Of a stretch of DNA of 64,000 nt, positions 1 to 64,000 are shown piece after piece. Both the position numbers and the translations under genes were made by a program. The stretch spans positions 19,828,767 to 19,892,766 of the forward strand of contig OZ037766.1 of the NCBI GenBank assembly GCA_964035545.1, given 5' to 3'. Position 1 is the stretch's first letter. Every line of letters begins with the position of its first letter. The notes beneath the pieces are model-generated. The model did not search any database and was not told where the DNA came from. It saw only the letters and a program-made list of their open reading frames with translations. Source of the DNA: Bugula neritina. Its lineage: Eukaryota > Animalia > Bryozoa.

Positions 1-298
1 ATCTCACATTTGAAAGTTCTTTTATTAAACTGATTAATCTATCTCATGTTATACAATTTTAGAGAAAATGTCTTTTATTTTAAAGTATTTTTTTCAAGCA
101 CAGTATCGAACAGATTAAAAAGTTGACGCTGCATGTTATCAACATGCTGATGAGATCTTTCAAATCTATTATATCATTTAGTTGCCAACGCTTAGTCATT
201 TGCAGCTCCCTGTGTTGGCAAGTTGCAAGTTTCTAGTTCTAGAAAGTCTACCAGCTACAATACTATGAGTTATATACCTTATATTGCTTACACTTTAG

Positions 299-472
299 GA
301 GGCTGTCCTCAAAGGATTAAAAGCTAATGAATGGGTTGGGCAGGTGTCGTCCCTTCTCAATGGCAAAGGTGGAGGTAAAGATCTGTCTGCACAGGCTACT
401 GGTACTAACATCTCAGAGTGTGATAAAGCCATGCAGTTGTCTCTTGATTACTCCAAGTTGAAACTTTCATAG
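299..472 (+). CDS. AARS1: Alanyl-tRNA synthetase (cytoplasmic), terminal coding exon (C-Ala/DHHA1 end)
   Basis: Acceptor tttag at 294-298, then EAVLKGLKANEWVGQVSSLLNGKGGGKDLSAQATGTNISECDKAMQLSLDYSKLKLS*. The GLKAxEWV...GKGGGKDxSAQATG motif is characteristic of the eukaryotic AlaRS C-terminus. AATAAA at 625-630. Confidence 0.95.
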   Translation, partial: EAVLKGLKANEWVGQVSSLLNGKGGGKDLSAQATGTNISECDKAMQLSLDYSKLKLS

Positions 473-1692
473 CTAAGCTGTCCATGTGTGAAAGTAGACT
501 GAGATTTCATGCCAGCCAAAGATTTCATGCTATTTAAATATGGTATCATGTTGCAATGTCATTTTATACAAGAAATTTTGAAATGCAATTGACTTTTTAA
601 ATTCAATTGTTTTTTACTATCATTAATAAACTGCGAAGGAAACTTTGACCCATTATTTAGCTACAACAACTTGTTTAAGGAATTTCAGATAGAAGAAGTA
701 TTGGTATAATTGTTGTTATTTAGGTAATAATTTCTTGAAAGTTGTAAATAAGTTTTCATAATGTGTCAATTGCAACAATGTATCAATCATGATGTAGTTT
801 AAAAATTGATACAAGTAAGCCATAATTGCCAAATATTAAAAAATTGGTTTTTCCGAGGTTTTGTAGAATTATGAGAAAAGGTAATTTGCTTTCATCAGTT
901 GGAACTTGTGAGTTAATTGAAACTAAATTTTATGAAGCAGGAATAGAAAGTGCATGCTAAATAAATGGTCAGACAATTACGATTACAAATAAATTGCTTA
1001 CAGCTGGAAAACCTGCAAGTAATGCAATGCAGTCAATCATTTCAATTACTATGTCATTCAATGTAATAATAGTTTATTTCAATAAAAGATATTTTGCTAG
1101 ACATATGCAATAATAATCTTTGCCCAGTAGATCAGGATGCTCTGAATACATCCTGTACATATTCAAGTTACTGTTAGCTGTGCACACACATTCTGTGTGG
1201 TAATAAATATGCATGTATACATATTATGTGTAATTACAGTAATCATAAGATACTATAATGTGAACATCTAGCTCTTCAATATAGAGGATACTGACCACTT
1301 TTTACTGTAAAACAGTATTTAACAGCCTTTAGCCATTTTTCATTTGCTCTAACTTCGTAGCCACGGATTTGGTTTTATCTATATGATATAGCTTTAGTGT
1401 CACTGTCACAACTATTCCTAATTTTCCTTCTGATGCTACTAAGTACATTGTAGAATGTAGATCTGAAAGTTGTCTTCTTATGGGAAGACAACTTCATCAT
1501 AATATTTCTCTTCAATGTCTTCCAATGTTATCCGATGGTCTATCACTTTTTCAAACACACATACTCCATCATCTAGCCCATCTTTACCAATAGCACTCTT
1601 CACTGTTTTAAATGAAGCCCGCCATCTTCGTAACTCCATCTGGATTTCTAAAATGATGTTTTATAGCTTGTCACATTAGCCTCTATGCAACA

Positions 1693-3191
1693 TAGTGGGG
1701 GTGCCAACATGCAAAAGTGGTCTGGTGGAGCACATCAATACTAACCTTTGTTGCTATATATCACTGCAAAGTCAACAATCTACTAATCTCAAATCTGCAA
1801 GTGACTTTTGTATCTGATGGGGGCGAGGTTCTCCTTTGAGGAGGTGGATATACAGAGGTTGGCCAATTTTCAAGGGGACATCAAGAAATTTAAAATATGC
1901 AATTATTTGAGTAGTTTGAGTTTAATATTCAAAATGTTTTTTGGAAATGTTTTACACCTATGAAACTATCTCTCAAAAAAGTGGTGACTAAAAATTGATA
2001 GGTGGGCAGAGCCGATTGCATGATGTAGTGCTTTTTCGGATGAACCAGATGTTCTCTAAGCCGCCACGTTTTCGTTGTAACATCTAAATTGATAAAGTTT
2101 AGCTTGTAAACCCTCTCCAGTATCCTTATAAGTCATAACAATTTCTAGTTCATTCTTACCAACAGAACTTTTTTCACAGCCCTAAAGATTTAAAAATTTT
2201 GTCATTAATGATCATTAAAATATAGCTTGGGACTAAATAGTTTACTTTGTTTCAGTTCCACATGAACATTTTTCAAAGAGCTTGTTTTAAATAAATATTG
2301 AGCACAGCTGCTTACAACATTTTTCAAAGAAGTACATGGATTATTTTAGTTTGCTGCAAGGAAGAACTTAGTATAGCTCGTTATATAACTTTTTCTTCCA
2401 CAACAACATGGTAAACAAATATCCGAATTACTTATTTCTGCGTTGTTTAATAGTTATTATTCTAAAATAGTTTTGGTCTGTTAACTGAAAGTTATAAAGT
2501 TGCCTTTTGCCAATGTGTGTGACTGGCAGAATGCGCAGAATTCATCATCAAACAAGTATTAGATGTTCATAGCTATTCGAGAAATGAAAACTTTCACATT
2601 CTTGAGCTTAAAGCAGTAATTCCTCTAACTATGTACTAGAAAGGAGCTATCAGTTAATAAAAACAGGTTAGATTTCAATTTATACTAAAATTATGTTAAT
2701 TCGATTAATAAAATGCGTTATTATAAGTTGATCAGAGTAAGTTAGAAACTGGCATGACTTATAAGGACACTATAGAGGGTCTACATGCTAAAAATTACCA
2801 TTCTAGCAACAAAAAAGTGGTAGCTTAGAGAATATCAGGTACACCCAAAAAAGCACTACATCATGCCATAGGCTCCGCCAACCTATCAATTTTTAGTCAG
2901 AAATTTTCGAGAGGTAGTGTTATAAGTGTAAAACATTTACAAAAATGCTTTGAATATTAAACCTAAATTATTCAAATAATTGCAGGTATTTAAAATTTCA
3001 TGATGCCCCTTGAAAATTGGCCAACTCCTGTATATCCACCTCTTTCAAGGGAGAACGCTATTTTCAGATATAAGAAAAGCAACTTGCAGATTTGAAATTA
3101 GTAAAATGTTGGCTTCGCAGTGATATATAGCAACAAAGGTTAGTATTGATGTGCTCCACCCGCCCATTTTTGCATGTTGGCAACCCCACTA
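1693..3191. mobile_element. Non-autonomous foldback/MITE-like DNA element with ~450-bp terminal inverted repeats
   Basis: 1693-~2150 (tagtgggggtgccaacatgcaaaa...gagcacatcaatactaacctttgttgctatatatcactgc...) is the diverged reverse complement of ~2740-3191 (...gcagtgatatatagcaacaaaggttagtattgatgtgctcc...gcatgttggcaaccccacta). No ORF inside; TSD and superfamily not resolved. Confidence 0.85.
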
Positions 3192-3835
3192 CATATTGAA
3201 ATTCATATTTATAAGCCATATTTATCATTCACATAAACTCCATAACACAGCAGCGCTATAATCATTTATAATAAAAATCAAAAATTGTAAAAAATATACT
3301 TTGGAATTGTATTCCCTACTGCATGTTTTCTACTGTTGATATGCCATGCATTGTGCCATCCATTATGTATAGCATTGTGTAATGTGCCAACTAGTAACTT
3401 TTTAAATATTTAAACATTGATATGCATGCAATAGGGTAGAAAGGTTCAGACATAGATTGAATTCTACATACTTTTTTATAAATAAATAATGCATGAATGT
3501 TATTCTAATAATTATATTATAATCATTTACGAAAGCATGTTATTAAGCTACAAATTTTTAAAAGAAGTGACAAATAAACTTACTCAGTAAAAGTGTAGGT
3601 TGGAGAGACAATTCATTCACATCAGTATCTACATATGTGTTATTAGAGAGTGAATGTTTTCTAGAATCCATTCTACATCGGCAGTGATCAAGTGTTTATG
3701 AGGTATGTTACAGGCAGTTAAATAATCAGCTTGCTTCATCAAAATACAGAGATTAAGTGAACTTTTAGCAATTTTCATTGTTAAACTATTAACAATGCAA
3801 TTTATCATTTAAATTTGGCTATTGTTAGCATCATG

Positions 3836-3836
<1 letters not shown>

Positions 3837-3905
<69 letters not shown>
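3837..3905. repeat. (TA)n microsatellite
   Basis: Perfect TA dinucleotide run. Confidence 0.98.
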
Positions 3906-3907
<2 letters not shown>

Positions 3908-4970
3908 TGGCTTGCCTAAATGCGATTTGATATGCCCTTTAAAAAGTTTTTTGTGGCAGCAACAATTGGGTTTTGTTGCAAAGCAGATTCTTGAACAGCT
4001 GTTTTTATTGGACAAAATTTCTGAGCATTTTAGTTAGTCATATTTTGAATAGGTTTATTCGAGAATTCACAGTTTTTTGAACTTATAATAAAGTAATATA
4101 ATAATTAGGATTGTTATTTTTCTTGATTTTCTTAGTCTGAGGAAAATAAAGTTGTAGGATGCTAAAAAATAGTAGTCATATACCCTAAACTTTGAGGTAT
4201 GTATATCTTGTGTTCTAGAGACAATCTGAACCTGCAAGGAATTGTGAAAGTTGTTCTATCACATATATTACCATGTGCTAGATGTGTCATGCATGTCTCT
4301 TCACTGGATAACTTAATTCTTGTACATGGACGCTATATACCTTTGGATCCTTCCATAAAACTAGTTAACAGTGTGACTCATCAACTCATATAAAATAAAT
4401 AATTTTTTTTATTAAAATCTCACTAAGTTTTTCCTCTTAAATAAGTTTGATTAAGTATATTGACTTCATACGAGTTTATGTTATATCGATATAAATATAA
4501 TTTATTTCTATTTTTGTTTCATGAATTGCATGATTAAATATAAGATTTTTTCCATTTTACTGAAAAGCTAATAATTTTTTTCTTAACTATTTAAAACATA
4601 TACTAAATATAACAGTTACTAAACATTTTTTTTTGATTATATAAATAATGTATAAGGCAGATTTTCAACTGACAACCTTTGACTTTTCTTGATGGTGTGT
4701 GTCACATGGAGATGATCAACCATGAGATCAGACTCAGCTAGCAAATCTAAAATAACCTGTATTGGTGCACAAGGAAATGAAAATAAATGTAGCAAGTTTT
4801 CAAAACATACTACTCAAAAGACACTGATGAAAAATCTGTAGTTAAAGCAATGTTAACTTCTTAGTCACTTAGTCTATAACACATCAACATACAAAGCTGA
4901 ACTTAGGCTTTTTAACACATGATTAAATAATGGATCACATTGCTGGTTACTAATCAACTTTCTTACTGGA

Positions 4971-7900
4971 TTAGGTAAAAAGCTGCTTAGGTTTTATGTT
5001 GGTAGAGCTGATAGAGGATGTTTCAGATAGTCTTCTGTCAGGAGTGGCACTCCTACGCTGCTTTTCACTTTTAATTGCAAGTCTGCCATGTCTGTGTTCT
5101 TGAGTAGAGGTTCTTCTGGGCTGCAGGGGCTGTGGGGCGCCTATTGATTGTCCCGTATTATTTGATGGAATATTTCTATGTTTACCCAGCATGTTGTCAG
5201 CTTCAGTTGCTTGAAATCCTGGACCAATTGTCTTTTCAATAAAATTCCTGTTGAAAAACTGTCTCTCATGAATGACCCAATTGGATTCTTCAGCTGCCAT
5301 TACTTTATTTATCTGTAATAACTAAAAAATCAATGTACACCTGAAAAACACACCAATAATGAATTAATGTACTCTACATCAATTCATGCCCTTTTCATAA
5401 CATCTTTTTTATGTGCAATATAAATAATTTCATGCGATTGATTCATGTAATTTTTCACTCACCCAGCCTCCATCTCCATCAATCCATTCACTCACACTCA
5501 GCTCTTGAATGCTAGTTTTTGAGTTGTAGAGTAAATTCTCAAACCAGTGGAATAAGTTTTTTAATATTGGCAAGCTGTGAGCTTGTAGACTAAGCAGCAT
5601 GACACTAACATCTCCTATCAGAGTCATCACCTGAAATATGCTAAATTGCAGTCATTTTCACCAGTTAATACAAACGCTGCATTACTTTAACAAACTCGTC
5701 AGCTAAATAATTTAAATACTTGATTCAGAATTAACTATTCTATCAACAACTACGTATACTAGTCTGACTAAACTGCTGTTACTTTTTAGCCGCGCAACTG
5801 ACTACCAGCTACATCTGATAGGGCAATTGTTATTTATTGAATTTTTAAAAAAGTTGAATCATTACAAGTGTGAGTTGAACTGTTTTGGTCTGCTGCATTA
5901 TATCACAACAGTCTGTTAGAATACTTAATGTCTTCAGTAGCGGTACAGAACTGCTGTCAATGAAATACTGGCTCCAAGTACAGAAAATTTAGCATCAATT
6001 TCAAAGCAATGCTGTTGCAGTTTAGGATTTAATCTCTGCTGAATATTAATTAGAGTAGGCCCAGCACAACTTTGTGATAATATGAAACTTTATCTGATTT
6101 GATTTGTTTAAAAACTATTGAATTGTATTTAATATCAGTAGGCCTATATTGATATCATTGATGGGGTGGTCATCAACTTTGAGGACAATAAAGTATAAAG
6201 TGCAAATATAATCAACTCAACTTATGGGGCTGAATCACTGCATAGAGAAATGGCTTAAAATCATTTATCCTAACTATTTCTCACCTGACAGATAGATTGC
6301 CAAGTGTAAAACCCAACTGATAGCTTTTGGAAACATGAGAATGTCTCTAGGTACTTGATCATTACAGCAAATGGCATGTTCTTAAGTATTCGAAGTTGAC
6401 TGTCATATTCATGTTTGCCTACAAAATAGAAATAAGCAGATAGATGCATCATGTATGTATACGGAGTATGTATGCCGAGTGTATATGCCGTGTGTATATG
6501 CCGTGTGTGTTTGGAGCTGTTTTCATTTATAATTATAATATTTCTGATGTAAAAACTACTTAGTAATTGTGCACTTTCTTTAACACATGAAGCCTACGAG
6601 CATTTTTTTCAATATAAAAAAATAAACCATGACAGTTGAGGGTAGCTGAATGAACTGATATCACAGCTTCATGTATCTTAGAGAGGTGGAACAGTACCAG
6701 ACTCAACTTGCTAATTACAACCAGCAACTAACCTTGTTGACCACTAATTAGTCATACAAGTATTGTATGTAGTAATTTCGGAAAAAATAATTCATCAACT
6801 GTATTAAAATTAGTAATTTATAGTCACCAACAGTTTAAGACTGGTTAAAATGACTGGTTTGTTACAAATTGATATATAAAATAAACATACATACCTAAAA
6901 TAAACACTGCAAGTGGTGCATCTTGCAAGCTCTCTTTAATTTGCTGATCAATGACTGTATTTTCTAGTATCTGAAGAGCTTCTTTCTTTCTTTCCTGACT
7001 TATTTGAGGAATATCTAACCTAAAAGTTCAATAACAGAGAGAACAGAGCACTATTTCAGTTCATCACAAACAGGGTAATCTTCTAATAATATGTATTTAA
7101 ATTTATTAAAAATATTTCAAAGGAAATGTTTGCAAAAATGGCTCCTTATAATAGCTGCATGATGTGGTATAATAATTGAATGCAACAATTGGTATTTTAA
7201 CATCACTATTAGCATGTAAAGAAATAACCCTAAAAGTAGTACTCATAGAATACTATTGTGAGTGTGACCCTGTTACTAAACTTTTTTTCAGCTCAATATT
7301 CTTAGTTTCAAATTTGCTGACAATATTTAAAATTTTTTTATACGGAATTAGTTACATTTTCTAATCATATCAAATCACATCATTATTCTGCTCGTAGCGA
7401 ATCTGCACTAAGGATTTTTTCAGCCAACCTTTTAATATACTCAAAGTATTTTTCTACACTAAACTTAAATTATTTTTATGTTTTAAAAACAGTCTTGTAG
7501 ATTAACGTTAAAATTTGTAATAACAAATTAAAACCAACATTTTCAAAACTGCAAACATTATCTTATAATTGATGTTTATACTCACGCAACTTCAAGGTAC
7601 AAGTTAAATATTGCAGTTGTTGGTATTCTTTGGGTCATGTGTGGTGGTATAGTGAAGCTTGTATTGTTTCCTGTGAGGTCACGTATTGAAGAAGGGGAAG
7701 ATAGTTGAAAAGTTCTGCTCATGTGCTGGTTAGTTTTATGTATTGGTCTAACTCTTTCAAAGTTCTGTTGAACCAACTTCCTTGGCATAAGTCTTTTACG
7801 GTCTCTGTCGGCTAAAACTTGTCTTTGAACTATTACCCCTTGAGAATTGTCTACTAGTGCAGCTGCTTGCATTCTATAGCTGAATCGTTCCATGCTTCTT

Positions 7901-10521
7901 GATGTCATATCAATTGCTATTGTTTCTCTTTCTAATTTTGAAGCCTAAAACAACAAATTTATTAAAATATATATTTCATAATATTATTCATAAACTGTTG
8001 CGTTGCTTACTTGCTTACTAGCTTACTATATGTTTTATTCATAGTCACAAGTTTAGTTGTTTTCAGATTATAATTTATCGGTTATTAATTTTCACACCTT
8101 GTTAAGTTGTAAAAATTGTTTAGAATGACACGCCTTTTGTTGTTTCATTAGCAACAACCAAAATCTCAAGAAATAGTAACATATATACATACTCAATTTT
8201 ATGCAGTTGATTGAAGTGTTAATTACAAAAGTTGTAATGTTGAAACAAATGTTCAATTCTTATTCAAATAATTATGGTTGAGTGAAGTAAAGTAATTCTA
8301 GTTAATTTCTTTAAGTAATTATTCTGCAAATAATTTGCATGATAACAATTGGTGGCTCTATAAGTATGAAGCAATAAAAAATTTTCTCAGATCAACTAAA
8401 AAGGAAATTTATTTAATCTATTAAATATGTTTTATTAAAACACTTGAACACAACTATATAAAGAACAAAAGCATTTCCACAGTTGTTGCAACTAAAAAGG
8501 CTTTAGTTTGCCTAAAGAGATAAATTATTCCAGATGTTTCTTACTTCAGCAGCATAATTATTATTATCAACCATTTATATAAAATTTAGCTTTTTAGAAA
8601 AACTGACAACATTAATAACTTTGACATTTTCTGACAATTATTGTTCAAGACTTGTAACTAATTGTGTTTTATATATGCATTGATTCAGCATTCCTTCAAC
8701 ATTCTAAAACAATCAAAAATGATTTTGCTCGATTAAAATGTCGGAAAATAAAACTAACAGCATGGTTCGCACCTGCATCCTAAATAACTTATAAATTGTC
8801 AAACTAAACTTTTCAAACATTGCCAGGAATTATAAAACAGGTTAAAACCTGTAGCATACCCATCCACCCCTGTCTTGTATCCAGTCATCAATACTTGATA
8901 CTCTCTCTGGCTCTTGAAGAGTCTGGAAGAATTCTACACACCAGTTCACTAAGCTTCGGAATGATGCAGCAAAATTATGCAGTAAAATCATCATCCGGCT
9001 GAGCTCTCCTGTCAGTACTATCAGCTAACAGTAAAACAATTCTAACCATAATTTATATTACAAGTTGTTACTAAATATTTGTTAGTAAAAGCAGCGTAGC
9101 TTAATTTTATCTAGTTGTTAGAGTGCTAGTAGCTAGGATGACATAGGTCATACGAGCTCCTCAGACTCTTCCTGAATACTAAATGATACTTATTAATACA
9201 CACCTGGCAGATGTATCTCCAGTGGAAGGCTCCATTTCTTAGGGCGAATACAAATTCTAGTGACCCTAACTGCTGGATTAGTTCACCCTGTGGCATTTTT
9301 GATAATAGCTCCACATCAGATTGACTGATGTGATGTCCACCTAAAAGAAAAAAAATATATATAATAACTATAATATTTTAAATATTAATTTCTTAGACAC
9401 TACCCTAAACTCCTAAACTTAAATAACAAAACTTACACACCATACAACAGGCCAAACAGCTTCACTAAATACATCCATTTCAAGTCTAAACACCGATCAA
9501 ACATTAACTCAAACCTACCCTCCTCCATTAATAGATGACTATCGTCAATATTTTCTAATGAAAAAGTCTTTAAACATGTCCATACAAACCAGCAGTATCT
9601 CTCAAACAAAAGTGGCTACAAACACCAACTATACAATTCTTACCAGAACTATGGACAAATGCTACACAAAAAAAGCTGAAATAGAACAATTTCTTGGTAT
9701 AACCCCCTTTCAGTCAACAAGCAACTGCAAAAATTGTGAAACGTTTTTTAAAATCATAAGTGAAAAATTTTCAAAGCAACATTCACTTCATACATGTATA
9801 ATCATCCACAAAAACAACGTAAAGGTTAGCTACATTAGCATTCCCAATATAAGGAAAACAATAAGCACCCCTAATATACAATGCCAATATACATGTATAT
9901 GAATTATTTTTCTTCAATTTAAACTGAAATTGCCAACCTAAACTGTCTATGATGCTTGGGTCCTTTAGAATTTGACTAGCAGACTGTGAGTTTATGTTGA
10001 AACATTCTTTCAGTATCTCAATGGCTTGTGCTGCATTTTCATTTGGCAGATATACATTAGCAGAGTCAATTCTGAAAGGGGAAATGAATAAGCGATATTG
10101 AACATGTATAGTAGTTAGAATGCACAGCATTGCATCGCTTACTAATAAAATTATTATATTTCATTAAATATGAGTGTAAAAAAAACTCAAGTTAATAATA
10201 CATTAACCAAAGGTAGAATGAAAAAATTGAAATTTAAGCACCATGTAAGTGATATGTTCAGGAAGTTATCATACAGCTTCAGGAAAGACATGTTATGCAA
10301 TCATGCAGGTACTTTGTTAATGGAATAAGGAGTTTCTTTCACCCTTAGTGCTCAAGAAAGAGTAATTAGTATAGAAATTAGAAATTTGTCCAGAAAATCA
10401 CAGCCTGTTATACTATATTATGTAAATAATAGATCCTGTCTTACACATGATACAGATAAGCAATAATCACTCTAGCTGAAGTTAAAGCATCAGGTTGATT
10501 TTCATCTGGTCTCCAAGACAT
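4971..10521 (-). CDS. Divergent Bcl-2-family-like protein with two tandem Bcl-2-like domains, 9 coding exons, ~546 aa, no C-terminal TM helix
   Basis: Exons 10521-10445, 10071-9938, 9340-9204, 9024-8860, 7944-7586, 7019-6895, 6418-6285, 5630-5463, 5312-4971; all GT-AG and phase-compatible (1641 nt). Domain 1: ALTSARVIIAYLYHV...ALRNGAFHWRYICQLIVLTGEL...LVNWCVEFF...IDDWIQDRGGW. Domain 2: TTAIFNLYLEVALD...KLSVGFYTWQSICQVMTLIGDV...LFHWFENLL...VSEWIDGDGGW. Each has a BH2-type WIxxxGGW followed by a phase-0 intron. Confidence 0.8.
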
Positions 10522-11995
10522 CTTTAAAGTGGAGAAAACTTCAGTGTTTCTCAGCTAATGTTTGTATATGTAAACATGAACCCCTAATTCTTGTGAAATT
10601 ATGTGACAGTATAAAAAGTATTTGTTTCTTATGTTGCTAGGCTCCATCAGCTGCTGTTCAGCATAACTATGCAACATAAATATCTACTACATGGGCTTTG
10701 CTAAAAGCTTTACAGCTTTCAGGCAAATCACACCTATAGCAATGCAACCCAAAGTTTTTTCAAATTGATTTATATAGTTTTAATACGTGAACAATACAGT
10801 ATAAATTATTTAATGGCATGAAATCAGAAAAAACAGGACTGTTGATAAAATTAAATTGCAACATATAATAAGTTTTTATATACTTTTAAAACAGTCTGCT
10901 GCCATTTCAAATGCATACTATTTGGAATAACTTTGAATAAAACTAAATATTGATGTTTATTACAAACATAGTTTTTTTTATAAACTAACATATAATAATT
11001 TAGGATTGCTTCTTTTTTATGAAATCAAAAGACAAAGAGAGTTATAAATTTGGCACAGAAGTTTTTGTAGCTATGGTTATAGTCCTGAAATGGTTGCAAA
11101 GGATGCATCAAGAAAATAAATTAGAAAATTATATTCCCTCTCCTTTCATATAACCATATAACCATTTGCAGTCTAGCTTGTTGTTAAACCACTATAAATA
11201 TTTAGTATATTTTTTCAGCTATACTAAAGGCATAAGTTTAAATTATGACTGTGCAGTAAATTAAGGTAAAATGTGAGATATATACCATTAAAGAAAAATA
11301 TCCAAGTAAAGTAACCTTTAACATGTACATAAATGCTTTCTACTAAAACAAAGTCTTCCTATTCTCTAATGAATTTCACTTCAGTTGGCCATATTTGTAA
11401 ATTCTGCATAGACTTCAGTCATTCAGTGTAATATCAGTGTATTTATTATTTAGTCCGAGCAAGATTGGTACTGCTGTATTTCCTCAGTTATGATTCAAAA
11501 GAGCTTTAAAATTTTATATTACTTTTGCTAAGTGAAATAGCATTTATTGAACTATTCTATGTACTATATAGGGTTTATAGGCATACCAATTCTTATATGT
11601 GGTAAAACTGAAATAACTGAAAAACTGAAATATGCTTTAAAAGTAAACCATAAGAGACTGTTCGAGAAAGTAACTACAGTATTAAAAAGTACGGAAATAC
11701 TTCTTGTGCTAAAATTAGAATCAAACTAGCTGCTAGTATAAATTGTTATGCTCTATAAATTGAAAGTTGATTACTTTCTTCTTAGATTCTTTACAGAATG
11801 GTAACTAGCCAACAGTAAACAAATAATTAAATAAAATGCTTTTCAAGAGCTTTTTGAAAAATAGCTGATGTTATTCTGTACAAGCTTTGTCAGAGGGGGC
11901 ACTAAAACATTCGAGGCTTTAAAAATATTTGCATCAATTTCTAGCAGGTGCACATTGTTTTTGCTTTCTGAACTTGCAGAGTGGTTGAAAGAGTC

Positions 11996-14900
11996 ATGTG
12001 GAGAACTGACTCACAAATGAGTCTCCCAAGTTTACCTGACGAAGAGGAAACAAGTGCTGATGATGTAATGACTTCAGTGGAAGTTATTCAATACTATCTG
12101 GTCAAAAGGTAAGAACTACTAATGAGAATAATACATGTATGTTTAGTGTCTGTATGCAGCTGTCACTAAAAGTCTGTCTGATGCAGGTAAATTCTACTTT
12201 GAAGTAGTATCCTCCATTCATTAATATTTATCTGTTTAATACAACATTTATCAACCTAATTGTCACTGATAGTAATCTTCATTCATTATTGACTATTTAA
12301 TGAGATATTTTAACATGGAAATGAAAAAAAGTTGAACCTAACGCCATACAGTAGTGGCAATAATGTGGTGCCTTTATGTTGAAACTATGTGGTACAAAAC
12401 TATCTTTAGATGTGGCATTGTAGATAGCTCTACTATTAAAGCTATAGGCAAGTGTACTTGTATGTGTTGAAAGCACACTATAACTATTTGATTCTAGATT
12501 TATATTGTACATTATTAATATAATTCTAGACTATATGAATATTATGACAAGCACCGATATGAAGTAGTTTCTACAGCTGCCTTATTAAAGAAGTTATACT
12601 ATCCTATAAAAGAGGCAGTTAGATATAGAAGCTATGCTCCAAGAACTGTGGAAGAACTAGGTATGTGTAGAGTAGTTAGGTATGTGTAGAATAGTTAGGT
12701 ATGTGTAGAATAGTTAGGTATGTGTAGAATAGTTAGGAATGTGTTGAATAGTGAGGTATGTGTAGAATAGTTAGGTATGTGTAGAATAGTTAGGTATGTG
12801 TAGAATAGTTAGGTATGTGTAGAATAGTTAGGTATGTGTAGAGTAGTTAGGTATGTGTAGAATAGTTAGGTATGTGTAGAATAGTTAGGTATGTGTAGAA
12901 TAGTTAGGTATGTGTAGAATAGTTAGGAATGTGTAGAGTAGTAAGGTATGTGTAGAATAGTGAGGTATGTGTTGAATAGTTAGGTATGTGTAGAATAGTT
13001 AGGTATGTGTAGAGTAGTTAGGTATGTGTAGAATAGTTTGGTATGTGTAGAATAGTTAGGTATGTGTAGAATAGTTAGGAATGTGTAGAGTAGTAAGGTA
13101 TGTGTAGAATAGTGAGGTATGTGTTGAATAGTTAGGTATGTGTAGAATAGTTAGGTATGTGTAGAGTAGTTAGGTATGTGTAGAATAGTTAGGTATGTGT
13201 AGAATAGTTAGGTATGTGTAGAATAGTTAGGTATGTGTAGAGTAGTAAGGTATGTGTAGAATAGTTAGGTATGTGTAGAATAGTTAGGTATGTGTAGAGT
13301 AGTAAGGTATGTGTAGAATAGTTAGGTATGTGTTGAATAGTTAGGTATGTGTAGAGTAGTTAGGTATGTGTAGAATAGTTAGGTATGTGTTGAATAGTTA
13401 GGTATGTGTAGAGTAGTTAGGAATGTTGATATGGTTTCTCTACGTGTGACTACTTAACATACCTAGTATATGCATGTAACATTGTGATTCAGGTAAGCAT
13501 GGAGGTAGCAAGTCTTGGCTACAGACACTTCTAGCTCTGCCTATAGAAAAGATGACAGTCTGCCTAGAGAATACAGACTGTGCTTTGAAGTTAAAAAATG
13601 GCTTCGTATCTTGGGAGTTGATATGTCAGGTATGGGTATAAAATGTGTAACCATAATGTAGCTATTGCTAGACTATAAATGGTTCTCGTGATGCATAGGC
13701 TACTAGGCTTCATGATAGATTCTGAAATTTCAATACTAAAAAGTCAAAGCAAATGATTGGTATGTGGATATCATTTAAAAAAGCTAACTCAATTATTATA
13801 GAACAGTTGTGTGTGTGTGTGAACCTGCGAAATGATTTAATGTGTGATCACAACTTCACATGCAGTAAATTTTGGAATGAGAGATTGATTAATTTAAAAC
13901 TATGTCAGCATTTAGTTTTTAATATAAATTTGTTTTACTATTTTAAATTTTAATTTATCTGTAACTTTAGGTTTAAAAATTTGCAAAAATTGTAACCTTT
14001 GAGAGCAAAATAATTTTCTCATCGAGGCTTTTGTTGTAGGTAATAAAAACTTTTGAAAATGTTATAAAATATTTGGTTAGATAATGACTTGCCTGTGTAA
14101 CAGATTATAGTGATAGTTGGAGATCTCTGCTGCTTAGTGCTTAAAAAACAAGCCCTGAATTCTACTGAAAACAAGGAAGTGCCGATGGTTATGGAGCTTG
14201 CTGAGTGGTGTGCAGAGTTTTTTGTAACCCCATGGCAGGGCCAGCAATGTGTAGAGCATTGGATAATAGCACATGGTGGATGGGTAAGAGAAACATCAAT
14301 CAATGATTATTTTAAGAAATTTAGCTGCCATGTTGAGACGTTTTAAATTTTCTAACAAATTTATTACACACACAACACACTCACAACGCACACACACCAC
14401 ACTCTTTAGGTACATATAATATGTACTTATAAATAATATGTATAAGTATATCAGTTGTGTTGTTTTAGGTAAACAAAATTGATGAAAATAACCAATTGGT
14501 GAACAAGTTAACAGCAAAATGGCAAAGTATGTCGCCCAACAGTTCACCATCTTCTGCACAAATAGTTTGCCCTAAACCTGTAAGACTGTGTAAAGGAGCA
14601 GTGATAGCAAGATCCAGCAATGCCATTCCGTCAAACACAATTTCGACTGGTGACTCTGTTACAGCTGCGAATTCTGTTGAAAATCTAAGGAGTAAAAATA
14701 GAATTTCATCAACATCTATGCAGCAGGATGAAGCATTATCACTTACAGCACCAGCTCAAAACTCATTCTCACCATATTTTGTAAATGGAAAGGAACATAA
14801 AACAGCTTCAGCGGTAGTAAACTTAACCCCTAGCTTTATGTCATCTCATCTTGACGATTTACATCAACTGCATGAAACCCAAGTAACACTTAGTGCACTT

Positions 14901-17585
14901 CATGAAATCCCAAACTCTACTAAACAGATGCTGATGCAGCAACATGAAGTTCTACCAGAAACAAGGCAACAACATGAAGTTCTACCAGAAACAAGGCAAC
15001 AACATGAAGTTCTACCAGTAACAGGGCAACAACCTAGAGTTCTTCCAGTAACAGGGCACCAACCTGGAGCTCTAACAGTAGCAGGGCACCAACATGGAGC
15101 TTCACCACTAACAAGGCAACAACACGGAGTTTTTCCAGTAGCAGAGCAACAGCCTGGTGTTCTTCCAGTAACAGGGCATCAACCTGGAGCTTTAACAGTA
15201 ACAGGGCAACAACACGGAGTTTTTCCAGTAGCAGAGCAACAGCCTGGTGTTCTTCCAGTAACAGGGCATCAACCTGGAGCTTTAACAGTAACAGGGCAAC
15301 AACACGAAGTTTTTCCAGTAGCAGAGCAACAGCCTGGTGTTCTTCCAGTAACAGGGCATCAACCTGGAGCTTTAACAGTAACAGGGCAACAACACGGAGT
15401 TTTTCCAGTAGCAGGGCACCAACATAGAGTTCTTCCAGTAGCATGGCAACAAAATAGAAATTTAACAGTAGCAGGGCAACAGCATGGAGCTTCACCACTA
15501 ACAGGGCAACAACACGGAGTTTTTCCAGTAGCAGGGCAACAGCCTGGTGTTCTTCCAGTAACAGGGCATCAACCTGGAGCTTTAACAGTAACAGGGCAAC
15601 AACACGGAGTTTTTCCAGTAGCAGGGCACCAACATAGAGTTCTTCCAGTAGCATGGCAACAAAATAGAAATTTAACAGTAACAGGGCACCAACATGGAGA
15701 TTTAACAGGGCACCAACATGGAGATTTAACAGTAACAGAGCACCAACATGGAGTCATGCCAGTAACAGGGCAACAACATGGAGTTTTAACAGTAACAGAG
15801 CAACAAAATGAAGTCCTACCACCACCTTACCCAACTTTTATTCATCAACATCAAGTTCCATCAATGTTAATGAGGCAGAATGGTGGACACACAGTAGTAG
15901 AATCAAGCTGTGGTGTCCCAACACCAACTCTTGCAAGCTCAATCCAACACTATAAGAATCTAACATCATCAGGAAACTCTCATACTATGTCAGGATCATC
16001 CTTTGCAAATGCAATGCAACTACATGGGCTTTCACAAATGAATAATCCAAGTTACAGTGCAACATTAATGCAGCAGCATAGAAATCCTTCAACAGAACAA
16101 CTTTGTAATAGTACCCCACAGATGTTGGCAACTCCAATACCTCAGCATAAATTACAGCCAAATTTATTGTATCAACAGAGTAATTCAACTATGGCAAATT
16201 TTGCCAATCCATTATCACCTTTTAACACTTTAGTGCAAAAGCGTGTAGCAATTATGGAGGCAGAGTCAAATATCTCAATGCCATGTCAGGCTGCTTCAAT
16301 TTATCAGCATAAAATTTCACAGACTCTGATGCACCAGCCCGAATTACCAGGATTAAACTATGACAATCAACCAGCTCCAATTGCACCTTTTAACTTGGAG
16401 CATGCAGTCCCATCAATGATGAGATTAGGCCATAATACCTTAGCACCTTCTCGCCAAACCTCAACTTATCAGCCTAGTGTTGCACCAATTTTATTGCAAC
16501 AGCTTGAAACATTGCCAATGACAGAGCCAATTCACAGTGTCTCAAAATGTCCTCCAGCACCTATAATATATCAGCATAAATTGCAACTATCACATATACA
16601 ACAGCCTCACACTTTAAAAGAACAAAACTATTTCAGTCAGCCTCTTTCAGGTGCCATCTCTGTGCAACAATGGAGAGATGGAATGATGGTAAGACAAACT
16701 CAAAGTAATCAAAAATGTCATGTCACTTCAACATATCAGCATAAAGTTTCACCAATCTCAGTAAAACACCATGAAACTTCAGAAATGGCAGAATCTAGTT
16801 ACATCAATCCAACATATTTTTGTGCAAATTCAGCTCATGAAAGTTCACCAGTTTTAGCACATCAATTTGTAGCTTCAACAGCAGGAGAAGAAAACAGCTT
16901 TGTTTCATCACCACCTCTGATCATCTCAACTAAAGAGTATGGAGTTACATCTCCAAGAGAACCAGTCAATAGTGCTCAACCACCAACATTGGTGCAGCAG
17001 CTCGCAGCACCAACAGCAACACAACTTGGCAATGCTCAAACTACATCTTTAGCAGCTTCTATTCAGCATGCAAGTCTTGCAGCAGTAAAACCAAGCTACT
17101 TGGATTTACCATCACCTGGTGAACACTTGATGCAACAAAATGAAAATTCATTTCAAACAAAGACAAATTCTATTGTCTTGCCATCTTTTTGCAACAGGTC
17201 AGTGCAACCAGAAAGAGTACCAGAAACTTCAATTTCAAATCACGATGATGCTATAACACAGCTAAAAGTTGTGGAAACGGAAAAGTTTGAACTACATGCA
17301 GAAAAAACAAAATCTGCTTTTATGCCATGGAGTTTACAGAGAAATGTAAAACGTAGCTTAGCTGACACACCTACATCAGCAACATCTAAATTTTATCAAA
17401 AGCAAGCTAAAATGTCTAACATTGAAGCAGAACCTTTGAATAACACAAGTTTCCAATTTTATAAACATTCTAATGATAGAGAGAGCAGAGGTGATGCAGA
17501 GAGGCTCGATAATACTACAGAATCCATTTATACTGGTCAACCTCACGTTATTTCTATGAATAGCAACACATATTTTAGACTCTAA
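11996..17585 (+). CDS. Divergent Bcl-2-family-like domain fused to a ~1040-aa low-complexity Q/H/P/S tail with decapeptide repeats, 5 coding exons, ~1225 aa
   Basis: Exons 11996-12108, 12530-12660, 13493-13629, 14104-14283, 14469-17585; GT-AG, phases 2/1/0/0 as in both domains of the neighbouring gene. VMTSVEVIQYYLVKR...KLKNGFVSWELICQIIVIVGDL...LAEWCAEFF...VEHWIIAHGGW|VNKI. The last exon contains the 1029-aa ORF. Alternative in-frame ATG at 12017; AATAAA near 17738. Confidence 0.82.
12661..13426 (+). repeat. 19-bp minisatellite (gtatgtgtagaatagttag) x ~40 filling intron 2
   Basis: Head-to-tail 19-mers with minor variants (gagtag, gtaag, gtgag, gaatg), starting exactly at the intron 5' end. 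Confidence 0.97.
14937..15818 (+). repeat. Coding 30-bp tandem repeat (~30 decapeptides, consensus [Q/H]Q[H/P]GV[L/F]PV[T/A]G)
   Basis: QQHEVLPETR, QQHGVFPVAE, QQPGVLPVTG, HQPGALTVTG etc., with 3-unit and 6-unit higher-order blocks. Confidence 0.95.
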
Positions 17586-18808
17586 ATCTCACTCCCAGGT
17601 TTATTTCTCAAGTATACCAAACATTGATTAGATAGCTCTATTGGCTAAAGTGCTCCAAAAACCACTCAAGTCTCTGGTTAAAAGATGAATAGAGAAGTTA
17701 ATTGAATTTTGCATATTTTACATATAGTAACGTTTTCAATAAAAAATGTGCTATTTTTCATTACGTTGTGTTTATTTTTGAACTTATATTTTGAATTATT
17801 TATATTTTAAGGCAATTGCAAGATTTATTTATAAATTACATGCATTTCTGCTGTTAGTGTGTTACTCATGCAAATTTTCTATTTTTCTTTAAAACATGCA
17901 TTTAAGAGCTTCATAATCATTTTCTACTACAAGCAGTTTTAGCTTACCAAAATCTAATATCAGAGTTAAATAATGTAATTTCAAAACTGCTAACTGTTGA
18001 TTAGGTCTTTATTGGAGCAGTTCATATTAATTTAGTTAAATGCTTATAGTGCAGTGCAAAGTTGCATGTGAGTTCTTGTAGCAATTGTTAGCCATGATTG
18101 GAATAGGTTTTGATGTAACTTTTGACTATGGCACATGGATGCATAAAATTAACTACTCTTTCATTTGAATAAGATTGCTTTTATCATTTTCTGGTCACAT
18201 TATTATATATATGCATTATTTGTTGAATTAAATACCAAGCATTATGTTTTATAGTTATTTAGTTGAAACAATTTAAAACAGACAGATATCTTACTAGGTG
18301 AATGTTTTATTTTGATAATTGTAAAAAGTTTTTAAATTTTGTAAAATGCTTAGCTGGAATATAAATATAATATATTCATCTAAATCAATTTTTTAAATGT
18401 TTTTAACTTATAATCTATAAAGTGTGTATACTGTTGCCTGAGCATGCAGTATATAGATGTGTGTTAAAAAGTTAGTGCAGCTGGTGTAAACTATCAGCTA
18501 ACTAAATAGACTAGGTAGGAAGTGTCAACTTTATATTTTTAATTTTAGAAAAAATGAACATATTATGAATGTTGTGGTGCACTAACAAAAATAATCAACA
18601 TCAACAGCCAACATCAATCATTAACAAAACTTAAACATAAACAACAGTTTTATCAAAGATGTAAAAGAAAAGCTCAAACATTCAACAAAAAACTCTAAGT
18701 AGTATTTAAAACTATTTGAATAAAAGTTACCATAGCAATAAAATGTTTCTTGTAACACAGTTTTTAGTTTCCCAAAGAAGTTGTCATCAATCACTAATAC
18801 CAGCCTTT

Positions 18809-19341
18809 CTAATATAAGGTTTCTAAAAATAGTTTGTATTTTGTAAATATAGCATTAAGATAAATATACAAACGTTCAGAAAACTGAAATTTGATAATTG
18901 AGTTTGCATTTATAGCCTAAATACAGCATAGTTACTATATATTAGGTTAGTTTATACATGTACATATCATAAACCTTTTACTTTCCAACATCTTTTTATA
19001 GTTTAGATATAACAAACAAATGAATATTAGAGTATATGTCAAGTCAAGTCGCCAAGTCATCCTTTTCATATAACTTAAAAATAATAAATTGGAAACTTAC
19101 TAAAACCGATGCCATAACCTTTTCCTCCATACTGTCTACGCCCATGCAATCCAAAGTTGAACCCATTGAAAAGCCCAAACCCTTTTCTCCCAAAGAAAGA
19201 GTGTTTTCTGAATGACAATCCATGAAGCCCACTATAGCCAAGACCAGTTAACCCTCCATACCCTCCAGGAAGACCATAGTAATTGACATAAGCTGATGAC
19301 AAAGCAACGCAAAGCGATAGAATAACAGCCAATACCTTCAT
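18809..19341 (-). CDS. Secreted glycine-rich peptide 1 (~84 aa)
   Basis: Signal peptide MKVLAVILSLCVALSSA, then a G/F/Y/K/R-rich mature region. Main exon 19341-19101, donor GTAAGT, proposed micro-exon 18822-18809 (KTLY*). This micro-exon is the least certain of the four; unspliced, the ORF ends at 19075. Confidence 0.82.
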
Positions 19342-19772
19342 AGTGTCTTTTTAGCAACCTAAAAGGAAACAAGTAGATCATTTCTATTTTTTATAATTTC
19401 ATTGCACACACATCAGTTTTCATACTCAGAAAAGTAATTGTAAGTTGATTTTTGCTTACAAAGTTTTATATGCAAACTTTTATGTTGTAAAGCAAAATAA
19501 TTCAGATTACTCTAAACTTCAAAACTCTGCCAGAAACGAAACACGATATTAAGGTTTTGGGTTTAGTCAAGCAGTAGTTCAATTTTCAGATAATTTTAGT
19601 CAACAATAATGGCTATGATAGCCATTGTGTTGCAATAATTTTACGGCAAAATAGCAAAGTTAAAAAAAGTTTTACTCAACTATTTTAAAGGTATATATAC
19701 CAAACTTACCTTCAGTTAAATTGTTGTCTGACTGCTGTGAAAACTTTGATAGTACGAAGCAGCATGAGCCTT

Positions 19773-19779
19773 TTTTATA
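19773..19779 (-). promoter_or_regulatory. TATA box of glycine-rich peptide gene 1
   Basis: TATAAAA on the minus strand ~65 bp upstream of an AAG|GTAAGT donor (19709) closing a non-coding first exon; the same layout is seen in all four paralogs. Confidence 0.65.
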
Positions 19780-20796
19780 GTAAATTTCTGTATCATTAGA
19801 TAGGTGGAATGCAATTAATAATTTTATAATATGATGGCTTCTTGGCTACTAGTGGAAATGTAAGTGTTTGATGTACAACTCCTTGATCAATGCTGTCAAG
19901 TTTTCACATCCTGTCTGAATAAGTTTCAAAAGATGGTCTAAAAAAGAAATTCCTCAACTTGATAAATGTTTCTCCTCTCTTGTACTATTTAGCAATAATA
20001 TGTATCCAATATAATTTAGTAGCATATTCAAGCAATAAAATATTATAGTCAAGTTGAATTTTTCATTAACTTTGGAAATTGTTATTGGCTTACGTTATGC
20101 TATTAAAAGATTGGCACACTCAACTTTCTTTTACGGCAAAAGTTTCTAGATCGTAAGAATTTATGACATATGTTGAAAACTTGGGATATTTTTAGATATT
20201 GGCTTAATGAGCATATAATGAATAAATTTTTGCAACTACACTTTTTATTGAAAGCTTTCTATAGCACCACATATTAACATTGTTTGCCTCTAATGTCACA
20301 TTAGATAAGTTTTACACAAATTTCAAAAATGTTTTCAGCGAACAGCTTTTTTGTTTCTGTAATTGCACTTTATACTATTGTTAGTGTGGATTTGTTAGTA
20401 TTGTAGAATACTTTAGTTGTGAACATCTATTGTCTGCTTTATATGCATACAGCATGCATAACTGACTTTTATATTGTTTCCGGTAATAGCCATATACGTC
20501 TTGTAAATTTATATATCAATACTGTTCGCTGTTGATTTTGTCAATTTGGCATGTTGCTTTACTTTTCTACATGTGCTGGCAACACTGTTTTGTCGCAATT
20601 CACTGTACAAAGGTGCTCCTATTTGGCAGAAACTGTCAGTTCTGTCAAATGACATCAAGAGAAAGGTAAAGTTCTTGATTTTGTTTTTGATGCCTTGTTG
20701 GAGCTTCCTAATCAATTATATTAATAAACTGAGGAAAATTGTCATGTCAATTAATTTTCTTACTAAGTTATTCTCTAGAAACAGCTAATTGAACCG

Positions 20797-21105
20797 AAAC
20801 ATACATGCAATGGCATCAGTGAAGGAGGCTATTTAAAGTCAAAATACACAAATCACAAAGCATCATATAAGCACACGGGTGAAAGTGCATCACACGATAT
20901 TAAGCAAGTATGTGTGGAACTTAGTTGACCAAAACATTGAATACAACAAAACATGGAAAATAGTCAAGGAATCGACAGTGTACAACACAAACACACTAAA
21001 TGATGCAGAATGTTTTTTCATACTGTACAGATCACAACTGTGTACTTTGAACAAAAGGATGAGCTGCTATCAACATGCTGGTACTCAAAAAAGAATTTCT
21101 ACTTT
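20797..21105 (+). mobile_element. Decayed Penelope-like element, GIY-YIG endonuclease C-terminal fragment
   Basis: Across frameshifts: GISEG..LKSKYTNHKASYKH / HHTILSKYVWNLVDQNIEYNKTWKIVKE...FFILYRSQLCTLNKR / ELLSTC. This resembles the PLE endonuclease pattern FKxRYxNHKxSF...T-LSKHIWxLK...WKI...LNKRxELxSxC. Confidence 0.7.
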
Positions 21106-22165
21106 GTATTTACAATAACTATTTTTTTAATATATTCTATAACTTCTGATTTCAATTATTATTCAAAAATATAAACATGCAGCTACCATCACTTAATATT
21201 CCTCATGCGATGTTTTATTATTCTCGATGTGTCACTTGACAAAATCTAAACGCAAATGTACCTGATACATATATATGCTACAAAAAGCATACTAAACCAT
21301 TAGTTGCGTCGTGAAAAAAAAGACATTTACAAATCACTTTATTTATTAATTGTATGACTGCTTATTATCAATACTATATTAATTTAAACAATTTTAGTCT
21401 ACTGTTAGGTAAATCCACTCTAGGAATATATGAGTGTGCATGTGAGTGAGCATATGTGCATATATGGATATAATAATATATGTGTATGTGTATATAGGCC
21501 TACTAACCTACTTTAAAATAACACATATAAGAGCTGTAAGCATATTATACTTTAACTTACCATTATTTGTGAGATTATAAATGCTTTAACTGTCCGCCAT
21601 GTATGTTTTTTTCTTAAATTTTATATTAGTGAAATAGAATAGATGTAAATTACAAAATGTTATAGTTTGTGTCTGTATGCAAATAATATTTTTGTTAACT
21701 TCTATTCTTGTTTGCTTTGTTCTATGTTAAAAGCACTTTTCAATTTCATTCACAATTTACTGCTATATGTTGAATGGCCATAGTTTCTTTTTGGGGAATA
21801 CCATGCAGCCAAAAGCTTTGACTGCTTGTAATGTTAAGTCATGCCATGTTCATATACTCTTTGCATCCCGTGAAAATATTATATTAATAAACAAAATATA
21901 CAGGGTACATAGAAATCATTAATGAACAGAAACTATTGATAAATGAAAACAGGGACTTGAAACTCCTGTTTGAAATTCATTGTAGTAGACAGTGCGTAAT
22001 AGAACATGTCTTCAAAGGACCATGCTGTAATCTCAGAAACCAGAATGTTTCTTTCTAAAATCCTTTGATATATAAACAATGCATGTATTTAGCAATGTAG
22101 CTAAGTTAATATTTAATTTTTCTCTCTGTCTGTGCTATATTTTGCAAACATTCTTTAAGGGAGCG

Positions 22166-22475
22166 AGTGTATGTGTATGTATAACATGCACATGTACATA
22201 TGTGTATGTATGTGTATATACACATATGTATGTATTTGTGTTTGTGTGTGCATTTGTTTATTGGTGTATGTTTGGGTGTATGTACGATATGTGTTGGTTT
22301 ATATGTCTGTGTATTCATGTGAATATGTGTGAGTATGTGCGCCTGCGCATGCAGCATGTGGGTTAGCGCATGTCCTTGTGTGTATGTTTGCACCTATATG
22401 TGCATATGCTTGCATGCGTGTTGTGTATAAGTGTGTATACGTGTGTATGAATGAATGTATAAATGTATGTGTGTT
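22166..22475. repeat. Degenerate (TG/TA)n low-complexity tract
   Basis: Imperfect tgtg/tatg repeats; these generate the spurious ORFs at 22079, 22106 and 22299. Confidence 0.85.
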
Positions 22476-22902
22476 AGCCATATGATAAATTAAAACAAGG
22501 ACACCTATGGCAAGCATGAATCTTCAAAAAAGTTTTAAAATTTTTCGGATTGGCTTAATTGGTTTTCACAAAAGACTAAAACATAACGCTTACTATTTAT
22601 GGCAAAAGAAATCTTCAGTTATTAAAAGTTCTAATAGAATTTTAGACTTTAGATTTACAGGTTATGAAAGAGATTGCTTTGAACACAATGCATTAAAGCA
22701 TATCTTCTTATAATCTTAAATGATAAGAATATTTATCTTAATGAGTTACTGCTTCCTGAAGTAGCAGTAATAGTTATATGAAAAGTATTCAAGTTGACAA
22801 CAGTATGATTAATGAGACCAATTATAGGTTTCCTTACACCTGATTGGTATGCAGACAGGCACTTAGTTTACAATAATATAAAAAATAAAATAAAATGTAT
22901 TA

Positions 22903-23099
<197 letters not shown>

Positions 23100-23591
23100 A
23101 GTAAATTTAGGTTAAAATAGCAATAAATTTGTTTTTAAGTAGCATTCAAATAAAAATTCTACAGCTTGCAATTTATTCTGATTTAATTTATGGTTGCTGT
23201 AAGAATTTTGATACATCTTTGAAAGAATCTTGCCAGTTTTGTTAAGAATCATTTATCACATTACAACTTCCTGAGATAAAATATTCAGACTATTAAATTA
23301 TCTGTGAGTTAATTATGCTTTACGTGTGGAAATTCAGTAAAGTGGCTACTTTAATGTGCTGATGTAACCACTTTTAAAGCATCAAAAATCTATTGCTGTA
23401 TTTTAAGTAGTTCGTCACAAAAACTGGCATATTGCCATGTTTCAAGAACATTACTGCCAGCTTTTCAAAATCAACACTGGTAACTTTTTAAATTATTGCT
23501 AGTTATAATGCTGGCAACTTTCAAAAACCCTTCTCGGTGACTTTCCGAGTGTACTTCTAATTGCTTTCCATGAACATTACCCATAGAAATG

Positions 23592-23775
23592 CATGCAAGT
23601 TTATAGTCCTTATCCATGTGAGAACCCCTGATGGAAAATATTTTTTCATACTGGGCTAAAGAATTTTTCACATGTGACAGAGTAACTATGACTGGATGAT
23701 TTTTCTACCATCACCAATAACTTTTACTGAGAATCAAACCTCCAACTCTTAGGCTCAGACTATGCCCTAACTCCT
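23592..23775 (-). mobile_element. SINE copy (tRNA-head family; 4 copies in window)
   Basis: Reverse complement aligns by eye with 39930-40118 and 46438-46633 (catccagtc.taa/atcaggggttctcaca/ataaacttgc blocks). Confidence 0.65.
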
Positions 23776-24245
23776 AAACTACAGGTACTTAAATTTTCCA
23801 TGAACATTGCTGACAAATTTTACGTAATATCATATTATTGGTAAATTTTTAAAAATTAATAATGTATTGAATAGTTGCGTTTGAGTTTTTTGTAGCCAAT
23901 AAAAATTGTGTAATGTTTTAAACCAGGTGCTTCATTAATTTTCATTTTTACCACATTGCTTATTTTTCTAAAAAGTGTGTTGATTAAAAAAATTTACATA
24001 ATAATACAACAATTATGTAAAAACATGAAAGTTTTCAAATAAATAGTTTGAAACTTGTTTTACTACAGTGCTCGACTTTCATATCTCACAGCTTTAGCTC
24101 TCAATATATTCTATTGGTCATGAGAAAGGCTTGAACTTCTTTTTGTGGCTTATGTGTGTATGTATAGGAACAAATTTAACGTATCTATGAGTTAAATATG
24201 GCATTCTACTATGGCTTGGATGAAAGTTTCAATACCCAAGGCTTA

Positions 24246-24658
24246 GCCTAGGGCCACACTGTGCGTATTTTAGCATGCAAACATTTAAACCACGAGTAGC
24301 AAAGGTGTCCACTGTATGCGTTGAGAAAACATTCGCACTTGTCGCTCAACATTCTGAACGCAAGTGCGAATCGTCTCTGTCGTTGTCACCTATTTGGCTG
24401 CTAGTTATTTAGCGAGCCCAATTCTTTTATTTTAGTGCTACATTCCAGTAAATTGCGTTTTATTGAAATCGAGTGCGATTTAAAAATATAAACTTCATTT
24501 ATCCCGCACTTGTAGCCATAGCAACAAGGGGAGCAGTGAAGTTAAACGCAAATATTATCAGCTAGTAGTTTCCGATCTCACTGACGTTACCGTGGACACC
24601 TTTGCTACTTGTGGTTTCAATTTTTGCATGCGAAAATACGCACAGTGTGGCCCTAGGC
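24246..24658. mobile_element. PIF/Harbinger-type (Tourist-like) MITE, 413 bp
   Basis: ~66-bp TIRs gcctagggccacactgtgcgtatttt...agtagcaaaggtgtccac at both ends; TTA duplicated at 24243-24245 and 24659-24661 (TWA TSD typical of PIF/Harbinger); internal hairpin attcgcacttg...caagtgcgaat. Confidence 0.85.
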
Positions 24659-27233
24659 TTAGTGAGAGAGTACTGTATTACAATATTATTATGCACATGC
24701 ACATGATTAAATAGAAATTGTCAGCCCTATGTTAGAACAGCAGTATAGGTATATAAGTATTATGTTAAAATTGAATTTCAGAAAAACTCACAGGAAAAAA
24801 ACTGTTTTAAAAGAGTTGAAAATACATACAAAACCCCCTTGATACTAATCTTGATAAACAGCTGATATTTACAATGGGAGATGTGAAATATTTAGGTAAA
24901 ATGTTCCATTTTACAATAGGCTAATGCAACTTCCTTTTTTATATTCGTTATAGCTTAGAGCTGTTAAAATGCGCAGTTAATACTTTATACTAGACATGAG
25001 TATGTTAAAAATCCTATAAGTCAACCATTCCAAGTTTGTATATATTGTTGGTTTGAACTGCGCTGTTTTACAGGTGACCTTTTAATTATAGCCTAGCTTT
25101 CTTGGATATTTTATATTACTTTCACAACATGTCCTTAGAGGTGATTATGTTTTATGTGTACAGCTAAAAGAAAAAGTTATAGTATTAAAGGTATTCTAAG
25201 ATCTAAACACATTGCCTTTACCTACGTGACTTATTTGTAGGAAGCATTGATTTCGTGCTACTCCTACTTTTCCTTAAGCTATTCTCAATCTGTGTTATAT
25301 TGCGCTGTTATTTGTGGGATAGCTATTGGTATTTTCAAGTACAGTTTTGAGGCACTAATCCTCTCCCAGTTCAGCAAAATAGACAAGACTGATCCAGTTT
25401 AATACCACAAATCTGTCACTAAGCCATCTAGTTTTCCAATATTCAAATTGTTTAGTGTCTATGCAAGGTATTTGTCAACTTTTTAATCAGTTTTGTGCCT
25501 TTAGGAGTTCCTATTTTAGAAATTAATCTGTGACATGTAATTGATTTTAAGATGTGATGCAATCAAGTAAAAAGATGCTAAATAAAAATAGTTGTTTAGT
25601 GAGTCATGTATAGCAGGTAGGGGATTGTACTATATGAACTATGTTGAATTTCGGAAGCTAATGAAACAGCAATAATCTTTTTTATTTGTGTGAAGCGGTT
25701 GATGCAAAAAACTGCCTTTGTTATTACACAGGCACATTGTCATTTCTAATTACATCAAACTTGAAAACAATTGTAAATTATTTCAAAAACTGTACATTGG
25801 TTGAGCTTTTTGCAAAAAAATGCAATTAGCTGACAAACATAACATGCAGTTTGACTTTAACAAAGGCAGAAAAGTTATTTGTCATTAACAAAAAAAAACC
25901 AATAAAAGCAGTGCCTAGTATTTGCTACAAATTATACTGAATTTTCAATATAGATACAAAAAGTTAAAATTTAAGATTGCAGTTATCTGCAATATGATAT
26001 AAAAAGCATGATAGAACTACATACATATAACCATATATATACCAAATTTGGTTAGTTATAGCAGCTATTTTACATTAAAATAGGTTCCTTATTTAAAAAC
26101 TTCAGTATCAATTACATGGCCCAAAAAAATTTTTCAATTTTCAAATAACTTTTAATGTTATTATTCGCAAAGTTAATTTTTGCATAGCATCTCTAGTTAG
26201 TTTAGGCCTATAGTGATATGATTTTATGAATATCATATATTATATTATTCACAGTCATAGAAACAGAATCATGGCTATGCAGTTAATTATAAGCTGATAG
26301 AAATTTCATGCCTAATGAACTATATTAGATAATATTCTTAAACACATTTTTATAGTTCTATAAACAATAATACCTACTATAATATGTAGTTTGTTAATTA
26401 CAGTATAACTCTGCTAGGTTTAAGGTTGATTTTCACAAATGAATCTTGAATGTACAGATGTACATGTAACTGCACTTAGATATCAACTATGTTCACTCCC
26501 TGGACCTGTTGGTTCAACTTTTTAGCTTTAGTTCATCAGACCTACTAAGTACTAACTTAGAGATTAGTGCACTAGATGAAAATTTGCTATCATACAGTGC
26601 ACATACTTACTTAGCAACAATGCTTTATAATTTCTTAATGTGTTTTCCAATACAATTCAGCATAGCAAAACATGTTGCATTACAAAATAATAAATAGTAT
26701 ATTGCTGATTTTAACTTTAACTATATTTTATTACTATTATAGTATACTTTTAAATTTAAGTTAATTTCTAACACTTTTGAAGTAATATATAACATAAATA
26801 ATAATGAAACAAACGCATAAGTTTGTAGAAAAACTGATTTATTCATCAAAATTATAGTTGTTATCATAACTATAATATTAAATAAAATAGCAATCAAGAC
26901 TGAAAAGGTTTAGTCACTCCGGTTATTATAAACAAAATCATCCTTAGATTGGAACTGCCCTATAGAAAGCACAAACGTGTGATTGCTATAACTGCTAGAT
27001 AATACTTCCAACGGGAGCAGGAAAAGTGTGTTGGTTACATTGTCTAAAACCGATGGCTATTAACCAACTATAATCTCAGCTTCACGGCGTTTCCACAAAG
27101 TTTCCTCCAGTATTGGTTTTTTCCCCTACATATTTTGAGTTTTTGCCATTATTTAGAAATATGAACTTATGGTAATCTAGATTAAATGGTGAATAATTGC
27201 AAAAACATTTCCTTGTGAATTCTCTTGATTACC

Positions 27234-27240
27234 TATAAAA
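27234..27240 (+). promoter_or_regulatory. TATA box of glycine-rich peptide gene 2
   Basis: TATAAAA upstream of the GAG|GTAAGT donor at 27349; acceptor ~27593 precedes ATG 27626. Confidence 0.65.
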
Positions 27241-27625
27241 AGAGAAAGACAAGTTGGGAGTTTAGCAGAAAATATAGTTACTTCAACTCACCACTCCAAA
27301 CCCCAGAGAGCAGGTTTCTAATATAATCTACTATAATAATAACTTGAGGTAAGTTTTAGATGCAGTATTTACGTCATATTCAAGAAATTTCTATATTTGT
27401 ATACTATGCTAATAACATTTCCTCGGCTACACTTTTTTGTGCTAATTTAGTGCTATACAAACTTTTCATAAAAAGTACCATAAAGATGTGAAATTTTGTT
27501 TGAAATATTTTGTAAATCATTATACCTAGCATCTTTAACTTTTTTATTAACGTGGAGTGTTACTGTAAGTGTATCATATTTTATTATTTTTAGTATAGGT
27601 ATACTATTGAACCTTAGCCGACAAT

Positions 27626-28098
27626 ATGAAAGTGCTTGCTATCCTTTTGTCAGTCTGCCTTGCTTTGGCCACTGCATCATTTGGAGGTTATGGATTGTAT
27701 GGTGGGAAGGGCTTTAATTTGGGTAAAGGCTTAGGCCTTGGAGCTGGTCTCAATCTTGGTTACAACAGATTTGCAGGAGTTGGTAAATTCGGAAATGCAG
27801 GAATCTATGGAGCTTACGGGTTTGGTAATAAATTGGGTGGTGGAAGATTTGGGAACATATTTGGACTGTATGGCAACAGATTATTTGGTAGGTGTTTATT
27901 TATTTTGTGATATAATAACAAATTTACTGCATTATAGATTGTAAAAAAGTTATATGTTTACAAATCAATCAGGTGTTATATAAAATATCTGGTAACTTAT
28001 AAACAATGATATTTTTATTTATATATTGTTTATTCCTATTACATAAATTGAAAATTGTGTGAGTTAGGTATTCTTGTTATTTTGCAGGCAGATACTAA
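27626..28098 (+). CDS. Secreted glycine-rich peptide 2 (~90 aa)
   Basis: MKVLAILLSVCLALATA signal; FGGYGLYGGKGFNLGKGLG...; exon 27626-27887 with a phase-1 donor GTAGGT, micro-exon tttgcag|28088-28098 (GRY*). Confidence 0.88.
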
Positions 28099-30761
28099 AT
28101 TAGGCTACAGAAACTAAGAAGAAAATGTACTATTCCAACTCTTAGCCACCCATGTTTAATTTAAGTTATCTCTTCAAAACTCACCTATATTGATATGCTA
28201 TTTACATGTCAATGTTAAGTTTGTGTTTTTATAGTTTACGATTGTTTGTTTTTTATAAAATAACCTGTTCATAAATATATGATAAAATGTTTATCATGAA
28301 AGTTATTTGTTGCTTTCTTTGATGAAGAGGCAAAAATGAAAGACTGGGCAAAAGTAATCTAATCGCATAGATTTAAAGATAACATTATGAAAACCTGAAG
28401 TAAAAAGCTACAATTTATGACCAACTGACAGCAGTTTTATTTAATAGAGGTCTAGTACGTGGCCAAAAAGCTGAGTAAAAAGTGCTGCAAAATAATAAAA
28501 AAAATTATAAAAAATTCTTCAAATTTTCAAAAAGTTAACAGCTTGTGAGCTTCCAAACCTAACTTTTGTGCTTCATACTCAATCTTATTGTATATACTTG
28601 CAATATTTTCTCTATCTGTTTAGACTTTAGTGCAGACTATAAGCCTACAAACAAACTAACAATTACTTGAAAACAGTTGTTAGTTCTGCACAAGCTACAG
28701 TCAAAACTCCTACATTCCTTTTTGCAACTAAAATGAAAAACGACAAATCATACACAGTAAAGATATATGCATCAATGTTCAATTAAATTTCATACAAAGA
28801 ATATGTAACATATCATAATAATTATATTTAAGCGTTTTATTATTATATGAAGGCATTTAATAAAACATATTAGCACCTTTCTTAAGACAGTTTTAGCAAC
28901 ATAGTTTTTGCACGCTTTACCAAAAGTTTTCACAAATTTAAAAGCAAAATCTTGAAAAGAAATTATTATTTAGGTTTTACCAAATTTTACACAAAGCACT
29001 CAAAATAAGATGTGTTATAATTCATTATTCTATTTGCTGATATTGCACAATATATTAATAGACTTACTGAATAAAGCAAGCAAGTCTCGAGTTGTGTTAT
29101 GGTATAATTATAACATTCTTCATAATATTATCACACACTGTTAAAGTTGCCTCCTAAAAGTTGAGATTTATATTAACATTTTGTAACTGTTCAATTGAAA
29201 TTAAGAAATTAGCAGAACTCTTTTTCATTTTGTTTAATGCTGTATAACTACCAATGTCAATGATATAACACACTTATAAAATTGACTTTACTTGATCTAG
29301 TGTCAACTCCTGTTAAACTATAAAACATTTACTATAATAGATAAAGAATTTAAGTTTCTAGTTAATTTAGACACTGCATGATTATAGTGTATACTGATCA
29401 TAGCAGCTACCAGCAGTCTCAAGTCTACAATAATATTCTATTGGTCAACCTCAACAATTTCAAATATTTTGCAGACTAAAAAAAATTGCCTATTATCATG
29501 CAATTATTCAGCTCATGTATAGTTTATAATAATCATTAAAATTATTGATATTTCACTCAAATATAATACACACTATATATAATACAGATACTGTATTATA
29601 TTACATCTCATGAGTCACACAAATACTATAATAATGAAGCTGGGAAGTATCACACTGAGCTATTGCAGCATCACTAACGTCCTTACATTATGACATATGC
29701 AACTTTCTGTGAGCAGCATTACATGCAACTATAATACTACGTATAATATACCTAATAACTCATGATATAATGCAAATTTTCATCAAAATTTTAAGACATT
29801 AAAAAATTTAAAGAAGCAAAAGATGCTTGGTGAAATTAGGGCAGAGCTCTAAATGCAAAATATATCTATATTATTGTAGTTGCTTTTGCAGTTTACTGTG
29901 TTTAGTTGTGTAAAGTTAATGGGAGCAACACACAATAATATATAAAACTGTTCTTGCTTTTTTTACAATCATCAAAATTATCATGTATTGCTGTGAGTTG
30001 CTAGATTTGTATGAATAAAGTATATTGCTAATATGCTTTTAATGAGTCTAAATATTTTGAATGCGTGTGGTGCATGTTTCGCTAACTGAATGCATAAATT
30101 ATGTATTGAAAATATCTATTTTCACAGCAAATTTGCTATTTAGAAAACCAAAAAACAAGGCATAGTGATTCCAAAACAAAGTTTAAAATTAAAAACAACT
30201 TGGTTAAAATGCTGTATGATATTATGAGAAGATAATTCTTGAGTTTTAGTAAAATTGTGTTAGCTTTTAAATAAATTTAATAATTTATTTATGATTATCA
30301 AAATAAACTACATTAAAATCAAATGTGTTTATCATCTTTGTCTAGAAACAGTGCAGCATAGTAAATGAACTGTATGATCAATTATGTCACACATGGAAAT
30401 CTCCACATCTAAACAGTCGTATTATTTGTTATTACTTTGTAAATAAGAGTTATAAATGTCACTTTGAATGTATTTCATAATTGTTTTATTGGTTTGTAAA
30501 GAAACAGGTAATTGTGTTAAACGTAACTCATAACAATTTTTAACATGGTTATTAAAACATGTCAATGCAAAAATATCAACATATTCCATTATATATATAC
30601 TATGATATAGTATAATATAACTCATGGCAAGTAAAACGTGGATTAGGTAAATTAGGTGTCAGATTTATCTTGTGTTTCATCACTCAGCTCATTGCTTTTG
30701 CTAACATGTTGCAAAAGTTGGAGGAAAAGGAAAAGCATCATGGTATATAACTGTGCTTGTA

Positions 30762-31571
30762 TTAGTAATGTATAAATCCTACAATAAATAAAATATTAGT
30801 CAGTTTATAACATATAGCACATAGCTATAAAATATTAGACATATATTCAGTCAACAAGTATTCAATTGCAAGTCATTATAGCTATAATTTTTAAGAAAAA
30901 AAAACACACTGCAATTTCAGTAACAAATATTTAATAGAACTTATCAGATTTAATTAAGCTGTCAATTTATTTAAGCAAGTTACAATCTTATTCAATAGTC
31001 AATGTAAACATTTAGCAACACTATGGTTGCTTACGCAGTCACTTTTGTCAGCCACTAAAATATCAATTGCAGCTTTTACGACTAATAATGTGGTTTAAAC
31101 TTTAAAGTAATGTCAGATCTGTAATTATACACAAAATTGACTATTTTGCAACGTTTTGTATAAAAAAAGTTGTTTTTCTAACTCTTTTAATTTTTCTGTA
31201 CTCATACAATTATTGAAAGCAGTATATTTACCTCCATGAAGACCGCCACGAAGTCCGCCATGAAGACCTAGTCCGCCACGGAAACCTAGACCATGTCCAC
31301 CAAATCCACCAAATCCACCAAGTCCACCAAGTCCACCAAGTCCACCAAGTCCACCAAGTCCACCAAGTTTACCAAGTCCACCAAGTCCACCAAGTCCACC
31401 AAGTTTACCAAGTCCAATCCCATTCAGTCCAAAGCCACCCAGTCCACCATGAAAACTGTTGAAGCCAAGAGATTTTGATCCAAAGCTTCTCAAGCCTAAC
31501 CCATCAGTTCCAATAAAAGCTACTGCGCTCATGGCAATACACACGGACAAAACAACTGCAAGAACCTTCAT
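30762..31571 (-). CDS. Secreted glycine-rich peptide 3 with (GGL)n repeats (~118 aa)
   Basis: MKVLAVVLSVCIAMSAVA signal; GGLGGLGKL repeats and GGLH/GGLR; exon 31571-31232 with a phase-1 donor GTAAAT, micro-exon 30778-30762 (GFIHY*). Confidence 0.88.
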
Positions 31572-31983
31572 AGTGCTTTAGTAGTGGAACCTGTAAAGAA
31601 AATCATGAACTATATAAATAACTATCATAAAAAAGTTACCAACTCAGTAGCATGTTTATTAAAAAGTTTGGTTATACTTTAGTTCAAATAGTTGAGTGGC
31701 TGAAGAAGCCATTTCCAAGAGATATATATACTACCAAAATAGGTGTACAGCCCATAAGTCACTAACCTAGAGCTTTTGAAGGAAAATTACATTTGTGTAA
31801 AACATTAAAAACAAACTAGTTATAATTCATTTTAAAGTATAGCTAATAAATAGAGTCCCATAAAGTATATACAGAGTAGAATTAGTGAAGTTTACATGCT
31901 CTAAGTCTCCCAACTTACCTGTTAGCAAAGTGTAATCAGCAATTAGCTTTTAGAAACTGAAGAGTTGTAAAAAGTTTCTTTCT

Positions 31984-31990
31984 TTTTATA
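31984..31990 (-). promoter_or_regulatory. TATA box of glycine-rich peptide gene 3
   Basis: TATAAAA upstream of the CAG|GTAAGT donor at 31918; acceptor ttacag at ~31591. Confidence 0.65.
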
Positions 31991-34900
31991 GTACTGCTCC
32001 ATGGGATAAGCCTGATTTATTATGATTTCAATTACACCAAGATAATATTTTTGATCAACTCTGATTAAACTTATTAAAGTTATTTCCAGGTTTTTTGTTC
32101 GAAGATGAGTAAATGTGGATTTGGAAAGCAGCGGAAGATGATTAGTCAAGATGGATGAGCAGAGCAAAGAACCACACGTCTTGCCACACTCTCCTTAATG
32201 AAGTAGAGAATACTTATATAGACTTTGCATTTAAAATAAATCACATACAAATGATGGGTTCAAGATATTTTTCCCTATGCTTAAAATATTATACAACACT
32301 TGTTTGAATTCATACTAATAAATACAAGTCTTATTATATATACAAATATTACAGCATACAAATCTTGTAATTTATGAAAGTGTTATTATATATATTTCAA
32401 ATTAAAACGTCATAAATAGCCTACCTAATTTGGTTTATGGTACTATTTTACAGAAGGTTATAAGCTCTTGTATGCCAAGTTCATGTAGCATCCAAGGATA
32501 ACTTGAAAATGCAGACAAAAAGTAAAAATTCAATATTCTCTAGTGGCAATAGAGAGGAGAATTTGGTAAACATATGCAATCATCAAATATGCATAAAACA
32601 GAACACACTGGAATATGAAACGCAAATCATTTAGCTTCTAAGTTAGTCTTAAGAAAATAGAAGACCTAGTTTAGCAAAGAGCTGCTACTTTTGTCAAAAT
32701 AACATTTACTGCATTTAAATACTTGCATAAATGCGACTGCTGTGAACAAACAAAGCAAATCTCTTATCCATATATCATCCTCAACTATTGCAAAAAATAA
32801 AAAGATAGGTTTTCTAGCTTTGCAGTCATCACACAGCTATAATATAAACATAGTATAAGTTTAACATATTTAGAGTAGCAGGCCATTGAAAATATATTTG
32901 TAATTAAGATTGTGGAGTTATAAATTATTAGATAGCCTCATCAATCTAACATAAGACTTAATCCCAATGACAGAAGTGTGCTGAAGACATTTGCTGTGGT
33001 TTCACTTGATACCATATTCATTTTAACCTAATCAGTGAGGAAGTCATAAATCTCTTGAAATTAATTTTAAGTTGACGGCATAATATTTATGTAGGTAAAG
33101 ATGTCAATTTCAAATATTGCATACACACGACACTTTAAAGGATTAACTTGACATACATTTTTGTATGTTACATAACTTGGAATGACTTGACTACCACAAC
33201 TTTAGTTCATGTGCTGTTAGAATATGAAGGATAGTAGATATCGTGACGAGATACTGTATAGCTCACAGCATTCTTACAATATTTAAAATAAAGTTTAATT
33301 TTCTCAAAGGAAATTTATGGACTTATTAAATGAGTTATCTGCTCATCATTGCAGTCAAGCCATTGTTGTATCTTATACATTCAAACCTATGTATAATCGT
33401 AAGTTGTTGTATTTTATGTGCATGACAATAGTTTAGTGAAAGGGATCAAGTAAGGTGCCTCATGTAGTCAAAAAGGGACTATAGTAAGACAACATATACC
33501 ATGTAGTTGATGTTTGTTAAACCTAATTTGGTACAAAACATAGCATTTATTGAGTTTTGTAACTGGCAAGCAAAATATTGTTCAATTTACTACCTATAAT
33601 AATGTCAACATGTTTCAAACAAATTGTTGTTGAATTTCATTTAGCTCAAGTAAAAGTCTAACAGCCATCATACTAACATGCACAAAGCAAGTATCCATTT
33701 TTTAGCACATTATTCGGCTTAGCCATGATTGAAAGCAGTTCCTGACTAATGATGGAGCCTAAACCTTGATTGGTGCAGCAAATTAAGACAATCGAAACTC
33801 TGTTTTAAATGATTTTACCGATTGTAAATACATATCATTTATCAAATCCAAATGAAATAGTTTATAACCGGCACAGGGATCAACATATATGACAGGGAAT
33901 AACTACAAATTGTAAACAATGAATAATAACTAGCTGCTACAACTTATCATTGTTTAAAGTGCTACTATAGATTCAAAATCTAAATGTAAATAAATAAATA
34001 TCAAATATTTATTTTTAGTATTTTATTAGCTTTCAGTTCACTATTATTGAAATAGTGACCAAGCATTTTGCAGCTTGTTGATTTTTTTATATATGCTAAG
34101 ATATTAGAAGCTATAAAATAAAACAAAATTTAGCGAATTACTAAGCATTATGGCCGCACATATAATATTATACCTTTGCGCTGCAATTAAATAAATTATT
34201 TTTTGAAATTAACATAATTTTGTGATTTTTGTTTAGATTTATGAGATGGCAACACATGTTGTATGCATTTGTAGGCTCATCCTGAGTTGCCTTACCTTGG
34301 GAAAAGCTAGCTTTAGACATTAAAGTGGCTATTATAAGAATAGAATTAACTGTGCAATTTTTATTCGATCTACGCTATACTATAAGCAATGAAACTGTAA
34401 CAATCTATAAATATAAGGTATTTTTCATTTACAGGATTATCGTTACCAAAATATTTTAACTATAGCAGCTGTTCAAATTTAGAATGAGAAATGCTTCATC
34501 ATGATTTATATTTATTTAATGCCACATTCTACTAGTTATTTTTAGGGTATTTTTTTTCAATTTCCTGTACACACCATGTGCCAAACTTTGTGCTTAGCCA
34601 CAATTTTATTAGCTATTGCACGCTTTCCGTCTTTTAAGGATTACCATCTTACCAACATACGGTTACCTAATTCTGATAAATAGATTCCGGGCAGAGATAA
34701 AAAGATAAATTGACATAAAGCAGATAAAGCATGAGTAACCTATAAGTTATTTAGTAGAATTTTTCAGATTTCCACAGTAATAAGTAATCCAGGTAGTCCA
34801 CCATAACCCACTTATTATTCGACATAATGATGAAATATTAGCACTAATCTACTTATTTATAGAAACTTAGCAAATTAAGTTTACCACAAAATGGCATTTT

Positions 34901-36259
34901 TTCCTTAGCTAGTTTTATTTTCTCAGCTTAAAGGAATGACTGTGTATTTCTGTAACAAAGGAAGAGCGTAGTAGCTTATGAAACATGTCCTATATGTTAC
35001 TCCCCTCTCTTCTACTGCAATAGACTCTTTAATTATCAAATCTTATAACCAAAACTTAGCTTTAATTTAGATTTGGTTGTTTGACAAGAAATTTTAGTTT
35101 GCTGTTTTTGTCTAGTTACTTGATGACAAAGTTTAGTGTTAGTTTTTGTAATGTGCTGCTGATATTTGTTGAGCATTTTGGTGGTTTTATTTTTGAAACA
35201 TTATTATGACATAAGTTACTGCATGATTATCAATGTTCAAGTGTGGTGGTGATCCATGAAAGCAGGTAGTGTTTTGCCAAGAAGTAAAGAGGGGCACAAG
35301 ATTTGAGTATTATAGATACAGGGATCAAATATATCATAATAACGCTACTAGATCTAAGCATTTAGCATTCTTTTTAACTTTACATAATTTATTTATACGC
35401 ATATCATGTGGTTGCGTATATCTAATGTACATTTGACAATATTGTCATTATTTATAACAGTTAGCAGTTTACCTAAAGCTGCAGTATTGAAGACTTTCCC
35501 TAACATGCATATAGAAAGTAGTAGAAATGAAGTTTATGTAACTCGAAACCTATCATCAGTAAATTACTCGTAATGCGAGTTTCAGGTTGTGCAAGTTGGC
35601 AACTGCTTAAGTCTATATTTAATTTCTTTTTACAAATCATCATTGTAAAAGATGTCATATTATAATTCAAATATCATTATTAAATGTGCAAAAGATAATT
35701 AAATTGTCCTGATAAATGTCATTCAAGCCATCACACTGTAAGTGACACTAGTATAATCAAGCTAGCTATAATAACTTCTTATATATAATTGCCAATGCAA
35801 TTAATTTAATGCAAAAACTACTTTTTACATCTGTTTGTTGTGTGATATTAACGTCACCTTCCGTTTTCAGAGAATTTATTTTCTTTTGCTGTTATTTATT
35901 AGCACATGTATGATGTTTGAACATTCTCACAGGATGATATCAGCTTGTTTTATCTTCGTAAAATCCTGACAACATTTACACATCCATCAGGATAAATCTT
36001 ATAAGCTAATCAAATTTACAAATCACCCAATCAACTACTTAAAACTATCATAATTTTCGGACAGGATGTCACTAGAAAGTGTGCTTCCACGTTGTAAATA
36101 GTATGTCTGTTACCAAAAGGAAATACCAACCAACACCATAGTGAATAGAGGATATAACATCGTATGAAGATGGAGCATAAATCTACATCAAAAGCATAGA
36201 TTATACCTCTAACCTATTGCTATGGCTTATAAAACATTTTACTAAAACTTGAAAGTAAA

Positions 36260-36269
36260 GGGACTTTCC
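36260..36269 (+). promoter_or_regulatory. Canonical kappaB motif GGGACTTTCC within the glycine-rich peptide cluster
   Basis: Exact match to the classical NF-kB element; a single short motif, function unproven. Confidence 0.25.
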
Positions 36270-37197
36270 CTCCAGGCAGTATATAATATTTTAAGTACCG
36301 TAAATTATGCCATACCTATACTAGGCCTATTTCCTATTGTATACTACAGCCAGTAATGGTGAAAAAATATTTAGCAAATCAACCCTAGTATATCTGCACA
36401 TAGAAACTACAGCTATAGCATCGGTTGTTGCTATGCTTTAACATTTAGTCGGCTTACTTACCTACAAATACTTTAACACCTGTTCCTCTGAGCAGAAATC
36501 AGCAAATCAATTAATTTGTACTATAGTTTTAACTGTTTGCTATAAAAGTTCACTATTTTGAAACACTTTTTGCCATGAGAAATTTTCTTGCCAAACAAAT
36601 ATCAATTAAACAATTGTTTTTATTCTCTTCGCTAGCTGGCATTATGAGCAGACTAATGCATTCAACATAATACTAAATCATGTGATGCTGTGTTGGCCAA
36701 AGCAGTAAAAAGATTCCTTTGCAGCTGAGTATCCTGTATATTGTTCAAGTTTTATGCAGCCAAACCAAGTTGTAAAGCACTACAGAAATTGAATCTCTTT
36801 TTGTATTACAAGCAGACTTGCTGAAAAATTTAATCATGGAAGGTACATGGTTTTTACTGAAACAAAAACATTTTACAACTTTATGTTTTAGTATAGCTTA
36901 TATAGCATGTCAACTCAATTCAAACTTTTGCAAAAACTTGGTTGATAAAAATCAATCATATTTTTTTCAGATTTTGAAAATCTTCATTTATTTAGTAAAT
37001 TTTAACAAAAACCAAACAAGTAAGCAGAAAAATCAACAGTAACATTGTAATTATAGAACACAAATCTAACATGAATTAAATGTTCTCAATGAAACACATT
37101 AAAACTAAGTTTATTGTTTGTACCATGATAGATATTTAAAGAATCTTATGTGAGTTGTGGAATGAATCTTTAAACAGCTCATTCTTCAGAAGATATT

Positions 37198-37626
37198 TTA
37201 GTAGTAGCCACCTACAAAATTAACAACATTTAGAATTCATCCATAGTTTAATATTAACTATAACAATAACAAAAAGATAATAATAGAAGAAAATATGCAT
37301 GTTATAAAAATAGAGGTCAGAAAGCAGAAAAAATTGAATATATTTACACACCTCAAAATACATACATAATAATTGTATTACTCTATTATATATTATTTAT
37401 ACTAACCTAGCCCTCCATAACCAAATTTATTAAATCCACCAAATCTTCCCAGTCCACCAAAACCACCAAGACCTCCAAACTTTCCAAATCTTCCAAAACC
37501 AGCACCGTTGAACTTATTCAGCCCTCCGAATCCTAGTCCTATTCCACCAAACCCTCCACCATATCCTCCGACCAATGCAGATGTGAAAGCAAGGCAGACA
37601 GCAAGAAACAAGGCGAGTACCTTCAT
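37198..37626 (-). CDS. Secreted glycine-rich peptide 4 (~77 aa)
   Basis: MKVLALFLAVCLAFTSA signal (true ATG at 37626, after an acceptor at ~37637); GGYGGGFGG...GRFGKFGG; exon 37626-37407 with a phase-1 donor GTTAGT, micro-exon 37211-37198 (GGYY*). Confidence 0.88.
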
Positions 37627-37929
37627 GTTGAATTTTCTAGAATAGAAATACAGTTTTTCAACAGTCATTTTTCAGTCAGTAAATTCTAGCAAGATATAAA
37701 GCTTTAACAGAGCTTTATTAGGCTATATTATATTCAAACTATTTTCTCACTTTGTAAAATAAAACTTTTATCGTGAAATAATTTAAGCTACAAAAATACA
37801 TAGCTATCAAAAATTTAAAAAAAACATAACCAATAATTTAGAAATTTTTTACTTACTGTAGTTTTTTAAAAAATGGTGTCAGATACAAAAGATTTTGGTG
37901 AATGATGTCTTGGCTAACTTTTTTCACAC

Positions 37930-37936
37930 TTTTATA
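37930..37936 (-). promoter_or_regulatory. TATA box of glycine-rich peptide gene 4
   Basis: TATAAAA upstream of the GTAAGT donor at 37856. Confidence 0.6.
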
Positions 37937-38719
37937 TAAAATCATTTACTCAATTACAATATTTTTATAATAAATCATATAAGCAATAATTAGAGCATGT
38001 ATATGTACATGTATTTTCGGGTCAAGTTGTCTCATTTTGGTAATTACTAGAGCAAGTTTGTGATCTGAGAGCTGAGTATAAAATTAGTGATTCTCTAAAT
38101 TAAAGATGAGCTGTGCTCTGAATCTCTGAATCCTTTTCACTGCTTTAAAGTCACAGACTTCAGCTAACTGAGTCCACTTGTCACCATCGATGTCACTATT
38201 ACTGTCATGTGTCATCATCACTGTCACTTATCACCATTTAGTTGTTAGCCTCATCTATTAGTTGTTTGCCTTATAAGACACTCACTCTTAATTATAGCTG
38301 TCACTCAACTTGGCCACAGAAACCAAACCCTCGGATTTTCTCAGCTACTATAATTGTAATAATTAATGTGTTAATGCTATTCCTTAATTGCATATAGCCC
38401 AAGTCTATGTAAAAGGCTCAATGGACGTTGAGTGTTGCCAAGTTTTCTGCTATATTAAAATCTGAACAACAACAGCACATATTGTGGGTGCTCCTAAGTT
38501 ATTTAAATCATGTTAATAGAAAATAAATAAACTACTTAATTATTTGTTGGTAATAATCAATATTAAAAAGCCATTTGATGCTTTAATTTAATATTTTATA
38601 AACATGCATACATGTATATAAAATGATGATGACAAGCAAAAATTATTATAAGCAGTACCTCACTTTTGATGCTCCTAACCTTTCTTAACTTTTAAATAAA
38701 AATTTGAGATATATTATGT

Positions 38720-39670
38720 TCTTGTCATTATACATATTACAATACATCTACATTTTACAGAAATTAGCCTAAACAATTACCATATCTATCTAAATATTAT
38801 AAATTAGGTTCAATAAGACAGAGCAAAAACTTTTCCTAACAAAACGATTTGCTATAAGAGCTTTCATAAAATGTTTAAATAGTTGCAGTACGTATACATC
38901 AAGAAGCACATTATAACCTTATGTAAGTCATGTACTTGATTTTTGTAATTACAAAAATGTAATAGTGATTAATTATATACTAATGGAGTCAGCTTTATTT
39001 TTAATTCCAACTATTATTGCTTGTTGAATTACCAGTGTTATTCATTTAAGTCATGCTGTCATGCTGTCAGTCAAATATCATTCTTGAAGTAATGCAGCTA
39101 CCATACGTTTGTACTTTATTAGAGCTGTAAGTTTTTTGATGTTCACAATAATATTTCTTAGCTTTTAAACAAGATTTTGAAATATGTTTTTCTTTACCAT
39201 TATACATACTATACAATGCAACCTATACATATTACAAAAATTAGCCTAAGTAATTATTATTGCTAAATTTATTTAAATATAAATAAGGCATGTTATTTCA
39301 ACTCAATTGAAAAAATGTCAGTTTTTGTTTCATGAAAGTTGCTAATTATTTGTTTAGAGAAATTTTTTAATGCACTGTTCTATAAGACGACAAAAAGACT
39401 ATTTGCTAATAGAGTTTTCATAGGAATATTGTGTAAATACAGTAGCTGCAGTACATTGGGAAGCACATTATAAGATTATGTAGGTGATCTACTTGACTTT
39501 TGTAGTTACAAAAATTATAAATAGTGATTATAATTATATTATAGCATGAAATATTCATTTGAACTAATGGAGTCACCTTTGTTGTTAGTTCCAACTATTA
39601 TTGCCCATTTAATTACTATTTTTATTTATTTAAATCATACTGTTCATCTGATTATTTCTTGTAATGACTA
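38720..39670. repeat. Old diverged tandem duplication (~400-470 bp units, ~38720-39095 and ~39195-39670)
   Basis: Collinear shared blocks: aaattagcctaa, gaagcacattataa, tacttga.ttttgta.ttacaaaaat, actaatggagtca, ttccaactattattgc. Confidence 0.75.
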
Positions 39671-39929
39671 TGAAGATCATGTTTCTAAATTTTTTGTTGG
39701 CATTAGTAGCATGATTTTAGCACTGATGTCATGAACACTAATTTTCGCACTAATGTAATGAATACTAATTATATCATTAGTATTTGGAATACTAATTATA
39801 GCAGCTGTGTCCTGAATGCTACTATCATACTTGAGCAGTAACTATAGAGAGAACCATTGCTATGAGTAGTATAGGTTTTTTTGGTAGATATACAATTGAC
39901 CTGTGCTGGAATATACAAGCCATAAGGAA

Positions 39930-40118
39930 GCAGCCAAGGTCGAGAGGTTACAGAGCATGGCTTAGTAAACAGGTAGTCATGGGTTCAGTCCCCAGTGGTG
40001 TTGTTAGGAAGAGCATCCAGTCTTAATTGCTTCTGTGACACATATGAATAGGTTTTTAGCCCACTTTAAAAAAAACTTTTCTATCAGGGGTTCTCACAGA
40101 GATTGTGAATATAAAAGA
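39930..40118 (+). mobile_element. SINE copy with tRNA-like head
   Basis: A-box-like ggtcgagagg and B-box-like ggttcagtccc, followed by gttaggaagagcatccagtcttaattgct and atcaggggttctcacag, shared with the other copies. Confidence 0.7.
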
Positions 40119-43021
40119 AACTCATTTTTGAATTAAATTCTTTTTAAAGATAAGTGAAGGGATAGAAAGAGAGGGTAGAAGATTATAAAAAAGACTGTAG
40201 AAGAGCAACAGTGTAGATTATGCAATCAGTTATATTCTAGTGTAGGAGCTACAGCTCACTCTTGCATATATTAAATAAAACCCATGATGTGAAAGGTGAC
40301 CATATATATTGAATAAAACTGGTTTTTAATCAAATGTTATGTAGGCGTAGCAGCTGAAACTTAAAATATCAAGATGATATTTAATAATTGTGTTAACAAG
40401 CAATTCCAATTGCTTTAAGAGTTTTTCCTTCTAATACCTACAATCAATCACTTGGCACGAGCCATACAACCTGTTGGCAAATAAATTATTAATTTATTTT
40501 TCTCTTAACTTGAAGTCTTTTGGTCAAAAACTGTACCAAAATAGGAAGTCATTTCTACAGCTTAGCTACTAAGAAATGCAAATCTCTATGTTGATTCGTT
40601 TTCAGCGTTCCTAAGATTATTTATTGCTAAATGAGCATGACACAACGTAATTAAATGTAGCGGCATAACAGGTGATTAATTTAGTTATCTTAAAACTGTC
40701 AACTCTTTTTTGAGAAAATATAATTAACTTATAGGCTAACTTTGAGGTCATAAAGGTATATATACGTTTTTGAAACAAATTTCTAACTTTCTCACACATT
40801 TTTAATAATGTCATAATTATATTGTTTATACTTGAGCTGCGTTTTTGCTTTAGTACTGATATTTTATTAATTAAACATATGTTTTCACTAAATATGTATA
40901 TTCAGTTGTGCTTTTCAAGAGCTCTGTCTCCTATAATATTTTAATAATGTTGTACTGCAGTTACTTCAAAATTACTCTGACTATGGAATTAATCATAGGC
41001 ATCATTTTCTTATAGGCTATATGTATATATGTATAACTGGCCTCTATTGACATATTTATAAGTATGTAGTGTTGAGTGAATTTGAATTTTTACAGTTTGT
41101 TCTAGACTTAATTGTTATTTCTATAACAAACACAGCAACATATAGCTTGTTCATAATAATACCATTCTATGGCATTATATTAGGCCTATTCCATTTGATG
41201 ATTTCTACTATAGAAAATACTGCACTATATTTAAAACACTGAGATTTTATATTGTTCACCAGCCATACTTGGTAAAGGAAGAATGTGCTTGATATCTTCA
41301 TAATATATTTTAGGGTCTTGGCTACTGCACTTGACACTGATACTGTTTAGTAAACATTAACTTTACTTTCTTTTTGGAAAGATTCACATAATAGCGTTTT
41401 AGGGTTCTATATACTAAGAGCTTTTAGGGTGATATAGGCTTGGCTATAAATTTCAACAAATTTGGATATCATATTGCATAATTTACAAATTACTTAATAT
41501 ACACAATTAGACTTAGCTGCATCATGTTTTGGGAAATGGAATTATTGTAACATTATGTTAGAGTCATGTAACAAACTTCCTAAGCAACCTGCACTCTATA
41601 ATAACATTCAAAGTATCATAAGCCTAATATGGAAAAAAGCTCCAAAGTTATAGTCACAAGTATTTACCTAATTATTTTTTCTCACAAATTAAACTTATTT
41701 ATATATCTAATTATAAATTTGCTTTTTAAAAGTGCATTACAAAAATCTGGAAGTCATGGATTCATATATTAGTATTTATTAGCAATCAAGAATGTTGGGG
41801 AATATTGATCATTATTTATTCAGTTTAAAACATATTTCAAAAGTAAATGCAATACAGTATCTATTCCTTAACTAGGTTTATGTCTACACTTGTGAACTTT
41901 ACTAGACAAGTATATAAATAATAACATGTAGTTGCATATATAGCTAGTTTAGTGAATGAAGTGGCTGTCTGCCTCACATTTATACAATCATATGAAGCAT
42001 GTAGCAAGCTCTTATAAAGTCTTTACACAACATATCAGAGCAGACTTGAAGGTCATCATGTCTAAAGGTCAGTTACCAGATTCTGCATTAATAACAAGTT
42101 GAGAGTTGGTACCCCAATATATGTCATAGAGTTATCTTCTCTATTCAAATTCAATTCCGACCATTGCTCATAACTGCTGCATATAGAGACAAAAGCTTAT
42201 TTAGTGAAAATCTAACATCATATAATAAAGGAATAAAAATTGTTTGAAAAACCAATCAGAGCAGCCAAGTTAGGCAGAGTTGCATTGCTAGCTTTCAGTA
42301 AGTTAAGCTTTCTAGCTGTGCTTGTGCCAGCTTTTATTGTTTAGAGTGTGTCTTTTTATGCAATATTTACCCCAACCACCCAGCCTGGTCAGTTCTCAGA
42401 TAGTGTGTAAAATGTGCGCATGGGAAAGAGAAGACACTTTAAGAAAGTGATATTACATTAAGAAAATAAGAAAAATTAAATTAAGACTGCAGCAAGTTGA
42501 GGATGCAAATGTATATTTCGTGGTTTTGTTATATTGTATGAATTATTAAATTAATTTTGTTTTTATTGTTACTTTTTCATATATGCTTGTTATTGTGTGT
42601 ATGTATTATTAAATTTTCCGATTTCACAGTTCCCTTAAGATATAATAAATATTATTCACCAGTAATATGTGAAACTCATCTCTAAAAGCTCGCAATAAAT
42701 AAACTGGCTAACACACCCACTGTAGCTCCCATGGTTGGTTGTAGAGGGCTCTCAACTAAGTGTCTATCATGCATGTAAAACTATTGATAGGGAGTCTGCT
42801 CATGCTGTTCACGCAGTTGAAAAGCATGTCAGATTTTTATAATGATATTATTATATTTTGCAAAAATTAAAAATGATGTTTTATCATCAACAACTATATA
42901 ATAATATATGACGCACACTTATAGTCATAATTGATATCAATCATTTATAAAGTAACTCCTCATTATATGGTTACAGTGATGGCTTTAATCAATTGCTAAA
43001 TACTTTAGAATATTATAAAAA

Positions 43022-43195
43022 TCCACGCAAGTCAATAAGTGGCCATCCCTGTGAGAAACCCCTGATAAAAAGGGATTTTGTTAAATCAACCTAGGGGCTT
43101 TTTCAGATTGGGCACACGAGCAATTATAACTGAATACTCTTCCTGACATCACCAATGACCTATACTGGGGTTTAAACCCATGTCACCGTGCTGGC
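43022..43195 (-). mobile_element. SINE copy
   Basis: Reverse complement shares gggtttaaacccc, tcaggaagagtattcag.tataattgct, atcaggggtttctcacaggga and acttgcgtg with the other copies. Confidence 0.7.
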
Positions 43196-43887
43196 ATAGC
43201 TGAGTTGATATGTGAAAAGCTATCATGCATTCCCAACTTATGTAAAGTCTCAACAGTAGACATAAAAGTTCTTATTGGTATTAAAAATGATTATTGAACC
43301 AATAAGGTTATTATAATGGAAAAGGTACTAAAGTAGCTGGGAACTACTTGACTTTATGGCTTCAATCCAATAAACTGCATTAACAGAACAGCCTACTCAT
43401 ATTAATTTCTCCACCGATTTTGAACATATCTAGTTGAATTGTGTACAGTATTCCATGGATGCTGCATAAAGACACTATTTCACAAGCAATTTAGAATGTG
43501 TGATGCTAACACAGAATTGATTTCGGTTTTGTGTCATTGTCAACTTAGCTTTGTTTCTTTGCCAGGAGACATTAGTACTTTATAGAATTAAAAACAGGTT
43601 ACTGCACTGCATTATTAATATTTTTCTGAATGCAACTCAGTATTATTTGTAAATAAGAAAGGTATAATAAGTTGTGTTTTGATGCGCTCAATATATATTA
43701 CTTTTTTATCTTTAGGTTGCGATATACAAGTTTATTTTTTCTCGATGTGTAATAGGTATGTACGTATCATAATAATATGGTACACATACTAAGCAAAATA
43801 AAATCTGTTACCCAACAAATTGAAACTAATAACTACTATATATATGAATTTATATATATATATATATATATATATATGGTAGTCTGT

Positions 43888-43934
43888 TCTGTGCTGATAA
43901 GGGGACAAACCCCGAAACAGCTGCTGTCCACAGA
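43888..43934 (+). ncRNA. Type I hammerhead ribozyme, copy 1 (core CUGAUAA, G8A variant, probably impaired)
   Basis: tctgtg CTGATAA gggg-acaaa-cccc GAAA cag-ctg-ctg TC cacaga. Confidence 0.75.
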
Positions 43935-44163
43935 TTGAGGTATTATGCTCTCACTTAATGCTCAGCAATGACATTCAGTGATTGAGCTCTCTCTCACCAT
44001 ATGGTCACAAACTCAAGCTGCTAGCATTTTGCAAGGCTCGTGACTCCTAGGTTACCCCTAGAGTCACTTGAGCTCTCTGGCTTGAGTTTACACACCTTTT
44101 GAATATGCTTTAGCAGAAACATAGGTTTCTACTATTGCGAAGGTGTGGGCCATGGTACTCTGT

Positions 44164-44210
44164 TCTGTGCTGATGAGGGGACAAACCCCGAAACAGCTAC
44201 TGTCCACAGA
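44164..44210 (+). ncRNA. Type I hammerhead ribozyme, copy 2 (intact core)
   Basis: Stem I tctgtg/cacaga, CUGAUGA, stem II gggg/cccc, GAAA, stem III cag/ctg, GUC cleavage triplet (cut 3' of 44204). Confidence 0.92.
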
Positions 44211-44213
44211 TTG

Positions 44214-44216
<3 letters not shown>

Positions 44217-44277
<61 letters not shown>
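44217..44277. repeat. (TA)n microsatellite
   Basis: Perfect TA run; a second run at ~43851-43877 flanks the other side of the retrozyme-like element. Confidence 0.97.
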
Positions 44278-44280
<3 letters not shown>

Positions 44281-45290
44281 TATAATTTTATATGACTTCA
44301 TAGTTGCTTTTATTCACATATTGTAGCCAATTCTACAACTTATTGATGAATAATGATATAGCATTCTGTGTTTTTATTAATTATCTAATGCAGACAGCAT
44401 TTATTCTATGTTATTATATTATTATGTTTAAATAAAAACAACAAAATTGTATAACAAATAGATTATATTTATGCAGCAAGTTTATAAACCATTAGTAACT
44501 TAAACAAAATTACAAATGTATATAAAATTCAAAATGTTTCAACTCGTGCAAAAATAGAACATGCAAACAAATTTTTGTGAAAGCTTGAAACTGATCAAAT
44601 GTTATAGTAGTTAAAATACATGTTATGTTGCATAATAATAATAATGAAATTATAATAACCAACAAAACAAATGGGAATAAATGCCTGAATAAAATTTGAG
44701 AATTAGTAATATTATATTGAGCAAAATTATAACAGCATGATTTTCGAAATATATCCTGGTTGAAACATTCAATCGTACAAAACTTACAAAACTTTTACTT
44801 CAATAAACAAACAAATTTTAAAAACACTACACAGCTTTTTAAAAGACTCGAGTGTGTTTATCAACCACATCATTATAGAAAAAATGAAGACAACAAAAAA
44901 CAAGACAAATAATAAACAGACTAGAAAGATTGTATTTAAAATCAAATGAAAAAGGCGAGGTCTTTTATTTTATAACTAGCATAGTTGTATGAAAATGTGA
45001 GTTTGAACCATGAGCTAAGTCTATCACCAAGACTTGTTGAGTTGGTTCACTGTGATCAGTATTATGCAGTTATAGGAAAATCTTTCAGTAGTAAACATTT
45101 ATATAGTATTTATATATATATATAATATGTAGGCTAATATGCATATTATATAATGTATGCTTAAAGGATATACGCATAAGTACATATAGTATACGTATGC
45201 ATACATTCATATCTTAGCTTTAGTACTAGCAACATAATTAGCCTATAAAGTATAAGGGTTACACAATACCCACCCCTCTTGGCACAGTCA

Positions 45291-48200
45291 TTAAAGTATA
45301 GAGCACACACCACTCTGCTGTTTCTCGGGGCTCACAGCATTGCCCTGGACACTCTTGTTTCTATTTTCTTGTTTTCTACCATTTGCACCGCTGTCATTCT
45401 TCTGCTGACGTAGAGTTTCTACGCGTTCTGAGCCAATCTCTCCTCCCAGACTTTCTATAAGTAGAGCGTAGTCTGAGATCTGACTCTCCAGCTGTGCCAC
45501 TCTTTCAGTCTTCAACTCATCATTCTGAGTCAGCTTCTTCACTTTTTGTCTCAAGTCACCGATTTCTTCTTCATATTTTGCAGAGTTGCCATCAGAAGTC
45601 TAATGATAAATGAAGTTAATGTTCATTATAGACTTCTGAGTTATTCATATAAGCCCTTAAGTAGAAACTTGCATTTTAATAGTTCTATAATAATCTGTTA
45701 GGCAGTTTGCAACTCAATCCATAATAACTTTCTAATGGCTTCAGCCTGTATCTGCTATTATAGCATATATTGAATTCTACCCATGATTAATAAACCTTAC
45801 AGCAAGCTTTTGACATCACTTGCATGTCAATTTGTCATTTCGAAATAAAATAGTAAGCAATATATACACTGAGAAGGTAATTCTACAATATATATTCATA
45901 ATACCAGGCATGAACTAGTGACTAGATTTTAGAAGGTAGGTATTTCTGCAGTTTCTTAAATATTCTATAATATTTCTTAAACTGTCTTATACCATGATAC
46001 GCTTCTTGCAGCAATTATTAGCCTTATAGGTATATATAGCAGCTCGGTGCTGGTGCATAAATTTATATTTGCACATAAAAGCTAAGATCTTGGATTATTT
46101 TGCAGAAGTTGCGTTACCAAATAGAAATCTAGTAAGGTTGTAAATACACAAAAACCAGATCTCAATAGCTTTAAAAAATAGAGACAGAAAATGAGGTTTC
46201 TCAAACCCTGCACATACCACCGACTCGGCGAGAGTTCCAGGCGAGACACCTGACTCATCTTCTACCTTCAAAGCAAGAGACAGCTTATGATTAGTGTCAG
46301 CAAGTTCTTGTCGTAACTCTTCCGCTTCTTTTTTCTGTGTAAAATATGCAAATGGCACAACTATATTACATTTTGCTATTGTAACGTTGATTTGACAATT
46401 ATATATTCTTAGCTACAGTATTAGGTGTTCACAAGAGAGCAGCCCTGGTCTAGGGAGTAGAGTGTTTGCCTAGTGAGTATTAAGTCATGGGTTTGGAGAT
46501 GTTAGAAAAAGCATCTTGCCATAATTGCTCCTATGCCTCATCTCGATGAGTCCTTTGCTCAATTTAACAAAAACCCCTTCCATCCGGGGTTTTCTCACAA
46601 GGATGGTGACAATAAACTTGCGTGAGTGTTTTTTATCAAGTGTTCACAGTTGAAAATATTGAAGTTTTTGACCTGACAACTCCTCTTTCTATCTACGAAA
46701 TTTTCAAAAATTTGGATGAATCAAACAAATTATTTGCCACGCAGTATATAAGAGCTGACTTCATTCAGGCAATTTCCATTTTTCAGAGGCAACATTTTCT
46801 CTCTCTATTTCTTTGAGAACTATTAGCTCTAGTACCTGCTTTGCATACCTCGAATACAGCTGCATTAATAGCTGTGTATTCGCTTGCTATAATAGTTGCT
46901 CATCAGTTACCACAGTTAATTGTTGCGCAACTATTATAATTTACTACTGAAATAATCGTTGTAATTCCCCATGTATATCAGACAAGCAACAATTACTGTA
47001 CATGAGTACCAACATACACCACGCTACATTTGGCAATGCTCGATTTAAATGATACACTTTTAAAATGCAGCTTGATAACAGGAAAAACATATTTAATTTT
47101 AAATCTGTTTTTAAAACAATGATTCAAGGAGTTTTGTAGCTTATCATATAAATAGTATGTACAAATACTATGGACATCGCGGCATAGCTTCATTCAACAC
47201 ACTGACTGCCTTATAGAAATCTATTTAGCACTTAAACTGAATAGTTTTGACTTGAAGATTAGCTTTAAACCTCTTTGATTGCTTAGATACCAGGATGCTA
47301 TTTATAGTATAACTTTTGTTTCACAAGTCAAGAAACTTGGTACTGAATAGATTAAATAAGCATTCAACCACTCAACTTAGCAGTAATTATTTAATGTATA
47401 GAATAGAATTGTATAAAGTGGTCAGTTAATTAGCTTTAGCTCTTATTTCTCTGCTTATAAAACTGAAAAACATTATTTGTGCCAACCAAAGAGCCAGCTG
47501 TGAATATTTACCAACTTGATATATTCACATCCCAAAGTTCATTTCAGAAAAACTGCTGGTGCTAATTAATCAAACAAGTTTGCATTTTTACTGTGTTTAA
47601 AAAGTTTTCTAGACACTTTAATGCATCGATATTTTCAAAATGTTTGAAAGTTAGTTATCCTAAATTTGTAACTAATGATAATTTTTTTACAAACTTCTTG
47701 CCTGGAGATAAATTTTCTATGTGTTGCTATTGCAGAGAGAATATTAACAGTTCAATGTACAAGTTGATAGAAACTAAATAAATGATTGATGAATGCAAAG
47801 TTCATAGAGCTCGTTTTGAGCCTGTAAAATTTAGTCTAAAGTATTTACTGTAAGCACTATTATTTGCATGGGAATAACTATAAAGATGTGCTCTAAGAGC
47901 TACTTGCAAATTGCTTCTATACTTTGAACACCAATTTTCAGTTACAGCAATGATTTTGAGCTAACAAAAAGTAAATTTCTCTCAGTACAGTACACTTGCA
48001 TATCAGCACTGAATTAGACTTCAATAAATAAAACATTGTACTTAAAATTATCACTCACATGTTGCTCTGCCCTTTCTTTTTCTTGCTCTAAATCTATTTT
48101 GTAGACATCAATGTTAGTCTTAAGCTCATCATTGGTTGTAGACTTGAGGGAGAGCTCATTTTCCAATCTCGTTATATCATCAATCAGTTTCTACAACATA

Positions 48201-49760
48201 TATATGAGTCCTATTCAATCCTGTTTTACTTGTAGCTTCATGTGGTGATTAGGATCAGTCATCAGAACTCTATCAAGTAATGCTTCAATTGTAAGACAAA
48301 ATTTCATCATTTAACTTACAATAAAGGAAAAGTGTGCCGTATTATACATATTTTTCAGTATTTATTTTGTGAATATTTCATCCTTAGCTGTTCTTATACA
48401 TATACATTATTTACTGGTTATGTAACAATTTTCAATGTGGTTCATTAGAATTTTACAACACTATTGTTTTTGAGTGTACTGTTCAAAGAATATTCTATTA
48501 ATCTAATTTAACAATTTGCTTTGCTAACCTGAAACACTTCTTTTTCTTCTTGTCTTTTATAATTAATTGACTGAAGAGCATCATTTTCACCAACTGAAGT
48601 TTCATTGATATTTTCCGATGCAGCGAATGTGTTTGTCTCATTTTCACCTATAACGTTGGACTTTTCATCTGGTTCATCAGAATTGATTTCTTGACTAGTG
48701 GCTGGTTCTGAGGTAATTCTGGCAGCTGGGTATGTATCTGTCTCATCTAAAGTTTTTTCATTTTTACTTGTAGCTTCTGTAACTTCAGACTGGAGTTCAG
48801 CAGTATCTGTAGTTTCAGGTTTGAATTCATTAGTTTCTAAAACTTCATCAGTTTTAACTTCTTTCTCTTCAAGTTTGGAGTTTTCTAAGGTCGGGCTTTC
48901 TGCTTTTTCTGTAGGCTCAAAATCGTCTGCATATTCTTTATCAAGACTAGCTGATTCGGATATTTGATCAACAGGTTTGATGCCATCAGGCTCATCAACT
49001 ACTAGTAATTGTGGCTCTGATGGTGGCTCATTATTTTCTTTTGTTTCAACTGCACCAGCTTCACTCATACCATTCTATAAAAAACATAATTATAAGTATG
49101 CATTCTAAATGCATCACAGTTATAAATGGCTTTTGTAAATGAGCAATTTAAATTGACAATTAGTTTGATATGACTAAAAGAATGAATTCTTAAAACCTGT
49201 ACTGAATACAATATTTTTATGTCGAGTATAATATATTTACACAAACTAAACATGTGTTTATGTTCCTTGATCATATATATGTAGTATTATTATCTTGGGG
49301 GGGGGAGGTGGGGGATGAGGGGGGGGAGTTGCATTAAGCTTAAAATATGTAATTTCACAGCTGTATATTACTAAGGCATGTGTTTAAATAAAAATTAAGT
49401 TATAAAGTTTAGTTCGTTAGTCCAAACTGCTTTACTCACATCTGAAGGTTGGTCTTTATATGTCAAGTCATTATCTGACAAATTAGCAGTGGAATTAGAT
49501 TCTTCATTTTCATTTTCATTAATTTTTTTTTCTGTTCCAGTTTCAACAGTGTCAAATTCTTGGTTGATTTCTGAAGTAGTTGGCTTTACGTCACTGTTTA
49601 AATCAGGCTCATTCTTGGAGGAGTCATGCTCGATGTCTGACGATTCCACTTCTTTTTTATTGCAGTTTGCTGAGGATTCATCTGACTCCTTTACAGTTTC
49701 ATTAGTTTCAGTTGAATTCTTCAAGTCTGCAGTGCAGCCAAGTGCAGGCTCTTCTGCCAT
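45291..49760 (-). CDS. Uncharacterised acidic disordered + coiled-coil protein ending in a CaaX box (CSIL), ~474 aa
   Basis: Exons 49760-49440, 49074-48529, 48190-48059, 46334-46218, 45599-45291; all GT-AG, all phase 0. E/D/S/T-rich N-terminal half, heptad-like C-terminal half (KLIDDITRLENELSLK..., AEELRQELADTNHKLSL, EEIGDLRQKVKKL), ending SGVCSIL*. A further upstream exon at ~50533-50429 is likely. Confidence 0.82.
46438..46633 (+). mobile_element. SINE copy (intronic)
   Basis: A-box-like tggtctagggag; gttagaaaaagcatcttgccataattgct; ggggttttctcacaagg; ataaacttgcgtg. Confidence 0.7.
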
Positions 49761-50033
49761 TTCTATAATTTAATAAGTATACTACAATTGTTGAAAAAAA
49801 AAACATTTTTTTTTGTAATGTGTTTTTATTATTTAGCAGAGTCTATAGAATATGACACATAATACATAACTTTGCAATAAATATTTAGCAACTGTAACAT
49901 TGCTAGTAATTGTATTTAATTTTATTTATTTTTATCAATACTGTGTACGTATTAGATTTTAGCTTTTGTTTTTTCAGTAATAATTGTATATTATTAGTAA
50001 AAAAAATAACATTTAGTAATGTTTAACCCTGTG

Positions 50034-50200
50034 TCAGATCAGAAAATGCATAGTGTTTTGTGTTTTTGCAGAGTAGATACTGTACACTAATGTAATACAT
50101 TTACAGAGATAACATTATTATCAGATTAGAAATGCATAGTGTTTTGTATTATGCAGAGTAGATACTGCACAATAATGTAATACTTTTACAGAGAATAATA
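50034..50200. repeat. ~85-bp tandem duplication
   Basis: tcagat.agaaa.tgcatagtgttttgt...gcagagtagatactg.aca.taatgtaatac.tttacagaga occurs twice. Confidence 0.85.
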
Positions 50201-50555
50201 TGCTGGTAGTGATTATAGTTTAGTCAACAATTTGAGTAGGCTATGAGTGGTAAATAATTTACCAAGTAAATGTAACCTGATATAGTGGTGGTAAACTATA
50301 ATTTAGTTCCTAGAAAGTCAGTTCTTGGAAAATATGCTATTCCTGAAACAGTAAATAATTGTAGATGTATGGGGCTTTCTTCCCTTTTTATATGCTTAAC
50401 TCTTACTTCTGTATTTCACAAGTTATACCTTTAAGATATTCCAACTTGCTGAATTGTGGTTGCCGTTGGTACTGAGGCTTGCCTGCTTCCTTGAAACTTT
50501 CAGTGAGATGACTGCTGTGACAGGTTGAAGTAACTATAAATTATTATATCTATTC

Positions 50556-52264
50556 CGTCACGGTATGTAGACTACACCGTATATCTACAAAATTCAAGAA
50601 AGAATGTGAAATACATATTCTGAAAGCAATGGACTTGAAACTTGAGTACAGCTGAAATTGAAATATGCAAATGAGCTAAGCGTCATGATACTACATGGAA
50701 ATTGCTTCAAACATTTATATACTAAACGTATGATTTACAGCGCTTCGAATAATGCAAATATAATATGCTTAGTAATATGGTATTATACAAATAGTTGTGG
50801 TATAGGGACAATTTCACATACATATTTTGTTCACGTGTTGGGATTTGTAAAATTTTAACCTCGTCTTACATGAACATTAATTGGTAAACAAACATGAATA
50901 AAACCGGGACGTATATGATTATTCAATCATATTAACATATAGATGACATTTAACGTTAATTATATACTTGATGAATTATACAAATTTGATATAACCTGGT
51001 ATTTTACTTCATTTATAAAATCTAATAACTACAAAGTCAACACGTGAACAACTAATACATATCATTATATTTTCTTGCTATAAAACATATGTTTTAGGCT
51101 ATGAGTTATGGCAGAATTAATGCTGGTATAACTTATTAGTCTTAGAGATCCTGATATGGTCAATACCGGGATGGTGTCACCAACAATTCCTCATGTAGCA
51201 GTTAGCACATTGTTGGACTTGAACCTGCGGGCCAACCAGCAGCTTACTTGGTTGATCAACTTCAGAAATCCAAAACAACCCGACTATAAAAGGCAGCTCA
51301 GAAGCCGCAATAGATTATTCGACGATAAGAGGAGCAACCAATAATCAGAAGAGCCATAGCGTATTTAGTTTTGCGCGAAATTATTTAGAAACTCAATTAA
51401 ATTTAAACCTAATCAATTTTGGACTGAGAAGTTCCATTGTAAGTAACTTGATTTATTTTTCTTGTGATGTACTAATTTTTATTATTGTTTGTTTTATTAC
51501 TATATAACTTGTACTTGTGAATTGAAAATCTACTTTGAAGTCGCATAAATTACATTTGAAGGAATATTGTTGACATTGGGAATTTATTGAGTCACGTAGG
51601 TTGTTTGAGGAAACTGTCTTGGAATTGTTTGGTCTTCTAAGTTACACCAAATTTATGTTTGACAGGCTTAGCAATTTTTGTTGCCAGTATATTATACACA
51701 GCGGGATTTCAAAGGGTCGCTAGGATATACATATATATATATTTGTGTTATTTCTTTTGGGTTTGGTTATTATAATAATTTTTCTTGTCTTATAATTTTG
51801 TTTTCATATTATTATCAAATAGATATTTTAAAACGCATGCAAAATCCATAGTTTTGTTCATTTCCGGAGAGGCAGGTCCTAAATTTGTCTCACGAAATTT
51901 ATAACCTGAGTGCTACCATTACACAATAACACATAGAACACACATATTGTTTATACATAAATAATATTGCCAAACCAAACCATTAATAAACATTTGTCGA
52001 GCGGAGATAACTTTTATATTTTTATTCTGCAGTTATTGGATTGCAGACACTAATTTCAAAGCAAAATTATTCAAGTAATATCTAATTGTTAGTTGTCTCC
52101 CCTTGAATCAACCATCTAGCGAAAGGTTATTTGCATTCAAGTAATAAATATAAATATACACATATTTCAATAAGTTTATAAATTATCAAATATTATTAAA
52201 GCTATTGTAATAAAATTAATTAAATTATTTTATTATTTTATTTTCGTTCGACACCTGTATTACA
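50556..52264 (+). mobile_element. Possible solo LTR (boundaries uncertain)
   Basis: Starts cgtcacggtatg (TGTCACG-like), has a CpG-richer U3-like block with TATAAAA at ~51285, AATAAA signals at ~51985/52143, and ends ...gtattaca. No exact TSD found. Confidence 0.3.
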
Positions 52265-52811
52265 CCATTTTTCTTATAACAAGTAGTACAAACCAATATT
52301 TCATTTTATTGATGCAAAATGTTTATTTTTAATTTTTTAAAGTGAATTTTGAATTATTTTGCCTACCACTTTTACTTTTAGTTTTACAACTTGAGTTATT
52401 TTTACAACTGAAGGTGGACTATCACTAAAAGCCTTAGTTATAAACATTTACTATTGTTGAATGTGAAAAAGGAAATAAATTATTGTTACCTAAATTTTAA
52501 ACAATTTTAAAACTTAAATAACAATTTTCTAAGTTAAAAAATACCTTTACTTTTACCCTCAACAAATGATTCCCTTGAGCTTGTATCACATTGAGTCGCT
52601 TTGCTAAAATAACCTTTCTCAATTTGTTTATTTGCTACCGTGCCGACATCCTTGACCCTGTCCAGTTATTTTTAAAGGGAACATTAATGAGAAAACTAGT
52701 CACGGGCAAGCCAGCTTTCACCAGCTGTTAAGCCACAGCCTAATCTCCACTCACTCAGAGCCGTTTATGTCAACGATTCCTATATCTACGAATTTAATAA
52801 TTTGTAATAAA

Positions 52812-53239
52812 CAGTGTGGTATATTAAGAGTGTTGACTTTAAACCATGAAAAATCATTATGTCGCTAATGGTACCGCGAGTTTATATAAGTTATAGAGGA
52901 AAAACTTTGCCACTTTTGTGATTTTATTTTTTTTTTTATATTATGTGTCCATTTTTTTTAGTTTTGTTTATTGGTAAAGTTTTTAAACATATTTTCAATA
53001 CATATAAAATTTTAAAAATAATTAAAACTTAATCATGCACGTAAATACAAAGCTATAAAGTTTAAGCTTCGCTGTGAATACAATGTGAATATGAATTGAA
53101 TAATGCTTGCAATAACCATTTTACACAAAATACGTTACAGTTGCTATAAATGTAAGACTAGTAAATTGGATGCAAATAGGCACGGTAATACTATTTAATT
53201 TATGCTATTTTTGAAATTTGTAGTAAATATTCGGCATGG

Positions 53240-53307
<68 letters not shown>

Positions 53308-53316
53308 TATATATAT

Positions 53317-53377
<61 letters not shown>

Positions 53378-54472
53378 TATAATAATATATTATATATTTT
53401 TATATTATATATTGTTATATTATATATATATATATATTATATAAGTAAATTAATATTATATATAATATATATATTATAATAATATATTATATAATATAAT
53501 AATATAATATATTATTGTATTATATATTATATTATATATATATATTATCATATAATATATATTATTATATTATATTATTTATAATATATATATATATATA
53601 TTATAATAATATATTATATATTAATATATATTATATTATATTATATATATATATTATACAAGTATAATAATATTATATATAATATATATATATATTATAA
53701 TAATATATATATTATAATAATATATTATATATTATTATATTATATATTATATTATATATATTATATATATAATATCATATACAATATATTATTATAATAT
53801 AATATTATATTATATATTATATTATATATATATTATATATATATTATAATATCATATATAATATATAAAATATATTATTATATTATATATTATATATAAA
53901 ATAATATCATATATAATATATTATTATATTATATATTAAATTATATACATTATATATATATAATGATATTATATATAATATATATATATACACATAATAA
54001 TATTATATTATATATATATATATATATATATACATGCCAAATATTTACTACAAAATTCAAAAATAGCATAAATTAAGTAGTATTACCGTGCCTATTTGCA
54101 TCCAATTAACTAGTCTTACATTTATAGCAACTGTAGCGTATTTTGTGTATAATGGTTATTGCAAGCATTATTCAATTCATATTCACATTGTAATCACAGC
54201 GAAGCTTTAACTTTATAACTTTGTATTTATGTGCATGATTGAGTTTTAATTTTTCTTTTAATTTTATGTGCATTAAAAATGTGTTTAAAAACTTTACCAA
54301 TAAACAAAATTAAAAAAAGTGTACACATAAAATAGAAAAAAAATAAAATAACAAAAGTGGCAAAATTTTTCCTTTATAACTTTTATAAACTCGCGGTACC
54401 AATCTCGGCATAATGGCGCCCATATGATTCCGTAAGATTTGCTAATGGCAACACTCTTAATATACCACACTG
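52812..54472. mobile_element. hAT-like non-autonomous element with ~430-bp TIRs around an ~790-bp TA-rich core
   Basis: Termini cagtgtggtatattaagagtgttg / caacactcttaatataccacactg; perfect 8-bp TSD gtaataaa at 52804-52811 and 54473-54480; arms 52812-~53240 and ~54033-54472. Confidence 0.9.
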
Positions 54473-54963
54473 GTAATAAACTTTTTCTGCACGCATCTCA
54501 CCCAAACTCAATGACTAGAGTTAGATAATAAGATAAAGCACCTCAGAGATGTAGAAATTAAAATTGCTAAAGTCTTAGAAAAAATTTTTAAAGGTATTAA
54601 AAATTGGGTAAATTTTCCTCAGAACAGTCACATTACCTGTCAGCGCTGTTAGGATTTGTCTATGTATTTCACTATTTGAGTTTCGAACAATTACAATAAC
54701 AATAATATTAATTGAATAAATATAATGATAATCATAATGAGTAATGCTTATATTAATAATAATACTAATACTAATAGTGATATTACTAATACTAATAGTA
54801 ATAGTATTACTATTTGTATTACTAATACTAATAGCAATAATAATATTAAAAACATCAACTAATACTAATAGTAATACTAATAGTAATAGACTTTGGTAAT
54901 CATACTCACAGTCATAATGATACTGATAGACTCTCACCATAGGCATAATGATAGTCATACTTA

Positions 54964-55987
54964 TCTAGGTCTAGGTCTAGGTAACTCAAGAACCTTTAGA
55001 TCCCGATGCCGGGCAAAAGAAGGTCGTCATATCGTAAAAAGACTTGTATTTTACAGTAGTCCGCGTAGATCGCGCGATGTTCTAGGTAAAAAACTATGTA
55101 AGTAAAAACTAGTATTTGCACACACAGCCAATGGAGCACCCCCTAAGACTGAACGAGTCTGGTAACTATGAATGTTATTTTGTATTTGATTAAAACTCTC
55201 AATAAAAGAAGTGTGGCTGCTGCCTGATAAAAACTTTAGCATCAGGGACATTCTGGCATTTTTGCGCCTCAATTCCAGAAGTTCCAGCTCTAGAGAAATT
55301 CTCCCTTCAGTAACGCTATTTCTGCCCTTAATACCTAAAATAAATCTAATTGCCTTTCTCTGGACGCCTTCTAGCAATGAAACCTGTCTTGCTAGATGGG
55401 GGTCCCAGACCTCACACGCATATTCCAGCAGTGGCCTACACAAAGTGTGGTAGGCAACCCGCTTCACCCTCCGTGGGGCATCAAAGAGCACGTGTTTAAT
55501 CATACCCAATCTTTGGCTAGCCCTAGCTGTTATTGTCTCTATGTGCAAATCCCAACTAAAGTTATTTGAAATAAAGACACCAAGGTATTTAAAACTCTTC
55601 ACTAAGGCTAGTGGTATGTTGTTTAAAAAATATTCAGGACTATAATTGTCGCAATCCTGCCTAGCAAACCGAACAATCTGACACTTCTCAGTATTAAAAG
55701 ACATTTTCCACTGAGAAGCCCATTGTTCAAGTGAAGCCAAATCCTCTTGAAATTTAACTGAATCTTCTAGAGTATTAACCGGGCGATAAAGTAACGCATC
55801 ATCTGCAAAAAGTTTAATCTAGGATGACTGGAGAATGTCTGATATGTCATTGATGTAGACCAAAAACATGGACGGCCCAAGCACAGAACCCTGTGGAACT
55901 CCCGAAGAAACAGCCAAATCATTGGAAGCAATTCCTTCTATAACCACTCTTTGTAATCTATTGGACAAAAAATCTTTGGTCCATAGT
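54964..55987 (-). mobile_element. 5'-truncated CR1/L2-group LINE, 3' end of ORF2 (RT) plus short 3' UTR and (ACCTAG)n tail
   Basis: WTKDFLSNRLQRVV...GVPQGSVLGPSMFLVYINDI...*IKLFADDALLY...WKMSFNTEKC...KYLGV...RPLLEYACEVWDP...LEGVQRKAIRF...FLPRTSRD; one in-frame TAG at 55819-55821; three ACCTAG units at the 3' end. Confidence 0.92.
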
Positions 55988-56451
55988 ATAGTAAAGTATA
56001 GTATAGTAAAACTGATACTTATACTCATACTAATATAATTAGTAATGCTTACAAACTGCAGTTATTGTTTAATCTGTCGACTAGTGTCTTGGGTCTAACA
56101 CTTACACTAACAGTAAAACTAAGTGTAACAGTAAGTGTCACTGTAAGTGTAGAAGTAGGTGTAACACTTGCACCAACATTAACTCAAGCTGAAAGTTACT
56201 AATACTAGTACTAGTAATAGTTACTGTTAGTCATTAGTGTAACACTTACAGTAATGACTAACAGTAATGTCTGTAAGTCAAACTCAAAGTCAAAGTGTAA
56301 AGCTTACTCAAATTGCTAAGAGTAAGCATTATGCTTATTGGCTATTGCTAAGGCAAAGGGAAACTTAAAATAAAAATGACAAAAATCAAGATATTTTCAC
56401 TTATCAGTGACACTTGCACTGATTGTGAGTATCGCTAGTACTTTTACTAGT

Positions 56452-59046
56452 GGGTCATTTGATGTCAACTCAACAAATGGCCCACGCCTTTGCATATCAG
56501 ATTTTGTTCATATTTACACTAAATCGACCTACACATGTCTTGAGTACTATTCATGAATATTTCTGTTCTGACACAAAATTTTTTTGAGAAATGACTGCTT
56601 TTGTGAACAAAATTCGGGAAAAATTTTGAGGAAAGTTTGTGATTTCTACTTATAGACCAATTTATTAACGTCCATATCTCAATTATTTTTTAGACTGAGC
56701 CTTAAAATTCGCTGTGTGATTTGATAACACCTATCAATTTGCACTAGTAGTAATACACCCTACAGAATACTTTGCGTGCATATATGCTAAGCCATTGAAT
56801 ATTGGGAAATTTTTGTAAACTTTGAAAAATTTCAAATATTCGCCACATCATAAAAGGCGTTTATTTTTATTTTACTTTCATAAATTTTTCCCATAAATAG
56901 TTGATTATGGTGACTTTATACTCCCCAATTTGTGTAATTTTGAAAACAATGTTTTTTTAGATATAGACACCGGGAGTTGAGAAAGTGTGAAAATTTGCCC
57001 AACTTCACAAGGATGTGGCCCGATGTTTGAATGCAGTAAAATATTTCAAACAAGCATTTTTTGTAAGGCTATTTAGTGTATTTTGTAAATCCATAAGTTT
57101 GAACGTCCTTAAATTGTCCAAACCTAACATATATCGCACGGAAAACTGGTATGTGTACAAAAATTGACAAAATACAATTTTTCAATATAATATGTTGGAA
57201 TCATACATTTTTTATTATTCATATTGGTCAAAATGTTAAGTAGATACATATATGTTTTCTATATATATCATATTTACTAAAGATTACAATAAAATATGGT
57301 TTGTGTGCAATATTGGCAAAAATTTCTGCCAATTGGCATTGTACGGTATTCCCATTTACTTTCATGTAGCAATTGTTATTTCTGTGAGTGCATGGTGTGA
57401 AACAGCTGAAGTCTTGCTGGAATCAAGTACATTAAGTAATTGATGCACGGGTGGTTTTAATAAACATGCCCAGATATAGCACCATGGCCCTGAACACAAT
57501 AGGCCTAATTAGGTCAACAAGGGGGGGGGGGGGTTAATACATGCTGGAAACAATTCTAGCTTTTGAAACAGACCGTGTCTAAATATAGCAGAATGGCCCT
57601 AACCTCACCCTAATTAGGTCAGTAATTGGCCCCAAGCTAAGTATAATATTTATCATTCTGAAAAAAATCTACAACCTTTTCTTTCAAATGTGGAGAGAAT
57701 AGTCTTCCAACTTTAGCATCTGGTTCAAAAAGAATTTCTTTTGCAGTTTTCTGGCTTGCCATGCCAGGTAATTGTTTGCTCCAAATTTCGTGGCTGTTCT
57801 ATCGCTGGCTCAGCTTTCTGGTGCTAATGGCAATAACTGGATCTTCTTTTGTCGCAAAGAAATTTTCACATTCTTATTCAAGGAACATAATAATTTTTTC
57901 AAATCTTTATGATAACTAGGCTTTATACAGGCATTTGTCGCCTCTGCACGGAGTTCCTTTTCATCTATGCTCAAAACTGTGGCCACCATCTCAATAATGA
58001 CCTCATCCACTTGCTTCCGTTCTCTTTTCCCATAGCTCACTTCACTGTATGGGCTGATTTTTGCAGCTTTCAAAGAAGAAGATCTCAATCCTGTCATTCC
58101 AGTGTCTATGCTTCCTTCTCAACTTGAAGAAATGCATCACTTTTAGTTTCCTGAGAGTAATAGAAAAGCTCAGCTTTCTAAGGCAATTAATGCACAGTTT
58201 CTCTCAGTTTCTACAGTTTAAAGGAGTAAAAATTAATACCAGGAGAGCCCCAAAAATCAGCCCATACAGTAAAGTAAACTATGGGAAAAGAAAAGGGAAT
58301 CAAGTGAAGGAGGTCATTACTGAAAAGATTGCCACAGTCTCGAGTATAGAGGGAGAGGAACTTCACCCAGAAGCCTCAAATGCCTGTATAAAGCCTAGTA
58401 ATCATAAAGATTTGGACATAATAATATGTTCCTTGAATAAGAAGGTAAAAGTTTCCTCTCGGCAAAAGAAGGTTCATTGGCACCAGAAAGCTGGACCATT
58501 GATAAGACATCCACAGAATTTGGAGTAAAAAGTTACCTTGCACGGCAAGTCAGAAGACTGCAAAAGGAGTTCTGTCTGAACCAGATACTAAGCTGGAATA
58601 TCATTGTTTCCAGTTATGAAAAAGAGATTTGTAAAAGATTTTTCAAGATAAACATTAGACATCGCATGGGGCCAATTACTTGGTTCTTTAACCAGTACTG
58701 ACCAAATTACTGTGAGATTAGGGCCATTTTTCTATATTTAGACATATCTGTTTCAAAAGCCACAATTTTTTCCAGCATGTTTTGAACACCCCCTCCCCTC
58801 ATCGACTTAATTAGGCCTATTGTGTTCAGGGCCATAGTATTATATTTGGGCATGTTTTTTGAAGCCACCCTTGCTTGAGTTACTTAATGTACTTGATTCC
58901 AGCAAGACTTCAACTGTTTCACACCATGCACTCACAGAAATAACAATTGCTACATGAAAGTAAATGAGAATATTGCATAATGCCAATCGGCAGAATTTTT
59001 ACACAATATTACACACAAATCATATTTTATTGTAACTTTCAGTAGA
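56452..59046. mobile_element. Rearranged DNA transposon relic (possibly Sola2-like) with an inverted duplication of transposase fragments
   Basis: Left terminus gggtcatttgatgtcaactcaac. Arms ~57272-58075 and ~58245-59046 are diverged inverted copies, each encoding KISPYS.V.YGKR...LAPES; the plus-strand copy continues W...EFGVKSYLARQVRRLQKE. The superfamily call is from memory of such motifs, not from a search. Confidence 0.7.
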
Positions 59047-59194
59047 TCCTATCTAATGTTAATCTAAAAGTAAAATTATAGCAGTAAGACTAGCAGTACT
59101 AGTACTAATAGTAATACTAATGGTTCTGTACTAGTTACAGCTTATGCATTATCATTATCATATTATGGTCATTTCTTGCTTGAAAAGAGTTGAT

Positions 59195-59430
59195 TTGCAG
59201 GAGTTAGGCAATCTTCAAGGGGCATCATATAAGTTTTTAATATGTAATCGTTTGAGTTTGAGTTTAATATTTAAAGTGTTTACTAGGAATGTCGTAAACC
59301 TATGAAACTTTCTCTCACAAAAATTTTAAATGAAGAATAACAGGTGGGCAAAACCTATGGTATGATGCGTTGCTTTTTTATATACCCGATATTCTCTAAG
59401 GTGCCACTTTTAGTTTTAGCATCTAGAATA
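59195..59430 (+). mobile_element. Fragment related to the TIR of the 1693-3191 element
   Basis: Shares caaggggcatca, tttgagtttaatatt, acctatgaaact.tctctca, aggtgggca, gctttttt and ttctctaag with ~1850-2085. Confidence 0.7.
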
Positions 59431-62114
59431 TTAATTTTTAGTATGCAGACACTTTTTATTGTCGTTATAATTCACACCAACTCCTATTTCATTCTGACAA
59501 AAAAAATCTTGTTTTACAACCTGCAATATTAAAACCAATTAAATTGTGGAATTACCTTCCCTGTATTAAAAATCTGCATTTTCACCCAATATAATTGTTT
59601 TTTATCGATTGGGCTAGCAATACCTGGTTTTAATTGAACTTTAGCCTGTTTTATTACCTGATGGCTCATTTTCAATAGAGGATTAAAACAAATATTGTTT
59701 CAAACACATGAACATGAAACTTTTCATCGTTTGAATAGCTATTAACATTAAATACTTAATGTTTAATAATGAATTATGTGCATTCTGTCAGTCACAGACA
59801 TAATTGAGATAATGCAGCCTTATAACTTTGACAGAAACTTATTTTAAAATAGTAAAATGGCTCAATACTTACTTTGTTGCAGTGGAGATAAAATTTTATA
59901 AACGTGCTATATTAATTTTATCTATGCAGCAAAATTTAATAACTCTTTTGCTTCACACAGTAGCTGTGTTCAAGATTTATTTGAAAATCTCTTTGAAGAA
60001 ATCTAAGTAGAACTAAAACAAGGTCAATATTTTAGTCCAAGGTTATTTCTGGATGATCATTTATAACAAAAATCACTCTTAAGCAAGTTTTACAAGCAAC
60101 ATTAAAGCAGGTAGCTCACTAGAATCAAGCATGTGATTGAGTAATTAAATAACTTAGCCACAGTTATTTATATAAGGCGCTACTAAGCATAGATGCTGCT
60201 GCAGCTATGGATAAATAAAGTTCAGCAACTGATTGCTGAACCATCATTCGAGCAAGTTTTTGCCAGCCATCACATGACTTTATGCAAACAGAAAAAGCCT
60301 GATAACATTTTAGAAAATGCATTTGATAAAAAGAAGACAGCAAAAGCACTAAGATGATTTTTTTTAAATAAAGTTGACTTAAATACAAAATCATTAAAAT
60401 TTTAGAGAGATCATTGGGTGTTGATTTATTACACCAAATTATGAAAAATCAAATCAACTTGATTCAACTCAGCAAACCAAAAGTCAACCCTCTTTCATTT
60501 CAAGAGTCCAAGGTAGTCACAAATGTCATTCAAGATACTTTGTTGAACATTGAGAAGTCTATTGAAAATTCAATTACAACCTGGTTCTTGGCAAAGTTTG
60601 CTCTACCTAAATTATTTGAATTAAATCTAAGTTCCTTTTCCAATGTATGATACAGTCGTCTATAAGAAAAAAGTACTATTCAAGGAACTGAATAAAAATG
60701 AATTGTTATTGTTATGCCTTAAAATCTCTCTCGATACCCCTTCTAATGACAAAAATGTTTCTCTAAATAATTGTGTTATTTTCAGTTTTTCAAACAATTC
60801 TGTCTTGATCTTTTGCAAATATGCGATTTATGTAGTCCAGAAAGTCATATGGTTTTACATTGCAATCATTTTTAAAAGTATGAGGTTAACTAGCTGGCAC
60901 TTGATGATTCTTTACTTAGTTCTCTCTTGAGTAATTCACAATAAACACTATTTTTTAAGTCTATTTCAGTCTATTTTTGTGGGTTAGGCTTATTCAGAAA
61001 CTAGCTAATGATGTTTATGTTATCTCTATGATTATAGAATACAAGATCACCGCTATATTTGCAGTAGTATCTGTATCTATGCTCATGTATATAAGCATGC
61101 TATATATAATAGACATCACTTGTATATTATATACAATTTACGCACGCAGACAAAAGTATCACGTGTTACATGCAAAGTACACCGGTGACAGGTCATGACC
61201 CATCAAACAACCCTGGGATACTTATTTTTACAACTCATCAGTTGTCATTTCATACTTGTCATATGCAGCAGATACCATGGTCTTTTTATTTTAGCTTTTT
61301 ACTTTGAATTCTCAATTCCGTTCTTGTTTTGTTTGAGTTTTCTATTAAAAGATAGTTATATTGGACATCAAATTTGTGTAGACTGTAGTAATATTTAAAA
61401 AGATATGTAATCAAAATGTATTTCAACTTTTTGAAACAATCGCGCATATGACAAGTCTGAGGAGATTTATCTGTGACCTATTTTTTTTGCTCTTGCAGAT
61501 TGAGAGAGCAGTTGGAGGAGTTATATCAACCTACTGACTCTGAGTTGAACCTTTATTTCACTAAGCATAGCTCTTTGCTGCTAAGGTATGTAAAATATAA
61601 GTATTCGTGTATGTGTGTGAGGCCTATGTTTATGCAAGTGTAAAGAAGTAAAGGTTGCTTTGAGAGTTTTATTTTGATGTCTATTTGAAAATCAATATAG
61701 TTTAAGATTTTATGTTGGATATTATCTGGAAGACTGAAACTGCCACTGTTTTATATATACTTATAGGCAAATCATAATAATGTTTGGGTCAAAGTGATAA
61801 AGTTTTTAAAATGGTGGCTGCCACCATTCATCAGCACTTACTTGCCAAATATAGGCTGTTGTCGCGGAGTACTATCATTATGTAAATGTGAAAAGGAACA
61901 GATAGTCAAAAAGGTCATTTTAGCAGACCTTATCTACTAATATTACAGCTTGTAATGAAGTAACTCAACATCTCCCACACTGTAACTTGACATTTTGCCA
62001 CAACTGATAGCTAGCTAGCATATATTCAATCAATCTTATGTAACTTGATGACCAAATGCTTCTCTCCACTTCTATAGCATTCCAGTTTGGATTTTACTTG
62101 CAGTTATAGACAAG

Positions 62115-64000
62115 ATGGCTTCTTCCAAGTGTAGTGTAGAGACTTTAATCAAACATGCAGCTTCTACTATTGGTGAAGGACCACACTGGGAAGAGAAAAC
62201 CGGGAAACTGCTCTATGTAGATATAATGGCAGATGATGTTTATCGGTACGACGTTGAGACTGGTATCAATGAAAAGATGCATTTAGGTAGGGTGCCCAAG
62301 CGTCTGTTCCTACGACATGATTCATTTTATTTGGCAATACAGCTTAAGCGAGTTTGATGTACATACTTGATGGTATCTTATATCAAAACAGTCTATGTTG
62401 ACATCATTGAAGTAAATTCTTGCATACATATATCTATCTAAATTAATCTTTGTTTCACATATTGCTATTTTCATGTGCTTTATGTTGGTTTTTTAAGTTA
62501 GTTAAAGCAAAGGTAATTTCATTACTCAAATAAACATTTATATGTATTCTTAGCTTGAATATTCAGTTCAAGCTCAAGTAAACCTAAACTTGTCATGAAC
62601 CTATAGTAGATGAACCAACAAAATTCTATTGTGAATGTTCTGGTGCAAATTTTTACCATAAAACATTATCCCAGTCGTTATTCTGGAGCACCTGTTTTCA
62701 CTTAAGTAATTTTTTAGTAGAAGCAGTTTGTGTTTGTATTAGCAGAAGATTGTATTGTTATTGGCAGATGGTTCTACCAGTATAATTGTACCAGCTGAGG
62801 ATGGTGGATATATTGCATCATCTCTGAGGAAGTTATGCCATCTTGACTGGGAAACAAAAACTGTGACAGACATACTTGAAGTGCCATCTATAGGCTCAAA
62901 TGACCGGTTCAATGATGGAAAGTGTGACAGTAATGGCCGTCTTTGGGCTGGTATAAATTAAAATGCTATTTACTTTGATTTATTTAAATGATAAATAAAT
63001 TATACGCACACACGCACACTCGCACACACGCACACACACACACACAACTCTGGCAACAAATATTTACCTAGTCAAAACATTAAAACAGCAGTTTAAATGG
63101 ATTCACTATCAAGTAAATTTTATGCCGCAGGTAGTAGGTTATCATAAGCAATTTATGCTTTTGTAGGAACAATGGGACATGAAAGTAAACCTGCTGTAAA
63201 TGAATTGGAAAAGGGCTGTCTTTACAAGCTAGACAAGGATAAAGAAATTCACACCATGGTTGAAGGGGTCTCCATATCTAATGGTCTTGCTTGGACTGCA
63301 GACAACACAGTGATGTATTATATTGATAGTATCCCACGACATGTCTACGCCTACGACTTTGATCAAGCTACTGGATCCATCTGTATGTTTGAGATAGACA
63401 GAGCATAAATTCATAATGTTTTCTAATTTCACTAACATTTTTGTGTTGTAAAAACGATTTTGCTTGTTTAATGAGAACCATTGTATAGTATAAGTATTGT
63501 ATAAGTATACCTTGCTACTTTTACTTATAGCAGCAAACACTTTGTAAACTTTTGCAGCTAATAAAAGGATTGCTGTAGACTTTAATAAGTGGTCAATAGA
63601 TGACACAGCATTTCCAGATGGCATGACTATCGATATTGAAGGAAAACTGTGGGTTGCTGGTTATATGAGCTCAAAGGTTCTACAGTTTGACCCAGTTACA
63701 GGTAATAGGTTAAAATGTCATAGCTCTATCATTTTGCTGTGCCAACAGTTGACCAAGTTATCTACCAAAAGCATGATTTTGCGCTCTTAAAACAATACTG
63801 GCAATGCTATTGGCTCGCTAACATATATAATATTTTTTGCAGGTGCTAAAATCAGGGAAGTAACTGTTCCTGGGAAGAGGACGACTTCCTGTTGTTTTGG
63901 AGGGCGGGACTACACCGAGATGTTTGTGACATCTGCGCGAGCCGGGTGGACAGAAGAAGAGTTTCAACAGCTTGACCCATTAGCAGGCTCTGTGTTTAAA
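62115..64000 (+). CDS. RGN: Regucalcin / SMP-30 / gluconolactonase family, 3' end outside the window
   Basis: Exons 62115-62286, 62768-62950, 63167-63382, 63558-63701, 63843->64000, all phase 1. Motifs GEGPHW, LYVDI, RFNDGKCDSNGRLWAGTM, ISNGLAW, PDGMTIDIEGKLWVA, TSCCFGG, MFVTSA, AGSVFK. Probable 5' non-coding exon ~61499-61586. Confidence 0.95.

Follow-up and report, generated by a model that had tools for sequence, protein, structure and literature searches.

The 64 kb window, i.e. the whole stretch of bugulid bryozoan DNA that was analysed, holds two real, selectively maintained and divergently oriented protein-coding genes, here predicted as genes A and B, both of which are, as judged from their sequences, very divergent descendants of the Bcl-2 family. 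The overall reading that we consider probable is that these two selected genes are inverted duplicates of one Bcl-2 unit, that gene A encodes two domains, and that both products are anchorless, soluble adaptors or decoys. Loci of this kind are numerous in the genome, which has at least 23 Bcl-2-type GGW exons, and the pair is one among them.

Gene layout and the shared exon cassette

By six-frame translation of the window we found W[ILV]xxxGGW three times (at 8883 and 5486 on the minus strand and 14260 on the plus strand; shuffled mean 0.00), and WxxICQ equally often (at 9221 and 6302 on the minus strand and 13612 on the plus strand; shuffled mean 0.06). This agrees with the first-pass annotation, in which a single cassette was proposed to be used three times in a head-to-head gene pair. 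Its further details were likewise confirmed. Intron phases are identical in all three units (2 past the first helix, 1 ahead of G[K/G]H, 0 past ICQ and 0 past GGW), the GH-to-ICQ exons measure 137 nt (9340-9204), 134 nt (6418-6285) and 137 nt (13493-13629), and the divergent start codons lie about 1.5 kb apart, at 10521 on the minus strand (MSWRPD) and at 11996 on the plus strand (MWRTD). The 1,474 nt in between (10522-11995), with several blocks 85-95% conserved in a sister species, constitute a candidate shared promoter of the two genes.

Gene A is predicted on the minus strand with nine exons, 534 codons and two domains (units A1 and A2), and gene B on the plus strand with five exons, 1,225 codons and one domain followed by a 1,038-residue tail. 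The exons sum to 1,605 and 3,678 nt, respectively, with no internal stops, and all 12 introns are of the GT-AG type. Similarity between the units was detected by tblastx for exon c (A1 vs B, E = 2.5e-4; A2 vs B, E = 1.1e-5) and exon d (A1 vs A2, E = 0.017), while no significant similarity between the three units was found for exon b, whose lengths are 98 or 158, 125 and 131 nt. When gene B exon c was searched against the entire genome, the sole non-self match was A2 exon c, about 7 kb off, and the G[KG]H...WxxICQ exon was restricted to the three units of the window.

Sister-species contigs with about 83% nucleotide identity (L001, L032 and L033/L034) were used for comparison with the individual exons. 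Gene A opens with exon a (10445-10521), comprising the ATG, a BH4-like first helix (..ARVIIAYLYH) and a phase-2 donor (GT/gtaaga), and open in sister contig L001. Exon b (9441-9538; 98 nt; pN/pS 0.52), with HLLMEEGRFELMF as a BH3-like remnant, has a weak or ambiguous acceptor; an alternative at 9598 would add 20 codons, and the sister species has an in-frame TAG in this longer version. Exon c (9204-9340; GGHH...NGAFHWRYICQ/gt; pN/pS 0.11) carries HWRY in place of NWGR at the BH1 position, and exon d (8860-9024; 165 nt; LIVLTGE...NWCVEFF...DDWIQDRGGW/gt; pN/pS 0.18) covers the rest of alpha5 to BH2. The two domains are joined by a stop-free linker exon of 359 nt (7586-7944), which ends in IPTTAIFNLYLEV and a phase-2 donor (GC/gtgagt), resembling an exon a, and whose frame is kept in sister contig L032, with solely in-frame deletions (18 and 3 nt). 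In the second unit, exon b' (6895-7019; 125 nt; pN/pS 0.48) is the best-fitting exon, with one leading and one trailing base, and is open in the sister. Exon c' (6285-6418; GKHE...VGFYTWQSICQ/gt) is the sole exon of the models outside the sister contigs, and exon d' (5463-5630; 168 nt; VMTLIGD...HWFENLL...SEWIDGDGGW/gt; pN/pS 0.39) corresponds to sister ORF P0005. The basic, Ser/Arg-rich tail exon (4971-5312) consists of 113 codons and a stop that is identical in sister contigs L033 and L034.

In gene B, exon a (11996-12108) contains the ATG, a first helix (..SVEVIQYYLVK) and a phase-2 donor (AG/gtaaga). Exon b (12530-12660; 131 nt), with LYEYYDKHRYEVV, is 95% identical to the sister, as compared to about 82% in the flanking intron. 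Most of intron 2 is occupied by a minisatellite of 40.5 units of 19 nt (12658-13426), beginning at the exon b donor, and AG/GTATGT recurs in every unit. Then follow exon c (13493-13629; GKHG...NGFVSWELICQ/gt; pN/pS 0.22), exon d (14104-14283; 180 nt; IIVIVGD...EWCAEFF...EHWIIAHGGW/gt; pN/pS 0.30) and a Q/S/P/T-rich tail exon of 1,038 codons and a stop (14469-17585). The tail, 75% identical to sister ORF P0001, evolves fast (pN/pS 0.78), with its frame kept and in-frame indels only. It includes a 30-nt tandem repeat of 29.7 units (14936-15821), translating into about 30 copies of a QQHGVLPVTG-type decapeptide.

Bcl-2 descent and selective maintenance

The exon-d profile was compared by hhalign to 16 paralogous GGW exons of the genome, all of which match PF00452 (96.8%, E = 2.7e-10), to the NWGK-bearing paralogue L006 (96.4%) and to canonical Bcl-2 proteins (91.7%). 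The last alignment ends at GGW, and all 32 PDB matches of the profile are BCL2 or BAX. In all three units the BH2 motif W[IL]xxxGGW ends the core domain, exactly where the profile alignments stop, and GGW/gt in phase 0 is found also in 20 of 23 GGW exons of the genome. Furthermore, the phase-0 intron five residues past the BH1 Trp matches the paralogues L006, L008, L022, L017 and L018. The suggested check against PF00452 was performed exon by exon. Weak but correctly placed matches were obtained for exon d of gene B (E = 0.08, 13.9 bits, profile positions 63-100) and of A1 (E = 0.47, 11.5 bits, positions 70-100), with nothing for A2 or exons a-c, and these single-exon scores are all below the 31.4-bit cut-off. 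Folded alone, exon d is predicted to form two helices (pLDDT 76), a result that is uninformative as to the fold of the domain. The claimed Bcl-2 derivation is hence supported by the GGW-exon profile matches, the weak PF00452 matches, the PDB matches and the two intron positions shared with paralogues, and by profile comparison the GGW exon and the family's BH2 exon are homologues. The ancestral unit had five exons, i.e. a first helix, a BH3-region exon, two exons that end at the BH1 position and in WIxxxGGW, respectively, and a tail exon, and an inverted duplication of it gave rise to genes A and B.

Could the resemblance be limited to the short WIxxxGGW motif, in proteins of another fold? Similarity is detectable in just one of the four cassette exons, the Pfam scores are far below the cut-off, and exon c is without any match (hhalign against canonical BH1 exons gave 2.4% and 0.1%, and PDB and Pfam searches nothing). 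The profile alignments, however, span 27-45 columns and extend beyond the motif to include the W-x-x-E-[FY]-[FL] helix, two intron positions and their phases are common to canonical paralogues, unit length and helix order are right for Bcl-2, and the stretch of ICQ plus [LIV]xxxxG[DE] runs across an intron just as alpha5 does in paralogue L006, so that another fold appears extremely improbable. The cassette exons could also be unexpressed relics of dead Bcl-2 genes. The family motifs are indeed heavily eroded, and searches of public protein sets yielded no annotated protein. Against this, 14 exons retain frame, phase and GT-AG sites, and wherever the sister contigs provide coverage the exons are open (eight of nine in gene A, five of five in gene B), including the 1,038-codon frame. 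Exon indels relative to the sister are 3, 21 and 9 nt, all multiples of three, whereas the introns have many out-of-frame indels, and pN/pS is 0.29 for the domain exons (binomial p = 1e-9) and 0.33 for all exons pooled, at a synonymous divergence of about 19%. Pseudogenes are thereby a highly improbable explanation. As for the proposed restriction of the subfamily to this lineage, it held in a search of 1.84 billion proteins, where the sole matches were exon ORFs of the sister species, and no homologues were thus found outside the two bugulid species.

One protein or two in gene A

Without any stop, the first unit's tail exon continues into the first helix of the second, and the model therefore gives one protein. 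Accordingly, gene A appears, at least as predicted, to encode a single 534-residue protein with two Bcl-2-type domains. The linker, open over 119 codons in both species, starts with ASKLERE after a conserved, strong phase-0 acceptor, and this start resembles those of the tail exons of gene B (VNKIDEN) and the second unit (INKVMAAEE). The canonical tandem paralogues on C3 differ from this, a separate tail exon with alpha8, a membrane anchor and a stop being present in every one of them. A rather unlikely alternative is that two tandem genes are involved, the first ending within 8860-7945 and the second starting at ATG 7908 (MTSRSMERF...). An ORF of 108 codons (7908-7582) does open with this ATG inside the linker exon, the 8860-to-7944 splice is predicted from sequence alone, and the canonical Bcl-2 paralogues of the genome are separate genes in tandem. 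But conservation and the open frame begin already at acceptor 7944, 36 nt upstream of the ATG, with a synonymous third-position change as the sole sister difference in between, and the ASKLERE start has its likeness in the tail exons of the other two units. Moreover, two genes would leave the first unit without any post-GGW exon, as the read-through (VCYRF followed by a stop) is not conserved in the sister, and the sister-covered part of 8859-7945 (8290-8597 lies outside) looks neutral, with out-of-frame indels. For gene B, the question is instead whether it is the bryozoan counterpart of BCL2L13 (Bcl-rambo), a mitochondrial mitophagy receptor with a Bcl-2 domain, a long repeat-bearing insert and a required membrane anchor. 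The order of parts corresponds, with a Bcl-2-type domain at the N-terminus and then a long low-complexity region with repeats. Gene B, on the other hand, has no C-terminal anchor (its stop is conserved in the sister), no detectable sequence relation to BCL2L13 and no sequence match beyond the sister species. Its nearest relatives are the two neighboring gene A domains, and it is therefore taken to be a local duplicate and no old orthologue of BCL2L13, making such a counterpart very unlikely.

Eroded motifs and possible functions

All functional readings of genes A and B are drawn from missing motifs. NWGR was claimed to be replaced, and it is: HWRY, TWQS and SWEL stand in its place, with only the Trp and the next hydrophobic residue left. 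That no LxxxGD is visible proved correct insofar as no unit has the full motif, but exon b of A1 retains LLMEEGR-FELMF, i.e. LxxxG with R for D; nothing comparable was found in gene B or A2. The stated absence of a transmembrane tail in either gene was corroborated by hydropathy, the 19-residue Kyte-Doolittle maxima being 0.82 (gene B tail), -0.07 (gene A tail) and 0.68 (linker), and no hydrophobic anchor was identified in these regions. A C-terminal membrane anchor is present in paralogues L006 and L008 of the same genome.

In canonical Bcl-2 members, the Gly and Arg of NWGR hold the BH3 helix of a partner. These residues have become R/Q/E and Y/S/L, respectively, in the three units, which argues that the products of genes A and B probably do not act at the mitochondrial membrane through the classical BH3-in-groove contact. 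We infer that they are soluble Bcl-2-fold proteins that more likely serve, in a genome with a very large Bcl-2 expansion, as adaptors or decoys in the cytosol or nucleus, and their predicted disordered tails and linker may be the source of other contacts.

Compared to canonical Bcl-2 proteins (PF00452; BCL2, BCL-xL and BAX, and L002, L006 and L008 in this genome), genes A and B share WIxxxGGW with a phase-0 intron right behind it, the W-x-x-E-[FY]-[FL] helix ahead of this motif, a Trp-centred motif in the place of BH1 that an intron follows five residues on, as in the paralogues of this genome, and a domain of about 175 residues with an amphipathic helix at its start. They differ in the replaced NWGR, in having LxxxGR at most, in lacking the C-terminal anchor, in a BH1-position exon that is unrecognisable to profiles, and in long tails and linkers predicted to be disordered. 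The C9 tandem pair L017/L018 of the same genome resembles them in exon plan, non-canonical BH1 (TWENI), apparently anchorless tails and clustering, whereas the G[KG]H...WxxICQ exon is confined to genes A and B and the decapeptide-repeat tail to gene B. Poxvirus N1, A52 and M11L have the Bcl-2 fold or descent with the BH motifs largely erased, and some of them are anchorless and repurposed from BH3 binding. Genes A and B are similar in descent or fold and in the loss of most BH motifs but, unlike these, they are cellular and multi-exon, belong to a paralogue expansion, and keep the BH2 motif and the family intron positions.

Lastly, a more specific but distinctly unlikely arrangement is that gene A encodes a built-in pseudo-dimer of two packed Bcl-2 folds, off the mitochondrial membrane and with a new soluble role. 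The BH3-like helix of domain 1, kept there alone, might e.g. lie in a remodelled groove of domain 2, with gene B, from the same promoter region, acting as partner or scaffold via its repeat tail. If true, gene A would be a covalent version of a Bcl-2-family heterodimer.

Gene models and intron structure

The window lies on contig C2 of the 216-Mb source assembly, has a G+C content of 31% and is eukaryotic in character, with long introns. In its six-frame translation, the motifs W[ILV]xxxGGW and WxxICQ were found three times each (approximately zero for either in shuffled sequence), and all three WxxICQ copies are situated 5' of one GGW each, on the same strand. Gene models were built from GT-AG introns only, together with frame bookkeeping. 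All searches and folding were performed exon by exon, and the joined models served solely for codon and stop counts.

The exons of a unit are designated a (first helix), b (BH3 region), c (ending at the BH1 position, WxxICQ) and d (ending with the GGW of BH2). Gene A, on the minus strand, comprises 1,605 nt and 534 codons with no internal stops. Its first unit (A1) is made up of exons a (10521-10445), b (9538-9441), c (9340-9204) and d (9024-8860), followed by a linker exon (7944-7586) and the second unit with exons b' (7019-6895), c' (6418-6285) and d' (5630-5463) and a tail exon (5312-4971). Gene B, on the plus strand and likewise free of internal stops, comprises 3,678 nt and 1,225 codons in exons a (11996-12108), b (12530-12660), c (13493-13629) and d (14104-14283) and a tail exon (14469-17585). 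All pieces of the Bcl-2-like pair named in the first-pass annotation were located where it had placed them. Its intron phases (2, 1, 0 and 0) hold in all three units, as do its c-exon sizes (137, 134 and 137 nt), and the divergent start codons, said to be about 1.5 kb apart, are separated by 1,474 nt.

Conservation in the sister species

Coding status was assessed against four public contigs of a sister species, approximately 83% identical to the window including introns. These cover window positions 8598-24200 (L001), 8289-6768 (L032) and 6073-4198 (L033 and L034), and together span all model exons except c' of gene A. Every exon so covered is open in the sister. Indels in the exons measure 3, 21 and 9 nt, while the introns contain many that are out of frame. 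Between the two species, pN/pS is 0.11-0.39 in the c and d exons, 0.29 across the pooled domain exons (binomial p = 1e-9) and 0.33 overall. The tail of gene B is almost neutral (0.78), yet more than 1,000 of its codons are open in both species. Judging from these sequences, genes A and B are functional coding genes and not relics.

The same comparison bore on two details of the models. An initial candidate for exon b of gene B (12342-12467) was dropped, as the corresponding sister sequence carries a stop codon and an indel of 2 nt. An acceptor at 9598 for exon b of gene A is doubtful: the 20 codons 5' of HLLMEEG are open in the window and broken in the sister by an in-frame TAG (L001 ~940, corresponding to window ~9580), so this acceptor would be either species-specific or unused.

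The region between the two start codons contains blocks of 85-95% identity at window positions 10640-10790, 11177-11260, 11459-11640 and ~11726, the remainder being 55-80% identical. These blocks may represent either elements of a promoter or untranslated exons and, together with the head-to-head layout, would be compatible with a candidate shared promoter.

One or two genes on the minus strand

Whether the minus strand carries one gene or two depends on how the linker exon begins. A strong acceptor, tttgttgttttag, is found at 7944, where conservation with L032 climbs sharply, 36 nt 5' of the ATG at 7908. It is of phase 0, fitting the phase-0 donor after the GGW at 8860, and the only difference to L032 between 7944 and 7908 is a synonymous, third-position one. 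From there, the linker exon opens with ASKLERE, akin to the tail-exon starts of gene B (VNKIDEN) and of the second unit (INKVMAAEE), and runs through 119 stop-free codons to a phase-2 donor just past the first-helix motif. An internal promoter, with translation starting at ATG 7908, is possible. A single gene is nevertheless favored because of the conserved acceptor, the lone synonymous change, the ASKLERE start and the 119-codon frame. In this simplest reading, which we consider probable, the tail exon of the first unit and the first exon of the second have merged, giving a predicted two-domain protein. A short terminal exon for the first unit ('LNKV*', near 8100) was rejected, since L032 does not preserve it.

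Descent from the Bcl-2 family

Of the three GGW exons, those of gene B (E = 0.08) and A1 (E = 0.47) gave weak matches to the Bcl-2 family profile PF00452, both aligned to the last 30-40 profile positions and ending at GGW. Run exon by exon, the Pfam search proposed in the first-pass annotation gave correctly placed d-exon matches and left the c exons unmatched. Stronger similarity emerged when the three GGW exons were combined with two sister orthologs into one profile. Using hhalign, this profile matched the GGW exon of an NWGK-bearing paralog in the same genome (L006) at 96.4%, a second profile built from 16 paralogous GGW exons, all of which match PF00452, at 96.8% (E = 2.7e-10) and, at 91.7%, a canonical Bcl-2 alignment ranging from bryozoan to bird. 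In the PDB, every one of its 32 matches with E <= 10 was a BCL2 or BAX chain, individually insignificant, in alignments spanning PLVDNIALWMTEYL to WIQDNGGW. As a single sequence, exon d of gene B gave only chance matches in the PDB (N-myristoyltransferase).

Intron positions add another layer. The genome holds at least 23 distinct exons ending in GGW, 20 of them followed immediately by gt. An intron just past BH1 is normal in this lineage, since many paralogs have an exon spanning PF00452 positions 55-100, and in five paralogous loci (L006, L008, L022, L017 and L018) a phase-0 intron occurs five residues past the BH1 Trp, exactly as after W-x-x-I-C-Q. The c exons, on the other hand, bear no clear likeness to canonical BH1 exons, reaching 2.4% and 0.1% (hhalign), and had no PDB or Pfam matches. 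Folded alone, exon d gave one long and one short helix (pLDDT 76), which says little, and co-folding exons b, c and d as three separate chains scored 0.00, which speaks neither for nor against. Descent of genes A and B from the Bcl-2 family is well supported by one exon (d), by the positions of two introns and by the general layout, in agreement with the kinship originally proposed.

Lost and altered features

Canonical members need the Gly and Arg of NWGR to bind BH3. At this position the three units read HWRY, TWQS or SWEL, as the first-pass annotation had noted. Bulky or uncharged residues stand in place of Gly and Arg. Its statement that LxxxGD is missing stands for the full motif, although A1 retains a remnant, LLMEEGR-FELMF, i.e. 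LxxxG followed by an FE-rich helix. The first-helix exons are mutually alike (TSARVIIAYLYH, TSVEVIQYYLVK and PTTAIFNLYLEV).

In agreement with the first-pass annotation, no hydrophobic anchor was detected in the tails or linker, where the highest 19-residue hydropathy is 0.82 (gene B tail), -0.07 (gene A tail) and 0.68 (linker). Both stop codons are conserved in the sister. The lack of an anchor represents a derived state, because the canonical tandem paralogs on contig C3 each terminate in an exon with alpha8, anchor and stop. The linker and tail of gene A each carry a net charge of +8, and the tail of gene B contains approximately 30 QQHGVLPVTG repeats. A long C-terminal QQQ-x-GALPVQ repeat also occurs in P0002, a 1,160-aa JGI protein from another sample with an amino-acid transporter domain (PF01490); its likeness to the gene B decapeptides is probably one of low complexity only.

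Since the Gly and Arg of NWGR are replaced, we infer that the canonical groove contact is disabled, and the products would probably be soluble Bcl-2-fold proteins. With extra segments predicted to be long, disordered and basic or repeat-rich, their most likely role would be that of adaptors or decoys inside an expanded family, and not of membrane gatekeepers. The observation behind the first-pass annotation was confirmed, and its interpretation supported in part.

Distribution and significance

In a profile search of 1.84 billion representative proteins, the only true matches were sister exon ORFs, in line with the lineage specificity suggested earlier; four further matches were low-complexity or repeat false positives. 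Metagenome scans with the exon-d alignment and with the linker ORF yielded no confirmed loci, and gene B exon d had no usable match in the ESM Atlas. The c exon occurs in three copies genome-wide, all inside the window. A tree of the exon-d peptides, which are too short for this, did not settle the clade status of the three units. The nearest paralogs outside the window (E about 1e-3) are a tandem pair on contig C9 (L017, L018 and L049; 7164974-7165069 and 7169477-7169581), a recent duplicate with TWENI at BH1. Behind this motif comes an open frame of 154 codons, in which no anchor is obvious.

Few regulators of cell death have been studied as closely as the Bcl-2 proteins, and to our knowledge nearly all that is known of them concerns single-domain, mostly membrane-anchored members acting by BH3-in-groove contacts. 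Genes A and B have, in contrast, lost anchor and groove residues, while retaining the BH2 helix and intron positions under purifying selection, and gene A appears to join two domains in one chain. This probable two-domain protein is the main interest of the locus; a literature search found no account of Bcl-2 genes in bryozoans, nor of Bcl-2 domains arranged in tandem. The locus is one instance of a genome-wide Bcl-2 expansion and, taken with other loci of this genome, points to a large, unannotated bryozoan set of repurposed Bcl-2-fold proteins, of a kind that escapes standard annotation and Pfam thresholds. Bryozoans are colonial, with zooids that degenerate and regrow in cycles. Should RNA and structural data bear out the models, such genes would offer a natural test of the capabilities of the Bcl-2 fold outside mitochondria.

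Repeats and structural variation

Intron 2 of gene B contains a 19-nt minisatellite (12658-13426; 40.5 units of TAGGTATGTGTAGAATAGT) that starts exactly at the exon b donor, the donor sequence AG/GTATGT recurring in each unit. Its sister counterpart has approximately 27 units (L001 4068-4575). A heterozygous genomic DNA run of the same species (X1) shows no splice joints and dense heterozygous differences throughout the locus. Its contigs break at 9351-9383, in the b-c intron of gene A, and the loose ends to either side are unrelated, which points to a structural variant of the other haplotype. Approximately 430 nt of the intron after the linker exon (7112-7541) are missing from L032; either the window has gained this stretch or the sister has lost it. 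Lastly, approximately 770 nt 3' of the gene A stop, the sister sequence runs into a copy (L033 1862-2110, L034 1790-2035) of the retrozyme-like element found in the window at 43876-44253. The window lacks a copy at the equivalent position, so that the element seems to be mobile or, at the very least, repetitive.
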